Part shown: piece after piece, positions 1 through 63,733 of the stretch
How the letters are laid out: each line of letters opens with the position of its first letter
Position numbering within the stretch: position 1 is the first letter of the stretch
DNA from: Chloroflexota bacterium
Lineage (GTDB): Bacteria > Chloroflexota > Limnocylindria > Limnocylindrales > CSP1-4
Reading direction: 5' to 3'
DNA: 63,733 nucleotides
NCBI GenBank assembly: GCA_021813655.1
Contig: JAKAJU010000172.1
Coordinates: forward strand, 1-63,733
Position numbers and translations under genes: made by a program
The notes under the pieces: generated by a model
Seen by the model: the letters and a program-made list of their open reading frames with translations, nothing else
Databases searched by the model: none
What the model was told of the DNA's origin: nothing

Positions 1-492
1 TGGACCCTCCATGCCGGTGACTCGATGCAGGCACGCATCTGGAACCCACAGTCGGGTTCGGGTCCCGCGCGGTTCTCGTTCACGATGCCCGCGCCACCCG
101 CGACCGCCCCGGCGATCACCAGCGTGTGCGTCACCTGGTTCTTCCAGGGCGTGGGCACGATCGGTCCAGGCGCGGGCTTCCGGGTCGACGGCGCGGGCTT
201 CGGCACGCATGCTCCCTACGACGGGGTCTCAACGTACTTGCAGATCGCCGACCTCACCGGGGGCTGGGGCGCGGGCTTCCAGGACGCGGGTGGCCAGGAC
301 GCCGTCCACGTGCACGTGACGACCTGGAACGACAACGCGATTCTCCTCTACCTGACCGGTGCCTATGGTCAGAACGGCTGGATCGTCCACCCTTGGGACC
401 GGATGCAAGCACGGGAGTGGAACCCACAGACCGGGACAGGACCCGCGACGTTCGACTTCACGATGCCGGATTACGCGACGTGTCCACAGTGA
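1..492 (+). CDS. hypothetical protein, 3' part of an ORF open to the window edge; contains an internal duplication
   Basis: Frame 1 is open from nt 1 (WTLHAGDS precedes the listed Met at 25) to TGA 490-492. The motif W-x-x-H-x-x-D-x-MQAR-x-WNPQ-x-G-x-GPA-x-F-x-FTMP occurs at both ends of the translated segment. Confidence 0.45.
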   Translation, partial: WTLHAGDSMQARIWNPQSGSGPARFSFTMPAPPATAPAITSVCVTWFFQGVGTIGPGAGFRVDGAGFGTHAPYDGVSTYLQIADLTGGWGAGFQDAGGQDAVHVHVTTWNDNAILLYLTGAYGQNGWIVHPWDRMQAREWNPQTGTGPATFDFTMPDYATCPQ

Positions 493-809
493 TCAGATGG
501 TGGCGGTCATGTCCGCGGTGACGTAGCGACATCCGGCGTCGGAACTCCAGGGGCGACCGCGGTGGCCGAGAGCTTGGGCAGCTCGGCCGAGGCGGCCCGC
601 TCCGCACGGGTCTGAGGTTCGAGCGAGGGAGCTCGCGCCGCCCGCCCAGGTGTCCGCCAACGCCCGCGAGGTCGGTCGGCACGACGCGGGTCATGGTGTG
701 GGCTTCGGAAACCATCGCAACCCGCGAACCCGCCGACTCGAGCCCGCGGCACTGCTGACGTCAACCGCGTCGCCGGATCGCGCCTCAACGCCGGCAAACC
801 CGTTCCACG

Positions 810-1286
810 TCAGCCGATGTCGCGCACTCGAGAGGAGACGGTGAGGTCGCCCGGCACTAGCACTTCGAGTAGCACGCCCCGCGGATGCCGGACTCCGGCC
901 CAGTAGGATCGAGCTGACTGTTCCGCGGTCGCCGGAAGGGCACGGACCGCACTGAACCATCGCATGTCGGCCACAAACACTCGTTCGGCGCCGGAGGTCA
1001 CCTCGTAGATGTGCCCGAGGCGGCCGAATTCCACCGCGAAGCCGACAGCGTCCTCCTCGGAGAGGCAGGCGAAACAGCACTGCGCCCGGGCCGGACAGTC
1101 CGCGAACTCGCGCGACCGCACGGCCTCAAGTACGGCCTCAGTCGTGCGCTGATCGTTCCCGGGTTCCGCCTGGCCGAGACGCGCCAGCCATCGGCCGGGC
1201 AGCCGGCGCTCCCCCGGACCGAGATCCTGCCCCGTCACTAGGTAGAGGCGCCGCGGCGTTTCCTGCCACAGCAACGTCCGATCCAC
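810..1286 (-). CDS. hypothetical protein, DUF2441-like pattern (tentative)
   Basis: Only the C-terminal ~158 aa of track ORF 810..1511 look protein-like (LEAVRSREFADCPARAQCCFACLSEEDAVGFA...GHIYEVTSGAERVFVADMRW). The N-terminal part overlaps the upstream gene and is Arg-rich. In-frame GTG at 1286 is preceded by GAGGAAG. Confidence 0.5.
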   Translation of the reverse strand: MDRTLLWQETPRRLYLVTGQDLGPGERRLPGRWLARLGQAEPGNDQRTTEAVLEAVRSREFADCPARAQCCFACLSEEDAVGFAVEFGRLGHIYEVTSGAERVFVADMRWFSAVRALPATAEQSARSYWAGVRHPRGVLLEVLVPGDLTVSSRVRDIG

Positions 1287-1389
1287 CTTCCTCAGCTGTC
1301 GAGATGCCCTCCTGTGGTCTGTCACAAGATCCGGCGTGGTGTTGGCCCGCGCCCGGGCTCTGCCGCGGGCCCGCCGGGCGCTGAGGCGG

Positions 1390-2460
1390 CTACCGGGCGA
1401 AGCGCCGCTGACGCAGCACGTCAACGAATGCCAAGCTTCCGTCCGAGTCCCGGAACCGCCAGAACGTCCAGCCGTTCGTCGGCGGGTACTCACGTCCGGG
1501 TGGTGCGCCAACGATAGACTTCCGGGCCATGCCGCCAGCGATCGAGAGGGAGTCGTACGTCACACCGTTCCAGGCCACCCTGCCGTCCGCCTCGATGCGA
1601 GCAGTGAGCTTCTGGCCCTTGTACGTCGTCTCGATGTCGAGCGGCAGCGCGACGATGCCTGACGAGATCAGATCCTTGAGTGTCACGTGGCGCCAAGGGG
1701 TCTTGTCCGGGGCCGCCGGTTGATCGATCACGACCGTCGCCGCGCCGACCGCCGGCGGCGCCGGGGCCTTCTGAGCAGCGGGCGTCACCAGGACCGATGG
1801 AGCGCCCTGGTAGACGAGCGAGACGGTCGCGCGGCCGAGGCTTTGGCGCACATCGGTCAGGGACAGCGCGGGAACGCGCTTGTGGATCAGGTGGAGGAAG
1901 TCCGTCGGTGGTTCGATCCCCACCAGGCTCTCGATGGCGTGTCTGACCTGACGATCAACGAAGTACTGGCGCCACAGGTCATCGATGATCGTGCCCTGAA
2001 GCTGGGCCTTGGACAGGAGCATGAGGGTGCTCTGGCTGTCCGGCTGGTCGGAGGCAATGACGACGCGCTTGAAGAGCTTCTGGGAGATCGGTACCGGAGC
2101 GTGCGCGTTGTAGACGCGGTACTCGTTCCCGTCCGTCAGGACGATCCACTCGACGACGCCGGCGACTCCCGCGTAGCCCATGACCTGACCGGCCCAGTGG
2201 TCAAGGTTCTCTCCGAGAGCCTTCGCCTCGACGAAGAGTCGCAGGTTCCCGTGCACGAAGAGAGCGTAGTCGACGGGGTTGTCGCCCTTCCTGAGTTTGT
2301 ACTCGCAACGCACCTCGTCGAGGTCTTCAACGTCCCAGCCGAGGGCACGTAGCACCGGCTCGATCAGGGCGTGCTTCGTGTTCTCCTCGCCGATCGCCTG
2401 CCCTTGGTGCTTCGCGATCCGCTCCCGAACCTGAGCAAGAGCCACCGCGACGTCGTTCAT
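1390..2460 (-). CDS. PD-(D/E)xK nuclease (type I restriction enzyme HsdR N-terminal-like domain) fused to a C-terminal RAMA/DUF4357-like domain
   Basis: N-terminus EENTKHALIEPVLRALGWD...PVDYALFV...LFVEAKAL gives a D...ExK nuclease motif typical of HSDR_N. A Pro/Ala linker follows. C-terminus is ARIEADGRVAWNGVTYDSLSIAGG...PTNGWTFWRF...LAFVDVLR. Confidence 0.8.
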   Translation of the reverse strand: MNDVAVALAQVRERIAKHQGQAIGEENTKHALIEPVLRALGWDVEDLDEVRCEYKLRKGDNPVDYALFVHGNLRLFVEAKALGENLDHWAGQVMGYAGVAGVVEWIVLTDGNEYRVYNAHAPVPISQKLFKRVVIASDQPDSQSTLMLLSKAQLQGTIIDDLWRQYFVDRQVRHAIESLVGIEPPTDFLHLIHKRVPALSLTDVRQSLGRATVSLVYQGAPSVLVTPAAQKAPAPPAVGAATVVIDQPAAPDKTPWRHVTLKDLISSGIVALPLDIETTYKGQKLTARIEADGRVAWNGVTYDSLSIAGGMARKSIVGAPPGREYPPTNGWTFWRFRDSDGSLAFVDVLRQRRFAR

Positions 2461-2672
2461 CGGTGCCTACACCTCCCGAGCGGAGTGTAGGTGGCTGGGC
2501 TCACGCGAAGAAGGCCGGCAACGAACACCCGGATCACGATCGGAACATGGTGTCCGCGCGGCCCGGGGCACCGCCGCGTCGAACCGCAAGGCGGCGTCCG
2601 GACGAGGGATGGGCGTCAGTGGCCGCCGCGGCGACGTTCAGCGACCGCCCGAATGAGGGTCCGAGGCCGCGG

Positions 2673-2847
2673 TCACGCGAGCTGAGCCGACTTCGTCAGG
2701 ACCTCACGGACCGCGAAGTAGGCGGGTTTCGAGTGCGCCGGGTCGGTGAACAGCGCCAGGACTGACCGGGTGAGTGCCCGTGCCTTCGTCCGTGAGGGTC
2801 CAGAACGAGATCCTCTGGACGCCCGCGTACGAGCGGCGGACTGTCAA
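2673..2847 (-). pseudogene. frameshifted mini-ORF (~58 codons if repaired), start overlaps the SIR2 stop
   Basis: TTG 2847-2845 overlaps the SIR2 TGA 2846-2844. This frame reads (M)TVRRSYAGVQRISFWTLTDEG and then degenerates. The +1 frame from 2786 reads KARALTRSVLALFTDPAHSKPAYFAVREVLTKSAQLA-stop but has no start codon of its own. Confidence 0.25.
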
Positions 2848-3872
2848 CTAAAGAGCCACGACCATTCCTTGCCGGCAACGAAGCGGGTGAATCCGCCTGT
2901 CTCGACGTGCGTCTCGCCAATCGGGATCCGAGCATTGGTAAGTCTGTCCACTATCGGTGCGGCGTCTGACCCCGCGACGACCTGGACGCGACAGCCGGGC
3001 ATGAGGGCGTCGGCCATCAGACGGAGGAACGGCTCGTCCGCGGCACGCCACCCGATGAGCAGTAGCCGCGTGGCCTTGGCCAAGCTGAGCCTGACCTCGG
3101 CGACGTGGGCCTGCGGACATTCGAAGGCGGACTTAGAGGCCAGCGGAATGGCTAGCGCCGGGAACGCCCAACGGCCATCGCCGGTCGTCGGCTCGGCGTT
3201 GGCCACCAAGGCGAAGTCGTCGCGTGAGAACTCCAATTGGTCAACGAGCCGGATCATCTCGTTCTTGCGCCAATCGCGGTCCCCTCTGTCAGGCCCGGGG
3301 CCCGCGACCGGGTGTGCCCACGTGACGGAGCCGTGAACCTTGATCAGGGACGTGCCTCGCCAGCCAAGGTAGCTGCCGATGTCCCTGAACTCCCAACCGA
3401 GCTGTTGCGTGCAGGCCTGCTCGAGGATCGTGTCGTAGTTGAAGGTGACGTATGTGACACTCTCGCCCGTGGTCACGCGCCACTCCTCGATTGCATCGAC
3501 CAGGTCCGCGTAGTTGGTGAGCCCGTTGCCAGCCTGTGGCCACAGGCTGCACTCCGTCAGCATGTCCTGCAGGTAGAACCTGACCGCGGCGAGTTGCTGC
3601 CGCAGGCGTGGGGAACTCATCGACCGTTCGTTGTGGAGCTCGAGAGCCGTCTCGACAGGCACGCCTCGACCCACAGCGCGCCGGACGTCCGACATGAGCG
3701 CGGCCGCGACCCCGTACCGGCCGACCGTGTCGCCGAAGACGGCCCGATTGCCGAAGAGATCGTCGGCGAGCGGTGGTTGTCGCTGCAGCTGCCACTCGTT
3801 CAAGCCCGGCCGCAGATTCGCCCGGTCGACCGAGTCGTATGAGGCGCCGGCACCGAAGACAACCACCAACAC
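2844..3872 (-). CDS. SIR2-like (SIR2_2 family) protein, predicted NAD+-consuming effector
   Basis: VVVFGAGASYDS (Rossmann GAGxS), VTFNYDTILEQ (N-x-D), LIKVHGSVTW (catalytic His) and LLLIGWRAADEPF are all present. GTG at 3872 lies 6 nt after GGAGG (3883-3879). The upstream part of the track ORF is Arg-rich and was rejected. Confidence 0.8.
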   Translation of the reverse strand: MLVVVFGAGASYDSVDRANLRPGLNEWQLQRQPPLADDLFGNRAVFGDTVGRYGVAAALMSDVRRAVGRGVPVETALELHNERSMSSPRLRQQLAAVRFYLQDMLTECSLWPQAGNGLTNYADLVDAIEEWRVTTGESVTYVTFNYDTILEQACTQQLGWEFRDIGSYLGWRGTSLIKVHGSVTWAHPVAGPGPDRGDRDWRKNEMIRLVDQLEFSRDDFALVANAEPTTGDGRWAFPALAIPLASKSAFECPQAHVAEVRLSLAKATRLLLIGWRAADEPFLRLMADALMPGCRVQVVAGSDAAPIVDRLTNARIPIGETHVETGGFTRFVAGKEWSWLFS

Positions 3873-4141
3873 GGCCAGCCTCCATTGACGGTATCCTCGC
3901 GGTCGGTCCGCCTCAGCTTCTGCTCGGCCACGTCTGTACCTGGCGTCGCGAGGCACCTGCCCGGCGCGGAGTCGTCCGCGCCTGCAGCTTCGCCCCGAGC
4001 GGCCTGACCCGTGAGGCGCGCACACGGGGGAGACGCCAGCCGGGCGCGGAGGGCGCCACGAGCCTTCCGGCTAGCCTGACGCCCGACACACGTGTGCCGA
4101 TCTACCGGCCGGGCGCGGCCTCCGCGTGCCGGCGACGCGCG

Positions 4142-4315
4142 TCAGGTCTTGTCGACCACCTCCGCTGTCGGTGCGTCGCGCTTGACGACGGCAATCGCGC
4201 TGTAGCAGCTGGCCTTGTCGCGCATGAGCTCGGACGACGCCATGATCTCGTGGTTCGCGCCGCGGATGCGCCACATGAACTGTCCGGTCGCGCTGCGGAC
4301 GATCTCGAAGTACAT
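4142..4315 (-). CDS. YegP/DUF1508 (UPF0339) family small protein, 57 aa, not in the ORF track
   Basis: Own translation: MYFEIVRSATGQFMWRIRGANHEIMASSELMRDKASCYSAIAVVKRDAPTAEVVDKT-stop. The pattern FEI..x..G.f.wRl.a.NgEI.a.Se.y..K.s....I..vk..A is characteristic of DUF1508. A GGGGG run lies 7 nt upstream of the ATG. Confidence 0.75.
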   Translation of the reverse strand: MYFEIVRSATGQFMWRIRGANHEIMASSELMRDKASCYSAIAVVKRDAPTAEVVDKT

Positions 4316-4569
4316 CGATTGCCCCCTGGCTAGTCGCCGGCTGGGGTCGCCTGCCCCGACTCGCCAGCTCCCCGCGAGCCTACGCCCCGCCCCTGACGCA
4401 TGGCAACACGGCGAGGCAATCCCTGCCAGCGTTCGGCGAGATCTGGACCCCTGGCATCGGCCACATCCGAGCCTGCAGTCTCGGCGGCCACGATTTCCAG
4501 TTCGTGTTGCTAACCGGTCGCTCCTGAGTGAGGTATGTGGGTGACCACACCCCCTTCAGGAGACAGCCG

Positions 4570-5502
4570 ATGAACCCCCAGCTCCTCCCTGCCCCCGCCC
4601 GCGACGACGTCCCGGCCTGGCAGCGGACGGTCGTCGCCTTCCTCGCCGAGAAGGAGCGGCGCTCGGGGTCCCGGCGGACCGTCGAGAGCTACGCCCGGAT
4701 GCTCTGGCCATTCCTCGACCGGGTTGGCTCGCCCGAGCAGGTGGTACCAGCCCATGTCCTCGCCTGGGCCTACGGCATCGGCGCCTCAGGTCGCGAGCCC
4801 TCGTCGGCGACGGTCGGTGCCCGGATCGCGTGTCTGTCCTCCTACTACCGGTTCCTCATCCGCATGAACGTCACGACGGCGAACCCGTGCGACGCCCTCG
4901 AGCGCCCCCGGAGCGTGCAATCCGTCGCGCGGGGTCTCACCGCCGACGAGGTCCGCCGCCTCCTCGCGGTCGTCCCCGACACGGTGGCCGGCCGTCGGGA
5001 TCGGGCGCTCCTGCTCACGTTCGTCCTCACCGGCAGGCGGCGGGCCGAGGTGATCGGCCTCACCGCCGGGGACATCAGCATCGAGGGTGAGACCGCGTTC
5101 TACACGTATCGCGGCAAGGGCGGCAAGATCGGGCGGCGGGAGCTCCCCCGCCCCGCCTACGCGGCCCTGTGTGCCACGCTCGCCGACGCCGGGCTGTCGC
5201 TGGCCGACATGGACCCCGCCGCCTCGCTCTGGCAGGCAGCGGCCGGGACGCGGGGCGTGACGAGCTCGACGTTCTACGCGCGGTTCCGCCGGTACCTCCG
5301 AGCCGCCGGGCTCGCGCCCTCCGGGCTGCACATCCTCCGCCACACGGCGGCGAAGCTCCGCCGCGACGCCGGGGCATCGATCGAGGCCGTGTCCGCGTTC
5401 CTCGACCACTCCAGCCTCGCCGTTACCTCGGTCTACCTCCGGCGGCTCGAGGGCGAGGCCGATCGGACGTGGCCCGAGGTCGCGATCGCGATCGGGCTGT
5501 GA
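4570..5502 (+). CDS. tyrosine recombinase / phage-type integrase
   Basis: N-terminal SAM-like domain (TVESYARMLWPFL). Catalytic residues: R in TGRRRAEVIGL, HILRHTAA (HxxR) and the Tyr in AVTSVYL. ATG 4570 lies after GGAGA; the track start at 4528 is an alternative. Confidence 0.9.
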   Translation: MNPQLLPAPARDDVPAWQRTVVAFLAEKERRSGSRRTVESYARMLWPFLDRVGSPEQVVPAHVLAWAYGIGASGREPSSATVGARIACLSSYYRFLIRMNVTTANPCDALERPRSVQSVARGLTADEVRRLLAVVPDTVAGRRDRALLLTFVLTGRRRAEVIGLTAGDISIEGETAFYTYRGKGGKIGRRELPRPAYAALCATLADAGLSLADMDPAASLWQAAAGTRGVTSSTFYARFRRYLRAAGLAPSGLHILRHTAAKLRRDAGASIEAVSAFLDHSSLAVTSVYLRRLEGEADRTWPEVAIAIGL

Positions 5503-5605
5503 GGGCGCGCCGCGCCGGACCGCCGTCCGCGCATCGACGTCACGAAGGGACCGACATGGGCCATCCGGATCGGTCGCCGCTCAGCGGCTTCATGGCATCC
5601 CGCGA

Positions 5606-6424
5606 CTACGCCTGCCCGACCTCGTCAGTCTGCCGCCGGGCATGCACCCACCGGCGCCGTCGCGCACGACTCGCGCACCGCGGGCTGCAGAACCGCTGGC
5701 GCGGGTCCGACACGAGGAAGAACCGGCCGTCATCCTCGCACTCCGCGAGCGGGTAGCGGGTGGTCACGAGCAGAGCGGCCGCGTGGTAGGCATGCCCGAC
5801 GAGGTCCGGTGCCTCGACCGCGAGTCGATAGCGGGCCGGAGGGCCTGCGCCACCGTCCTCCCCCACGTCCCAGTCGACCTCCGCCTCGACGCGCTCCTGG
5901 CATCCCTCGAGGCCGCTGCTGAGCATCCACGCGACGAGGATCGACATCTGAGCGAGCAACTCGTCGTCGTTCGCGGCCCGCGCGGCGAAGAGCGGCCGAA
6001 CGGCCGGTTCGAACCCGTCCCGCAGGGCGCGCAGGGCATCGGCGTCGCCGGCGACCGCAGCCTGCAGCGTGCTCGCGAGCCGCAGCGTCGCCGAGAGGTG
6101 CGTCGCGGTCTGTTCCCAGTCGGCCCAGGGCTCGCGCAGATCGCCACCGGGCTCGCTGTGCCGGAGTAGGCCGTACCGGCGGACGAACTCCACGGCATCG
6201 GTCGGTGTCCGCACCGCGGCGAGGTCGAAGACAAGGTCGCGCTCGGTGATCGGGAAGTACTCCTCGATCCCGAGGGGATCGAGCTCGATCCAACCCTTCG
6301 CGTAGCGCGCCTTGGGGCCGCGGATCCAGGGCCTCGTCGCCGTCCGGACGTATCGCGCGTAGAGAGGGGCTTGAGAGATCACGTCATCCACACGGTAGCA
6401 CGCACCATCTGTCAGAGCAAGCAC
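5606..6424 (-). CDS. hypothetical protein with C-terminal CGNR-like zinc-finger motif
   Basis: Protein-like translation runs from about VLALTDGACYRVDDV to ...CEDDGRFFLVSDPRQRFCSPRCASRARRRRW. The start is uncertain (in-frame GTG at 6424, 6391 and 6382). The upstream part of the track ORF is low-complexity. Confidence 0.5.
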   Translation of the reverse strand: MLALTDGACYRVDDVISQAPLYARYVRTATRPWIRGPKARYAKGWIELDPLGIEEYFPITERDLVFDLAAVRTPTDAVEFVRRYGLLRHSEPGGDLREPWADWEQTATHLSATLRLASTLQAAVAGDADALRALRDGFEPAVRPLFAARAANDDELLAQMSILVAWMLSSGLEGCQERVEAEVDWDVGEDGGAGPPARYRLAVEAPDLVGHAYHAAALLVTTRYPLAECEDDGRFFLVSDPRQRFCSPRCASRARRRRWVHARRQTDEVGQA

Positions 6425-6455
6425 ACGGTAGATGCCACATCTACCGTGTATTATA
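6424..6455 (-). promoter_or_regulatory. perfect 11-bp inverted repeat adjacent to a TATAAT box (minus strand)
   Basis: cacggtagatg-cca-catctaccgtg at 6424-6448. The reverse complement of 6450-6455 is TATAAT. A half-site cacggtag recurs at 6391-6398. The region is locally AT-richer. Confidence 0.35.
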
Positions 6456-6745
6456 CCTCCGAACAGCGTCCCTGTCGGCGGGGGCAACGTGGAGTCGGAG
6501 ATCGCTGCGGTGAGAGTCACGCTCACGGAACGGACGTGGTGCGGTGACGCCGCGCCCGAGGCACCGACAGGGCTCGGACTTGGATGCGCCGACGCGGACA
6601 GCGCCGGTCGCTCGCCAGTCGCCGAGGAACGATCCGGATGAGCGCGCGCGGCGTCCGTCGCCTGAGGACCGTGAGTGTGGGCGACAGGACGCAAGTGGAA
6701 GGGCACCGCGTACTCGCGGGCGGTGCATGGGACGTATCGTCGGGG

Positions 6746-6918
6746 ATGGTGCCGGCGGAATCGACATCGGACCCGCTCGTGACGGCCCTCGCCCAGCTCG
6801 TTCGCGACCGGTGGGCCGCCGAGCGCGGCGACGGCGAGAAGCTGGTTGCCTCGGCACGCGTTCCGAGCAACATGGTGACCATGGTCCGACAGCGCTCGAA
6901 CGTCGATCGGACCTCAGC

Positions 6919-6922
<4 letters not shown>
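6746..6922 (+). CDS. small hypothetical protein coupled to the serine recombinase
   Basis: MVPAESTSDPLVTALAQLVRDRWAAERGDGEKLVASARVPSNMVTMVRQRSNVDRTSA. Its TGA (6920-6922) overlaps the recombinase GTG (6919-6921) as GTGA. Third positions are GC-rich. The start is uncertain. Confidence 0.3.
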
Positions 6923-8461
<1,539 letters not shown>

Positions 8462-8616
8462 ACCGAGGTGCCCTGAGGCGACGGGATGATACCACCTGCC
8501 GACGGGACGGCCACGAGCCGCAGGTCGCGCGCGGCGGTGCGACGTCCGAGGAGGCGGTGCGCGGGCCGGATCAGCCGGCCCGCAGGTTCGTCTCGTCAGC
8601 CCGCGGCCTTGCTCGG

Positions 8617-8700
8617 TCAGTCGAGCACCTCACGGACCTTGTTGCCGAGCGCCTCCGCGGTGAAGGGCTTGTCGAGGAAAGCGACGTCCCCGTCGGGGAG
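8617..8700 (-). pseudogene. relic of the 3' end of a response-regulator receiver domain
   Basis: Only the last 27 codons look real: LPDGDVAFLDKPFTAEALGNKVREVLD-stop, matching the (A/G)xxFLxKPFxxxxLxxxV tail of REC domains. Upstream in the same frame is antisense glpD. Confidence 0.3.
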
Positions 8701-8757
8701 CCACGTCGGGTCCGGCGGACCCGTCCGCCGCCGCGGCCGCTGCACTACGATGGCCAC

Positions 8758-10479
8758 ATGACCGATGAGATCGCGATCGCCGCGGCCACCACGGACCCCG
8801 CCGCAGCACGTCGCGCGGACCTCGCGGCGCTCGCGAGCGAGGCGTGGGACGTCGTCGTCGTGGGCGGCGGCGTCACCGGGGCGGGGATCCTGCTCGACGC
8901 CGTCTCGCGCGGGCTTCGCGCGGCGCTCGTCGAGCAGAGCGACATCGCGGCGGGGACCTCCAGCCGGTCCTCCCGCCTCATCCACGGCGGTCTTCGATAC
9001 CTCGAGCAGTTCCACGTGGGACTCGTCCGCGAGGCCCTGTCGGAGCGTGCCCGCCTGCTCGACCTCGCGCCGCACCTCGTCTCGCTCCGGCCGTTCGTCT
9101 TCCCCCTCTACGGACCGCCGTTCGCCACGCGGGCGTTCTATGGCGCGGGCATCGGCTTCTACGACGCCCTCGGGTCGGCGCGGAAGGGCGGCGTGTCGCG
9201 CCACCTCGGCGTGCGGGCGACGCTCGAGCTCGCGCCGCCGCTCCGCCGCGAGGGGCTCCGCGGGTCGATCGTGTACCACGACGGCGCGGAGGACGACGCG
9301 CGCTATGTGCTCGCCGTCGCCCGCACGGCCGCGGGCCTGGGCGGCCTTCCGGTGACGCGCGTCCGCGCGGACGGCCTCGTCCTCGAAGGTGGCCGCGCGA
9401 CCGGCATCGTCGCGCACGACCTCGTCGGCGGCGACGACCTGCGGGTCCGTGCTCGCCACGTGATCGACGCCACCGGGGTCTGGGCCGCGCGCCCGGAGAG
9501 CCCGTTCGGGGGTGCCCGGATGATCCCGAGCCTCGGGTCCCACATCCTGGTACCGCGCGAGCGGATCCCCGTCAAGCACGGGATGACCCTGCGGATCCCC
9601 GGCAAGGTGGCGTTCCTCGTGCCGTGGCCCGAGTTCTGGGTGATCGGGACGACCGACGCCCCGTACGACGGGAAGCCGGACCACCCGTCGGCGAGCCGCG
9701 CCGAGGTGGATCGGCTCGTCGAGATCGTCAACGCGGCCCTCGCGGTCGACCTCACGGTGGATGACATCGTCGGGACGTACGCCGGCCTCCGCCCGCTCGT
9801 CGGCGATGCCGAGGGCGGCGGGACGGTCAAGGTCTCGCGGGAGCACCGGGTGAGCATCGACAGGACCGGCCTCGTCCGGATCGGCGGCGGCAAGTACACG
9901 ACGTACCGGCTCATGGCCCGCGACGCGGTCGATGCCGCGCTCGGATCGGACGCGGCGCGACGGCCGTCGGCGACGGCGGACCTCCCACTCGTCGGGGCAG
10001 CGTCGCGGGCTGTCCTCTCCGGGCTCGCGGACCGGATCGCGCAGGACGCCGGGCTCACGGCGGACCAGGCCACGCGTCTCACGCGGCGTCACGGGACGGA
10101 GGCGATGGCGGTCGTCGAGCTCGGCCGGCGGCGGGACCTCCTGCGGCCGCTCGTGCCCGGCCGGCCCTTCCTCGAGGCCGAGGTGGTCTGGGCCGCGCAC
10201 CGCGAGATGGCGCTCTCCCTGGACGACGTCCTCGCCCGCCGTTTCCGCCTTGCCATGGAGCTGCGGGACCGCGGCGCGTCGATCGCGCCGCGCGTGGCGG
10301 ACCTGCTCGGCGCGGAGCTCGGGTGGGACGCAGCCCGCCGTGCGCGCGAGATCGCCGCGTACCTCGACAACGCCCGACGCGAGTACGCGGTGCCCGGCGT
10401 TGAGGCCAGCGTGGCGGCGGAGCCGGCGGCCGCGCCGGCAGCCGCGGACCCGGGGGCGCCGACCTTCTCGGAGGCCTGA
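8758..10479 (+). CDS. glpD: FAD-dependent glycerol-3-phosphate dehydrogenase
   Basis: [54 protein letters not shown] is a typical GlpD N-terminus. In-frame ATG at 8758; the track start at 8557 was rejected. Confidence 0.9.
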
Positions 10480-10481
10480 CG

Positions 10482-11987
10482 GTGGCGCGGACGCACGTCC
10501 TCGCGCTCGACCAGGGGACGACGTCGTCGCGGGCGATCGTCTTCGACCGTGACGGGATGCCGTTCGGCTCCGCGCAGCACGAGTTCCCGCAGGCCTACCC
10601 ATCCCCCGGGCACGTCACGCACGACCCGGAGGCGATCTGGTCCTCGCAGCTGCGCTCGGCCCGCGAGGCGATCGCCGCCTCCGGGATCCACGCGCCCGAC
10701 CTCGCGGCGATCGGGATCACGAACCAGCGCGAGACAGTGGTCGTCTGGGAGCGCGCGACCGGCCGCCCCGTCGCCGACGCGATCGTGTGGCAGAGCCGGA
10801 TCACGGCACCGCACACGGACCGGCTCCGGGCGGAGGGTCACGAACCGCTGTTCCGCGCGCGGACCGGCCTTCCGCTCGACGCCTACTTCAGCGGCCCGAA
10901 GATCGCGCACATCCTCGACGCCGAGCCCGGGCTCCGGGCCCGCGCCGAGCGCGGCGAGCTCGCGGCAGGGACGATCGACTCATTCCTCATCTGGCGGCTC
11001 ACGGGCGGCCGGGTCCACGCCACGGACGTGAGCAACGCGAGCCGGACTCTCCTCTTCGACATCCATCGGCTCGACTGGGACGACGAGCTCTGCAAGATCG
11101 TCGGGGTCCCGCGTGCGCTCCTTCCCGACGTCCGGCCGACCTCGGGCGTGTTCGGCGAGACAGAGCCATCGCTCCTCGGCGCGGCCGTGCCGATCGCGGC
11201 GGCCGTCGGCGACCAGCAGGGCGCGCTCTTCGGCCAGGGCTGCCTCGCCGCAGGGCGGGCCAAGAACACGTACGGGACCGGGGCGTTCCTCCTCCTCAAC
11301 ACGGGCGGGGCGCCCATCGCATCGGAGCACGGCCTCCTCTCCACCGTCGCGTGGCAGCTCGGCCCCGGTGGGCCCGTCTCGTACGCCCTCGAAGGCGCCG
11401 TCTTCGTCGCGGGCGCGGCTGTCCAGTGGTTCCGCGACGGCCTGCGCGCGATCGACCGCGCGGGGGACATCGAGGCGCTCGCGGAGGAGGTCGAGGACAC
11501 CCAGGGCGTGTACCTCGTTCCCGCGTTCGTCGGCCTCGGTGCGCCGTACTGGGACGCCGCGGCCCGCGGGACCATCGTCGGCCTCACGCGCGGGACCACG
11601 ATCGCCCACCTCGCACGGGCCACGATCGACTCGATCGCCTACCAGGTCTTCGACGTCCTCGAGGCGATGGAGGCCGACGCCGGCACGCGCCTGGACGTGG
11701 TGCGCGTCGACGGCGGGGCCGCGGTGAACGACCGCCTCCTCCAGCTCCAGGCCGATCTCGTCGGCGTCCCCGTCGAGCGGCCGGTCGTGACCGAGACGAC
11801 GGCGCTCGGTGCCGCGCTCCTCGCGGGGATCGCGACGGGCGTCTGGAAGGACGCGGACGCGGCGACGTCCACCTGGCGCCTCGACGAGCGGTTCGAGCCG
11901 CGGATGCCGGCCGAGGAACGGGCCCGACGGATGGCCGGCTGGCGCCGGGCCGTCGAGCGGTCACGAGGCTGGGCGGCGGACGACTGA
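10482..11987 (+). CDS. glpK: glycerol kinase
   Basis: [19 protein letters not shown]..., [14 protein letters not shown] and the FGGY kinase C-terminal motifs are present. It starts 3 nt after the glpD stop. Confidence 0.95.
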
Positions 11988-12009
11988 CGCTCCGCGGACG
12001 CCGGGACCC

Positions 12010-12909
12010 CTACCCCTTGGTGGAGCCCAGCGAGAGGCCCGAGATGAACTGGCGCTGCGCCGCGAAGAAGACGATGAGCGTCGGGATCGCGACGATCACC
12101 GACCCGGCGGCGATGAGGTTGTTGTCCACGAAGAACTGACCCTTGAGGTTGTTCAGCGCGGACGTGATCGGCAGCTTGGACCCGGTGCGCATGAGCAGCA
12201 GCGCCCAGAAGAAGTCGTTGTAGATCCAGGTGAACTCGAGCACGGCGAGCGCGGCGAGCGGAGGCCGCACGAGCGGCATGATCACCTTCCAGTAGATCTG
12301 GAAGGTGTGTGCGCCGTCCACCACCGCCGCCTCGGTCAGCTCCTTCGGGAGCGTCTTCATGTAGTTCGCGAGCACGAAGGTGCAGAAGCCGAGCTGGAAG
12401 GCGACGTGGATGAGGATGATCCCCACGTACTGGTCGTAGAGGAGCCCGTTGTCGCTCAGGGGCTTCGGGAACGGCAGGATCAGGTACATGCGGAAGAGCG
12501 GCGTGATGATGACCTGGGGCGGCAGCAGGTTCCCGGCGGTGAAGAGCATCAGCATCGCCAGGTTGAACCGCCACGAGAACCGGGCGAGCGTGAACGCCGC
12601 CATCGAGGCGAGCAGCAGGGTGAGGATCACCGCCGGCACGACGATGATGATCGTGTTCACGAAGTACCGGATCAGCTCGGCGTCGTTCCAGGCCCTGACG
12701 TAGTTGTCGAAGTTCAGGACGCCCGTGAACGAGACGTACCCATGGGTCGCGGTGTCCGAGTAGGGCCGGAGCGACGTGTAGAGCGCCCAGACGAGCGGGA
12801 GGAGCCAGACCAGCGCCGCCGCCAGGAGGAACGCGTGCAGCGCGACCCGGCGCCACCGGATCCCCTTCCTGTTCAGCGGGACGCCTCCCGGCATCGTCGC
12901 CGCGCTCAT
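12010..12909 (-). CDS. carbohydrate ABC transporter permease
   Basis: Six hydrophobic segments and an EAA-type loop (LTEAAVVDGAHTFQIYWKVIMPL). ATG 12909 overlaps the upstream stop (ATGA). Confidence 0.9.
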   Translation of the reverse strand: MSAATMPGGVPLNRKGIRWRRVALHAFLLAAALVWLLPLVWALYTSLRPYSDTATHGYVSFTGVLNFDNYVRAWNDAELIRYFVNTIIIVVPAVILTLLLASMAAFTLARFSWRFNLAMLMLFTAGNLLPPQVIITPLFRMYLILPFPKPLSDNGLLYDQYVGIILIHVAFQLGFCTFVLANYMKTLPKELTEAAVVDGAHTFQIYWKVIMPLVRPPLAALAVLEFTWIYNDFFWALLLMRTGSKLPITSALNNLKGQFFVDNNLIAAGSVIVAIPTLIVFFAAQRQFISGLSLGSTKG

Positions 12910-13901
12910 TCGCCGATCCCCTTCTGGCTGCGCGTGAGGTAGAGGACGATCGGCCCGACCGAGATCGTGAGGAGCACGACCGCGATCGCGGACCCGAACC
13001 CGACGCGGCTCGCCTCGCCGATGATGTTGTTCGTCACGAGGACGGAGAGCAGCTCCAGGCCGTTGAGCCCCTTGTTGATGATGAAGACGAGGTCGAACGC
13101 GCGGAGCGACTCGATGAGGGTGATGACGAGGATCACGATGTTGATCGGTGCCATCACCGGGAAGACGACGCGGAAGAAGGTCTGGACCTCGTTCGCGCCG
13201 TCCACCTTGGCCGCCTCGCGCAGGGTCGGGTCCACCCCCTTCAGGCCGGCCAGGTACAGGATCATGATGTAGCCGATGTGGCGCCAGCTCGCGAAGACGA
13301 GCACGGCCCACAGGTTCAGGCTCTTGTTCCCCAGCCAGTCGATGAGCTGCTGGCCGTTCTGGCCGGTGGTGCCGAGCAGGTTGTTGATCAAGCCCTGCTC
13401 CGGCGCGTAGAAGAGCTGGGCGATGAAGCCGACGATCGCCAGGGAGAGCACGACCGGGAGGTAGAGCGCGCTCTGGTAGAAGCGCGTGCCCCGCAGGTCC
13501 TTGTCCAGCAGCACCGCGAAGAGCATCCCGATAGGCGTGGCGATGAGGAGGAAGACGCCGAGCCAGATGAGGTTGTGCTGGACGGCCGGCCAGAACGGCT
13601 GGTAGATGCTGACGAGGTCCGAGTAGTTCTTCAGCCCGACGACCTTGATCCTGTCGAGCCCGCCGATCCCGTTCCACGACGTGAACGAGAGGAGGACCGA
13701 GAGGATCGTGGGGACCCAGACGAAGAAGATGTGGATGAAGGCCGGGATCCCCGCCATGAGGGCGAGGATGACCATGTCGCGCCGCGACAGGAGGAGGGGG
13801 CCCCGGCCCTTCCTGCCTGGCGTCACGAGGTCCGTCGCGGTCCCCCCGGTCACCGGGAGCGGGGGGACCTTGACGGACATCTCGGCGACGCGGTCGGTCA
13901 C
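12906..13901 (-). CDS. carbohydrate ABC transporter permease
   Basis: LREAAKVDGANEVQTFFRVVFPV is the EAA loop. The protein is a multi-TM MalF/UgpA-like permease. Confidence 0.9.
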   Translation of the reverse strand: MTDRVAEMSVKVPPLPVTGGTATDLVTPGRKGRGPLLLSRRDMVILALMAGIPAFIHIFFVWVPTILSVLLSFTSWNGIGGLDRIKVVGLKNYSDLVSIYQPFWPAVQHNLIWLGVFLLIATPIGMLFAVLLDKDLRGTRFYQSALYLPVVLSLAIVGFIAQLFYAPEQGLINNLLGTTGQNGQQLIDWLGNKSLNLWAVLVFASWRHIGYIMILYLAGLKGVDPTLREAAKVDGANEVQTFFRVVFPVMAPINIVILVITLIESLRAFDLVFIINKGLNGLELLSVLVTNNIIGEASRVGFGSAIAVVLLTISVGPIVLYLTRSQKGIGE

Positions 13902-13935
13902 CCGAGGATCCTAACCGACGCCTGTCAGCCTGGGA

Positions 13936-15309
13936 TCACAGCGGCGGGAGCGAGTCCCAGAAGGCCTGGATCTTGCCAAGGTAGGCGTCCAGGTCCTGGG
14001 TCGGGTTCCCGAGGAAGTCCTGCAGGAAGCCCTGCATCCCGTTCGGGCCGGCGAAGTCCGGCCGCGTGTCGCGGTCGAGGAACTGGGCGATCCTGTTCGA
14101 CCCGGCGAGGATCGTCTGCATCTGCTTCTGGAAGTCCGTGTAGCCGCTCGTGTCGGCGTTCTTGTTCGCGGCGACGTTGTTGGGGTTGCTCTTGAGGAAG
14201 GTGAGCTCGGCCTCCGGGGACGCGAGGCACACGAGGAGCGCCGTATCAGCCGCTGGGTTCGCATGCGTCTTGCTCAGCATGAGCCCGTCGATCGGGGCGT
14301 CGATCCCCATCTCGGCGTCCCACTCGTTCCCGAAGACCGGGAAGGGGAAGAACGCGAGGTCGTCGTGGATGGCCGGGTCGGGCGCCTGCTCACCGGCGAA
14401 GGTGCCGAGGAAATACATCCCGGCCTTCTTCGTGATCATGGCCTGCGCCGCGTCCTGCCACGTCCGGCCGAGGGCGCCTTCCTGGAAGTACGGCAGGAGC
14501 TCCGCCCACTTCTGGAAGACGGCCTTCACCCGCGGATCGGTCCACTTCTCCTTGCCGGCCATGAGCCCGACGTGGAAGTCGTAGCCGTTCATCCGCATGT
14601 TCAGGATGTCGAACGTGCCCATGGCCGGCCACCCGTCCTTGTCGCCGAACGCGAGCGGGACGAGGCCGTCCGCCTTCATCTTCTTGGCCAGGGCGATGAA
14701 CTCGTCCAGGGTCTTCGGGATCGCGTAGCCCTTGTCCTGGAAGAGGCTCTTCCGGTAGATCACGACCCACGGGTAGTTGTACATCGGGAGGAAGTACTGG
14801 TTCCCGTCCGACGCCGTGGATGCGGTCTTGTACGCGTCGGAGAACTGGTCGCCGACCTTCGCCCAGACGTCGTTCATGTTCGTCGCGAGGCCCTGGTCCG
14901 CGAAGAACTTCATCCGGTAGCCGGCGAACCACGTGAAGATGTCGTCCGGCGTGCCCTGAAGGTACGAGTTGAGCGCATCCTGGAACGCGCCGTGCTCGAC
15001 CGTGTTGATCGTGGTCTTCACGCCGGTCTGCTGCGTGCAGTAGTCCATCATGGCCTGGAACGCGGCCTTCGGGACGGCGTCGGAGAAGGCGGAGCCGATC
15101 GTGGTTGCGCCCCCCTGCGCGGGCGCGGACGCGGACGGCGCCTCGGTCGCCGGTGCCTGCGTCGCGGGGGCCTGCGTCGCTGCCGGAGCCTGGGTCGCCG
15201 GCGCGACGGACGGCGCCGGAGTCGCCGAGCTCGAGCACGCAGCGACCACGAGCGCGACCGCGACGAGCGCTCCCAGGCGCCTTCCCGGCCCGGGGATCGA
15301 CATGGACAT
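13936..15309 (-). CDS. ABC transporter extracellular solute-binding lipoprotein
   Basis: Signal peptide with lipobox VVAAC, then an A/P/T/Q-rich linker and a family-1 solute-binding body. Confidence 0.9.
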   Translation of the reverse strand: MSMSIPGPGRRLGALVAVALVVAACSSSATPAPSVAPATQAPAATQAPATQAPATEAPSASAPAQGGATTIGSAFSDAVPKAAFQAMMDYCTQQTGVKTTINTVEHGAFQDALNSYLQGTPDDIFTWFAGYRMKFFADQGLATNMNDVWAKVGDQFSDAYKTASTASDGNQYFLPMYNYPWVVIYRKSLFQDKGYAIPKTLDEFIALAKKMKADGLVPLAFGDKDGWPAMGTFDILNMRMNGYDFHVGLMAGKEKWTDPRVKAVFQKWAELLPYFQEGALGRTWQDAAQAMITKKAGMYFLGTFAGEQAPDPAIHDDLAFFPFPVFGNEWDAEMGIDAPIDGLMLSKTHANPAADTALLVCLASPEAELTFLKSNPNNVAANKNADTSGYTDFQKQMQTILAGSNRIAQFLDRDTRPDFAGPNGMQGFLQDFLGNPTQDLDAYLGKIQAFWDSLPPL

Positions 15310-15439
15310 GAGACCCTCCTCTGATCAGTCGGGCTTCCAACAGAAACCGACATGAAGGAGTCGATTGTCGGGGCCTCGCTCGGGCAATGTCAAGCCCCGA
15401 ACGCACTTTCGCACGCGTATGGACGTTGACCTGAGTTGT

Positions 15440-15456
15440 AATCTGTCGCAATCTGT
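15440..15456. promoter_or_regulatory. direct repeat AATCTGT-CGC-AATCTGT in the divergent SBP/DeoR intergenic region
   Basis: Seen directly in the sequence. A TTGACC hexamer lies at 15426-15431. Confidence 0.2.
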
Positions 15457-15467
15457 AGGTGTAGCCT

Positions 15468-16337
15468 GTGCAGGGCCGGACACGCGGCCGACCCGCGAAC
15501 AGGCGCAGGCGCAGCAACGCGAGAAGGGGCGGAGGAGTGCTCGCGAGACAACGGCAGGCCTACATCCTCGACCGGCTCGCCGAGGAGGGCGCAGTGAGGG
15601 TCGCCGACCTCGTGCGGGAGCTGGGCGTCTCCGACATGACGGTCCGACGCGACCTCGAGGCGCTCGACGACCTCGGCCTGCTCGAGAAGGTCCACGGCGG
15701 TGCGACGACGGCGTCCGACCGCTCCCTCTTCGAGCCGGGCTTCGCCGTCAAGTCGACGCTGCAGGAGCAGGAGAAGGTCGCGATCGCGACCGCGGCGGCG
15801 CGCCTCGTGGAGCCGGGGAGCGCGATCGCGCTCTCCGCCGGCACGACGACGCACGTGCTCGCGCGTCGTCTGACGGAGGTCCCGGGCCTGACGGTCGTGA
15901 CGAACTCCGTCCCGGTCGCGGACGTCATGTACCGCGGGGGGAGGCACGACCAGACGATCATCCTCACCGGAGGCGTCCGCACGCCGTCCGACGCGCTGGT
16001 GGGCCCGTTCGCCGTGGCGGCGATCCGCACGGTCCACCTCGACCTCGTGTTCATGGGCGTCCACGGGATGGAGGCGCGCACGGGGTTCACGACGCCGAAC
16101 ATCCTCGAGGCGGAGACCGACCGCGCCCTCGTCGAGGCGGGTCGCCGGCTCATCGTGGTCGCCGACCACACGAAGTGGGGGGTCGTCGGCATCAGCTCGT
16201 TCGCGCGGCTCGACCAGGCCGACGTCCTCGTAACCGACGCCGGCCTCGCACCGGAGGCGAGGTCGGAGCTCGCCTCTCATGTGCGCGAGCTCGTGGTCGT
16301 CGACCCGACCGGAGCCTCGGTCGAGGACGTGGCGTGA
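15468..16337 (+). CDS. DeoR family transcriptional regulator
   Basis: RQAYILDRLAEEGAVRVADLVRELGVSDMTVRRDLEALDDLGLLEKVHGGA is the HTH, followed by a DeoR C-terminal sensor domain. An alternative GTG start lies at 15537. Confidence 0.85.
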   Translation: MQGRTRGRPANRRRRSNARRGGGVLARQRQAYILDRLAEEGAVRVADLVRELGVSDMTVRRDLEALDDLGLLEKVHGGATTASDRSLFEPGFAVKSTLQEQEKVAIATAAARLVEPGSAIALSAGTTTHVLARRLTEVPGLTVVTNSVPVADVMYRGGRHDQTIILTGGVRTPSDALVGPFAVAAIRTVHLDLVFMGVHGMEARTGFTTPNILEAETDRALVEAGRRLIVVADHTKWGVVGISSFARLDQADVLVTDAGLAPEARSELASHVRELVVVDPTGASVEDVA

Positions 16338-17407
16338 GGCTCGATCCGTCCCGATCGATCCCCTCGGATCCGCATCGACGGTTCAACCCGCTCACAGGGG
16401 AGTGGGTCCTCGTGTCGGCCGGCAGGCGCCAACGCCCGTGGCTCGGGCGCGCCGAGGCCACCGCTGGCCGCTCCCGACCCGAGTTCGACCCTGGCTGCTA
16501 CCTCTGCCCGGGCAACGCCCGCGCGAACGGCGCGGTCAACCCGGCGTACGACGCCACCTTCGTCTTCGACAACGACTTCGCCGCGCTGCACCCGTCGACG
16601 GACCAGTGGTCGATCGACGACGGGCTTCTCCGGGCCGCGTCCGAGCGTGGCACGTGCCGCGTCATCTGCTTCTCGCCGCGACACGACCTGGATCTCGGCC
16701 ACATGGATCCGGCGGACGCCCGGCGCGTCGTCGACGTGTGGGCCACGCAGAGCGACGAGCTCGGCCGCGACCACCGCTGGGTGCAGGTGTTCGAGAACCG
16801 CGGCGAGCTCATGGGTGCGAGCAACCCGCATCCCCATGGTCAGATCTGGGCGGCCACCTCGATCCCGCGCGAGGGGTCGCGCGAGGACGAGACCCAGCGC
16901 CGCCATCTCACCCTGACGGGTCGCCCGCTCCTGCTCGACTACGCACGGCAGGAGAGCGCCGGACCGCGGGTCATCGAGGAGACCGAGGCGTGGCTGGTCG
17001 TCGTCCCGTTCTGGGCGACCTGGCCGTTCGAGACGCTCGTCGTCGCCCGGCAGCCGACGCAGCGCCTGTCGGACCTCGACGGACCTCGCCGGGACGACCT
17101 CGCGGGACTGCTGACGCGTCTCGTCGCGCGGTACGACGACCTCTTCGGGATCGCGTTCCCCTACTCGATGGGCTGGCACCAGGCGCCGTACGTGCCCGGG
17201 CCGGCCGATCACTGGCAGCTCCACGCGCACTTCTTCCCGCCGCTCCTCCGCTCGACCGTGCGGAAGTTCATGGTCGGCTACGAGCTCCTGTCGGAGGCTC
17301 AGCGCGACATCTCGGCGGAAGACGCGGCAGAGCGCCTGCGGAGGGCGACCGCTCGACGGTCGCGCGAGCGCGCGACTGCTCCGGCGCCCGAGGGTGCACC
17401 GGCCTGA
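16334..17407 (+). CDS. galT: galactose-1-phosphate uridylyltransferase
   Basis: RFNPLTGEWVLVS, CYLCPGN and the HPHGQ active-site motif are present. GTG 16334 overlaps the DeoR stop (GTGA). Confidence 0.9.
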   Translation: MRLDPSRSIPSDPHRRFNPLTGEWVLVSAGRRQRPWLGRAEATAGRSRPEFDPGCYLCPGNARANGAVNPAYDATFVFDNDFAALHPSTDQWSIDDGLLRAASERGTCRVICFSPRHDLDLGHMDPADARRVVDVWATQSDELGRDHRWVQVFENRGELMGASNPHPHGQIWAATSIPREGSREDETQRRHLTLTGRPLLLDYARQESAGPRVIEETEAWLVVVPFWATWPFETLVVARQPTQRLSDLDGPRRDDLAGLLTRLVARYDDLFGIAFPYSMGWHQAPYVPGPADHWQLHAHFFPPLLRSTVRKFMVGYELLSEAQRDISAEDAAERLRRATARRSRERATAPAPEGAPA

Positions 17408-17483
17408 CGCCGGCCCGGCGTTCGGCGCGTCCGCGCGTCGGTCGTCCGCGGAGCCCGCCGTCGGGTCGCTGCGGGTCCCGGCC

Positions 17484-18323
17484 TCACCCGGCCGCCGACT
17501 CCGTCGTCCACGTGTGCGCCGGAACGTAGCCGAGCAGGTCGTGCGCGCGGCGGATGGACAGCAGGGTCTCGCGGCCGGCCACCGCGGTGCGCATCGGGAC
17601 CGCGGGGAAGACCTCCTCCATGAGCGCCGAGCTCGGTCGCGTCATGACGGTGTCCGCGGCCGCCACGATGCAGACCTCCGCGCCGTTCACGTCCGCATCG
17701 AGCGCCAGGCGTGCGGCGAGCGCGACATCGCGTGCGTCCACGTAGCCCCACAGGTTCCACGCGCGCACCCGCGGATCGCCCTGCCACGAGGCAAATCGCG
17801 CGTAATCGTCCGGCTCCATGATGTTCGAGATCCGGAGCCCCACGAAGGGGATCCCCGACCGTCGGGAGAGCTGCGTCGCGAGCGTCTCCCCGACGAGCTT
17901 CGCGAGCGCGTACGACGACTCCGGCCGGGGCGGGGCGGCCTCGTCGACCGGCGCGTAGGGCGGCGGCGTCTCGTCGAAGGGGAGGCCGAGGACGGTCTCG
18001 CTCGACGCCCAGACGACCCGGTCCACCTGCTCGGCGACGGCCGCGGCGAAGACGTTGTACGTGGAGAGCGCGTTGATCCGGAACGTCTCGCTCGCGCCTC
18101 GCAGCCCGGGGGCCGGGATCGCCGCGAGATGGACGACCGCGTCGGCTCCGGCGACGACCTCGCGCGCCTGGCCGGCGTCCGCGAGATCGGCGAGGACGCA
18201 CAGTCCGAAATCGCTGCCGTCGTGAACGACGTCGACGTTCGTGACCTCATGGCCGTGGTCCCGCAGGTCACGGACGACCCACCGGCCGGCCTTCCCGCTC
18301 CCTCCCGTGACGACGACCCGCAT
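17484..18323 (-). CDS. NAD-dependent epimerase/dehydratase family protein
   Basis: MRVVVTGGSGKAGRWVV (Rossmann fold) and SSYALAK (YxxxK) are present. In-frame ATG at 18323; the rest of the track ORF is antisense to the aminotransferase gene. Confidence 0.85.
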   Translation of the reverse strand: MRVVVTGGSGKAGRWVVRDLRDHGHEVTNVDVVHDGSDFGLCVLADLADAGQAREVVAGADAVVHLAAIPAPGLRGASETFRINALSTYNVFAAAVAEQVDRVVWASSETVLGLPFDETPPPYAPVDEAAPPRPESSYALAKLVGETLATQLSRRSGIPFVGLRISNIMEPDDYARFASWQGDPRVRAWNLWGYVDARDVALAARLALDADVNGAEVCIVAAADTVMTRPSSALMEEVFPAVPMRTAVAGRETLLSIRRAHDLLGYVPAHTWTTESAAG

Positions 18324-18425
18324 CGCGCTGCCCTCCCGACGCGCGGCGTGGGGCCGCGACGGAGCGAACGGTAGCCGACCGACGCGGAGTGCGTCCCGGG
18401 CGGCATCGCGGCGTACGCTGGCACG

Positions 18426-19547
18426 ATGCAGATCGCCGACTTCGAGCTGGAACGCTACTTCGCCCGATGGGAGTTCGCCGTCGAGCACCTCCTCTGCGCC
18501 TCGGACGTCGAGGGGTGGGCGATGGCCGACCTTCTCGCGACCGCCGATCCCGAGGCCCGGGCGCTGTGGGACGGCCTTCGGCTCGGGTACACCGAATCGC
18601 TCGGCCACCCCCTCCTTCGCGACGAGATCGCCGGCCTCTACGAGACCGTGGACGCGAGCGGCGTCCTCGTGTTCGCGGGCGCCCAGGAGGCGATCTTCGT
18701 GCTCGCGCACGCGCTGCTCGCGCCGGGTGACCACGCGATCGTCACGTGGCCCGGCTACCAGTCCCTCTACGAGGTCGCCCGGTCGACCGGCGCGGACGTC
18801 ACGCTCCATGAGCTGCGCGAGGCCGAGGGCTGGCGCATCTCCGTGGACGCGATCCGACGGGAGATGCGACCGGAGACGCGACTGGTGGTCGTGAACGCGC
18901 CGCACAACCCGACGGGCATGCTCCCCATGCACGCGGACTGGCGCGCGCTCACGGAGCTCTGCGCGGAGGCCGGCGTCCACCTGGTCTCCGACGAGGTCTA
19001 CCGGTACCTCGAGACGGACCCGGCCGATCGCCTGGTCGCGGGGTGCGACGCGCTCGAGCGGGGCGTCTCGGTCGGCGTGATGTCCAAGTCGTTCGCGATG
19101 GCCGGCCTGCGGATCGGCTGGATCGCGACGCGGGACCGCGACCTCCTCGCGCGGTGTGCGCGCCTCAAGGACTACACGACGATCTGCTCCTCGGCGCCGT
19201 CGGAGATCCTCGCGATCGTGGGGCTGCGGTCGCGGGACGCGGTCATCGAGCGGTCCCGGTCGATCGTCGCGGCCAACGTGGCGCGCTTCGACGCCTTCGT
19301 CGCCGGATCCGCGGGCCGGTTCTCCTGGGTCCGACCGCGCGGCGGCTCGATCGCGTTCCCGCGCCTCGTTGCGGACGAGTCGATCGACGACTTCGCGGCC
19401 GACCTCGTGGCCCGGGAGGGCGTCCTGCTGCTGCCCGGGTCGATCTTCGGCCACCCGGGGAACCACTTCCGGATCGGATTCGGCCGCGATGGCTTCGCCG
19501 AGGGGCTGGAGCGCCTGGCCGCGTTCGCCGAGCGACGGTACGCCTGA
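18426..19547 (+). CDS. class I/II PLP-dependent aminotransferase
   Basis: NAPHNPTG and MSKSFAMAGLRIGW (PLP Lys) motifs. Confidence 0.85.
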   Translation: MQIADFELERYFARWEFAVEHLLCASDVEGWAMADLLATADPEARALWDGLRLGYTESLGHPLLRDEIAGLYETVDASGVLVFAGAQEAIFVLAHALLAPGDHAIVTWPGYQSLYEVARSTGADVTLHELREAEGWRISVDAIRREMRPETRLVVVNAPHNPTGMLPMHADWRALTELCAEAGVHLVSDEVYRYLETDPADRLVAGCDALERGVSVGVMSKSFAMAGLRIGWIATRDRDLLARCARLKDYTTICSSAPSEILAIVGLRSRDAVIERSRSIVAANVARFDAFVAGSAGRFSWVRPRGGSIAFPRLVADESIDDFAADLVAREGVLLLPGSIFGHPGNHFRIGFGRDGFAEGLERLAAFAERRYA

Positions 19548-19562
19548 GGCCCGACGGCGAGG

Positions 19563-20168
19563 TCAGGTCGGGCGGTCCTCCGCGAACTCGGTCGTCGCGA
19601 AGACCCGGATGCTCGTACCGGGGTGGCGCCAGGCGCTCGCGGGGAGGCCGGCCTTCCGGCACACCGCGTCGAGCGTCTCGCGTGCGTCCCAGCCGAGCGG
19701 CGGGCCCACGTTGGGAAGGAGGAGCGCGCGCAGCCCGTCGCGGCTGACGATGACGCCGTGGTGGACGGGGTCGAAGGCGGCGGGATCAGGGAGGTCGACC
19801 GCATCGCCGAGCACGTTCACGTCGATGACGAGCGAAGAGACCTCCGCGGGCGCGACCGGGTAGAACCGCGGGTCGCCCACCGCCGCGCCGCGCGCCGCCG
19901 TGCGCACGTTCTCCCAGGTGGGCTGCGTGTCGTCGAGGTGCCCGATGCAGCCGCGCAGCTCGCCCTCCCTGTCACGGAGCGTGACGAATGCGGCGCGCGG
20001 CGCGCGAAGGCCCGGCGTGATGGCCTCCTCGGGAAGGTCGGGGGCGGGCAGCCTGGCCGCCGCCGCCGCCACGCACGCGCGGGCGAGGTCGAGGAGGAGC
20101 GTGCGCTCCTCCGGCGTCAGGTCCGGCGGGGTGCCGACGGTCGGCGCGGACGATGCGGGACGATCCAT
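19563..20168 (-). CDS. AMMECR1 domain protein
   Basis: AAFVTLRDREGELRGCIGHL, HGVIVSRDG and ALLLPNV motifs. In-frame ATG at 20168. Confidence 0.8.
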   Translation of the reverse strand: MDRPASSAPTVGTPPDLTPEERTLLLDLARACVAAAAARLPAPDLPEEAITPGLRAPRAAFVTLRDREGELRGCIGHLDDTQPTWENVRTAARGAAVGDPRFYPVAPAEVSSLVIDVNVLGDAVDLPDPAAFDPVHHGVIVSRDGLRALLLPNVGPPLGWDARETLDAVCRKAGLPASAWRHPGTSIRVFATTEFAEDRPT

Positions 20169-20330
20169 CGGGGCGAGGGTGGACCGCGCACTCGGTGACC
20201 GCCAGTGCGGTTCGGACCGATGTGGCCAGGCGGCAGCCGCGCGATGAGCTCGGCCGAGAACCGCCGGCACCGCGCCGACGTATCACGCCGTACGCACGTG
20301 CCGGACGAGACGGCGCCGCGACCGCGAGGG

Positions 20331-21242
20331 ATGACGATGGACACGACCCGCCGAGCCCCCCGACCCACCCCGATCCCGGGCCGGGATCGCCCGAGCCGCG
20401 CGCCCGCGGCCGCCGCAGCATTGCTCGCCGTCGCGGCGCTCGTGCTCGTCGCGGTCGCGCCCGCGTCCTCGGCCGTCGTGGACCGCACCTGGCGCGCATC
20501 GGTCGGCGCACGCGGCGCCTACGGCTCAGTCACGGTCGTGGCCCTCGCGTCGGGCACCGGGACCGTCACGCTGCGCCTTCGGTCGCTGCCGAAGAGCGCC
20601 ATGACATCCGTCACGCTCCGGGCGGGCACCTGCGCGAAGCCCGGGAGCGTCGCGGCGGCGCTGGCCGCCATCCGCTCGACGCGCGCTGGGGTCCTCACGC
20701 GATCCGTCGCGCTCACGCGCACGGCGACATCGCGGCTGAAGGGCGCCCGGACCGCCATCGTGCAGATCCGGGCGTCCGGTCTGTCCCGTTGCGCATCCCT
20801 GGCGCTCGCGTCCTCCGCCACGCCGTCCCCGGCCGCCGGGATCGTGATGGACGCGCGGGACTTCGCGTTCTCGCCAGGGACGCTCACGGCGGCGGCAGGG
20901 AAGCCGATCGTCATCTCGTTCCGCAACGACGACGCCGGGGTCCCGCACGGCATGAACGTGGGCACGAGCCGATCGCTCGCGCCGATCGCGGCCTCCGCGG
21001 TCATCACGGGGGTCTCACGGACGACCTTCACGATCCCCGCGCTGGCCGACGGGACCTACACGATCTGGTGCCCGATCCACGCCTCGATGTCCGCGACCCT
21101 CATCGTGGGCAGCGGCGCCGCCTCGGCGAGCGCGACCCCGACCGCCACGGTCGCTGCCACCGAGACGCCCGAACCGACGATGCCGACCGCACCGCCGCCG
21201 CCCCCGACCTACGAGCCGCCGCCGTCGTACTACCCCTACTGA
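20331..21242 (+). CDS. secreted cupredoxin-domain protein (type-1 copper ligand pattern) with Pro-rich tail
   Basis: Signal/TM segment AAAALLAVAALVLVAVA. VPHGMNV...TIWCPIHASM gives a His...Cys-x2-His-x2-Met pattern. The C-terminus is PPPPPTYEPPPSYYPY. Confidence 0.7.
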   Translation: MTMDTTRRAPRPTPIPGRDRPSRAPAAAAALLAVAALVLVAVAPASSAVVDRTWRASVGARGAYGSVTVVALASGTGTVTLRLRSLPKSAMTSVTLRAGTCAKPGSVAAALAAIRSTRAGVLTRSVALTRTATSRLKGARTAIVQIRASGLSRCASLALASSATPSPAAGIVMDARDFAFSPGTLTAAAGKPIVISFRNDDAGVPHGMNVGTSRSLAPIAASAVITGVSRTTFTIPALADGTYTIWCPIHASMSATLIVGSGAASASATPTATVAATETPEPTMPTAPPPPPTYEPPPSYYPY

Positions 21243-21313
21243 GCCAGCCGGGCCGGCTCCCCTCCCCAGCCGGCCCAGGGAGGCGTCCACGCTCCGGCGG
21301 GACCGCCCGACGG

Positions 21314-22666
21314 TCAGTAGGCCTCCAGGTAGCGGTCGATCTCCCACTGCGTGACCTGCGTCCTGTAGCCGTCCCATTCCGCCCGCTTCGCCTCCACGAA
21401 GTGGCTCAGGACGTGCTCGCCGAGGGCTTCGGAGATGACCTTGTCGCGCTCGAGCTCGTCGATCGCCTCCCCGAGCGTGCCCGGGAGCTCCCTGATCCCC
21501 TTCTCGGCGACGCGGCTCGCGTCCATCTCGAAGAGGCTCTCCTCGACCGGGTCGGCGAGCTTGAGCCCCCGCTCGACGCCGTCGAGGCCGGCCGCGATCA
21601 TCACCGCGAAGGCCAGGTAGGTGTTCGACGACGGGTCCGGGCACCGGAGCTCCGCGCGCGTCCCTTCGATGCTCTTGCCGGGCGAGATCATCGGGACCCG
21701 GATGAGGGCCGAGCGGTTCGTGCGCCCCCACGTGATGTACGTCGGGGCCTCGTAGCCGGGGACGAGGCGCTTGTACGAGTTCACGGTCGGCGCGAGCACC
21801 GCGATCATCCCCTTCGCGTGGGCGAGGATCCCGGCCATGTAGCTGCGCGCCACCTCGGAGAGCCCGTACTTGGCCTTGGGATCGGCGAACGCGTTCCTCT
21901 TCGCCTTCATCGACCAGAGGCTCTGGTGCGTGTGCATGCCGGAGCCGTTGATGCCGTAGATGGGCTTGGGCATGAAGGTCGCGTAGAGGCCGTGCTGCTG
22001 GGCGATCGCCTTCAGGGCGAACTTGAAGGTCACGGCGTTGTCGGCGGTCGTCAGCGCGTCCGAGTACTCGAAGTCGATCTCGTGCTGGCCGGCGGCGACC
22101 TCGTGGTGCGCGGCCTCGACCTTGATCCCGAACGCCTCGAGCGCGTCCACCATGTCCTGGCGGACCTCCTGCGCGAGATCGGTCGAGAAGTCGAAATAGC
22201 CGGCGAGATCGTGAGGGAGCGGAGCCACTCGACCCTCCTCGTCGCGGCGGAAGAGGAAGAACTCGAGCTCGGGGCCCATGTTCACGATGTAGCCGAGCTT
22301 CCGCGCACGCTCGACCTGGCGGCGGAGGACGTGGCGCGGGTCGCCCACGAACGGCTGGCCGCTCGGCGTGAAGACATCGCAGATCACGCGGGCAGTGCCG
22401 CGGCCGTCGGAGGCCGTCTGCCACGGGATCTCGGCGAACGTGCCCATGTCCGGCATGAGGTACTGGTCGGACTCGGCGATGCGCGTGAAGCCCTCGATCG
22501 ACGATCCGTCGAACCAGGTGCCGTGGGTGACGGCATCCTCGAGCCGGTGGATGGGGATCGTGACGGCCTTCACGATGCCGAGGATGTCCGTGAACTGGAG
22601 CTGGATGAAGCGGATCCCGCCAGCCCTCGCCGCCTCGATCTTCTCGAGCGCGCCCGTCTCCGTCAT
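21314..22666 (-). CDS. glnA: type I glutamine synthetase
   Basis: IRFIQLQFTDILG, FDGSSIEGF and MHTHQS motifs. ATG 22666 lies 7 nt after GGAGGAGG. Confidence 0.95.
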   Translation of the reverse strand: MTETGALEKIEAARAGGIRFIQLQFTDILGIVKAVTIPIHRLEDAVTHGTWFDGSSIEGFTRIAESDQYLMPDMGTFAEIPWQTASDGRGTARVICDVFTPSGQPFVGDPRHVLRRQVERARKLGYIVNMGPELEFFLFRRDEEGRVAPLPHDLAGYFDFSTDLAQEVRQDMVDALEAFGIKVEAAHHEVAAGQHEIDFEYSDALTTADNAVTFKFALKAIAQQHGLYATFMPKPIYGINGSGMHTHQSLWSMKAKRNAFADPKAKYGLSEVARSYMAGILAHAKGMIAVLAPTVNSYKRLVPGYEAPTYITWGRTNRSALIRVPMISPGKSIEGTRAELRCPDPSSNTYLAFAVMIAAGLDGVERGLKLADPVEESLFEMDASRVAEKGIRELPGTLGEAIDELERDKVISEALGEHVLSHFVEAKRAEWDGYRTQVTQWEIDRYLEAY

Positions 22667-22717
22667 CGATGCGCCTCCTCCATCGCCTCGCCGTGGCCGC
22701 CGCGCCATGCCCCGTGT

Positions 22718-22732
22718 CGTGCGTGACGCACG
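22718..22732. promoter_or_regulatory. perfect 7-1-7 palindrome upstream of glnA
   Basis: cgtgcgt-g-acgcacg lies about 55 nt upstream of the glnA ATG. The adjacent GTGAC-n6-GAAGG loosely resembles actinobacterial GlnR boxes (gTnAc-n6-GaAAc). Confidence 0.2.
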
Positions 22733-22807
22733 GGAAGGGGCCGATCCGTCGTCGGGATGGTCGAAGGATACCGCCGCCCGAGGAAACGCCGGCAGGGCGG
22801 GTCGTGC

Positions 22808-24439
22808 TCAGTCCTGTGCGCTTTGCACAAGGCGAACCGCGACCGCGAGAGCGATGCGCAGGTCGGGGTCGGACAGATCCCAGTCCCCGAGCTGCTCGAG
22901 GCGGTGGATCCGGTAGGCGACCGTGTTGCGGTGAACGCCGAGGGCCTGCGCGGCCTCGATCGGTCCGGCGGCATCGAGGACCGCACGGAGGGTGGCGAGG
23001 CGGCCGGCGACCGTCGCGGGCCGGCCGGCGAGGATGGGCGCCAGCAGCGCCCGGGAGAGCCGCTCCACGTCGGGGATGTCGTGCAGCCCGCCGAGGATCC
23101 GATATGCCGGCAGGCGATCGGCGCGCACGACTCTCGGCCCGTCCATCGTCACCTCCGCTGCCTCGAGCGTCGCCCGTGCCTCAGCCTCGGCCTGCGGCCG
23201 GTCACCGGCGCCGTGGAAGGGACGCGAGACGGCGACGGGGCGCCGGATGAGGCGCGCAACGCTGCCCGCCGTGGCGAGACCGCCGGGATCGGCCGCGTCG
23301 GCGACGGCCACGAGCCGGAACTCGAGGCTCTCGGCACTCCCCCGGAGTGCGAGACGGCGCGGCGGTGCGAGGAGACGGATCTCGGCGCGCAGCGCCTCGC
23401 GACGTTCGGAGATCGACGCGTCCGGCCGGTCTGGCTCGCTCCGGCGCCGAGATCCGTGCGACGGCGGCTGAGCCGGCCGGCGACGGCCTCCGGGGCTCGC
23501 CGCCGCGTCAGTCGCGGGCGGCGCGCCGGGTCGGTCCGATGCGACGTCGTCGACCTGCCGCGCGACGAGGACGACCCACGGGGGCCCGTCCGCGGGGAGG
23601 GCGCCGCCGCGACGTGCCTCCTCCCGCGCGCGCTCCATCGCGACGTCGCGGCCGAGCTCGAGCGCGAGGAGCGCGGCCACGCGCTCGCACGCGAGCCGCT
23701 CACCCTCCGTCGGGGGCTCGTCGCCGAGCAGGAGGAGCGCACCCGGTGAGGGAGCGGGGATCGCCGTGGCGTCCGCGGCCGCCTGCTCGGGGAGCGCGGG
23801 CGCCGGGAGCGGCACCCGGAGCGCGACGCCGGTGCGAGCGGCCAGGTACCGCCGGGCCGCGTCCGCGGCCGCCGGCGGACTCTCCGGCGCGTGGAGGGAG
23901 AGCGCGTGGCCGCGCCTGCCCTCGAGGGCCACGGCGCGCCCGAGGAACCCGCCGATCGCGGCGAGGAACGCCGACGGATCGCCGCTCGCGAGCGCGATCG
24001 CCTCGAGCCGCCGCTCCAGCTCCTCGGCCCGTCCCTCGATCGCCGCGCGCCGATTGACGAGCCACGCGATGACCGTGCGCTCCACGGCCACCGGGTCGGC
24101 GCCGGGGATCTCGAGCACCGGGATCCCGGCCCGCCCGAGGCCAGCGACGAGGTCCGGTGCGCCGCCTCCGCCGTCCGCGGGAAGGACGAGCGCGCCGGCC
24201 GCGCCGCCGTCCACGAGCGCCGCGATCAGGGCGTCGACCTGGTCGGGTCCGGGCGCGACGACGTCGAGGGCGCGCTCCGGGACCAGGACGAGATCGCCCG
24301 GATCGAGAGCGTCGAGGGCCGGGACGCGCGCACGGACGAGGCGGACCCACCCGACCTCGCGTTCGAGCGCCGCCGCGTCGCCCGCGGCGAGGGTCGCGGT
24401 CGGAAGGACGTCGGAGATGAGGCTGGCGAGCGTGGCCAT
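22808..24439 (-). CDS. PucR family transcriptional regulator
   Basis: The C-terminal HTH is AAQALGVHRNTVAYRIHRLEQL. The N-terminus has a purine-catabolism PurC-like domain. Confidence 0.85.
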   Translation of the reverse strand: MATLASLISDVLPTATLAAGDAAALEREVGWVRLVRARVPALDALDPGDLVLVPERALDVVAPGPDQVDALIAALVDGGAAGALVLPADGGGGAPDLVAGLGRAGIPVLEIPGADPVAVERTVIAWLVNRRAAIEGRAEELERRLEAIALASGDPSAFLAAIGGFLGRAVALEGRRGHALSLHAPESPPAAADAARRYLAARTGVALRVPLPAPALPEQAAADATAIPAPSPGALLLLGDEPPTEGERLACERVAALLALELGRDVAMERAREEARRGGALPADGPPWVVLVARQVDDVASDRPGAPPATDAAASPGGRRRPAQPPSHGSRRRSEPDRPDASISERREALRAEIRLLAPPRRLALRGSAESLEFRLVAVADAADPGGLATAGSVARLIRRPVAVSRPFHGAGDRPQAEAEARATLEAAEVTMDGPRVVRADRLPAYRILGGLHDIPDVERLSRALLAPILAGRPATVAGRLATLRAVLDAAGPIEAAQALGVHRNTVAYRIHRLEQLGDWDLSDPDLRIALAVAVRLVQSAQD

Positions 24440-24448
24440 CGGACGCCC

Positions 24449-26002
24449 CTATCCTGCCGCAGACCCGGATGGCGATCCCGGGGAAGCCGCACGCATCTCG
24501 GCGGCAGCGGCCGCGGCGGCGGCGGGCTCGGCCACAGCGGCGGCCGCGGTCGCGGTGGCCGCGGGTCGCGGGCCAGGGTCGACCCGGATCGCGACGAGGT
24601 CCGTCAGGAGGCCGCCGAGCTCGCGCCTCACGGGGACGTAGCGATCGGACGCCCACGCGAGGCGCAGCTCGCCCGCCCGGTCGACGCGCAACCAGACCCG
24701 GCGACGCGGAAGGTAGAACGTGAGGACGAGGCCCACGATGAGGAGGCCGAACGCGAGCCAGACGAGGCCGAGGCCCGGGTCGCGCTTGGCGACGATGCCC
24801 GTGTACGCGCCGACGGACCGTAGCTCGATCGTGAAGTCGGCCGCGGAGGGCGCGAGCGTCCCACCGGGCTCCACGCCCCCGACGAAGAGCGCGTCGAAGT
24901 GGGGCGAGCCGTCCGGGTCCGTCCCCGTCCTCTGCGAACCGACGATGGCGACGAGCGCCGGTGCGCCCGCCTTCCGATCGAGCAGCAGCTCGAGGCCCAC
25001 GTCGCGCCCGGGCACGGAGAGCCGCCCGTATGGTCGGTCGGCGCTCACCGCGTCGAGCGGGACCCACCCGTCCCACAGGACGCCCCCGTCCGTCGCTCGG
25101 ATCGCGAGATCGACCGCCGGCCCGAAGAAGTTCTGGTGGAACGAGTAGCCGGCCACGTCCAGCGGGTCGTTCACGCGGATCACCTTCCGCGCGATGAGCG
25201 CTCCGTCCCGGTAGACCGCGAGGTCGGTGGAGAAGTCGGCGAACCGCCCGTCCGGGAGACGCGGGGCCGCGAAGCCCTCGTTCTTGAGGACGATGTTGCC
25301 GGGGGTGCCGAGGCGCTCGACCGGCACCGCCTCGCCCTGGGCGATGAGGAGCCCTTCCTCGAACCCGAAGCGGCCCGAGACCGCTGCGGCGACGAGGAAG
25401 AGGACGAGCCCGGCGTGCGTGAGGAGCGTGGCGAGCTTCGGGAGGCGGTTGCGGTCACCGTAGAGGTAGGTGACGCCGTCGACGACGGCGGAACGGACGT
25501 GGAACCGGCGGCGGCGCAGGACGCCGGCCGCGTCCTCCGCCGAGACGCCCGTCATGGCCGCACGCTCGGGCAGCGACGGATCGTAGAAAGGCTCGGGCTG
25601 GACGACGCGGATCTCGCTCGCCTGGCGCCAGAGCCGCGGGAGACGGTCGAGCGTGCACACGACGATCGATGCCGCGAGGAGGACGAGGAGCGCGGTGAAC
25701 CACCACGTCGTGAAGACCGCGAACAGGCCGAGGCGCTCCATGAGATCCACCAGGGGCCGCCCGAGCACGGGCTCGTACCGCTCGCGCAGGAGGCCCATCT
25801 GCGCGGCGTAGTCGGCGTCCGTGCGGAACGCGAACCCCGGCAGCTGGCGAACGGTCATGCCGACGACGGCGATGATCGCGATGACGACGATCTGGGCGAC
25901 CGCGAAGCGGACCGACGTGAGGAGCCCGCGAGCAGCGCGGAACGGCGCGGCGAATGGGCAGGCAGGAGCCGCGCCGCGGGCGATCCGGCGGCCGACGCTC
26001 AC
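24449..26002 (-). CDS. resB: cytochrome c biogenesis protein ResB/Ccs1
   Basis: SVRFAVAQIVVIAIIAVVGMTV and FTTWWFTALLVLLAASIVVCTLDRLPRLW match the N-terminal ResB pattern. A large soluble domain and a C-terminal TM segment follow. Confidence 0.8.
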   Translation of the reverse strand: MSVGRRIARGAAPACPFAAPFRAARGLLTSVRFAVAQIVVIAIIAVVGMTVRQLPGFAFRTDADYAAQMGLLRERYEPVLGRPLVDLMERLGLFAVFTTWWFTALLVLLAASIVVCTLDRLPRLWRQASEIRVVQPEPFYDPSLPERAAMTGVSAEDAAGVLRRRRFHVRSAVVDGVTYLYGDRNRLPKLATLLTHAGLVLFLVAAAVSGRFGFEEGLLIAQGEAVPVERLGTPGNIVLKNEGFAAPRLPDGRFADFSTDLAVYRDGALIARKVIRVNDPLDVAGYSFHQNFFGPAVDLAIRATDGGVLWDGWVPLDAVSADRPYGRLSVPGRDVGLELLLDRKAGAPALVAIVGSQRTGTDPDGSPHFDALFVGGVEPGGTLAPSAADFTIELRSVGAYTGIVAKRDPGLGLVWLAFGLLIVGLVLTFYLPRRRVWLRVDRAGELRLAWASDRYVPVRRELGGLLTDLVAIRVDPGPRPAATATAAAAVAEPAAAAAAAAEMRAASPGSPSGSAAG

Positions 26003-27249
26003 GCCGGCGATGGCGGAGCCTCCGGCCCGTCCGACGAGGCGCCCGCCCCGGAGCCCGCGGCGCGGCTCGCGGCCTCGAGCGCGGACGCGAAGTCCGCCCG
26101 GAGATCGTCGGCGTCCTCGAGCCCCACCGAGACGCGGAGGAGGCCCGGCCCGATCCCCGCCGCGGCGAGCTGGGCGGCGTCGAGCTGGCGGTGCGTCGTG
26201 GAGGCGGCGTGGGCGACGATCGTGTGGATGCTGCCGAGCGATGCCGTCCGCTCCGGGACCGTGAGGGCGTCCACGAACGCCGCGCCCGCGCGCCGGCCAC
26301 CGTCGAGCTCGACCGCGAGCATCGCGCCGGGGATGCGGAGCATCCTGGCCGCGAGGTCGTGCTGGGGGTGGCTCGCGAGGCCCGGATAGTAGACGCGAGC
26401 GACGCCGGGCCGCCCCTCGAGCATCGTCGCGAGCGCCGTCGCGGTCTCGGTCTGGCGCTCCATGCGCACGGCGAGGGTCGGGAGCCCCCGGATGACGAGG
26501 AAGGCCGCGAGCGGCGCGAGCGTCGCTCCCGTGTCCACCTGGACCTTGCGGACCGGATCGACGAGCGCGGCCGACCCGGCGACCACCCCGGCGAGGACGT
26601 CGCTGTGGCCGGAGAGGTACTTGGTCGCGGAGTGGACGACCAGGTCGGCACCCAGATCGAGCGGCCGGACGAGGTACGGCGAGGCGAACGTGGAGTCCAC
26701 GACGACGCGCGCCCCGTGACGGCGGGCGATCGCCGCGAGGGCCGCGATGTCGGCGACGACGATCGTCGGGTTGCTGATCGTCTCGAGGTAGAGGACGCGG
26801 GTCGGCGCGGCCGCGAGGGCCCGCTCGACCGCGTCGAGGTCCGTGACGTCCACGAAGTCGGTCCGGACGCCGAGGCGACCGAAGGTCCTCACGAGGAGGC
26901 TCTGGGTGGAGCCGTAGATGGCCCGCGTCGCGACGATCCGGTCGCCCGCCGAGACGAGCGAGAGGAGGGCGGCGTGGATCGCGGCCATCCCGGACGCCAG
27001 GGCGAAGCCCGCCTCGGCCCCCTCCAGCTCCGCGACCGCATCGCCGAGCGCGTCGACGGTGGGGTTGGCGAGCCGCGAGTACCCGTAGCCGGCGTAGCCG
27101 CCGGGCCGCTCTGCGACGGCCTCGGCGAGGCCCTCGACGGAGTCCGCGGAGAAGGTCGCGGTCTGGTAGATGGGGATGGACGTGGGGCGCTCGCGGACGT
27201 CGGGCGTGCGCGATGCCGCGCGGATCGCGCGCGTGGTGAATCCGGCCAT
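25999..27249 (-). CDS. Cys/Met-metabolism PLP-dependent enzyme (cystathionine gamma-synthase / O-acylhomoserine sulfhydrylase / methionine gamma-lyase family)
   Basis: PIYQTATF, YSRLANPT and SATKYLSGHSD (PLP Lys) motifs. In-frame ATG at 27249. Confidence 0.85.
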   Translation of the reverse strand: MAGFTTRAIRAASRTPDVRERPTSIPIYQTATFSADSVEGLAEAVAERPGGYAGYGYSRLANPTVDALGDAVAELEGAEAGFALASGMAAIHAALLSLVSAGDRIVATRAIYGSTQSLLVRTFGRLGVRTDFVDVTDLDAVERALAAAPTRVLYLETISNPTIVVADIAALAAIARRHGARVVVDSTFASPYLVRPLDLGADLVVHSATKYLSGHSDVLAGVVAGSAALVDPVRKVQVDTGATLAPLAAFLVIRGLPTLAVRMERQTETATALATMLEGRPGVARVYYPGLASHPQHDLAARMLRIPGAMLAVELDGGRRAGAAFVDALTVPERTASLGSIHTIVAHAASTTHRQLDAAQLAAAGIGPGLLRVSVGLEDADDLRADFASALEAASRAAGSGAGASSDGPEAPPSPA

Positions 27250-27321
27250 GCGCGGGATGCTACACCGGGTGGTCCTCGGCGCCCTGTCCCTGCTAGGCTC
27301 GCACGACCAACGGGGTGACAC

Positions 27322-27837
27322 GTGGATCCAGGAGGAGCTCAGGGGCGGATGGCGCGGAACGGCGAGTCGCGGTCGGGACGGGCCTCCGACGAGGTCACGG
27401 CGGTCGACAAGCGGATCATCGAGCAGCTCCAGAAGGACGGGCGCAGGTCGTACACGAGCATCGCGAGCGACCTCGGCATCTCCGAGGCCGCGGTCCGGGC
27501 GCGGGTCGGGCGGCTGACGCGGAAGGGCGTGCTCCAGATCGTCGGCGTGACGGACCCCCTGAAGCTCGGCTTCCGCGAGATGGCGATGGTGGCCGTCCGG
27601 TGCGACGGCGAGAGGCTCGTGGAGATCGCGGACGAGATCGCCGCGTTCCCCGAGACCTCGTACCTCGTCATCACCGCGGGGACGTACGACCTGCTCGTCG
27701 AGACCGTCTGCGAGGACAACGAGGCGCTTCTGCGGTTCCTGACGGAGAGGATCAGGCGCGTCCCCGGGGTCCGTGATACCGAGACGTTCGTCTACCTGCG
27801 GATGGTCAAGCAGGCCTTCCAGTGGGGGACGCGGTAA
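27322..27837 (+). CDS. Lrp/AsnC family transcriptional regulator
   Basis: VDKRIIEQLQKDGRRSYTSIASDLGISEAAVRARVGRL is the HTH, followed by an RAM/ACT-like C-terminus. The start could be the Met at 27349. Confidence 0.85.
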   Translation: MDPGGAQGRMARNGESRSGRASDEVTAVDKRIIEQLQKDGRRSYTSIASDLGISEAAVRARVGRLTRKGVLQIVGVTDPLKLGFREMAMVAVRCDGERLVEIADEIAAFPETSYLVITAGTYDLLVETVCEDNEALLRFLTERIRRVPGVRDTETFVYLRMVKQAFQWGTR

Positions 27838-29678
27838 ATCCGAGCCGCGTCCTCGTGGTCGCGCGGTGGTATCCGTCGCACGACGACCCGGGGCGTGGCT
27901 CCTTCGTCGCGGACCACGTCCGCGCGCTCGTGCGGGCGGGCCTCGGGGTCACCGTCGCGTCGTTCGAGCCTGCGATGCTCCGCGGCGAGCCGGCCGACCG
28001 CCCGGCGGTGGGACGGGTCGCGACCGAGAGGTGGCGGACCGCCGTCGCGCGCCCGGATGCGCTGAATCTCGCCGGGCCGGAGGCTCCGGGCGTCCCGGGC
28101 GTCCGCGTGGCCCGCCTGCCGGTCGTGCTCGAGCCCGGGGAGCGCGCCACCGACGTCGAGGTGGACGCGCACGCCGACCCGCTCGTCGCGTTCGGCCTGG
28201 CGCTCGCGGCACGCGAGGGGATCGACCTGGTCCATGCGCACACTGCGGTGCCGGACGGCCTCGCCGCAGCCAGGCTGGCGGACCGCCTCGGGGTCCCCCT
28301 CGTCGTCACCGAGCACGCGTCGCTCGTCCGGGAGCAGCTCGAGGACCCCGCCACCGTCGAGAGCGTGCGTACGCTCGTCCGGCCGGGCCGCCGGCTCGTG
28401 GCGGTCAGCGAGCACCTCGCCCGATTGCTCGAGGAGCGACTCGACGTCCCGACCGGGTCCGTGGGCGTCGTCCCGAACCTCGTGCCGGAGGACCTCTTCG
28501 TCGCGGACGGCACGGCGAACGCCGATGCGGAGCGGGCGACCGCGCGGACGGGCGACCACCCGGTCCTCCTGTGGGTCGGCGCGCGAAAGGCCACGAAGGG
28601 CACGGACACGCTCATCCGCGCGTTCGCGATCGCTCGCCGCGAGCGGCCGGACCTGCGCCTCCGGCTCGTGGGCCACGCGCCCACCGACGACGAGGAGGCT
28701 CGCCTCGTGGCCCTCGCCGGATCGATGGGCGTGGCCGCGGCTGTCGCGTTCGATCCACCCGTGCCCCGGGCCGCCGTCGCGCCGGCCATGCGCCGCGCCG
28801 CGCTGTTCGTCCATCCGAGCCCGTTCGAGACGTTCGGGATGGTCGCGGCCGAGGCGCTCCTCGTGGGCCTTCCCGTCGTGGCCACCCCGTCCGGCGTCGA
28901 GGCGATCGTGGGGACCGACGGAGCGTGCGGCGAGATCGCCGCCTCGTGCGATGCCGAGGATCTCGCGGCGGCGATCCTCCGCGCGCTCGGCCGGCTCGAC
29001 TCCTTCGAGCCCGCGGCACTGCGGTCCCGGGCGCTCGAGCGATCCGGCGAGGGCGCCGTCGTCACGGCGACCGCCGCGGTCTACGCCGCCGCGGCCGACG
29101 AGCTGACGGGGCCGGCCGCGCAGCCTTCGCGCGGCGCGGATGGAGCCGCACCCGCCACGATGCCGGCCCGCGAGGCGCGCCCGCTCGTCATCTGTCTCAA
29201 CCGGACGGTCGCGCTCCGCTCCCTCCCGCGCCTTCCCGCGGGGACTCTCGCGCGCGCGATCGTCGTGACCGGACCGCCGACGCGCCAGGCGCCCGATCCG
29301 GCACCGGCCGGTCAGCGGTGGATCGAGCACGATCCCGCGGGCGCGTACCGCGTGCGGATGGCGGAGCTGACGACGGCCGCGGGGACGGGGACGATGGATC
29401 GGCTCCGCGCGCTGCGGACCTCCGGCGCGCGGCATCGCGAGCGCGAGGCGATGGCGGGCGACAGGGAGGGCTGGATCGCCGCTGCGGGCGCGCGCTCCCT
29501 CGAAGCGGCGCGCGCCGAGGCCGCGGGCCCGGACGGCGAGCAGCCGTTCGTTGTGGCCGTGGAGGCGGCGGACGTCGCGGCCGCGCTGCACCTGCTCGAC
29601 GCGGGCGTCCCGCTCGCGCCCGGGAGCCTCCGCTGGCTCGCGGACCGCGCGAGCGCCCGGCTCCCCGAGCGCTCCTGA
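27822..29678 (+). CDS. GT4-family glycosyltransferase with ~200-aa C-terminal extension of unknown function
   Basis: The GT-B fold pattern includes a C-terminal E-x7-E-like segment (PSPFETFGMVAAEALLVGLPVV). Residues after about 400 have no recognisable domain. The start is approximate. Confidence 0.8.
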   Translation: MGDAVNPSRVLVVARWYPSHDDPGRGSFVADHVRALVRAGLGVTVASFEPAMLRGEPADRPAVGRVATERWRTAVARPDALNLAGPEAPGVPGVRVARLPVVLEPGERATDVEVDAHADPLVAFGLALAAREGIDLVHAHTAVPDGLAAARLADRLGVPLVVTEHASLVREQLEDPATVESVRTLVRPGRRLVAVSEHLARLLEERLDVPTGSVGVVPNLVPEDLFVADGTANADAERATARTGDHPVLLWVGARKATKGTDTLIRAFAIARRERPDLRLRLVGHAPTDDEEARLVALAGSMGVAAAVAFDPPVPRAAVAPAMRRAALFVHPSPFETFGMVAAEALLVGLPVVATPSGVEAIVGTDGACGEIAASCDAEDLAAAILRALGRLDSFEPAALRSRALERSGEGAVVTATAAVYAAAADELTGPAAQPSRGADGAAPATMPAREARPLVICLNRTVALRSLPRLPAGTLARAIVVTGPPTRQAPDPAPAGQRWIEHDPAGAYRVRMAELTTAAGTGTMDRLRALRTSGARHREREAMAGDREGWIAAAGARSLEAARAEAAGPDGEQPFVVAVEAADVAAALHLLDAGVPLAPGSLRWLADRASARLPERS

Positions 29679-29696
29679 CCGCTCCGGCCGCCCTCC

Positions 29697-30908
29697 TCAG
29701 ATCCCGGACGCCTGGTCGGCGGGCATCGCCGTCTCGGCGGGCATCGCCGCCGGCACTCCGCGATGCGCCGTCCGCCGCGAGGCCCTCTCGATGACCTGGT
29801 AGAGGATCGTCGAGGCGGCGATCGTGACGGCGACCGACGCGATGATCGCGGCGAAGACGTCGTCGGTGATCTGCCTGTTCGCCACGAGCGCGGCTGCGAG
29901 GACGAACGCGAACTCGCCCATCTGCCCGAGCGCGACGGTCACCTTCAGAGCGCGGCCAGGGAGCTTCGTCGCGCGCGCGACGCCGTAGATGAAGAGGCAC
30001 TTCACGACCACGACGGAGCCCACGAACAGGACGAGGAACGGCAGGGCGGCGCCGATGCGCCCGGGGTCGAAGAAGAAGCCGATCGAGACGAAGAAGAAGA
30101 CCGCGAAGACCGAGCGGAACGGGACGAGCCGGCGGTGGAGCTCCGCCGTCTCCGCGCTCTCGCGGATCGCGAGGCCGGCGAGGAAGGCGGCGAGCGCGAC
30201 CGGGACGGCGAAGACCATCGCCCCGAGCCCGGCCAGGGTGATCGCCGTCCCGAACGAGATCAGGAGGAAAGCCTCATCGTGGTCGATGAAGGCGCGGAGG
30301 AAGGCGGGCAGGACCCGGGCGAAGACGACGACGGCGATCGCGTAGACGAGGAGGCCGGCGATGGCCAGGGGGAACGGCAGGTCGGCGATCCCGTCGATCG
30401 AGAAGAGGACGGCCGCGAGGACGACGGTGACGATGTCCTGGACCCCGCTCCACCCGATCGCCGTCGACAGGGCGCGGTCGGAGCCGACCTCGCCGCCAGC
30501 AAGGCTGGCGATGACCGCGCTCGACGACGTTGCCACGGCGAGCCCCACGATCGCCGAGACGACGGGCGACAGGCCGATGACCGCCCAGGCGAGAGCGCCG
30601 CTGACGGCGGTCGTGAGGAGGACCTGCACCGGGGAGGCCCACATGACGGCCCCTGCGTGCGCCCGGACCCTCCGCAGGTCGAGCTCGAGACCGACCTCGA
30701 ACAGGAGGAGGACGACGCCCACGTCGGCGATGACCTCGATCTCCGTCGAGTCGGCCACGAATCCCGGCGTGAACGGGTTCACCGCGACCCCGACGAAGAG
30801 GTAGCCGACGACGTCCGGCAGGCCGATCCGGCGGGCGACCCACCCCGCGAGCGCGGCGAGGAGGAGGACGAACCCGATGTCGAAGATCAGGCGCGACGTC
30901 TCGACCAC
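29697..30908 (-). CDS. cation:proton antiporter (CPA2/Kef-type)
   Basis: About 11-12 TM segments. The N-terminus is LLLAALAGWVARRIGLPDVVGYLFVGVAV. Confidence 0.85.
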   Translation of the reverse strand: MVETSRLIFDIGFVLLLAALAGWVARRIGLPDVVGYLFVGVAVNPFTPGFVADSTEIEVIADVGVVLLLFEVGLELDLRRVRAHAGAVMWASPVQVLLTTAVSGALAWAVIGLSPVVSAIVGLAVATSSSAVIASLAGGEVGSDRALSTAIGWSGVQDIVTVVLAAVLFSIDGIADLPFPLAIAGLLVYAIAVVVFARVLPAFLRAFIDHDEAFLLISFGTAITLAGLGAMVFAVPVALAAFLAGLAIRESAETAELHRRLVPFRSVFAVFFFVSIGFFFDPGRIGAALPFLVLFVGSVVVVKCLFIYGVARATKLPGRALKVTVALGQMGEFAFVLAAALVANRQITDDVFAAIIASVAVTIAASTILYQVIERASRRTAHRGVPAAMPAETAMPADQASGI

Positions 30909-30995
30909 ACGCGCAGCCTACGCCGCGCGGTCGGCGCGGCGGGGCCTCACGTGCGACGTATCCTGCGCAGGCATGCTCCGAACCGTGGTGCATCC

Positions 30996-32609
30996 GTGGG
31001 CGACCTGATCCACGAGGGACGCCGCAAGCCGCTCGTCACCGGCCGATCCCTGTTCGACTACGCGGACGACCTCGCCGTCGTGGTTCCCGCATCGTGCCGG
31101 CGGACCGGGCGCTGCCACGAGTGCGTGGTGGAGGTGCGAACCGGCCTCGAGCGGCTCTCGCCGCGGACCGATCCCGAGGGCTTCCTGCACGACCCGTACC
31201 GCCTCGCGTGCCAGGCTGCGATCGTCGATCCCGGCGGAGACATCGAGATCGCCGTCCTGCGGCGACGGCTGCGGATCGTCACGCGCGCCTCGGGCGAGGT
31301 CCCCCACCCCGATCCGATCGTCACGCGCAACGGCGACGACGTCCTGTACGCGGACGGGCGGATCGACGCCTGGCGCGGCGCGATCCGAGGTCTCGCGATC
31401 GACGTCGGCACGACGACGATCGCGTGGGAGCTGCTCGACCTGGAGAGCGGCGAGGTGCTGCACGTCGGGGCGATCGAGAACCCGCAGCGCTTCGGCGGGA
31501 GCGACGTCATCAGCCGGATCGCATACGACGAGGGCGCACATCGCGGGGAGCTCCGGCAGGCCGTCCGGAAGGCGCTCAACCACGAGCTCCGGGAGACGTA
31601 CGCGGCGCTCGGCATCGATCGGCGCACGGTCTACGAGGCCGTGGTCGTGGGCAACGCGACGATGCGCGACCTCTTCTTCGGCCTCGACGTGAGCCCGATC
31701 GGGGTCCGGCCCTTCCGGTCGGTCGTCGAGCTCGAGTTCCGTGCGGGACGGCGGCCGACGACCGAGGTCGTCGCGCTCGCGCACGAGCTGGGCATCCTTG
31801 CGCATCCGTCGGCCCGGATCGTCGGCGGTCCGCTCATCGGCAGCCATGTGGGTGCGGACGTCGCCGCCGACCTCGTCGCGACGGCGTTCGCGGACGGCCC
31901 CGACCCGTCGATGCTCATCGACGTGGGCACGAACACCGAGGTCGTCCTGCGGGTCGGCGACCGGTATCTCGCCGCCTCGTGCCCAGCGGGTCCCGCGTTC
32001 GAGGGTGGGAGCGTCCGCCACGGGATGGCGGCGGCCGTCGGGGCCATCGAATCGGTCGGGAGCGAGGACGGGCGGCTGACGTTCCGCACGATCGGAGACG
32101 TCGCCCCGGTTGGCATCTGCGGCAGCGGCCTCGTCGACCTGATCGCGGAGCTCCGACGAGCCGATCGCATGACGCCGGAGGGGCGATTCGCCGGGGGCGC
32201 GGCCGAGGTCGCGCTCGCGCCGGACGAGAGGATCACCTTCAGCCGGCAGGACGCGAGCGCGCTCGCCCAGGCGAAGGCGGCGAACCACTGCGGGACCGGG
32301 ATCCTCCTCCGCCTCGCCGGGCTCGTCCCCGCCGACCTCGGGCGTCTCTACCTGGCGGGTGCATTCGCGAGCTACATCGACGTCGCGAACGCGATCGACA
32401 TCGGGTTCATCCCGCCCGTGCCCGCCGAGCGCGTGGAGAAGGTGGGCAACGCCTCACTGCGCGGAGCGCGCATCATGCTCCTCTCGGGGAGTCGCCGGGG
32501 AGCCATCGGGGCGCTCGTCCGGCGGATCGAGCACGTGGAGTTGGAGACCCACCCGGACTTCTTCGACCTCTTCGTCGAGGGATGCCGGTTCGTCCCGATC
32601 GAGATCTGA
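30996..32609 (+). CDS. ASKHA/DUF4445 protein with N-terminal [2Fe-2S] ferredoxin domain (RACo-type reductive activator of corrinoid proteins)
   Basis: SCRRTGRCHECVV...LACQA gives C-x5-C-x2-C...C. IDVGTTTIAWELLD, IDVGTNTEVVL and ICGSGLVDL are sugar-kinase/actin-fold phosphate motifs. An alternative GTG start lies at 30951. Confidence 0.8.
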   Translation: MGDLIHEGRRKPLVTGRSLFDYADDLAVVVPASCRRTGRCHECVVEVRTGLERLSPRTDPEGFLHDPYRLACQAAIVDPGGDIEIAVLRRRLRIVTRASGEVPHPDPIVTRNGDDVLYADGRIDAWRGAIRGLAIDVGTTTIAWELLDLESGEVLHVGAIENPQRFGGSDVISRIAYDEGAHRGELRQAVRKALNHELRETYAALGIDRRTVYEAVVVGNATMRDLFFGLDVSPIGVRPFRSVVELEFRAGRRPTTEVVALAHELGILAHPSARIVGGPLIGSHVGADVAADLVATAFADGPDPSMLIDVGTNTEVVLRVGDRYLAASCPAGPAFEGGSVRHGMAAAVGAIESVGSEDGRLTFRTIGDVAPVGICGSGLVDLIAELRRADRMTPEGRFAGGAAEVALAPDERITFSRQDASALAQAKAANHCGTGILLRLAGLVPADLGRLYLAGAFASYIDVANAIDIGFIPPVPAERVEKVGNASLRGARIMLLSGSRRGAIGALVRRIEHVELETHPDFFDLFVEGCRFVPIEI

Positions 32610-32619
32610 CGAGGCACCC

Positions 32620-34362
32620 ATGTCGCCCAGGACCACACGCACGTCCGGCCCGACGGCCGGCATCGCACCCGCCGCCTCCGTGGCCGTGGGTGAGCGTCCT
32701 GGTCCCACCCCCACCCCGCTCCGCGAGAAGCTCGCCGACCCGGACGGCTTCGTGACGATCGTGGAGCTCGTCCCCTGGCGCGGCGTCCTCGACGATCCCG
32801 GCGGGAAGCGGGCGCGCGCGATGGCGGACGCCCTCGCGACGGATCCGCGGATCGATGCGCTCTCCGTGACGGACAACGCCGGCGGCCACCCGATGGCCAG
32901 CCCGGAGATCCTCGGGCGGGAGCTGCTCGCGGCCGGGAGCGAGGTCATCGTCCACGTGGCGTGCCGGGACCGGAACCGCAACGAGATCGCGAGCCTCGGC
33001 TGGCGCCTCGCGAGCGCCGGGTTCCACAACGTCCTGTGCCTCTCGGGCGACTACCCGGTGGAGGGGTACGGAGGGCTCGCCCGACCCGTCTTCGACCTCG
33101 ACTCCGTCGCGCTCCTCGCGATGTACGCGGACCTCACCGCCGGGCGCTGGCCGGGCGTCGGCGAGAAGGGCGGCGGCCACGCGGTCCCCGGCGAGGAGCC
33201 GGCGCGTCCCGGCTTCTTCCTCGGCGCCGTGGTGAACAACCACAAGCGGCTCGAGTCGGAGGTGATGACCCAGTATCAGAAGCTCGCCCTCAAGGCACGG
33301 GCCGGAGCCGGGTTCGTCATCAGCCAGGTCGGCTACGACGCGCGGAAGCAGGACGAGCTCGTCAAATGGATGCGGGCGGCAGGGATCGACCTGCCCGTGC
33401 TCGCCAACGCGTACCTGCTCACCCGCGGCGCCGCCCGTGCGTTCCATTCGGGCAGGATCCCGGGCTGCACCGTGACGGACGAGCTCCTCGCGATCGTGGA
33501 GCGCGAGGGCGTGGTCGAGGACAAGGGGAAGGGGTTCTTCATCGAGCTCGCCGCGAAGCAGGCGGCGATCGCGAAGGGCCTCGGCTACAGCGGCATCTAC
33601 ATCGGCGGCGTGACGAGCCACCAGGACGTCATCCGCATCCTCGACCTGCAGGCGTCGTTCGGCCCGGCCGACTGGCGGCGGTTCGCCCGCGAGATCCAGT
33701 ACGCGCAGCCGCGGGAGTTCCACTACTTCGAGCGGGACCCCGAGAGCGGCCTCTCGTCCACGGTCGTCTCGAAGGCGTACCGCCGGTCGAGGAAGCGCGC
33801 GGAGCGGCCGCCGCACATCCTCCGATCGGATCCCGTGTACGCGTTCAACAGGGCGGTCCATACCGCCGTCTTCGCGCCGGGATCGCCCGGCTTCGAGCGC
33901 GCGGCGCGCGGCCACGCGCTGGCCGAGCGCCTTCACCTCAGCAGGCCGCTCCACGTCCTCGAGCAGGCGGTCAAGGTCCCGCTCTATGACTGCCGCGACT
34001 GCGGCAGCTGCTCGCTCCCGGACATCGCCTACCTCTGCCCGGAGAGCCAGTGCGCGAAGAACCAGCGCAACGGGCCCTGCGGCGGCTCGCACGACGGCGA
34101 GTGCGAGGTCCCCGGCAAGCGCTGCATCTGGGTGCGCGCGTACGATCGGCTCAGGCCGTGGGGTGAAGCGGACACGATGCTCGAGCGGCCGCCCGTCCTG
34201 ACGGACAACGCGCTGCGGCGGACGAGCGCGTGGGCGAACGCCTTCACAGGGCGCGACCACATCGGGAGACGGATCGCCGAGGCGAAGAGCCAGGTGGGCG
34301 AGGTGGGGGGCGAGGTGGGGGGCCCGGACGGCGGGCACGCGACGGAGGGACGACCGGCATGA
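32620..34362 (+). CDS. methylenetetrahydrofolate reductase fused to MTHFR_C (MetV-like) Cys-rich domain
   Basis: TIM-barrel MTHFR pattern (FVTIVELVPWRG, VTDNAGG, VISQVGYD). The C-terminus is DCRDCGSCSLPDIAYLCPESQCAKNQRNGPCGGSHDGECEVPGKRCIW. Confidence 0.8.
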   Translation: MSPRTTRTSGPTAGIAPAASVAVGERPGPTPTPLREKLADPDGFVTIVELVPWRGVLDDPGGKRARAMADALATDPRIDALSVTDNAGGHPMASPEILGRELLAAGSEVIVHVACRDRNRNEIASLGWRLASAGFHNVLCLSGDYPVEGYGGLARPVFDLDSVALLAMYADLTAGRWPGVGEKGGGHAVPGEEPARPGFFLGAVVNNHKRLESEVMTQYQKLALKARAGAGFVISQVGYDARKQDELVKWMRAAGIDLPVLANAYLLTRGAARAFHSGRIPGCTVTDELLAIVEREGVVEDKGKGFFIELAAKQAAIAKGLGYSGIYIGGVTSHQDVIRILDLQASFGPADWRRFAREIQYAQPREFHYFERDPESGLSSTVVSKAYRRSRKRAERPPHILRSDPVYAFNRAVHTAVFAPGSPGFERAARGHALAERLHLSRPLHVLEQAVKVPLYDCRDCGSCSLPDIAYLCPESQCAKNQRNGPCGGSHDGECEVPGKRCIWVRAYDRLRPWGEADTMLERPPVLTDNALRRTSAWANAFTGRDHIGRRIAEAKSQVGEVGGEVGGPDGGHATEGRPA

Positions 34363-35414
34363 TCCTGGCGGACGGACGCAGCTTCACCATCATCGGGGAG
34401 AACATCCACGCGACGCGCGTCGTGCAGCGGTCGGGCAGGCGCGTGGCGACCGCCCCGGATGGTCGGGAGTCCCTCGTCTTCGGTGGACCCGACGGCAGCG
34501 AGCGCTTCCTCGCGATCCCGGAGTCGATCCGCGAGACGCAGGACTTCGCGAACGGGAAGGTGAAGCACGTCCAGGCCGCGATCCGGGCGGCGATGTCCGG
34601 CGGGCCCGACGCCGGCGCCGGCGCCGGCTACATCGCATGGATGGTGGAGCGGCAGGTGGCTGCGCGTGCCGATTTCCTCGACCTCAACGTGGACGAGCTC
34701 TCCACCCGCGAGGAGGAGCAGCAGACAGCGATGGCGTGGATCGTCCGCACCATCGGCGAGCTCACGCACACGCCGCTCTCGCTCGATTCGTCGAGCGTGG
34801 CCACCCTGCGCGCCGGGATCGGGGCGCTCGTGCCGGGCGCTCCTCCGCCGCTCCTCAACTCGGCCGCCCTGGATCGTCTCGACGTGCTCGACGTCGCCGC
34901 GGGGGCGGGGTGCTCGGTCGTGCTGTCGGCGGCCGGGGGCGCTGACCTCCCATCGGACGCGGACCAGCGCGTCGCGAACGCGATGCGGATGGTCGACGCA
35001 GCATCCGCGCGGGGGATCCCGCTCGAGCGGATACACATCGACTCCATCGTCCTTCCCGTCGCGGTCTCGATGGACGGGAAGTCGGGCGCGCACTTCCTCG
35101 ATGCGGTCACGCGCCTGCGGGCCGAGCTCGGCCCCGAGGTGCGGCTGACCGGCGGCCTGTCGAACGTCTCCTTCGGCATGCCCGAGCGCAGGCTCGTGAA
35201 CGACGTCTTCCTCGACCTCGCGCTCGCCGCGGGCGTGGACAGCGCGATCATCGACCCGATCGCGAACGATCCCGACCGCGTCCTCGCGATGGATCGCTCG
35301 AGCCGCGGCTACCGGCTCGCCGCGGATGCGCTCACCGGCGAGGACCCGTTCTGCATGGCATACCTCACCGCCTACCGGGCGGGCGAGCTGGGCGCGTCGC
35401 CCGCCGGGGCCTGA
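34359..35414 (+). CDS. pterin-binding methyltransferase (methyl-THF:corrinoid methyltransferase, MeTr/MtgA-like)
   Basis: FTIIGENIHATR, DFLDLNVDE and GLSNVSFGMPER are pterin-binding (DHPS-like) motifs. The ATG overlaps the upstream stop (ATGA). Confidence 0.8.
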   Translation: MILADGRSFTIIGENIHATRVVQRSGRRVATAPDGRESLVFGGPDGSERFLAIPESIRETQDFANGKVKHVQAAIRAAMSGGPDAGAGAGYIAWMVERQVAARADFLDLNVDELSTREEEQQTAMAWIVRTIGELTHTPLSLDSSSVATLRAGIGALVPGAPPPLLNSAALDRLDVLDVAAGAGCSVVLSAAGGADLPSDADQRVANAMRMVDAASARGIPLERIHIDSIVLPVAVSMDGKSGAHFLDAVTRLRAELGPEVRLTGGLSNVSFGMPERRLVNDVFLDLALAAGVDSAIIDPIANDPDRVLAMDRSSRGYRLAADALTGEDPFCMAYLTAYRAGELGASPAGA

Positions 35415-35444
35415 TCCGGGCCCCCCACGGAAGGAGCGAGACCG

Positions 35445-36077
35445 ATGGCGGACCTGCAGGCCCTCACCGACGCGATCGAGCGCGGGGATCGTGCCGCGGC
35501 GACCGAGATCACGCGCACGGCGATCGCCGACCGGATGGACCCCGAGACGATCCTCGCCGCGATGACGGCGGCGATGGACAACGTGGGCGGCAAGTTCCAA
35601 CGCAACGAGATCTACGTCCCCGAGATGCTCATCAGCGCCCGGGCGATGAAGGAGTCGGTGGCGATCCTGGAGCCGCTCCTCGTGGACAGCGGCATCAAGC
35701 CGCAGTTCACGGCCGTCATCGGCACGGTCAGGGGCGACCTTCACGACATCGGGAAGAACCTCGTCGCGATGATGTGGAAGGGCGCGAACATCGAGGTCAT
35801 CGACCTCGGGGCGAACGTCGCCCCCGAGGAGTTCGTCGCGAAGGCGCGCGAGCACGGCGCGAGGCTCGTGGGGGTGAGCGCGCTGCTCACCACGACGATG
35901 GTCGGCATGAAGGAGGTCGTCGACGGGATCCGCGCCGCCGGACTGGCCGACTGCAGGATCGTGGTGGGCGGAGCGCCGGTGACGGCCGAGTTCGCCGCCC
36001 AGATCGGCGCGGACGGCTACGCGCCGGACGCGGCGAGCGCGGTCGAGATGGCGAGGCACGTCGGCGGCGTCGCCTGA
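35445..36077 (+). CDS. B12-binding corrinoid protein
   Basis: N-terminal helical cap, then GTVRGDLHDIGKN (DxHxxG) and a Rossmann B12-binding domain (SALLTTT, GGA). AAGGAG lies upstream of the ATG. Confidence 0.85.
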   Translation: MADLQALTDAIERGDRAAATEITRTAIADRMDPETILAAMTAAMDNVGGKFQRNEIYVPEMLISARAMKESVAILEPLLVDSGIKPQFTAVIGTVRGDLHDIGKNLVAMMWKGANIEVIDLGANVAPEEFVAKAREHGARLVGVSALLTTTMVGMKEVVDGIRAAGLADCRIVVGGAPVTAEFAAQIGADGYAPDAASAVEMARHVGGVA

Positions 36078-36123
36078 CGAGGAGTGCAAGCCTCCGCACG
36101 CGCGGACGTCCCGCCGACTGTCC

Positions 36124-36774
36124 TTACTTCGGGATGACGGTGACGTCGGTCGCCGTCCCGATCGTGAAGTTCGGCGGGGCCCCGTTCGCACCCGGTGCGC
36201 CGCTCGCCTGCGGGAGCTGCCCGGACGCGCCGCCCTGCGCCCCGCCGCTCTGGGTCGTGCCGCCGTTCTGGCCGGCGATCGTCGTGCTCCGCTGGGTCCG
36301 CACGGTCACCTCGGCGCCGACGGTGACGTCGGCGGTGATCGCAGTGACGGTCCCGGTGAGGCCGCTGAGGCCGCCGAACGCGCGTGCGCTCTCGGCGCCG
36401 GGGGCGAACGAGCCGTTCAGGCCACCGTTGCCGCCGAGCACGCCGGTCCCGCCGTTCGCACCGAAGCCGCGGACGGATGCCGCCGACGCGGCAGGGGCGG
36501 TGACGCGCCCGACGGCGAACGCGACGCCGCCGATCGCGACGACGAGCCCCACCGCGAGGACGATCGTGCCGGCGCTCGCGCGGCCGCCGGCTCTCTGCTT
36601 CGCCGACGCGGCGCGGTGCGACACGACCGCCGGCTGGACGGTGGCGGAGACCGGCTGCGGGGCCGGCGCCACCGGGTCGGGGTCGCCGGCCGGGACCCCG
36701 GCGCCGGTGCTGGTCGGGACCGAGCCGGTCCCTGGATCGAAGGTCACGAGCGTTTCCCTTTCTCCTGGGCTCAT
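36124..36774 (-). CDS. Gly/Ala/Thr-rich single-pass membrane protein, last gene of the MacAB-type operon
   Basis: ATG 36774 overlaps the permease stop (ATGA). One TM segment is present (GTIVLAVGLVVAIGGVAFAV). There is no recognisable domain. Confidence 0.55.
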   Translation of the reverse strand: MSPGERETLVTFDPGTGSVPTSTGAGVPAGDPDPVAPAPQPVSATVQPAVVSHRAASAKQRAGGRASAGTIVLAVGLVVAIGGVAFAVGRVTAPAASAASVRGFGANGGTGVLGGNGGLNGSFAPGAESARAFGGLSGLTGTVTAITADVTVGAEVTVRTQRSTTIAGQNGGTTQSGGAQGGASGQLPQASGAPGANGAPPNFTIGTATDVTVIPK

Positions 36775-37979
36775 TCGTACCGGAGGGCGACGATCGGGTC
36801 GAGTCGCGCCGCCTGGCGTGCGGGGAGGACGCCGAAGACGACGCCCACCGCGAGGCTGAAGACGACGGCGGCGAGGATGGTCAGCGGGCTGAACGCGACC
36901 GACCAGCCCGCGACCGATGAGATGAGGACGGAGACGAGGAGGCCGACGACGATCCCGATCGCCCCGCCGATGAGCGAGATCACGAGGGCCTCGATGAGGA
37001 ACTGGGCGAGGATGTCGCGCCCGCGCGCGCCGATGGCCTTGCGGATGCCGATCTCGCGGGTCCGTTCGCGGACCGACACGAGCATGATGTTCATGATCCC
37101 GATCCCGCCGACGAGGAGCGAGATCGACGCGATCCCACCGAGCAGGAGCGCGAGCGTCGCGCCGACCGACGAGAAGGTCGAGAGCAGCTGCGCCTGGTCG
37201 GCGATCGTGAAGTCCTGGTTCGTGGACGTGACGCCGTGGCGCTGCTCGAGCGTCGCGGCGATGCTCGCCTTCGCGAGCTCGATCCCCGATGCGTCCGCGA
37301 CGCTCACGCCGATCGAGCGGACCTTGTCGCCGCTGCTGAAGTAGTCGCGATGCGTGGTGATCGGGATGATCGCCTGGTCGTCCTGGCTGAAGGGCCCGCT
37401 CGTCCCCTTCGTCGCGAGGACGCCGACGACCTGGAACGGGATCCCGTTGATCGTGATCGTCCGGCCCGGCGCGTTCGTCGAGATCCCGAGGTCGCTCGCC
37501 GTGGTCGCCCCGAGGACGACGACGCGGAGCGCGTGGTCGACGCTCGCCTGGTTGAAGAAGCTCCCGTCCGCGATGTCGTACGCCCGAACGAGCGGGTAGG
37601 CGGAGGTGGTCCCGAGGATTGTCGTCGTCGTGTTGCCGTCGCCCGCGACGAGGAACGCCTGGGTCGAGACCTCCGGCTCGACAGCGGCGACCCCCTGGAC
37701 CTTGGCGATGGCGGCGGCGTCCTCCTGCGTCAGGGTGGTGGCCGAGCCTGCGGCGCTCCGGGTGAAGCCCGATGTCGTGCTCCCCGGGCTCACCGTGAGG
37801 AGGTTGGTGCCGAGGCCCTGGAGCCGCGCCGTGATCCCGCTCGTCGCACCCTGGCCGACACCGACGAGGGCGACGACCGACGCCACGCCGATGATCACGC
37901 CGAGCATCGTGAGGAACGTCCGGAGCCGGCTCGTCCGCAGCCGCGACATCGCGAGCCGGATCATCTCGAGCGCGCTCAC
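36771..37979 (-). CDS. ABC transporter permease, MacB/FtsX family
   Basis: LRTFLTMLGVIIGVASVV at the N-terminus, a large periplasmic loop and a C-terminal FtsX 3-TM bundle. Confidence 0.9.
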   Translation of the reverse strand: MSALEMIRLAMSRLRTSRLRTFLTMLGVIIGVASVVALVGVGQGATSGITARLQGLGTNLLTVSPGSTTSGFTRSAAGSATTLTQEDAAAIAKVQGVAAVEPEVSTQAFLVAGDGNTTTTILGTTSAYPLVRAYDIADGSFFNQASVDHALRVVVLGATTASDLGISTNAPGRTITINGIPFQVVGVLATKGTSGPFSQDDQAIIPITTHRDYFSSGDKVRSIGVSVADASGIELAKASIAATLEQRHGVTSTNQDFTIADQAQLLSTFSSVGATLALLLGGIASISLLVGGIGIMNIMLVSVRERTREIGIRKAIGARGRDILAQFLIEALVISLIGGAIGIVVGLLVSVLISSVAGWSVAFSPLTILAAVVFSLAVGVVFGVLPARQAARLDPIVALRYE

Positions 37980-38692
37980 TCCACGATCCTCCCGTCGCGG
38001 ACGTGGACCTGGCGGCCCGCGTGGGCGGCCACGTCGGCCTCATGGGTGATGAGGACGATCGTCCGGCCCTCCGCGTTGAGCTCGTGGAGGATCGCTATGA
38101 CCTCCTCGCCCGACGCGGTGTCGAGGTTCCCGGTCGGCTCGTCCGCGAGGATCAGCGACGGCTCGGTGACGAGCGCCCGCGCAATCGCCACGCGCTGCTG
38201 CTGGCCGCCAGAGAGCTCCGAGGGCTCGTGGTCGAGGCGATCGCCGAGGCCGAGGCGCTCGAGCGGCGCCCGGGCGCGCTCCAGGCGCTGCTTCCGCGCC
38301 ACGCCCTGGTGGAGCAGCGGCGTGGCGACGTTCTCGAGCGCCGAGGTCCGGGGGAGGAGGTTGCAGTTCTGGAAGACGAAGCCGATCGTCCGGCTGCGGA
38401 GGCGGGCGAGGCCGTCGTCGTCGCAGTCGGCGATGTCCTGGCCCGCGATCCGGTACGTCCCATCCGTGGGCCGGTCGAGGCAGCCGATGATGTTCATGAG
38501 GGTGGTCTTGCCGGACCCGGAGTGACCGACGATCGCGACGAACTCGCCCTGCCGCACGTCGAGGTCCACCCCGCGCAGCGCGGGGACCTCGACGCGGCCC
38601 GTGTCGTAGACGCGCGTCACGCCGCGGATCTCGATGAGGGGCGGGGACGCCGTCCCCTCACCGACGGTCGCGGGCCGCGGGATCGCGGTCAC
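37976..38692 (-). CDS. ABC transporter ATP-binding protein (MacB/LolD-type)
   Basis: GHSGSGKTT (Walker A), LSGGQQQRVAIARAL (signature), LILADEPTGNLD (Walker B). Four-nt overlaps on both sides. Confidence 0.95.
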   Translation of the reverse strand: MTAIPRPATVGEGTASPPLIEIRGVTRVYDTGRVEVPALRGVDLDVRQGEFVAIVGHSGSGKTTLMNIIGCLDRPTDGTYRIAGQDIADCDDDGLARLRSRTIGFVFQNCNLLPRTSALENVATPLLHQGVARKQRLERARAPLERLGLGDRLDHEPSELSGGQQQRVAIARALVTEPSLILADEPTGNLDTASGEEVIAILHELNAEGRTIVLITHEADVAAHAGRQVHVRDGRIVE

Positions 38693-40617
38693 GGGTTCGT
38701 GCCTCCGCCGCCGCTGGTCGTGCTGTTGCGCTGGAAGGTCCCGCCGCCGGCCGGAGGTCCGCCGATATCGAGGCCGCCGCCACCGAAGAGCGAGCCGGCG
38801 CTGCGACCGCTCGACGAGGACGACGAATTTGCGGAGGAGACCGTCCCGGTGACGACCGTCTGGCCTTCCGAGAGGCCGCTCTTGATCTCGGCCATCGACG
38901 TGGTGACGAGTCCGACGGTCACGGGCGCCAGGGTGACGTTGCCGGTCGCGTCCATCACGCGCACGTAGTAGCCGTTGGTCGCGTCGCCGGTCAGGGCCTG
39001 GGTGCGCACCGCGGTGACGTTCGCCGACTGGGCGATGATGATCGCCACGCTCGCGGTCATCCCCACCTGGACGCCCGCCGGCTCTGTGTCGAGCGCCACG
39101 GTGACGGGATACGTCACGACGCTGCTCGTGCCGCCCGTCGCGGGCGTCGCGCCGATGATCGTCACCGTGCCGGGCGTGATCGAGGACGTCGCGGTGACGG
39201 TCACGTCGGCCGCCTGGCCTGTGGAGATCTTCGCGAGCGAGGACTCCGAGAAGTCGGCGGTGACCTCGTACGGGCCGACGTTCATGACGATGGCGGCGCC
39301 GGACGGAGCCGGGAGACCGGCGACGATGTTGACGGTCACGATCGTGCCGTCCTCGGGCGCGACGATCGAGGCGAGGTCCACGGCCTTCTGCGCCTCGTCG
39401 ACCGTGGCCTTCGCGTTGGCCACGGCGACGAGATCGGACGCGATCGTCGCCTCGACAGGGGTGGTCGTGGACGTGTAGCTCGTCAGCGCGCTCTCGAGCT
39501 GGAGGCCCGCCTAGTTCGCGGACTGCGCGCCCTGCTGTGTGGCTGCCGACGCGCGCTGCCGCGCGCTCGTGAGGTTGAGCTCGGCATCACGGACCTTCTG
39601 CTGCGCCGCCTCGATCGCCGTGGCGGACGGGGTCGTGTTCGTCGTGTAGGCCCGCTGGGCGGAGTCGAGGGAGGCCTTCGCCGAAGCCACCTGGCCCGCG
39701 GCCTGCTGCTCGGCCTGCGTCGCCTTGAGCTGGGCGTTGTCCAGCGCCGACTGCGCGTTGTCGGCGGCCTTCTGGGCAGCGGTGATCGCGGCCTGGTCCG
39801 CCGCGAGCGTCGCCGCCGAAGCCAGGCGGGCCTCGTCGTTCGCGTACTGCTGCCGGGCGAGAGCGTAGGCGGCGTTCGCGTCGTCGAGGCTCTTCTGCGC
39901 CTGTGCGATCGCCTGGTCGTCGGAGGTCTTCGTGTCCGCCTGGTTCTGGACGGCCTGGTCGTACGCGCGCTGCGCCGCATCGAGCTGGTCCTTCGCGGTC
40001 GCGATCTGGTCCGCGGTGGGTCCGGCCTGGGCGTCGGCAAGGGCCTGCTGCGCGTCGGCGAGCTGGTTCTGCGCGGTCGTGATCGAGATCGCGTTCGACT
40101 GCCGCGTCTCCGCTGCGTTCGCGCTCGCGTTCGCGACCGCGAGCTGGGCGGATCGGACCGCGTTGTTGGCGGATGCGATCTGCGCCGCGGTGGCGCCGGC
40201 CTCGTCGGTCTTGAGCCTCGCCTCGGCGGCCGTGAGCGTCGCCTGGTCGATCGACAGCTGGAGCTTCGCGCTCGTGGCGTCCGCCGTCGCGAGGACGTCG
40301 CCCTTCTTCACGGCCCGCCCGACGGTGACGTTGACCGACTCGACCGGCCAGGTCAACGACGCGGATCCCGAGCCGGTGCCGCTGTTCGCGCTCGACGACG
40401 TGCCGAGCGTGGGGACGGCGCCGAACGTGAGGGAGTACGAGGCGTGCGGGGCGATCGAGCCGGACCCGACGACCTGGTCCGTCACGGTCGTCACGGCGAC
40501 CTGGGAGGTGATGTACTGCGTCGAGCTCTTCCCGAGGCTCGGCCCGATGACCACGAAGCCGACGGCTCCGATGCCGACGACGATGAGCGCGGTCGCGGCC
40601 GCCACTCGCCACTTCAT
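38689..40617 (-). pseudogene. HlyD/MacA-type periplasmic adaptor interrupted by a single in-frame TAG (39511-39513)
   Basis: Track ORFs 39511..40671 and 38689..39423 are in the same frame. The 87 nt between them contain no other stop. The N-terminal part has a TM anchor, a lipoyl half and a long Ala/Gln coiled coil. The C-terminal part has IVAPEDGTIVTV followed by beta-barrel/MP-like sequence. Confidence 0.7.
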
Positions 40618-40920
40618 GCCTGGGTGCCCTCTCTGCAAGACTCCGGCGGCAGATCGGGGTGACCGACTCATCTCGACGCGGCGCGCCGACCGTCATCGTC
40701 GCGGGCGACCCTGAAAGGAGCATGAAACGGGGTCTCGGTCCGACGGGTGCCGCGCGCGGCGAGGGCCGGGCGGCCCGTCGACCGGCCGCCGGCGACGGAG
40801 GGTGCGCCGCTCGGAGCCACAGGCTCCGGGCGAAGCTTCGGCGCACCGGGAGTCGACCGGCGGACGGCTGGGCGGTCCGAGGCGGCGCGGGCGACGGCGC
40901 TGGGCGGCCGTCGGGCGGGC

Positions 40921-41670
40921 TCAGACGGCCGGCTCTGCCCGGATGACGTCCTCGCCGTATGTCATCGCGACCCGCTCGCCCGGCTGCACGACGAGGAAGT
41001 CGTCCTCCCAGTCGCCGGCCAGGAGGCGCCGGACGAGCACCAGGTCACCGGCGATCCGCTCGAACGCCCAGCCCCGGCGGTCGGCATCGTCCCGCGCACG
41101 TGCCTCGATCGCTTCGCCGGGCGCGACCCCGAGGTCGATGTAGGCGGCCCGGTCGTAGTGGCTGCGCCATCCGCCGAGCGCCTCCATGAGGTAGTCGGCG
41201 TTGTCCTTGCCGTACGTCTCGACGTACTGCGCGTACGTCGCCTTCATCTCGTCCTCGGTGCCCGAGGCGATCCCGAGCCCTGTCAGCTCCGCGCCGGGCA
41301 CGTCCTCCCGCTCGATGTAGTCCTGCGTGTACCAGAACGTCCCGGGATGGTCGGTGAACTCGCGCTGGTATCGCTCGCGATCGCCGAGGAAGAGCGTGAT
41401 GCAGTCGTGCGCCCGCGGCACGACCATCGGGACGCGCCCGGCGCGGAGGCCGGCGGTCGCCTTGCCACACAGCGCGTACCCGAGCGCGACGGCGTCGTAG
41501 CTGACGGGGTCGGCGGCGTCCACGGCCTCCTGCAGGACGGTCCGCAGGTTCGCCGGCACCTCGTGCAGGCCCCGGCGCAGGAGATCCACATCGACGACGT
41601 GCGGCGACGTGGCGGCCGCGAGGTAGAGCGGGCGCGCGAGGACCTCGCAGCCGAGGCAGAGGATGCGCAT
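40921..41670 (-). CDS. DUF1638 domain protein
   Basis: MRILCLGCEVLARPLY...VPRAHDCITLFLG...WYTQDYIE matches my recollection of the DUF1638 pattern. It lies 29 nt downstream of arsR on the same strand. Confidence 0.65.
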   Translation of the reverse strand: MRILCLGCEVLARPLYLAAATSPHVVDVDLLRRGLHEVPANLRTVLQEAVDAADPVSYDAVALGYALCGKATAGLRAGRVPMVVPRAHDCITLFLGDRERYQREFTDHPGTFWYTQDYIEREDVPGAELTGLGIASGTEDEMKATYAQYVETYGKDNADYLMEALGGWRSHYDRAAYIDLGVAPGEAIEARARDDADRRGWAFERIAGDLVLVRRLLAGDWEDDFLVVQPGERVAMTYGEDVIRAEPAV

Positions 41671-41699
41671 CGGGCAAGAGTAGCGGCCGGCGGCGGCCC

Positions 41700-42041
41700 T
41701 CAGCGCGCCTGGAGGTTCGGCGCGGCGGCCGATCCGGCGATCATCGACGCGGGTCGGGCGTCCCCCACCACGATCTCCCCCGCCAGCTCACGGAACCGCG
41801 CGACGGCTTCGGGCCGCAGCGAGTACCAGATCCAGCTGCCGCGCCGATCGCCGGTCACCCAGCCCGCCTCGCGCAGGATCCGCAGGTGGTGCGAGACGGT
41901 CGGCTGCGCCACGTCACAGCAGGCGGTGAAGTCGCACGCGCACACCGGCCCCTCGGTGCTCAGCTGTCGCAGGATGGCCAGTCGAGTCGGGTCGCCGGCC
42001 GCCTGGAGCAGCCGGACATCGGGATCCACTACGCGCTTCAT
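41700..42041 (-). CDS. arsR: ArsR/SmtB family metalloregulator
   Basis: AAGDPTRLAILRQLSTEGPVCACDFTACCDVAQPTVSHHLRILREAGWV contains the wHTH and metal-site cysteines. In-frame ATG at 42041. Confidence 0.9.
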   Translation of the reverse strand: MKRVVDPDVRLLQAAGDPTRLAILRQLSTEGPVCACDFTACCDVAQPTVSHHLRILREAGWVTGDRRGSWIWYSLRPEAVARFRELAGEIVVGDARPASMIAGSAAAPNLQAR

Positions 42042-42066
42042 GCGACCAGCATATCGACGCAATCCT

Positions 42067-42086
42067 ATATTGACAATCATCAATAT
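42067..42086. promoter_or_regulatory. candidate ArsR operator: ATATTGA-N6-TCAATAT
   Basis: Perfect 7-bp inverted repeat in the AT-richer divergent intergenic region. A half-site-like ATATCGAC lies at 42051-42058. Confidence 0.4.
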
Positions 42087-42121
42087 GGTGCTAGAGTCAC
42101 GTGCAGATGGAGGTGCTCACG

Positions 42122-42307
42122 ATGGCATTCGACGATCTCACCTACGCCCGCGCGATCATGGCCGACCGCGAGAGGGACGCCGCCCGGCGGCGACTCGCGC
42201 GGATCGCGGGTCTCGCCCGGGCCGCCGCGTCGTGCTGCGACGGTCGCGTCTCGGCGCTCCGGCGGTTCCTGTCACTCACCCCTTCGTCCACGCGCGGCAC
42301 CTGCTAG
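42122..42307 (+). CDS. small hypothetical protein with vicinal Cys pair, upstream of arsM
   Basis: MAFDDLTYARAIMADRERDAARRRLARIAGLARAAASCCDGRVSALRRFLSLTPSSTRGTC. GGAGG lies 8 nt upstream of the ATG. Third positions are GC-rich. The ORF ends 13 nt before arsM. Confidence 0.35.
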   Translation: MAFDDLTYARAIMADRERDAARRRLARIAGLARAAASCCDGRVSALRRFLSLTPSSTRGTC

Positions 42308-42320
42308 GACGGTGAACCAG

Positions 42321-43139
42321 ATGTCCACGGACCTTCACGACCGGATGCGCGCCCACTACGGCGCCGAAGCCCAGCGGATGCTCGGAGCCCTCGAGCGGCG
42401 CGACGCAGGCGACCCGGGCACGGCGCTGCCGGTCCTCGAGGACGTCGGGTTGGCGTGCTGCGGGGATGCCTCCGGCGGCGCGGGCTGTGCGGAGGCGCAG
42501 GGCTCGTCCTTCGGACCGGAGCTCTACGGGGCGCTCGAGCGCGCGGAGCTCCCCGATGCTGCAGCTCTCGCGAGCCTCGGGTGCGGGAACCCGGTGGCGG
42601 TGGCGGAGCTGCGGCCCGGCGAGACGGTCCTCGACCTCGGATCCGGTGGCGGGATCGACGTCCTCCTGTCGGCGCGACGGGTCGGGCCGGACGGCCGGGC
42701 GATCGGCCTGGACATGACCGACGAGATGATCGCGCTCGCGCGGCGCAACGCCCGCGAGGCGGGCGTGGCCAACGTCGAGTTCGTCAAGGGGACGATCGAG
42801 GCGATGCCGCTGGCGGACGCGTCCGTGGACGTCGTCATCAGCAACTGCGTCATCAACCTCGCGGCCGACAAGGACTCCGTCTTCCGCGAGATCGCGCGGG
42901 TCCTGCGCCCCGGCGGTCGGATCGGCGTGAGCGACGTCGTCGCGGAGGACGAGCTGTCCGAGGCGGACCGCGAGAAGCGCGGCAGCTGGGCCGCATGCTA
43001 CGCGGGCACCCTGTCGTTCGCGGAGTACCGCTCGGGGCTGGCGGCAGCCGGCCTGGCCGACGTCGAGATCGTGCCCACCCACCTCGTGGCCGACCGGATG
43101 CATTCCGCGATCATCCGGGCCACCCGGCCCGCGAACTGA
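42321..43139 (+). CDS. arsM: arsenite S-adenosylmethionine methyltransferase
   Basis: [34 protein letters not shown] and SWAACYAG give the SAM motif plus the conserved ArsM cysteines. Confidence 0.85.
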
Positions 43140-43143
43140 CGTT

Positions 43144-43158
43144 CGTGCCGCCGGCACG
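43144..43158. terminator. GC hairpin between convergent arsM and K+ channel genes
   Basis: cgtgccg-c-cggcacg. A second hairpin, gaccgc...gcggtc, lies at 43169-43186. There is no T-tract. Confidence 0.25.
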
Positions 43159-43197
43159 ACGAGCAGGCGACCGCGGGCCGGCGGTCCGGACGGGCCG

Positions 43198-44043
43198 TCA
43201 GCCCGCGTCGGGACGGAGGGACGCGCGCAGTGCGGCGACCTCCGCGCGCAGGCTTGCAAGCTCCGTCGCGACCGCGTCGGGGGAGGCGCCGGCTGGGACC
43301 GGCGTCGGGGTGACCGACGCCGCGGCGCCTGTCGCAGGCCCGGGGGCGGGCTCGGCGTGCGCGGAGTCCGACGACGGCGCCACGAGCATGCTCGCGAGGA
43401 TGCTCGCGAGCGCACCGATGATCCCGACGCCCGAGAACATGACGAGGATCCCGGTGACCCGGCCGAGAGCCGTCACCGGGTAGAAGTCGCCGTAGCCGAC
43501 GGTCGTGATCGTCACGATCGCCCACCACAGTGCGTCTCCGCCGCTGGTGATGTTGGCGTCCGGCGACCGGTTCTCGAACTGCAGCACGAGCATGCTCGCG
43601 ACCGTCAGGACCAGCCCGGCGAGCAGGACCGTGATGAAGCTCGCGTACTCGCCGCGGTTTCGCAGCACGTCGTTGACGAGCTGCTTCTTGTCGTTGCCGC
43701 GGAGCAGCTTGCCGATGCGTGCCAGCCGGCTGAGCCGCGCCAGGCGGAGGAGGGCGGTGAGCTGGAAGAAGCCGAACGCGGGGATCGAGCCGAGGAGGTC
43801 GAGCCAGCCCCGTTGGCTGACGAGATACGCCCGCCTGGGTCGCGCGCCCGCCAGGTTGTACCCGAAGTCGACGAGGAAGATGAGGCAGATCGCGTTGTCG
43901 TAGACGTTCGCGAGATCGCGCGTGTCCTGGTCGATCGGAAGGACGAGCAGGACCATCAGGGCGAGCGAGTAGAGCGTGAGGACGAGGATGAAGATGTTGT
44001 AGGCGTTACCGTGCTGGACCGTGACGGGCCTCGCGGCGGTCAT
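43198..44043 (-). CDS. voltage-gated K+ channel (6-TM, Kv-like)
   Basis: S4-like LLRLARLSRLARIGKLLR. The selectivity filter is TITTVGYGD. Confidence 0.85.
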   Translation of the reverse strand: MTAARPVTVQHGNAYNIFILVLTLYSLALMVLLVLPIDQDTRDLANVYDNAICLIFLVDFGYNLAGARPRRAYLVSQRGWLDLLGSIPAFGFFQLTALLRLARLSRLARIGKLLRGNDKKQLVNDVLRNRGEYASFITVLLAGLVLTVASMLVLQFENRSPDANITSGGDALWWAIVTITTVGYGDFYPVTALGRVTGILVMFSGVGIIGALASILASMLVAPSSDSAHAEPAPGPATGAAASVTPTPVPAGASPDAVATELASLRAEVAALRASLRPDAG

Positions 44044-44237
44044 CTCCCGGCATCCTCCTCACGATCACCGACGGTCCAGGTGGGCACATCGTAGCCACCC
44101 GCCATGGCACGGCGCCGCGGGTGCGTGCGGAGGCGCGTGACAGCGTCCCGTGCCGCGTCAGGTGCCCGCGGGCGGGACTACACTCCTCTCGGGCGTCTCG
44201 CGGCCGCGTGGCGCCCGAGCGGGCGGGAGGTGTGATC

Positions 44238-44531
44238 ATGGGTTGCCTGATCGCCGTGTTCGCCGCGGTTCTCCCGCGCGTGCTCGTCCTCCTCGGCTGG
44301 TACAACGATCAGGCGCGGTGGAGCGCCGCCTTCGGCTCACCCGTCTGGCTCCTGCTCGGCTTCCTCCTGGTCCCGTGGACCACGTTCTTCTTCGCTCTCT
44401 TCCAGCCGACCGGCTTCGGCGGCTTCTCGATCGTCATCCTCCTGGTCGCACTCCTCGTCGACGTCGCGACGTGGGGTGGCGGCCTCTTCGGGAACCGCGA
44501 CAAGGTCCCGGGCCTCTACGACCGCGACTGA
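44238..44531 (+). CDS. small integral membrane protein
   Basis: GGGAGG precedes ATG 44238. Three hydrophobic segments are present. Confidence 0.6.
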   Translation: MGCLIAVFAAVLPRVLVLLGWYNDQARWSAAFGSPVWLLLGFLLVPWTTFFFALFQPTGFGGFSIVILLVALLVDVATWGGGLFGNRDKVPGLYDRD

Positions 44532-44602
44532 CCGGGTTCGGGGCCACGGCCCCGCGAGGCCTCGACGAGCCGGATCCCGCGACGCCCCGACTCCGCGCGC
44601 CG

Positions 44603-46429
44603 TCAGCGGTGGAGGTATGCCGGCAGGGTCGTCGTCGTCGTGTTGCCGGCCGCGTCGGTGACGGTCAGCCGGAGCCGGACGCAGATCGGCCCGACCACCG
44701 TGAACGGGTACTCGGCGATGCCGGGCGGCACCGTCCCCGTCCCCCACGTCCGCCACCCCGTGCAGGTCGAGCCCGAGACCCGCCCGGACTGCGTGACGAC
44801 CCGCGTCGGCTTCGCGACGCCCGACCCGCCGGTCCCGTCGTCCACCGCCCACCGGAAGACGATCCGCGTCGCCGAGATGCGCGTGAGCTTCTTCGGGAGG
44901 ACCGGGCGGATCACCGGCTTCCGCCTGTCCGCGAAGACGACGTGCGTCGTCGCGGAGGCTGCGTTCCCGGACGTGTCGACGACGTCGATGCGCCACCGGT
45001 AGCAGGTGCCGTCCGACAGCGTCCCCGACGTCTGGTGAGTCGCGTCCGTTACGATCGGATCGCCCGTCGGCGCCCATGTCGAGTCGTCGCAGACGCCCCC
45101 GGCGACAGGTGTCGCCTCCCGGGTCACCGTCCGGCTGGCGATCGTCGCTCCGGGTGCCGTGGTCTCGTCCCACGTGACGTCGATCGTCGTCGCTCGCGTG
45201 TACGTGACGCCCCGGGTCGGCGCCGTCACCGTGATGACGGGCGCACCGGGGACCGGCTGCGCCGGAGGGACGACCTCCGTGCCGAGCGCGGCGAGCGCCC
45301 GCGAGACGTCGATCCGCCCGCCGCCGATCGCGTCGGCAGGGACGACGGCGGCGGCCGTCGAGCGGAGGGCCTCCTCGCGCTCGGCCATCGTGGACGACGG
45401 AGCCGCCGACGCCATGAGCGCGAGCGCGCCGGCGACCACGGGGGCCGAGAACGAGGTGCCTCCGACCCGCCACTGCTTGCCGTCCGCGCTGACGACCGCG
45501 GCCTCGCCGGGAGCCGCGAGATCGACCCAGGACCCGAAGGAGGAGTCAGGGTCGAGTGCGTCCACCTGGTCCGTCCACGCGACCGAGAGGACTCCGGGGG
45601 CGGCCGCCGGGTACTCGCGCTCGGAGTCGCCTTCGTTGCCGGCTCCGGCGACCACGCTCACGCCGGCCGATCGCGCGTAGCGGACTGCCGCATCGTCCTC
45701 GCCCGCCCCGTTCTTCCCGGCGAGGCTGAGGTTGATGACGGTCGCACCGTGGTCCACCGCCCAGTAGATCCCGGCATCGATGTCGGTGGTCCATCCGGGG
45801 CCGGAACCGCGCATGACCTTCACGGGGAGGACGGAGCACCGCGGGCAGATCCCCGCCCCGCCCGAGCCGTTGTCGATCCGGCCGGCGGCCACCTCGGCGA
45901 CGAACGTCCCGTGGCCGACCGAGTCGGAGGTGTCCGACCCGCCGTTCACGATGTCGGTCCCCGGGAGGACCGCGCCGGCCAGGTCCGCCTTCTCGTTGAC
46001 GCCGGAGTCCAGGACGGCGATCACGACGTCGGGCGACCCGAGCGAGACGCCCCAGGCCGCGGGTGCCCCGATCCGCCTGGCGCCCCACATCTCGGACCAG
46101 AGGGGGTCGCTCGGGATGTGGTCGGCGGCGATCCGGGCGACCCCGTCGGGCCGGGTGCTGCCGGCGCCGTACCGCCGGACGAGATCCGCGTACGCCTCCG
46201 CCGCGCGCGCCGAGGGCACGTCGATCGCCACTCCCCCGCCCCTCAGCAACCGAACGATGCGGGCGGCCGGGAAGGGCGCCTGCGCACCGTCGGGCGCCAC
46301 GAGTCGGACCGTCCCGCCGATCGACGCGAACGCGGGGACCGGCGTGGACGCCATGGCCGGCACCGCGGCAGCGGCCGCCAGGACGAGGACCGATGCCGCG
46401 ACGATGACACGGCCGACCGTACGGTTCAC
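44603..46429 (-). CDS. secreted S8 (subtilisin-like) serine peptidase with C-terminal Ig-like domains
   Basis: VIAVLDSGV (Asp), GHGTFVA (His) and GGTSFSAPVVAG (Ser) form the catalytic triad. The signal peptide follows GTG 46429. The upstream part of the track ORF was rejected. Confidence 0.85.
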   Translation of the reverse strand: MNRTVGRVIVAASVLVLAAAAAVPAMASTPVPAFASIGGTVRLVAPDGAQAPFPAARIVRLLRGGGVAIDVPSARAAEAYADLVRRYGAGSTRPDGVARIAADHIPSDPLWSEMWGARRIGAPAAWGVSLGSPDVVIAVLDSGVNEKADLAGAVLPGTDIVNGGSDTSDSVGHGTFVAEVAAGRIDNGSGGAGICPRCSVLPVKVMRGSGPGWTTDIDAGIYWAVDHGATVINLSLAGKNGAGEDDAAVRYARSAGVSVVAGAGNEGDSEREYPAAAPGVLSVAWTDQVDALDPDSSFGSWVDLAAPGEAAVVSADGKQWRVGGTSFSAPVVAGALALMASAAPSSTMAEREEALRSTAAAVVPADAIGGGRIDVSRALAALGTEVVPPAQPVPGAPVITVTAPTRGVTYTRATTIDVTWDETTAPGATIASRTVTREATPVAGGVCDDSTWAPTGDPIVTDATHQTSGTLSDGTCYRWRIDVVDTSGNAASATTHVVFADRRKPVIRPVLPKKLTRISATRIVFRWAVDDGTGGSGVAKPTRVVTQSGRVSGSTCTGWRTWGTGTVPPGIAEYPFTVVGPICVRLRLTVTDAAGNTTTTTLPAYLHR

Positions 46430-46548
46430 GCGCTTGCCCCCAGCGGCCACGAGCGGGACGCCTCCACCGACCGATGCTACGCCGGGGCAGTCGGTCGCGC
46501 TGCCCGCGGGCCGCGCGCCACGGTCCGTCCCGTCCGATACTGGCAGCG

Positions 46549-47127
46549 ATGCGACGGATCGCCGTCTTCTGCGGAGCCACGACGGGGAGGGACCCCGGAC
46601 ACCTTGCCGCCGCACGCCACCTCGGGGCGGTCCTCGCGGCACGCGGGATCGGGGCGGTCACCGGCGGTGGCCGCGTGGGGCTCATGGGCGCGGTCGCCGA
46701 CGCCGTCCTCGCGGGCGGCGGGGAGGTCGTGGGCGTCATCCCGCGCCGGCTCGTCGATCGCGAGCTCGCCCACCCCGGGCTCACCGAGCTCGTGGTCGTG
46801 GACACGCTCGCCGAGCGCAAGGCCACGATGGTCGACCTGTCGGACGGGTTCGTCGCGCTGCCCGGGGGCATCGGGACGCTCGACGAGCTCGCCGAGGTCC
46901 TCTCGTGGGCCCAGCTCGGCCTTCACGCCAAGCCGACGGGCCTCCTCGACGTGGGCGGCTACTGGCGGCCGCTGCTCGCGTGGCTCGACGCGTCGGTCGC
47001 CGAGGGCTACGTGACGCCGGCACACCGCGACGCGATCGTCGTGGGCGAGGACCCCGCGGCCCTGCTGGATGCGTTCGCCACCTTCCGGGCACCGGGGGAC
47101 CGCTGGGAGACGGCGGACTCGCGCTGA
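46549..47127 (+). CDS. LOG family (TIGR00730) nucleotide phosphoribohydrolase
   Basis: VFCGA, GGGRVGLMG and the LPGGIGTLDEL motif. In-frame ATG at 46549. Confidence 0.9.
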   Translation: MRRIAVFCGATTGRDPGHLAAARHLGAVLAARGIGAVTGGGRVGLMGAVADAVLAGGGEVVGVIPRRLVDRELAHPGLTELVVVDTLAERKATMVDLSDGFVALPGGIGTLDELAEVLSWAQLGLHAKPTGLLDVGGYWRPLLAWLDASVAEGYVTPAHRDAIVVGEDPAALLDAFATFRAPGDRWETADSR

Positions 47128-47161
47128 TCGACCGCCGCCGGTGCCCAGGGCAACCGGTGTC

Positions 47162-47236
47162 TGGTCGGGGCGGTGGGATTCGAACCCACATCCTCGTGCT
47201 CCCAAAGCACGTGCGCCACCGTTGCGCCACGCCCCG
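47162..47236 (-). tRNA. tRNA-Pro (anticodon TGG), CCA encoded
   Basis: CGGGGCG-TG-GCGC-AACGGTG-GCGC-A-CGTGC-TTTGGGA-GCACG-AGGAT-GTGGG-TTCGAAT-CCCAC-CGCCCCG-A-CCA. Confidence 0.9.
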
Positions 47237-47457
47237 ACGGATCCGGCACCCACGATCGCACGCGGGGTGGTCGGGCGCCGCCCGTCGGTAGCCTACACCG
47301 GCGCCCGCATCGGGCGGCCGCCGACCCCGGTCCGTGCGCGGCGGACGTGACTTCCGTCGCTGCCACGGGAGGCATTCGGCACCATCACCCGCACGCCGTC
47401 CTCCGGCACCATCGCCGGGGAGGAGCGACCCCCCTTGTCCCGGCACGAGGTTCCCGC

Positions 47458-49173
47458 ATGGACCGTGAGCTGCAGCACGACGTCGTGATCCTGGGCGCAG
47501 GTCTCGCCGGGTTGCGCGCCGCGGTGGAGATCTCCCGGCGTCTCGGCGGCCGGGTCGACATCGGCATCGTGTCGAAGGTCCAGCTGATGCGCGCCCACTC
47601 GGTCTGCGCCGAGGGCGGCACCGCTGCGGTGCTGCGCGAGGACCTGGGTGATTCGCAGGAGCTCCACGCCTGGGACACGGTCAAGGGCTCCGACTTCCTC
47701 GCCGACCAGGACGTGGTCCGCACGTTCGTCGAGACGATCCCGAAGGAGATCCGCCAGCTCGACCACTGGGGGATCCCGTGGACCCGCGACGCGGACGGCT
47801 ACATCTCGCAGCGGCCCTTCGGCGGGCACAGCTACCCGCGGGCGACGCTGGCGGCCGACAAGACCGGCTTCTTCGAGATGCAGACGCTGTACGACCAGTT
47901 GCAGCGGTACCGGACGTTCACCCGCTACGACGAGCTCCTCGTCACCGACATCCTCGTGCACGACGGCGCGTTCGCCGGCCTGATCGGCCTGGACACGGGC
48001 ACGGGCGAGACCGTCGCGATCCGCGGCAAGGCGCTGCTCATCGCCTCCGGCGGCGGCGGGTGCCTCTACGGGTTCACGACCTACTCGCAGACCGTCACCG
48101 GCGACGGCATGGCCATGGCCTACCGGGCTGGCCTGCCGCTCGAGGACATGGAGTTCCTCCAGTTCCACCCGACAGGCCTCGTGCCGAACGGCATCCTCAT
48201 GACCGAGGCGTGCCGCGGCGAGGGCGGCTACCTGAGGAACAACCGCGGCGAGCGCTTCATGGGGGAGTACGCACCGAAGCTCATGGAGCTCGCGCCGCGG
48301 GACATGGTCTCCCGGGCCGAGACGGAGGAGATCCTCGCCGGACGCGGCTTCAGGACGCCCGACGGCCAGGACTACCTCCAGCTCGACCTCACCCACCTCG
48401 GCGCGGAGCGGATCAACACGCGGCTGCCGCTCATCCGCGAGGTGACGATCAAGTTCCTCGGCATCGACCCGATCGTGACGCCCATCCCGATCCGCCCTGT
48501 GGCCCACTACTCCATGGGCGGGATCGAGACGGACATCACCGGCAGGACGCGGGTGCCGAACATCTGGGCCGCCGGCGAGGCCGCGTGCGTCTCGCTCCAC
48601 GGTGCGAACCGGCTCGGGTCCAACTCGACGGCCGAGTGCCTCGTCTGGGGCGGCATCGCGGGTGCGGAGATCGCGCGGGAGCTCCCGGGGATGAACGCGG
48701 CGGCGCCACTGCCAGCCGACGGGGTCGCGGCCGCCGAGGATCGCGTCCGGCACGTCCTCGCGCGCGAGGGCGGCGAGAACCTGTACGAGCTCCGACGCGA
48801 GCTGCGGACGACGATGGACGACGACGTGGGCGTGTTCCGCAGCGGCCACGACCTCGCCGAGGCGCTCGCGCGGATCCGCGCGATCCGCGGACGGATGGGG
48901 CAGGCCCCGGTCGCCGACAAGTCGCGCGTCTACAACTCCAACCTCATCCACGCCCTCGAACTGGCGAACCTCGTGGACCTGGCGGAGGTCACCGTCGCCG
49001 GGGCGCTGGCACGCGAGGAGTCTCGTGGCGCCCACGCCCGGCGCGACTTCCCCACCCGCGACGACGAGCGGTGGCTCCGTCACACGCTCGCCTTCCACGC
49101 GCCCGATGGTCCCCGGTTCGACCACAAGCCGGTGACGATCGACATGTGGAAGCCCGTCGAGCGCAAGTACTGA
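47458..49173 (+). CDS. sdhA: succinate dehydrogenase/fumarate reductase flavoprotein subunit
   Basis: DVVILGAGLAGLRAA, the RAHSVCAEGG FAD-His motif, and HGANRLGSNS. Confidence 0.95.
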   Translation: MDRELQHDVVILGAGLAGLRAAVEISRRLGGRVDIGIVSKVQLMRAHSVCAEGGTAAVLREDLGDSQELHAWDTVKGSDFLADQDVVRTFVETIPKEIRQLDHWGIPWTRDADGYISQRPFGGHSYPRATLAADKTGFFEMQTLYDQLQRYRTFTRYDELLVTDILVHDGAFAGLIGLDTGTGETVAIRGKALLIASGGGGCLYGFTTYSQTVTGDGMAMAYRAGLPLEDMEFLQFHPTGLVPNGILMTEACRGEGGYLRNNRGERFMGEYAPKLMELAPRDMVSRAETEEILAGRGFRTPDGQDYLQLDLTHLGAERINTRLPLIREVTIKFLGIDPIVTPIPIRPVAHYSMGGIETDITGRTRVPNIWAAGEAACVSLHGANRLGSNSTAECLVWGGIAGAEIARELPGMNAAAPLPADGVAAAEDRVRHVLAREGGENLYELRRELRTTMDDDVGVFRSGHDLAEALARIRAIRGRMGQAPVADKSRVYNSNLIHALELANLVDLAEVTVAGALAREESRGAHARRDFPTRDDERWLRHTLAFHAPDGPRFDHKPVTIDMWKPVERKY

Positions 49174-49188
49174 CCCCGGAGGAGACCG

Positions 49189-49623
49189 ATGCAGACACGT
49201 GCACGTCCCAACCGGCTGGGGATCCGGGGCTGGGTCGTCGGCGGGCGCTGGGGCTTCGAGCGCTACCTGTACACGCTCCATCGCCTGAGCGGCCTGGGCC
49301 TGCTCGCGTACTTCGTCATGCACATCTTCGTGACGTCCACCCGCGCGATCGGGCCCGAGAGCTGGGACCAGGCGATGAGCGCGGTCTCCGGCCCGCTCTT
49401 CGCCGTCGGCGAGTACCTCGTCTTCGCGGCCTTCGCGTTCCACGCCGTGAACGGGATCCGTCTCGGCGCCATCGAGCTCGGCTTCGCTGTGGGCCGGCCG
49501 ATCGAGCCCGTCTACCCGTACGAGACCTCCGTCGGCCGGCAGCGCCGGCTGGCGAGAGCCGTGCTCATGATCGCGTTCGTGGTCGCCGTCTGGGGCGGCC
49601 TCGACTTCTTCGCCTGGAAGTAG
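49189..49623 (+). CDS. sdhC: succinate dehydrogenase membrane/cytochrome b subunit
   Basis: Three-TM protein with His residues, located between sdhA and sdhB. Confidence 0.7.
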   Translation: MQTRARPNRLGIRGWVVGGRWGFERYLYTLHRLSGLGLLAYFVMHIFVTSTRAIGPESWDQAMSAVSGPLFAVGEYLVFAAFAFHAVNGIRLGAIELGFAVGRPIEPVYPYETSVGRQRRLARAVLMIAFVVAVWGGLDFFAWK

Positions 49624-49635
49624 GAGGGCCGAGCG

Positions 49636-50013
49636 ATGCGCGACAGGACCCTCTGGACATGGCACATCGGGGCGGGCCTGGTGATCCTCGTCCTCCTCGG
49701 CCTCCACATGACGATCATGCATCTCAGCGCGACGCTCGGGTTCCTCGGCGTCGCCGACGCCGAGCCGACGGAGTGGGCGAGCGTGGCGGCCCGGGCCGGG
49801 AGCCTCTTCTTCACGCTGACCTACGTCCTGCTGCTCGGCGCGGCGCTCTACCACGGGTTCTACGGCTTCCGGAACATCCTCATGGAGCTGGATCCCGGAC
49901 GGACGCTCCGCAGGGTCATCGACGTGGGGCTGTCGGTCGTCGGCCTGGCGCTCTTCGCCTTCGGGACGTGGGCGGCGCTCGCGGCGCCCGGTGCAGCGAC
50001 GATGGGGGGCTGA
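49636..50013 (+). CDS. sdhD: succinate dehydrogenase membrane anchor subunit
   Basis: Three-TM protein, tightly packed between sdhC and sdhB. Confidence 0.65.
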   Translation: MRDRTLWTWHIGAGLVILVLLGLHMTIMHLSATLGFLGVADAEPTEWASVAARAGSLFFTLTYVLLLGAALYHGFYGFRNILMELDPGRTLRRVIDVGLSVVGLALFAFGTWAALAAPGAATMGG

Positions 50014-50014
50014 C

Positions 50015-50848
50015 GTGACCGAGACCACCACGAGGCAGGTCACCTTCGACGTCCGCCGCTACGAGCCCGGCACGGACGCGGAGCCGCACTGGGAGAGCCA
50101 CCGGATCGACGTCCTGCCCGGGATGACTGTGCTCGACGGCCTGTGGAAGGTGAAGGAGCTCTCCGCCCCCAGCCTCGCCTGGCGCTCCTCGTGCCGGATG
50201 GGGATCTGCGGCTCGTGCGGGATGCTCATCAACGGGCGCCCGCGGCTCGCCTGCAACACGCAGATCGCCGAGCTGAAGAGCGACGTCGTCGCCGTGGCCC
50301 CGCTCCCGAACTTCTCGATCATCAAGGACCTCGTGCCGGACCTCCGCCCGATGTTCGAGACCCACCGCGAGCTCATGCCGTACCTGATCCGGGACGACGT
50401 CGAGGAGCAGGACGACCCGACCCGCGAGTATTGGCAGACCCCGCACGAGCTGGAGCACTACCTGCAGTTCAGCTACTGCATCAAGTGCGGCTGCTGCATG
50501 GCCGCCTGCCCCACTGTCGCGACCGACCCGCAGTACGCCGGCCCGATGCCGCTCGGTCAGGCGCAGCGGTACGACGCCGACTCGCGCGACGGCGGATTCG
50601 CGCAGCGCCGCGAGGCGCTGTCGGGGGGCAGGGGACCGTGGCGCTGTCACTTCGCGGGCGAGTGCTCCCAGGTCTGCCCCAAGGGCGTGGACCCGGCCAA
50701 GGCCATCCAGCTCATGAAGGGCGAGATGGTGGCCGACCTGCTGCGACTGCGGAAGCGCCGCGCGCCGGCCCCGCTCGTCGAGCCCCCGAAGGGACCCAGG
50801 CGGGAGGAGATCCCGGCGGCGCCGGAGCGAACCGTCACCGAGGCCTGA
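50015..50848 (+). CDS. sdhB: succinate dehydrogenase iron-sulfur subunit
   Basis: SCRMGICGSCGMLINGRPRLAC, CIKCGCCMAACP and CHFAGECSQVCPKG cluster motifs. GTG 50015 lies immediately after the sdhD stop. Confidence 0.9.
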   Translation: MTETTTRQVTFDVRRYEPGTDAEPHWESHRIDVLPGMTVLDGLWKVKELSAPSLAWRSSCRMGICGSCGMLINGRPRLACNTQIAELKSDVVAVAPLPNFSIIKDLVPDLRPMFETHRELMPYLIRDDVEEQDDPTREYWQTPHELEHYLQFSYCIKCGCCMAACPTVATDPQYAGPMPLGQAQRYDADSRDGGFAQRREALSGGRGPWRCHFAGECSQVCPKGVDPAKAIQLMKGEMVADLLRLRKRRAPAPLVEPPKGPRREEIPAAPERTVTEA

Positions 50849-50973
50849 CGGCCCGGGGAGACGACACGGCGGCGCGCCCCGGGGGGAGCCGGCGCCACCA
50901 CCGGCGCTACGCGCCCCCACGCCAGCGAGCCGGCCCAACGGCACTGGTTCCTGCACCGGCATAGGCCGACGAT

Positions 50974-51000
50974 GGGACACCTCGATACCGTGCCGGTATC
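50974..51000 (+). promoter_or_regulatory. ECF-type promoter-like motif GGGACA-N16-GTATC
   Basis: It ends 8 nt before the sigma-factor ATG. The same architecture (GGGACA-N16-GCATC) precedes the paralogous sigma gene at 61414-61388. It overlaps the inverted repeat gataccg-tgc-cggtatc (50984-51000). Confidence 0.4.
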
Positions 51001-51008
51001 CCTCTGTC

Positions 51009-51551
51009 ATGACGAGCCTCGTCCTCGACAGCGCGGCGGTCGCCTCCACGGTGGAGCGTGCGATCGCGGGCGACGAGGCCGCCTTCGCCCGCATCGTCGG
51101 CGCCTATCACCTCGACCTCGTGCGGGTCGCCTACGTCGTCTGCGGCGACGCGGCCCTTGCCGAGGACGCCGCCCAGGCGGCCTGGTGGATCGCCTGGCGG
51201 AAGCTCGGCTCGCTCCGCGACCCCGACCGCCTGCGGCCGTGGCTCGTGGCAGTGGCCGCGAACGAGGCCCGCAAGCTCGTCGGGCGCGAACATCGGCACG
51301 GGATCACCGAGCTCAGGGTCGTCGCCGACCCCTCGCCGAGTGCCGACCCCGCGGGCGGGATCGACCAGCTGGACCTCGCGAACGCGCTCGGCTGCCTGAC
51401 GCCGGAGGACCGGGCGCTCATCGCGATGCGGTACGCCGTCGACCTCGACTCCTCCGAGCTGGCCCCGGTCCTCGGCATCACCGCGTCGGGCGTGCGGACC
51501 CGGCTGTCCCGCGCGATCGATCGCCTCCGGAGGGAGCTCGGCGATGACTGA
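51009..51551 (+). CDS. ECF (group IV) sigma-70 family sigma factor
   Basis: Region 2 is DAAQAAWWIAWRKL...RPWLVAVAANEARKL. Region 4 is ALIAMRYAVDLDSSELAPVLGITASGVRTRLSRA. Confidence 0.9.
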   Translation: MTSLVLDSAAVASTVERAIAGDEAAFARIVGAYHLDLVRVAYVVCGDAALAEDAAQAAWWIAWRKLGSLRDPDRLRPWLVAVAANEARKLVGREHRHGITELRVVADPSPSADPAGGIDQLDLANALGCLTPEDRALIAMRYAVDLDSSELAPVLGITASGVRTRLSRAIDRLRRELGDD

Positions 51552-53772
51552 GCGCGCCGCCTTCGAGATCCGCCTGGGGGCCGCGGTCCACGACTACGTC
51601 GGGCGCGTCTCGTCCGACCTGGACCCGGTCGAGCTCGCCCACCGGATCGCTGCCACGGAGCCCCGCCGACAAGGGCTGGCGGCGGCGCTGACGTGGCGCT
51701 CGGTGACGATCCCGCGGATCGCATGGGTCCTCCTGCTGTTGGCCCTGCTCATCACCATGGTCGCCGGGATGCTGGTCGTGGGTTCGCGGATCGCGGAGTC
51801 CCGGCTGCGCCACCCTGCCGCGCTCGTCGCGACGGGGGTCAGCCTGCTCGCGTTGGAGAGCTCGACGTTCGGTGATGCCGCGGTCGACCCCAATGGAGCG
51901 GTGTGGGCCTCGATCGGGGGCGTCCTTGTCCGGCTCGACCCGGCCTCCGGGGCCGTCCGCACCTGGACGGTCGCCGACGATGCTGCCTTCGGGAACGGCG
52001 GAATCGTTCCCGCACGCGGGGGAGGCGTATGGCTGGTGCCCCCGCCGGTTGAGTCCGGCGATCAAAGGCTGCGATGGTTCGACGGCGAACGCTTCCGCGA
52101 CGTCGTCCCGGCGCCTCCAGGCGGCACCCCTTACGGGTGGGGAGGGGTCAGTCTCGTCGAGGCGTCCGACGGGTCCCTCTGGTCGTTCGCGTCCACCGGG
52201 CTGGTCCGCTGGGACGGGACGGCCTGGTCGGCCGCCCCGGAGGGGCGCCCGACGGCCGGCGTATCGGCGCTCGCGGTCGACCGGAGCGGCGCCGTCTGGG
52301 TCGGCAACGCAGACTGCGACTCGGGGCCGTGCTCGGAACGCGGGATCTCCCGCTACGACGGCACGCGCTGGGAGACGTTCACGGGCGTGGGCGTGGGTGT
52401 GGTGATCATGATCCGCGAGGCTCCCGACGGCTCCATCTGGGTCTCCGGCCGCGAGGACACTGCGCGCTACGACGGGCACGCGTGGACGCGGCCCGGCGGC
52501 GACCTGCCGCATCGGTTCGGGGCCTGGGGGCGTGTCACCTGGGCAGTCGACGGGACCGTTTGGGTGACGGAGTGCGTCTACTTCCAGGGCGAGACCCTGA
52601 TCTCGCGCTACGACGGTACCGCGTGGGTGGAGTACACCGCAGCGGATGGGCTGCCGAGCAGCACGAACTGCGGGCGAGTGCTCGCCACGGCCCACGGCGT
52701 CTACGTCGGCACGGGCGATGGCCTGTATCGGCTGGTCGGTGAGCGCTGGGGGCGGGTCTGGCCGGTGACGCCGTCATCGGGTCCTGCGAGAGACGTGTCT
52801 CACCTCGTACCAGTGTCCCGCGACGAGGCGTGGGCGGCAGACGACAGCAACGTGTGGCACTTCGCGGACGGGGCGTGGACTGGCCTGCCCGTCCCGGCGC
52901 CACTGGCCATCTGGGATCTGCTGCGAACCTCCGATGGGACCCTGTGGGCGACCCTGGGGACGCCGGACCGAAACCCGGACGATCCCGCTCCGTACGCCCT
53001 GCGGGGAACCGACTGGATGCGCGCCGGGACCGGGTCGGCAGACCTCCTCGCGGTCGACCGGAAGGGCGGACTGTGGGTGGCAGAGAGCACTTCCTCCGCC
53101 CCGACCGTCGTGGTCGTCCGCTCCCTCGGCCTCGACGGCCGGACCTGGAAGGATTCGGCGCCCACGCCATCGACCGACCTGGTCTACCAGGTGCCCGGTC
53201 ACCTGGCGATCGGGCGCGACGGGGCGATCTGGGTTGGCGGCAGCGTCCGGTTCCCCATCGCGGCTCCCCCTGCCGGGTGGCACCTCCAGTCCGGCCTGAT
53301 GCGCTACCTCGACGGCCGGTGGGAGCCGGTCCGCCCGCGGGACGGCAGCTCGCCGTTCGCCGTCCTCGACCTCATCGTGGCCCCGAACGGCGACGTGTGG
53401 GTGGTGGGCGCCGACGTCAGTGCGACGGATCCCACCGATCCCGGCCAGCTGGGACCTCCCTGGATCGCCCGGTTCGACGGGACCCGCTGGGCCGTCTTCG
53501 GGCAGGACGGCGGCTTCCCCGAGCCCGGCCAGCAGCCAACGATCGCGTACGTATGGGGGGATACGGTTCCCCATTCGAGTGTCGCCGCAGGACCGGACGG
53601 CACGATCTGGGTCGCCACCGACAGCGGGCTGGCCCGCTTCGACGGGGTCACCTGGACGACCCTCTTCCGGGGCGTCGTGTTCTCGGCTGTCTCCGTGGCG
53701 GCTGACGGAACAGTCTGGGCGAGCGGCCCCTTCGGGGTGACACGCATCGCCGCATCGGCCGCGTCGAAGTAG
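51544..53772 (+). CDS. membrane-anchored beta-propeller protein (two-component-regulator-propeller-like repeats), putative anti-sigma partner
   Basis: Overlaps the sigma gene by 8 nt. One TM segment (IAWVLLLLALLITMVAGMLVV). Repeats are of the type G.VW.....G..R(Y/W)DG..W. Confidence 0.8.
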   Translation: MTERAAFEIRLGAAVHDYVGRVSSDLDPVELAHRIAATEPRRQGLAAALTWRSVTIPRIAWVLLLLALLITMVAGMLVVGSRIAESRLRHPAALVATGVSLLALESSTFGDAAVDPNGAVWASIGGVLVRLDPASGAVRTWTVADDAAFGNGGIVPARGGGVWLVPPPVESGDQRLRWFDGERFRDVVPAPPGGTPYGWGGVSLVEASDGSLWSFASTGLVRWDGTAWSAAPEGRPTAGVSALAVDRSGAVWVGNADCDSGPCSERGISRYDGTRWETFTGVGVGVVIMIREAPDGSIWVSGREDTARYDGHAWTRPGGDLPHRFGAWGRVTWAVDGTVWVTECVYFQGETLISRYDGTAWVEYTAADGLPSSTNCGRVLATAHGVYVGTGDGLYRLVGERWGRVWPVTPSSGPARDVSHLVPVSRDEAWAADDSNVWHFADGAWTGLPVPAPLAIWDLLRTSDGTLWATLGTPDRNPDDPAPYALRGTDWMRAGTGSADLLAVDRKGGLWVAESTSSAPTVVVVRSLGLDGRTWKDSAPTPSTDLVYQVPGHLAIGRDGAIWVGGSVRFPIAAPPAGWHLQSGLMRYLDGRWEPVRPRDGSSPFAVLDLIVAPNGDVWVVGADVSATDPTDPGQLGPPWIARFDGTRWAVFGQDGGFPEPGQQPTIAYVWGDTVPHSSVAAGPDGTIWVATDSGLARFDGVTWTTLFRGVVFSAVSVAADGTVWASGPFGVTRIAASAASK

Positions 53773-53782
53773 GCTCCGCTCC

Positions 53783-53804
53783 GCGGGCGGACGCGTCCGC
53801 CCGC
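53783..53804 (+). terminator. perfect 11-bp-arm GC palindrome 11 nt after the stop codon
   Basis: gcgggcggacg/cgtccgcccgc. There is no U-tract. Confidence 0.35.
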
Positions 53805-53996
53805 GCCATGTGGGCCTCGGCGGCGGCCGTCCGAGCGGCATCTCTCGGACATGACGAGCCCTGCCTCCTCGGCCACCTCGACGCCCTCGGCCACGTGGGT
53901 GACCGCTGCGGGCGGCGCCTCCGAACCTGACCGTGACGGAAGCCTGAGGGCGACCCGTTCCGGCCGGACCCACGCCCGCCATTCGGTCGTCCGCGG

Positions 53997-55274
53997 CTAC
54001 GGTCCCAGCAACGCGAGGGGCACGACTGCGATCCCATCGGCGCGCCGATATGCCTCGCGGCCGGTCGTGATGACGAGCGCGTCGAGCAGTGCAGCCCCGA
54101 TCCTCTCGCTGAGCCAGCGGAGATGGCGCACGTCGGCATCCGCGATGGCTCCGGCGAGTTTCACCTCGATACCGAGGACCCGCAGGCTCTCCCCCTCTAC
54201 GATCAGGTCGACCTCGCGTTCTCCTCCGCGCGTGCGAAGGTGGTACACGGACGCCTCTGCCGCCTGGGCGTAGGTGCGCACCGCGAGGGTGGCAAGCGAC
54301 TCGAAGAAGGCGCCGAGGAGCGTCCCCTCCCGTCGGATGGCGGGCTCCACATTCCGGCCCGCAAGGAGGCCGTCCACCCCGATCCCCAGCAGGCGGGCGG
54401 CGAGCGCCGGGTCGGCGAGCTGGTGCTTCGGCGGGCTGCCGAGCCGGTGGATCCGGTTCGGCGTCGGGAGCCAGGCGGGCACGGGCTCGACGATCCAGAG
54501 GCGTTGGAGGATGTCGTTGTACGGCGTCGTCGTAGTCTTCGCCGGCTTCTCTCCGTAGCCGCTCGTCGCTGCGTCGCGGATCGTCTCGTAGCTTGCCGTT
54601 GTCGAGGTCGCGGCGGCATAGGCCGTCATCCAGCGCCGCAGGGCCGCGGGATTGCGGACACGACGGCCCATCTCGACGAAATCGTGCTCAACAATCCGGG
54701 AGAGGTAGCCGTCGAGCTGGGCCCGACGAGGACGGTCACCGAGGTCACGTAGACCCGGGAAGCCAGAGCGGACGATCTCCTCCGCGTAGTCCGCCAGCGT
54801 CACGTCAGTGGTGCCCGATATCGCCGGGCGCTCACCCGACAGCAGACCCCGCAGGCTGACGGTTGGCCCGCCGACACCGCACTCGGCCAGAGTGAGGGGG
54901 CGCATCCGAACGGTCACGATGCGCCCGGCCCCGGAATGGGTCGGCGCATCGAGCGGAGTCGCTGACCCGGTCAGCAGGAACCGGCCCGGCGCCCGATCTT
55001 CGTCGACCGCTCGACGAACGAAATCCCAGACCGCTGGGAGTCGCTGCCACTCGTCGATCAGGATCGGTGGTACGCCGGCAACGAGGCGGGCCGGGTCGGC
55101 CTCCGCCACGGCGAGCTGGCCGGGGTCGTCCAGGCGGTGGATGGTCGCGGCGCGGCGGACGGCGGTGGCCGTCTTGCCGACCCCCTTTGCTCCCTCGATG
55201 GCGATCGCGGGGAGGGAGGGCATGAGTTCGTCGAGCTCGGAGTCGACCACGCGACGCAAGTAGGCTGACATCAC
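53997..55274 (-). CDS. AAA-family ATP-binding protein with DUF4143 and C-terminal nuclease-like motif
   Basis: IEGAKGVGKTA (Walker A), ILIDEWQRLP (Walker B-like), a DUF4143-like middle region and a C-terminal EVDLIVEG...GIEVKLA motif. Confidence 0.85.
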   Translation of the reverse strand: MMSAYLRRVVDSELDELMPSLPAIAIEGAKGVGKTATAVRRAATIHRLDDPGQLAVAEADPARLVAGVPPILIDEWQRLPAVWDFVRRAVDEDRAPGRFLLTGSATPLDAPTHSGAGRIVTVRMRPLTLAECGVGGPTVSLRGLLSGERPAISGTTDVTLADYAEEIVRSGFPGLRDLGDRPRRAQLDGYLSRIVEHDFVEMGRRVRNPAALRRWMTAYAAATSTTASYETIRDAATSGYGEKPAKTTTTPYNDILQRLWIVEPVPAWLPTPNRIHRLGSPPKHQLADPALAARLLGIGVDGLLAGRNVEPAIRREGTLLGAFFESLATLAVRTYAQAAEASVYHLRTRGGEREVDLIVEGESLRVLGIEVKLAGAIADADVRHLRWLSERIGAALLDALVITTGREAYRRADGIAVVPLALLGP

Positions 55275-55296
55275 GGGACCTCGATGCCGGTCTTCG

Positions 55297-55358
55297 ACGC
55301 TACCGATCGGCAGAGCTTTACGCTACCACTTGGCAGTGTCCTTCGCTACCATCCGTCG
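55297..55358. repeat. three direct repeats with exact 23-bp phasing (CGCTACC-N4-GGCAG core)
   Basis: The copies are cgctaccgatcggcag (55297), cgctaccacttggcag (55320) and cgctaccatccgtcgc (55343). They sit 23-85 nt upstream of the ATPase start codon. Confidence 0.5.
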
Positions 55359-55471
55359 CCCGTCCAGCCGCGGACGACCGTTTCGCTGGCCGGGGCGCTC
55401 GCCTCCAGCTTTGATGGCTCGGGCGAACGCGAGATCGCGGGCCGCCTGTTCGAGACCGAGCCCCGATCGGG

Positions 55472-55783
55472 TCAACCTGTGGCAGCCGACGAAGCCTTCG
55501 GTATCACCCAGGCCAAGCCGATCGCGAGCACAACGACGACGGTCGCGATGAGAGCGAGAAGAGCGGTCGTTCGACGACGGGGGTGCGAAAGGCAGTAGCC
55601 GTAGACGAGGACGAGGGGTGGCACCAGGTAGAGCGAGGCCCGGGCTGCGTAGTACAGCCCGAGGGAAGGAGCGGCCAAGAGTGCGACCACGAGCCAGCCA
55701 GCGATCAGCGCAAGGACTCGCGGGGCCGTGAGCAACGGCCGAGAAGCAGCTGGCTGACGCGGCGGCAGCGGCGGAGCGTCCAT
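55472..55783 (-). CDS. small hypothetical membrane protein
   Basis: Two or three hydrophobic segments. Codon bias is weaker than in neighbouring genes. Confidence 0.35.
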   Translation of the reverse strand: MDAPPLPPRQPAASRPLLTAPRVLALIAGWLVVALLAAPSLGLYYAARASLYLVPPLVLVYGYCLSHPRRRTTALLALIATVVVVLAIGLAWVIPKASSAATG

Positions 55784-55928
55784 ACGGACATCGTGGGCGC
55801 GGCGCGCGCCCGACGCAAGGAAACGCGACCCGCCCGGGATCCGGTCGCCGAACGGTCAGGTTGGCACGACCCTGGTGCGTGCGAGCGGGTAGTAGGCCAG
55901 CGCGGCGACTTCGAGCGGGGCGCGTGCG

Positions 55929-56873
55929 TCAGAGCTCGACGCGCGTCCCCACGCCGAGCTCGCGCGCCCGCCCATACACGAGCGACGCTGCCGCGAGGTC
56001 CTCGACCGCGTGGCCCATCGCCTTGTAGACCGTCACCTCATCCGCGGAGGTGCGGCCGGGCCGCGTCCCGAGGATCACCTCGCCGAGCTCCGTGCCGAGC
56101 GAAGGGTCAAGGCCGGCGAGCTCCCCGCAGCCGACCGGCGGCGGCTCGAAGGCGAGTCGGGTCTCGACGAAGAGGTGGGCGGCGGCCGCGAGCGCGGGCG
56201 GCAGCTCGCCCGCCGGCGGGTGATACCCGACCGACGTCACGTGCGCCCCCGGGGTCACCCACCCGGGCTCGATGACAGGCTCGGGGCTGCTCGTGCACAT
56301 GGCCACGATGTCCGCCCCGCGCACCGCCTCCTCGAACGAGCCGGCGACCCGCGTCCGCGGGTCGAGCGCGGCGAGTGCGGCGGTCTCGTCAGGGAAGAGA
56401 GACGCGACACGGATCTCCTCGATCGGGCGCACCCGGGGGATCGCCGCGAGGTGCGCGCGGGCCTGCACACCCGCGCCGAGGATCGCGAGTGTGCGGCTCT
56501 CGGGCCGGGAGGCGAGCCGGCACGAAAGCGCCGACGCGCCCGCCGTGCGCGCCGCCGTGATCGATGCTCCGTCGACGAGAGCGACGGGGGCCCCTGTCTT
56601 CTCGTCGAAGAGCGCCACGATCGCCAGGTGGGTGGGCAGACCGTAGGCGGCATTGCCCTCGAAGACGGTCACGAGCTTGACGCCGATCGGCCCGCCACGG
56701 CGGTGGGCGGACATCGAGAGGAGGATCCCTGCGTCGGTCGCGACCTGGCTCCGTGGCGGCGCCGAGACCTCGGCGCGGGTGAGGGCGGCGAACGCGTCCG
56801 CGAGAGCGTCGACGAGCGCATCGCGGTCGAGCAGCCGGGCGACGTCGGCTCCGCTGAGCGACAGGACCTGCAT
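55929..56873 (-). CDS. ornithine cyclodeaminase / mu-crystallin family protein
   Basis: ITAARTAGASAL and LAILGAGVQARAHL (Rossmann fold). ATG 56873 lies 7 nt after GGAGGG. Confidence 0.85.
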   Translation of the reverse strand: MQVLSLSGADVARLLDRDALVDALADAFAALTRAEVSAPPRSQVATDAGILLSMSAHRRGGPIGVKLVTVFEGNAAYGLPTHLAIVALFDEKTGAPVALVDGASITAARTAGASALSCRLASRPESRTLAILGAGVQARAHLAAIPRVRPIEEIRVASLFPDETAALAALDPRTRVAGSFEEAVRGADIVAMCTSSPEPVIEPGWVTPGAHVTSVGYHPPAGELPPALAAAAHLFVETRLAFEPPPVGCGELAGLDPSLGTELGEVILGTRPGRTSADEVTVYKAMGHAVEDLAAASLVYGRARELGVGTRVEL

Positions 56874-57064
56874 CGATCGACCCTCCGACTGCTGCCGGTC
56901 CCCGCGGCCCGGCAACGCGGAGGATAGCCGTGGACCAGGGTCGGGCACGCGGCCGGGCAGTCGCGCCTCGCTCGGGCTGCGCTCGGGAACGCGGCCGGGA
57001 TCGGACGAGCGCTCCGATGGCCCCCGCCCAGCCCGTCCCCTCCCGGTAGACTCCGGAGCGAGCC

Positions 57065-58636
57065 GTGAACGAGACCCCTGACACCCCGCTGCCGCCGCGC
57101 TCGCCGCTGATCGCCGCGTTCCTCTCCGCGATCGTGCCCGGCGCCGGCCAGGCGTGGGAGCGGCGTTTCGGCGCCGCGGCGCTGTTCTTCCTCCCCGTCG
57201 CCGCGCTCGCCCTCGCCGCGGGAGTCGCCGCCGGCGCCTCGTCGCTCCCGGCGCTCGCCGGCTCGCTCCTCGCGCCAGGCGCCCTCACATCGATCCTCGT
57301 CCTCGACGTCGCGCTGCTCGCATGGCGGGTCCTCGCGGTCATCGACGCGTGGCGCGCCGCGCGGCAGGGCGCCACGGCCGGCCCGTCCGGTCCGCATCGC
57401 ACCCGGACCGCCTTCGGGGCCGTCGCGCTCGTCGCGATCCTCGTCTTCGTGTCCGCCCCGCACGCGCTCGCCGGCTGGTACGCGTCAGCCGCCGCGGGGG
57501 CGGTCGCCGAGATCTTCACCGCGCCCGACTCGGACCCGCTCGCCGGCATCGGCGGCGACATGGCGCCCGGTGCCACGCTCCCGGGAGACGCGAACGCGAT
57601 CGTCCTGGCGTCACCCTCGTCCGCCCCCGGCGACGCGGCCGGGGCTCCGACGGCCGTGCCGGGCTCGCCCACGCCCACGCCGGTCGGGTCGTACGGGCCG
57701 GCCGTCCCCACGCCGTCGCCCACGCCGACGCCGCTCATGAGCCGCGTCAACGTGCTGCTCGTCGGGATCGATTCGGGGCCCGGCCGGAACGAGGCGCTCA
57801 CTGACACGATGATCGTCGTCTCGCTCGACCCGGTCGGGAAGACCGTGAGCATGATGTCGATCCCGCGCGACACGGTGAACGTCCCGCTCGGGGACGGCGC
57901 CGTCTACCAGCCGAAGCTCAACTCCCTCCTGGGATTCGCCACGCGGAACCCGGGCGCGTTCCCCGGCCGGAAGCCGATCCGGGTCCTCAAGGATGCGATC
58001 GGCGGTCTCGTCGGGCTCCCGATCGCCTACTACGCCTCGGTCGACCTCCCGGGCTTCATCACGGTCATCGACGCGATCGGAGGGATCGGCGTCTACGTGA
58101 GGGAGCCGCTCGCCGACTACCGATACCGCGAGTTCGGGTACAACGGGTTCTTCATCGACGCGGGCTGCCACCACCTCGACGGGAAGGCCGCCCTTGCCTT
58201 CGCCCGGATCCGCTACTCGCTCGGCCAGAACGACTTCACGCGCGCGAGCCGCCAGCAGCAGGTCCTCGTCGCGGCCCGCGACCAGCTCGTGCGCAAGGGG
58301 CTGCTCCTCGACGTGCCTGCGCTCTTCGGTGCTCTCGGGAAGACGATCCGGACCGACCTGCCGCAGTCGCTCGCACCGACTCTCGCCGCCCTGGCCTCGG
58401 AGATCGACGCGCGCGACGTCACCCAGGCGGTCATGCAGCCGCCTCTCGTGGCCTACGGGCAGAACGGGTACGGCTCGGTCCTCTTCCCGGACCTCGCCGC
58501 GATCCGCAGCGTGGCCGACGGGCTCTTCAGCGCGACGGGGACGCCGCCGGTGGCCTGGCCACCCGCGAGCCCGACGCCCACCCCCGACCCGAACCGGGCG
58601 AAGGCGCCGCGTCCGACCCCACCGGTCTGCAGGTAG
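57065..58636 (+). CDS. LCP (LytR-CpsA-Psr) family cell-envelope protein
   Basis: N-terminal TM segments, then NVLLVGIDSG...ALTDTMIVVSLDP...SMMSIPRD and GFITVIDAIGGI. Confidence 0.85.
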   Translation: MNETPDTPLPPRSPLIAAFLSAIVPGAGQAWERRFGAAALFFLPVAALALAAGVAAGASSLPALAGSLLAPGALTSILVLDVALLAWRVLAVIDAWRAARQGATAGPSGPHRTRTAFGAVALVAILVFVSAPHALAGWYASAAAGAVAEIFTAPDSDPLAGIGGDMAPGATLPGDANAIVLASPSSAPGDAAGAPTAVPGSPTPTPVGSYGPAVPTPSPTPTPLMSRVNVLLVGIDSGPGRNEALTDTMIVVSLDPVGKTVSMMSIPRDTVNVPLGDGAVYQPKLNSLLGFATRNPGAFPGRKPIRVLKDAIGGLVGLPIAYYASVDLPGFITVIDAIGGIGVYVREPLADYRYREFGYNGFFIDAGCHHLDGKAALAFARIRYSLGQNDFTRASRQQQVLVAARDQLVRKGLLLDVPALFGALGKTIRTDLPQSLAPTLAALASEIDARDVTQAVMQPPLVAYGQNGYGSVLFPDLAAIRSVADGLFSATGTPPVAWPPASPTPTPDPNRAKAPRPTPPVCR

Positions 58637-58714
58637 GGCGCCCTCCGACCCGGTCGGGACCAACGAAGCTCCGCGCGGTGCTCCTCGTACGTCGCCTGCT
58701 CCTCGCGAAGCAGG

Positions 58715-59538
58715 TCAACCGCCATCCCCGTACTGCCCGGGCAGCTCCGCCGCGCGCGCGAACAGCTCCGCCTGGTCGACCTTCGGGACGACCTTCGCGG
58801 CCTTCTGGTACGGCGCCGCGACCAGGGGTGGAAGCTGCGCCCGCTTCCCGCGCTCGAGCAGATCCGCTGCCGAGAGGATCTGGATCCGCGGGTAGTCCTT
58901 CCCCGACACGTCGCTGTGGAACGTGCCGGCGATCGTCGCCTCGTGCTTCATGGGTCCGGTCGGCTCGTCGAGCGTCACGAGGATCCCGATCGCGGCGCCC
59001 TCGCGCTCCGCGACGGCCTTGAGGACCCGCACGTCGTCGGCCTTCGGCTTCCCGCTCTTCACGCTGACGATCCCCTGCAGGAGGCCGCCATCGGCTCCTG
59101 TGAAGGTGATCCGCCCGTCGATGCCGGTGTCCGGGCCCTTCTTCTTCTGGTCGCCCGACGACGGCGTGGCTCCGAGCTCGTCGAGCGCCCACCACTGGAA
59201 CTGGTAGCGGCCCTCGAGCCCCTCGCCGGCGAGCATGCGGGCGCCCTCGACCTCGGTCGGGCTCCCGATCACGGGCACGTTCTCCAGGCCGAAGGTAGAG
59301 CGACCCTGTCCGCTTGAGAACCCGGCGAAGCTCGACCAGCCGGACGCTCATCTCGACGAGGTAGGCGAGCATCGGCGTCTTGCCGATGCCGAACTCGAGG
59401 GCCGCCATCAGCTGCGACACGCCCACAGGCACCGCGCCCTGGTGCAGCGCGCTCTGCTTGAGGCACGCGAGATGGCCCTCCGCGGTCGGGCCCCAGTGCC
59501 AGCGGAGGCTGGGAGCGCCATCCTCCGCGCTCCGTCCG
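58715..59538 (-). pseudogene. decayed N4/N6 DNA methyltransferase fused to a restriction-endonuclease-like C-terminal domain
   Basis: One frame reads ...LRWHWG...MLAYLVEMSVRLVELRRVLKRTGSLYL. The reading then shifts frame to FGLENVPVIGSPTE...YQFQWWAL...KKKGPDTGIDGRITF...IVSVKSGK...AAIGILVTLDEPTGPM...YPRIQILSAADLL. The 5' end is cut off by the neighbouring gene, and no SAM-binding or catalytic motif is present in the remnant. Confidence 0.6.
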
Positions 59539-60849
59539 TCACGGGGCCACGCGCTGCCAGCGTGCCTGTTGGTCGAACGCGACGGAGATCGTCCGCGCGG
59601 GGCGCGTCCCGGAGAGATCGATGTCGATCACGCTCCTCTCTTCGGCCGCATACCCGAGGATCCGCGTGCCGTCGGGCGACCACGTGAGGGGTGCGCTCTG
59701 GACGTCGGGGTGCACCGGGGTGACCGCATCGGTCCCGTCGACCCGAACGACCACGACCTGGTACCCGACGATGTTCGTGCGCCGCCGCGTGAACGCCAGC
59801 CTGGTCCCGTCCGGGGACCAGGTCGGCCCGGCGTCGTTGGAGATGTTGCCGCCCACCTGGCGCGAGACGTCCCGTTCGCCCGTCCCGTCGGCGCGCACGA
59901 CGAACACGTGCATCGAGGTGCCGTCGGGATCGGCCTGGAACGCGATGAGCTCCCCGCCGGGCTGCCACTGCGGCTCGTGGAACGCCCAGAAGTCGGACGA
60001 CTTGAGTGCGTGGTCCACGTGGGCGATCCGCCGGACGCCGGTCCCGTCCGCGTCCATCACGTACAGGCCCGTGGCGTCCGGGGCCGCGCCCTTGTCGGCG
60101 AAGAAGTCGCCCATGCCCGCGAAGGCGATCCGCGAGCCATCGGGGGACCAGACAGGGTCGATGGCTGGGATCCGGGGATCGCCGATCGCGCGGAAGTCCG
60201 ATCCGTCGCTCGACATGGTGTGGATCCGGGGTAGCTCGTCGATGTACATCCAGAACGCGATGCGGCGCGAGTCGGGGGCCCAGGCGAGGGGGCCCGGGGC
60301 GCCGCCCGCGTACTCGGTCCCCGGGTACGGTGGCACCGGCGCGTGCGTGAGGACGGCGGACTTCACCGTGCCGTCGGGATCGGTCACGACGATCGAGAAG
60401 CGATCACCCGTTGCGCGCCAGAAGGCGAGCTTCGTGCCGTCGGGCGACCAGATCGGCAGGTGATCCCCACCGGCCGGGGGCGAGATCTCCCGGACGTCGG
60501 AACCGTCCGGTCCCATGAGCACGACGTGGCCGCCCTGGGTGTCGAATGCGATGAGGCCCGCGCCCACGATCCCGTCGGGTGCAGGGAGACGCCGGAAGGC
60601 GCCGAGGCTGAGGGTCGCGGCCAGGAGGGCGAGGAGAAGGGCGGCGAGGAGCACCAGCCATCCGACACGCCCGAGCGGAGCGAGGGCCGGCCACGCCGGC
60701 CAGGCGAGTCCGTCGCGTCGACGGCGCGGATGCGCCCGTGCGATCGATCGCGCGAGCGCGACCGCGTCGAGCGCCGGTGCGTCGTCGAGGTACCGCCGAT
60801 AGGCCGCCGTGAAACGGAGCTCGAACCCGGAGTCGTCACGCATCGCCAA
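59539..60849 (-). CDS. membrane-anchored PD40/TolB-like beta-propeller protein, putative anti-sigma partner
   Basis: Overlaps the sigma gene by 14 nt. One TM segment (VGWLVLLAALLLALLAATLSL). The repeats are WSPDGTKLAF, WAPDSRRIAF, WSPDGSRIAF, WSPDGTRLAF and WSPDGTRI. Confidence 0.8.
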   Translation of the reverse strand: MAMRDDSGFELRFTAAYRRYLDDAPALDAVALARSIARAHPRRRRDGLAWPAWPALAPLGRVGWLVLLAALLLALLAATLSLGAFRRLPAPDGIVGAGLIAFDTQGGHVVLMGPDGSDVREISPPAGGDHLPIWSPDGTKLAFWRATGDRFSIVVTDPDGTVKSAVLTHAPVPPYPGTEYAGGAPGPLAWAPDSRRIAFWMYIDELPRIHTMSSDGSDFRAIGDPRIPAIDPVWSPDGSRIAFAGMGDFFADKGAAPDATGLYVMDADGTGVRRIAHVDHALKSSDFWAFHEPQWQPGGELIAFQADPDGTSMHVFVVRADGTGERDVSRQVGGNISNDAGPTWSPDGTRLAFTRRRTNIVGYQVVVVRVDGTDAVTPVHPDVQSAPLTWSPDGTRILGYAAEERSVIDIDLSGTRPARTISVAFDQQARWQRVAP

Positions 60850-61366
60850 GGTCCTTGCGCAACCGATCCATCAGGCGCGCCAGCCGCGAGCGGACGCCGG
60901 ACGCGGACACCCCGAGGATCCGTCCGATCTCCTCGGAATCGAGCCCGATGCCGTAGCGGAGCGCGATCACCGTTCGCTCGTCCGCCGAGAGCCGCCGGAG
61001 CGCGTTCGCGAGGTCCACGCGGGAGATCGCCCCGGCCGGTTCGGCCCCGCCGTCCGCGGATGGCTCCACGGCCAGTTCGTCGAGCCGGAGTGGGCGACGC
61101 CCCCGGACGAGCTGGCGGGCCTCATTGGCGGCGACCGCGACGAGCCAGGAGCGCAGGTGTTCGGGCTCGCGGACCGTGGCGAGCTTGCGCCAGGCGACGA
61201 CGAGCGCGGACTGGACTGCGTCGCGGGCGAGGTCCGCCTCACCGCAGATGCCGAACGCGACCCGCAGCATGTCCTGCTGGTACGCGCCGACGATGGCGGC
61301 GAACGCTTCCTCGTCCCCGGCCGCCGCGCGCGACGATGGTGCCCAGGGTGCTGGTCCGATCCACAT
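60836..61366 (-). CDS. ECF (group IV) sigma-70 family sigma factor, paralogue of 51009..51551
   Basis: DAVQSALVVAWRKL...RSWLVAVAANEARQLV and VIALRYGIGLDSEEIGRILGVSASGVRSRLARL. Confidence 0.9.
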   Translation of the reverse strand: MWIGPAPWAPSSRAAAGDEEAFAAIVGAYQQDMLRVAFGICGEADLARDAVQSALVVAWRKLATVREPEHLRSWLVAVAANEARQLVRGRRPLRLDELAVEPSADGGAEPAGAISRVDLANALRRLSADERTVIALRYGIGLDSEEIGRILGVSASGVRSRLARLMDRLRKDLGDA

Positions 61367-61387
61367 CGAGCACCGTCATGCCAGAGA

Positions 61388-61414
61388 GATGCGTGCGGGG
61401 CGGCCGACTGTCCC
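61388..61414 (-). promoter_or_regulatory. ECF-type promoter-like motif GGGACA-N16-GCATC
   Basis: The minus strand reads tGGGACA gtcggccgccccgcac GCATC, ending 21 nt before ATG 61366. It shares architecture with 50974-51000. Confidence 0.4.
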
Positions 61415-61620
61415 ACGCTGCGGCCGAAGGTCCCGCGCCGCAAGGGCCATCACGCCCGGACGCGGTCGCCCGTCGCCCTTCTGCCGCGCCCCCCGCGATG
61501 GCGCGGGACGGAAGCCGGCCGCGGGTGCATCTCTCAGGTATGAGGGTCGATGGTGCGGACGCGCCGCGCCTGTCGGCGTGCAGCGACCCGCGGAAGCCTG
61601 CGTCCCGAGAGGAGCGGATC

Positions 61621-62988
61621 ATGACCGGATCGGGCTCTCGCCCCGGATCCCAGGACCCGGACGGCCGTCGGCGTCCGGGGCGGGAGCGCGCGGGCAGGCC
61701 GCTCCTCGCGGTCGTTGTCACGGCGATGGTGGCGCTCGCGGGCTGCTCGTCCGCGAGCCCGAGCCCGGGCAGTTCGAGCGAACCTCCTGGCGGTGCGGCC
61801 TCGCCGGGGGCGACCGTCGTGGCGCAGGGCGATGCGCCCGGCGCCGCGGCCTCGGCCCCGACCGTGCCTTCCGCCTCCGCGTCCGCTCCCGTCCCACCGG
61901 CACCCTCCACGCCGGAGGCCCCGGACGCGCGCTGGGCACCGCCGAGCGAGGCGGCCGTCCCAGTGGCGACCTCGGCGACGCTGCAGACGATGATCGACGG
62001 CTGGGTCGGGACGAGTGGCGTCCCGGGCATGGCCGCGGCGGTCGTCACGCCCGGGGGGTCGTGGGCCGGGGCCGCGGGCGTCGATGCCGCCGGCACGCCG
62101 ATCGTCGCGGACTCGGCGTTCTCGATCGCGAGCGTGACGAAGACCTTCGTCGCCGCCGAGGTCCTCCTGCTCGCCGCGCGGGGAGCGATCGATCTCGACG
62201 CGCCCGTGACGGACTACGTCGACCTCCCGTTCGACACGGGCGGTGCGACGGTGCACCAGCTGGCGACGATGCAGAGCGGCTTCCCCCTCTTCGTCCCGGA
62301 CGAGATCCTCCAGCCGCTCGTGGCGAAGGACCTCCAGCGGGTGATGACCGCGGCGGACATCGTCGAGCTCTCCAAGGACGAAGCCCGGATCGGCACGCTC
62401 GGCGGACCCGGGAGGTACAACGGGCTCAACTACGTCGTGCTCGGCCAGGTCATCGAGAAGGTGACCGGCGAGCCACTCGCGACCGTGCTGAGGCGCGACC
62501 TGCTCGCCCGGGCGGGCCTCGACCGGATCTGGACGCAGCCCGAGGAGGAGCCCGGGGCGCCACTGACCGTCGCCGTGGACGGGAACGCGACGCGCTTGGT
62601 CGATCCGGCGGGCGGCTACCTGCCGTCGCTCGCCGCCGCCTCCTCTGGCCGCGGCGGGGCCGGGATGGCCGCGGACGCACCGAGCCTCGCGCGGTGGGGC
62701 TACCTGCTCTACGGGGGTCGGGTCATCGATCCGAGCCTCGTCGGCATGATGACGGACGGCGACCCGGCTGCCGACCACGGCTACGGATTCGGCACGATGA
62801 CCGCGGAGATGGACGGGTCCACGGTCGTCGGCCACGTGGGCGACTACATGGGGTACTCGTCGATCCTCCTCGTCTGGCCGGAGACGAGGACGGCGGTGGC
62901 CGTGCTCGCACCGAGGCAGGGTGCCTCGCTGGACGGGACACTGCCCGGCTTGGCCATCGCCCTGTACCAGGCGTTCCAGGACGGCTGA
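61621..62988 (+). CDS. beta-lactamase-family serine hydrolase lipoprotein
   Basis: Lipobox LAGC, a PT/AS-rich linker and ASVTKTF (SxxK). GAGAGGAG lies upstream of ATG 61621. Confidence 0.85.
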   Translation: MTGSGSRPGSQDPDGRRRPGRERAGRPLLAVVVTAMVALAGCSSASPSPGSSSEPPGGAASPGATVVAQGDAPGAAASAPTVPSASASAPVPPAPSTPEAPDARWAPPSEAAVPVATSATLQTMIDGWVGTSGVPGMAAAVVTPGGSWAGAAGVDAAGTPIVADSAFSIASVTKTFVAAEVLLLAARGAIDLDAPVTDYVDLPFDTGGATVHQLATMQSGFPLFVPDEILQPLVAKDLQRVMTAADIVELSKDEARIGTLGGPGRYNGLNYVVLGQVIEKVTGEPLATVLRRDLLARAGLDRIWTQPEEEPGAPLTVAVDGNATRLVDPAGGYLPSLAAASSGRGGAGMAADAPSLARWGYLLYGGRVIDPSLVGMMTDGDPAADHGYGFGTMTAEMDGSTVVGHVGDYMGYSSILLVWPETRTAVAVLAPRQGASLDGTLPGLAIALYQAFQDG

Positions 62989-63026
62989 CGGGGGCCGGCG
63001 CCTCAGGTCGCGCGGCCCGCGGCCTC

Positions 63027-63733
63027 TCAGAACCCCTTCGCGGCCAGGAGCCGTGCCATCCGGCGTGCGGCGCGCGCGCGGTGCGAGACGGCGTTCTTCT
63101 CCGCGGCGGACCACTCGCCCAGGGTGCGGCCGCCGGGTGGCTCGGGCTGGGGCTCGAAGATGGGGTCGTATCCGAAGCCGCCTTCGCCCTTCGGCCCGGC
63201 GGCGATGCGGCCCTCGAGGGTGCCGCGCGTGCGGACGACCGGGATCCCGCCGCGCGGGCCGGCCTCGCGGGGATCCGCGAAGGCGAGCACGCAGCGGTAG
63301 CGAGCGCCGCGGTCGGCGGGCGGGAAGCCTCGCAGGGCGAAGAGGAGCTTGGCGTTGTTGTGTGCGTCGGTCGCGCCCTCGCCGGCGAAGCGGCGGGTCC
63401 GGACGCCGGGTCCCCCGCCCAGCGCGTCGACCTCGATCCCGGAGTCGTCGGCGAGCGTGGGCAGACCGGTGGCGCGGGCGTAGAAGCGGGCCTTGATCGC
63501 GGCGTTGGCCGCGAAGGTCGTGCCGTCCTCGACCGGCTCGCCGGCGGCTGCCGGCGGGACGTCGGCGAGGGAGACGACCCGGGCGTGTTCCAGGTGGAGG
63601 AGCTCGGTCAGCTCGCGGAGCTTGTGGGTCGAGCCCGTCGCGACGAGCAGGACGGGCCGGCTCTCGGAGGCGCGGTCGTTGCCGGCGGCCTGCCCGGACG
63701 GCGTCCGCCGGTCGCCCGGGTCCGCCGCGCCTG
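63027..63733 (-). CDS. rdgB: non-canonical purine NTP pyrophosphatase (RdgB/HAM1 family); frame open to the window edge
   Basis: Own translation upstream of the listed Met: LLVATGSTHKLRELTELL...EDGTTFAANAAIKARFYA...LADDSGIEVDALGGGPG.... The listed part reads FGYDPIF...EKNAVSHRARA. No start codon occurs in frame before nt 63733. Confidence 0.85.
   Translation of the reverse strand, partial: GAADPGDRRTPSGQAAGNDRASESRPVLLVATGSTHKLRELTELLHLEHARVVSLADVPPAAAGEPVEDGTTFAANAAIKARFYARATGLPTLADDSGIEVDALGGGPGVRTRRFAGEGATDAHNNAKLLFALRGFPPADRGARYRCVLAFADPREAGPRGGIPVVRTRGTLEGRIAAGPKGEGGFGYDPIFEPQPEPPGGRTLGEWSAAEKNAVSHRARAARRMARLLAAKGF

Follow-up and report, generated by a model that had tools for sequence, protein, structure and literature searches.

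Four cargo genes on an integrated element at tRNA-Pro(CGG) of a Chloroflexota bacterium, including a candidate restriction nuclease and a solitary SIR2-family protein

In a 63,733-nucleotide contig from a Chloroflexota bacterium (the whole stretch is referred to here as the window), a run of minus-strand genes at positions 810-4315 encodes a nuclease and a SIR2-type protein side by side, which raises the question of whether these genes make up one defence system or were brought together as separate passengers. A sequence-only reading had proposed a single undescribed defence block of five co-oriented genes. The evidence described below makes it likely that the region is the cargo arm of a mobile element integrated at tRNA-Pro(CGG), assembled from independently acquired single-gene modules and not from one co-evolved system. 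The passengers, which were probably acquired separately, are a solitary restriction-type nuclease, a solitary SIR2 enzyme, a protein of ADP-ribosyltransferase fold and a small YegP protein.

The integrated element

The right-hand limit of the element is a tRNA-Pro(CGG) gene (8385-8461, minus strand; ARAGORN; Rfam tRNA, 63 bits), whose 3' end is overlapped by the last 22 or so nucleotides of a large serine recombinase (6919-8406, plus strand). This recombinase matches Resolvase above the cut-off (33 bits) and the phrog_95 integrase family (E 6e-35), with a Pfam Recombinase score of 18.8 bits falling below the cut-off of 21.1. Further in lie a 261-residue hypothetical protein (5606-6391, minus strand), which is called in public assemblies and has no family match in Pfam, PADLOC, NCBIfam or PHROGs, and a Xer-like tyrosine integrase (4570-5502, plus strand; Phage_integrase, 66.8 bits; phrog_1, E 1.6e-32) that is divergent from the YegP gene. 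The setting of an integrated element next to tRNA-Pro, as first proposed, is thus confirmed by two recombinases, one of them overlapping the tRNA. A recombinase beside a tRNA gene and an atypical composition, the two marks of a tRNA-integrated genomic island, are both present. No direct repeat of the tRNA 3' end was found in positions 1-9000; for a serine recombinase none would be needed. An empty site was not found among the recovered contigs, every one of which carries the element, ending about 450 bp past the M23 gene.

GC content at third codon positions (GC3) is 0.78 in the DUF2441-like gene, 0.84 in the nuclease gene and 0.82 in the SIR2 gene, against 0.918 +/- 0.044 for 26 long open reading frames outside the element. 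The lower third-position GC that the sequence-only reading had noted by eye therefore holds for these three genes and not for YegP, which is host-like at 0.91, as is the tyrosine integrase at 0.93. Three open reading frames outside the element also have values of 0.79-0.84, and the shift is real but modest.

Gene content and linkage of the cargo genes

Four genes in the region are real, and all are on the minus strand: a DUF2441-like gene (810-1274, 154 residues), the HsdR_N-RAMA nuclease gene (1390-2460, 356 residues), the SIR2_2 gene (2844-3872, 342 residues) and the YegP/DUF1508 gene (4142-4315, 57 residues). The fifth gene of the sequence-only reading, a "mini-ORF", is most likely a pseudogene scar. 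No convincing gene was found in 2461-2843, and a two-frame translation of 2673-2847 (minus strand) joins into a peptide that aligns with positions 266-310 of the 311-position Pfam Glyco_hydro_10 profile (E 0.26) and with the C-termini of the xylanases 3NIY and 1VBR (E 0.06-0.12). Each of these matches is weak, yet they agree in their C-terminal position, and the stretch is probably a frameshifted relic of the extreme C-terminus of a GH10 glycosidase. Such a scar would mark the point where recombination joined the SIR2 module to the nuclease module. The intergenic gaps measure 269 nt between YegP and SIR2, 383 nt between SIR2 and the nuclease and 115 nt between the nuclease and the DUF2441-like gene, which argues against a tight operon; these gaps, together with a relic whose start coincides exactly with the SIR2 stop codon, point to separate gene histories. 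With their shared orientation, the four genes could be transcribed by read-through.

The domain assignments of the sequence-only reading stood up. In Pfam and PADLOC searches RAMA, HSDR_N and DUF1508 scored above their Pfam cut-offs, SIR2_2 and DUF2441 scored below theirs, and one PADLOC candidate system, PDC-S14, was matched in part. Searches of the element with Pfam, PADLOC, NCBIfam and PHROGs profiles recovered no TIR, HerA, pAgo, STAND, methyltransferase or specificity-subunit gene, which bears out the claim that the canonical partners of SIR2 and HsdR_N proteins are absent.

The YegP protein is a clear DUF1508 match (52 bits, cut-off 22; E 5.5e-14) and also matches phrog_1422 (E 6e-13), with a single domain where E. 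coli YegP has a tandem pair. For the DUF2441-like gene a longer span reaching 1511 was discarded as an over-long open reading frame, and the database gene call gives the identical 154 residues. Its product scores 20 bits against Pfam DUF2441 (PF10386; cut-off 25) and matches phrog_5663 (E 1e-17), and its family profile matches 2AUA, the structure of the DUF2441 prototype BC2332, at E 2e-21. An AlphaFold model (pLDDT 95.9) retrieves the same structure with Foldseek (E 2e-8, TM 0.65), followed by weak matches to proteins of ADP-ribosyltransferase (ART) fold, namely the cholera toxin A1 subunit, Arr, Tpt1 and the RES toxin. Judged by profile and model, the protein is homologous to BC2332 and PF10386 and has a predicted ART-clan fold, in line with the placement of DUF2441 in the ADP-ribosyltransferase clan (PMC7955679). 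It is shorter than BC2332 (154 against 224 residues), and the conserved PSR motif of the family reads PAR, so that a near-invariant serine is replaced by alanine. With the SIR2 protein, this places two NAD+-using folds within 3.5 kb, which may not be coincidence.

Do these genes travel together elsewhere? Within 8 kb of SIR2 homologues, tblastn found no nuclease, DUF2441 or YegP gene in the best 80 of 173 genome loci (about 8 kb surveyed per side), and all-against-all clustering of open reading frames found no conserved neighbour family in the same loci. Seen from the nuclease side, no SIR2, DUF2441 or YegP gene lies beside its homologues in 87 metagenome and viral loci (about 6 kb per side), and DUF2441 relatives occur alone or amid unrelated contexts. 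Profile HMMs of all three families agree with tblastn, apart from one match to the RAMA domain only (locus L073), where a GIY-YIG-type nuclease-RAMA fusion lies immediately downstream of SIR2 with an integrase alongside. As the SIR2 protein there is truncated at its C-terminus, L073 has the look of a scar, not of a functional pair. Among close relatives, the nearest SIR2 homologue with any flank (L086, 66% identical) has a different downstream gene from that in the window, contigs of the closest SIR2 relatives (66-68% identical) end before the upstream neighbours, and nuclease homologues of 72-82% identity also have different downstream genes.

These surveys weigh against a reading as a lineage-restricted multi-gene defence, in which the RAMA nuclease would sense or cut foreign DNA and the SIR2 protein, the ART-fold protein or both would act as NAD+-consuming abortive effectors. 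Such a system would account for four co-directional genes with GC3 lowered in all but YegP, for a nuclease flanked by two NAD+-using folds, for the recurrence in L073 of SIR2 followed by a nuclease-RAMA fusion with an integrase adjoining, and for a block that is identical across all recovered assemblies of the organism. These assemblies, however, represent the same strain or population and hence are non-independent evidence, the L073 arrangement is scar-like, the gaps are long with a pseudogene relic separating SIR2 from the nuclease, and co-occurrence of SIR2 and HsdR_N-RAMA homologues was absent from all 80 + 87 loci save for the one RAMA-only exception. We regard this reading as very unlikely. 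The sequence-only reading had itself named linkage of the homologues in other genomes as what its case depended on, and since they are unlinked there, as seen from the SIR2, nuclease and DUF2441-like sides, the single-system reading fails on its own terms. Separately, the nuclease-RAMA fusion after SIR2 in L073 could hint at recurrent pairing.

A candidate modification-reading nuclease

The nuclease combines an N-terminal HsdR_N-type PD-(D/E)xK domain (Pfam HSDR_N, 28.3 bits; cut-off 25.1) with a C-terminal RAMA domain (44.3 bits; cut-off 35.2), and its catalytic residues D64, E78 and K80 are invariant among 25 homologues. The RAMA part matches the C-terminal domain of CcrM (6PBD, E 0.009) and, weakly, the RAMA domain of MPND (7YDT, E 0.29). 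REase-RAMA fusions have been predicted to act as modification-reading restriction enzymes (PMC4738411, Iyer et al. 2016; PMC11037411), and whether RAMA recognises modified DNA is disputed (PMC11037411). The window protein matches this architecture, already predicted as a type IV restriction enzyme: it shares the N-terminal PD-(D/E)xK domain, whose D...ExK motif is intact, and the C-terminal RAMA domain above cut-off, it has no methylase next to it in the window, and its homologues occupy defence-island and mobile-element settings. It is accordingly described here as a candidate solitary type IV-like restriction endonuclease. Its RAMA domain would bind DNA, possibly reading N6-methyladenine, and would target the N-terminal domain to cut invading DNA; with targeting through RAMA, the enzyme would be type IV-like and would need no cognate methylase. 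No biochemically characterised member with the HsdR_N plus RAMA architecture was found in the literature searched, and a part in classical restriction-modification is possible, given that methylases adjoin some homologues (L115, L132). Unlike type I HsdR, the protein has the N-terminal nuclease domain only, with no helicase/ResIII motor, and the element lacks HsdM and HsdS genes. Membership of PDC-S14, a PADLOC candidate single-gene system, was considered on the strength of a match (E 2.9e-11) that aligns residues 253-352 with profile positions 182-270 of 280; this covers the RAMA part only, the C-terminal RAMA-like region being what the two have in common, and membership was rejected as the N-terminal domain differs and there is no full-length match.

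Over 1000 homologues of the nuclease were found, many at 70-82% identity. Their immediate neighbours, among which 255 PADLOC families were matched, are led by Phage_integrase (6/117), DNA methylases, ResIII, MmeI and BrxL. Elsewhere, then, the family resides in a defence-island and mobile-element neighbourhood of integrases, methyltransferases and BREX or restriction genes. Recombinases related to the two in the window occur near nuclease homologues in 12/87 loci, and seven other loci have, upstream of the nuclease homologue, an integrase 53-74% identical to the tyrosine integrase of the window. The genes between the tyrosine integrase and the nuclease vary across the four loci inspected, and in L165, L147 and L087 the two are directly adjacent and divergent.

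It is this interval, empty in those three loci, that YegP and SIR2 fill in the window, which would fit a two-gene module in which YegP would bind nucleic acid and serve the SIR2 NADase as sensor or regulator; in Menshen, a sensor role has been proposed for tandem DUF1508 domains (PMC12065111). However, no YegP/DUF1508-like open reading frame lies near SIR2 homologues in the best 80 of 173 loci, the two genes are 269 nt apart, and GC3 is host-like in YegP and not in SIR2. A YegP-SIR2 module is therefore highly improbable, and separately acquired passengers remain the preferred reading of this interval.

The SIR2 family and its possible roles

Translation of the SIR2 gene starts at a GTG at position 3872, with GGAGG 6 nt upstream, and a 393-residue open reading frame was rejected in favour of this start, which agrees with the database gene call; the 342-residue product is identical to database protein P0001. 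The protein scores 21.2 bits against Pfam SIR2_2 (PF13289), below the cut-off of 24.5; many of its homologues carry a precomputed PF13289 match. Across 116 homologues the G7-A-G-A-S11 motif, N145 and H180 show no variation, D147 is conserved in at least 90%, and a structure model (pLDDT 96.7) shows one SIR2 fold without further domains. From its intact NAD+-binding and catalytic core, this protein would be an NAD+ hydrolase.

The SIR2 subunit of SIR2-HerA (Nezha) is the nearest fold and the best sequence-profile match: the best structural matches of the model are 8SUW, 8SUB and 8WLD (E about 5e-7, TM 0.4-0.5), and the best profile match among solved structures is 8W9L (E 7e-6). Both proteins have the GAGxS, N-x-D and His core, and the window SIR2 lacks the sirtuin zinc module. 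The likeness is limited by TM-scores of 0.4-0.5 at 13-17% identity and by length (342 against about 380-415 residues), and a HerA ATPase is absent both from the window and from the surroundings of the homologues in the best 80 of 173 loci. Other known systems were rejected: Thoeris, as the SIR2 protein carries no SLOG domain, the element no TIR ThsB, and the ThsA match reaches only E 0.25-0.43; DSR1/DSR2, which are about 1000 residues long with a C-terminal sensor region, against 342 here and 330-390 among the homologues; and SPARSA and Avs5, as no APAZ/pAgo or STAND occurs in the block or in the homologue neighbourhoods, EfAvs5 being a weak fold match.

The family gave 173 matches in 185,579 species genomes, spread over Acidobacteriota, Nitrospirota, Actinomycetota, Chloroflexota and Bathyarchaeia, and in the examined loci (the best 80 of 173) it is always solitary and mostly amid housekeeping genes, with lepA adjacent in 4 loci and every PADLOC family among the neighbours a singleton. 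These neighbourhoods, the near absence of the family from viral contigs, the lost serine of the DUF2441-like protein and the pseudogene relic within the block would all suit cargo with no role in phage defence, accessory or decaying, in which the SIR2 protein might act as an NAD+-dependent enzyme of housekeeping type and the nuclease might serve element maintenance or addiction. Against this, SIR2_2-type proteins without the sirtuin zinc module typically act as NADases in immunity, the nuclease family clearly occurs amid restriction, BREX and integrase genes, and the catalytic residues of both proteins are all intact, so that the absence of any defence role appears improbable.

On the preferred reading of separately acquired modules, a further view of the SIR2 passenger is that the solitary 330-390-residue family represents a new, partner-less class of NAD+-consuming enzyme, which either carries its own trigger and brings about abortive infection as a single gene or has a non-immune function. 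The fold is predicted very confidently and no solved SIR2 matches it better than a TM of about 0.5; we nevertheless hold this view to be unlikely. If it were true, the nuclease-RAMA genes that directly follow SIR2 in the window and in L073 would give a first indication that an NADase and a modification-reading nuclease cooperate.

Domain content and layout of the gene block

The block lies at 810-4315 on the minus strand, in a high-GC genome fragment (~72% GC in the window), between the C-terminus of an M23 peptidase (+) at the window's left edge and a tyrosine integrase (4570-5502, +). It comprises a DUF2441-like gene (810-1274, -), an HsdR_N-RAMA nuclease gene (1390-2460, -), a spacer of 383 nt (2461-2843), a SIR2_2 gene (2844-3872, -), a second spacer of 269 nt and a YegP/DUF1508 gene (4142-4315, -). 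Beyond the integrase are a hypothetical gene (5606-6391, -), a large serine recombinase (6919-8406, +) and tRNA-Pro(CGG) (8385-8461, -). Gene starts match public gene calls. The genes listed by the sequence-only reading are real; its 393-aa SIR2 and 233-aa DUF2441 ORFs are over-extended. A near-identical contig, DAIEQJ010000004 (MAG GCA_027347925.1), encodes proteins 99-100% identical across the element.

RAMA (44.3 bits), HSDR_N (28.3 bits) and DUF1508 (52.2 bits, the only domain of the YegP protein) score above their Pfam cut-offs; SIR2_2 (21.2 bits against a cut-off of 24.5) and DUF2441 (20 bits against 25) score below and are backed by family-level evidence. The weak SIR2_2 call is rescued by residue conservation in 116 homologues, where G7-A-G-A-S11, N145 and H180 never vary and D147 is kept in 90% or more, together with a confident AlphaFold model (pLDDT 96.7). 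The weak DUF2441 call is rescued by the match of a profile of 58 DUF2441-like proteins to the prototype structure 2AUA (E 2e-21), on which the window protein's model (pLDDT 95.9) superposes with a TM of 0.65. The nuclease residues D64, E78 and K80 do not vary among homologues. The earlier observation of intact catalytic motifs is thus confirmed, as is the absence of known partners: no TIR, HerA, pAgo, STAND, methylase or specificity gene is present. Its impression of lowered third-position GC is borne out by computation for the DUF2441-like (GC3 0.78), nuclease (0.84) and SIR2 (0.82) genes against 0.918 +/- 0.044 for 26 long ORFs elsewhere in the window; YegP (0.91) is not shifted and, like the integrase (0.93), is host-like. 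Total GC falls to about 0.65 at 12001-15000, where ORF GC3 is 0.96-0.99, so this dip, in contrast to the block, is a matter of amino-acid composition and not of foreign origin.

One part of the earlier description needed correction, as no convincing gene was found in the spacer at 2461-2843 that had been listed as a mini-ORF. Directly after the SIR2 stop codon, the first frame reads ...GVQRISFWTLTDEGTGTHP and the second carries on ...LFTDPAHSKPAYFAVREVLTKSAQLA-stop. The joined two-frame peptide weakly matches Pfam Glyco_hydro_10 over its final 45 positions (E 0.26) and two solved GH10 xylanases at their C-termini (E 0.06-0.12), all at the same terminal position, and the GH10-type stretch (2673-2847) begins exactly at the SIR2 stop codon. 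We read this stretch as the probable frameshifted relic of a truncated GH10-type glycosidase gene, a scar that recombination would have left between the modules of SIR2 and the nuclease.

At the right-hand limit of the element (8385-8406), the serine recombinase gene overlaps the 3' end of tRNA-Pro(CGG) in antisense with its last ~7 codons and stop codon, suggesting that this gene extends right up to the element's end and that the tRNA end was rebuilt by integration. No direct repeats of the tRNA-Pro 3' end that could represent att sites were found in window 1-9000, where an Rfam scan returned the tRNA only. A search for an empty integration site through exact GlpD protein look-up found that every contig carries the element and all stop at the same place, leaving the left border undefined. 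All independent assemblies with this region (L001, L174-L176) end ~450 bp past the M23 peptidase gene start, pointing to a repeat, or to a junction that varies between strains, at that point, which could be the element's left border. Towards its C-terminus, the peptidase gene holds a diverged internal tandem duplication of an 89-nt segment (1-89 and 379-467, 378 nt apart, 72% identity). A promoter and terminator scan of 600-4700 found nothing, as expected at ~70% GC.

The HsdR_N-RAMA nuclease and its neighbourhoods

The nuclease has >1000 homologues, many of them 70-82% identical, and some are named at source as 'restriction endonuclease' or 'predicted type IV restriction endonuclease'. The combination of a restriction-endonuclease fold with RAMA was described by comparative genomics as a predicted N6-methyladenine reader in restriction systems (PMC4738411); in subsequent work, nuclease-RAMA fusions are given as type IV candidates still awaiting tests, and a preference of RAMA for methyl-adenine is described as unconfirmed (PMC11037411). 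The RAMA part of the window protein matches the C-terminal DNA-binding domain of CcrM (6PBD, E 0.009) and, weakly, MPND (7YDT, E 0.29), and it is the only part shared with the PADLOC candidate single-gene system PDC-S14. The most frequent families among 117 immediate neighbours of nuclease genes include Phage_integrase (6/117), N6 and N4 methylases, MmeI, ResIII, McrB-like AAA_5 and BrxL. PADLOC families matched among neighbours number 255 for the nuclease, against 63, all singletons, for SIR2.

A tyrosine integrase 53-74% identical to that of the window lies upstream, mostly divergent, in the nuclease loci L132, L124, L102, L165, L147, L087 and L115; a serine recombinase related to the window's is near the nuclease in L167 and L100, and a more distant relative in L136. 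The reading of such pairs as a co-inherited integrase-nuclease core was rejected on identities that do not track each other and on differing intervening genes in four inspected loci: integrases 73-74% identical are paired with nucleases only 48-52% identical, and the opposite pattern is also seen. The intervening genes are a Panacea-domain antitoxin in L132, an IrrE-type peptidase in L115, and a GT4 glycosyltransferase with a GH130 enzyme in L124, where a NERD nuclease lies on the integrase's far side; L165, L147 and L087 have no gene in between. In a comparison of the window with integrase-nuclease loci, coding regions alone aligned, with no intergenic DNA in common. A cargo hotspot near the integrase fits better than a co-inherited core. 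The GT4 and GH130 genes of L124 are intact and occupy the position equivalent to the putative GH10 relic.

From its architecture and neighbourhood, we propose that the nuclease is a candidate solitary restriction-type enzyme, in which RAMA would bring the PD-(D/E)xK domain to foreign DNA that is possibly modified. It is the best supported function in the block.

The SIR2, DUF2441-like and YegP proteins

The SIR2 protein is single-domain, with no fused sensor, and no zinc-binding cysteine cluster is conserved in the homologue alignment. Its nearest solved relatives are the SIR2 subunits of SIR2-HerA, both when sequence profiles are compared (8W9L, E 7e-6) and when folds are (E about 5e-7, TM 0.4-0.5); classical sirtuins and Avs5 rank lower. 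A word-indexed search gave 152 relatives; among the 120 listed, two are 66-68% identical and the rest 31-40%, mostly 330-390 aa long. A scan of 185,579 species genomes located 173 SIR2-family loci, and the best 80, fetched with 8 kb each side, come from Acidobacteriota, Nitrospirota, Actinomycetota, Chloroflexota, Bathyarchaeia and others. Viral contigs almost entirely lack the family (one weak match). Pfam families on 147 immediate neighbours were led by lepA (4) and integrase (3), with many singleton housekeeping families, and PADLOC matches were singletons only. In four Acidobacteriota/Bryobacterales genomes (L078, L080, L060, L067), lepA ends on the same strand 4-7 nt before the SIR2-family gene, a position right after a housekeeping gene that is unusual for a defence gene. 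One metagenome contig (L005, 540-6461) carries three different SIR2_2 genes (344, 262 and 355 aa) inside 6 kb. The SIR2 protein would most likely be an NAD+ hydrolase, a predicted activity that, with its housekeeping-rich neighbourhoods, may serve immunity or another role.

Pfam assigns DUF2441 to the ADP-ribosyltransferase clan (PMC7955679), and the structural matches after 2AUA are weak ones to the cholera toxin A1 subunit, Arr, Tpt1 and RES toxin. The family conserves E46, E50, R53, P-S-R (61-63), Y90, Y124-W125 and E137; in the window protein, Ala replaces the Ser of P-S-R. A word-indexed search gave one relative, and an exhaustive HMMER search was then used. Of three relatives looked up, one stands by itself, one follows an 80-aa ORF and one neighbours an IS1595 transposase. 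The closest in the exhaustive search (L177, 234-994; 41% identical) has the 80-aa ORF upstream across a 15-nt gap, a possible two-gene arrangement lacking in the window. For YegP, tandem DUF1508 domains have been compared to ssDNA-binding Whirly/PC4 folds (PMC12065111).

Linkage among the block genes and its meaning

The sequence-only reading proposed that the block is one undescribed defence system and named homologue linkage in other genomes as a test; that test was run and was negative. Searches by tblastn found no window nuclease, DUF2441-like or YegP homologue in the best 80 of the 173 SIR2 loci, and all-against-all clustering of their 4932 ORFs gave no neighbour family shared by more than a handful of loci; clusters that looked like such families were antisense ORFs within the SIR2 gene. 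The closest SIR2 relative with any flank (L086, 66% identical) has a convergent 547-aa gene downstream and no nuclease. In the opposite direction, no SIR2, DUF2441-like or YegP homologue was found in 80 metagenome and 7 viral nuclease loci. HMMs built from the SIR2, nuclease and DUF2441-like alignments were applied to every ORF in the six reading frames of the fetched loci. The DUF2441-like profile matched no ORF in SIR2- or nuclease-anchored loci, the SIR2 profile none in nuclease loci, and the nuclease profile gave one weak match at SIR2 loci (31 bits, RAMA region only), in L073.

This Sulfotelmatobacter MAG locus (L073, 6864-11625) holds an integrase, a SIR2 gene truncated after ~residue 200, a GIY-YIG-RAMA ORF and a type I HsdM methylase, and is the only fetched locus outside the window where a nuclease-RAMA fusion comes directly after a SIR2-family gene. 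The echo of the window is suggestive, though with a broken SIR2, and because of the truncation the locus was not taken as evidence for a SIR2-RAMA pair.

Cooperation between the genes has no support past their proximity in one organism, and the reading of the block as a single undescribed defence system is not supported. What stands of the earlier proposal is defence-type cargo on a mobile element, and the region would be the cargo arm of an integrated element holding independent modules. The proteins add to known kinds. Genes with "effector-type" domains can lie together in one orientation on a mobile element, as an attractive cluster, and still not form a system; two widespread single-gene families, the HsdR_N-RAMA nucleases and the partner-less SIR2 proteins, merit separate testing. 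For the nucleases, common beside integrases and restriction genes, the point at issue is whether RAMA truly reads adenine methylation. The solitary, uncharacterised SIR2 family is the most interesting remainder of the block, and it poses the question of how a SIR2 NADase could stay inactive when HerA, TIR, pAgo and a fused sensor are all missing.
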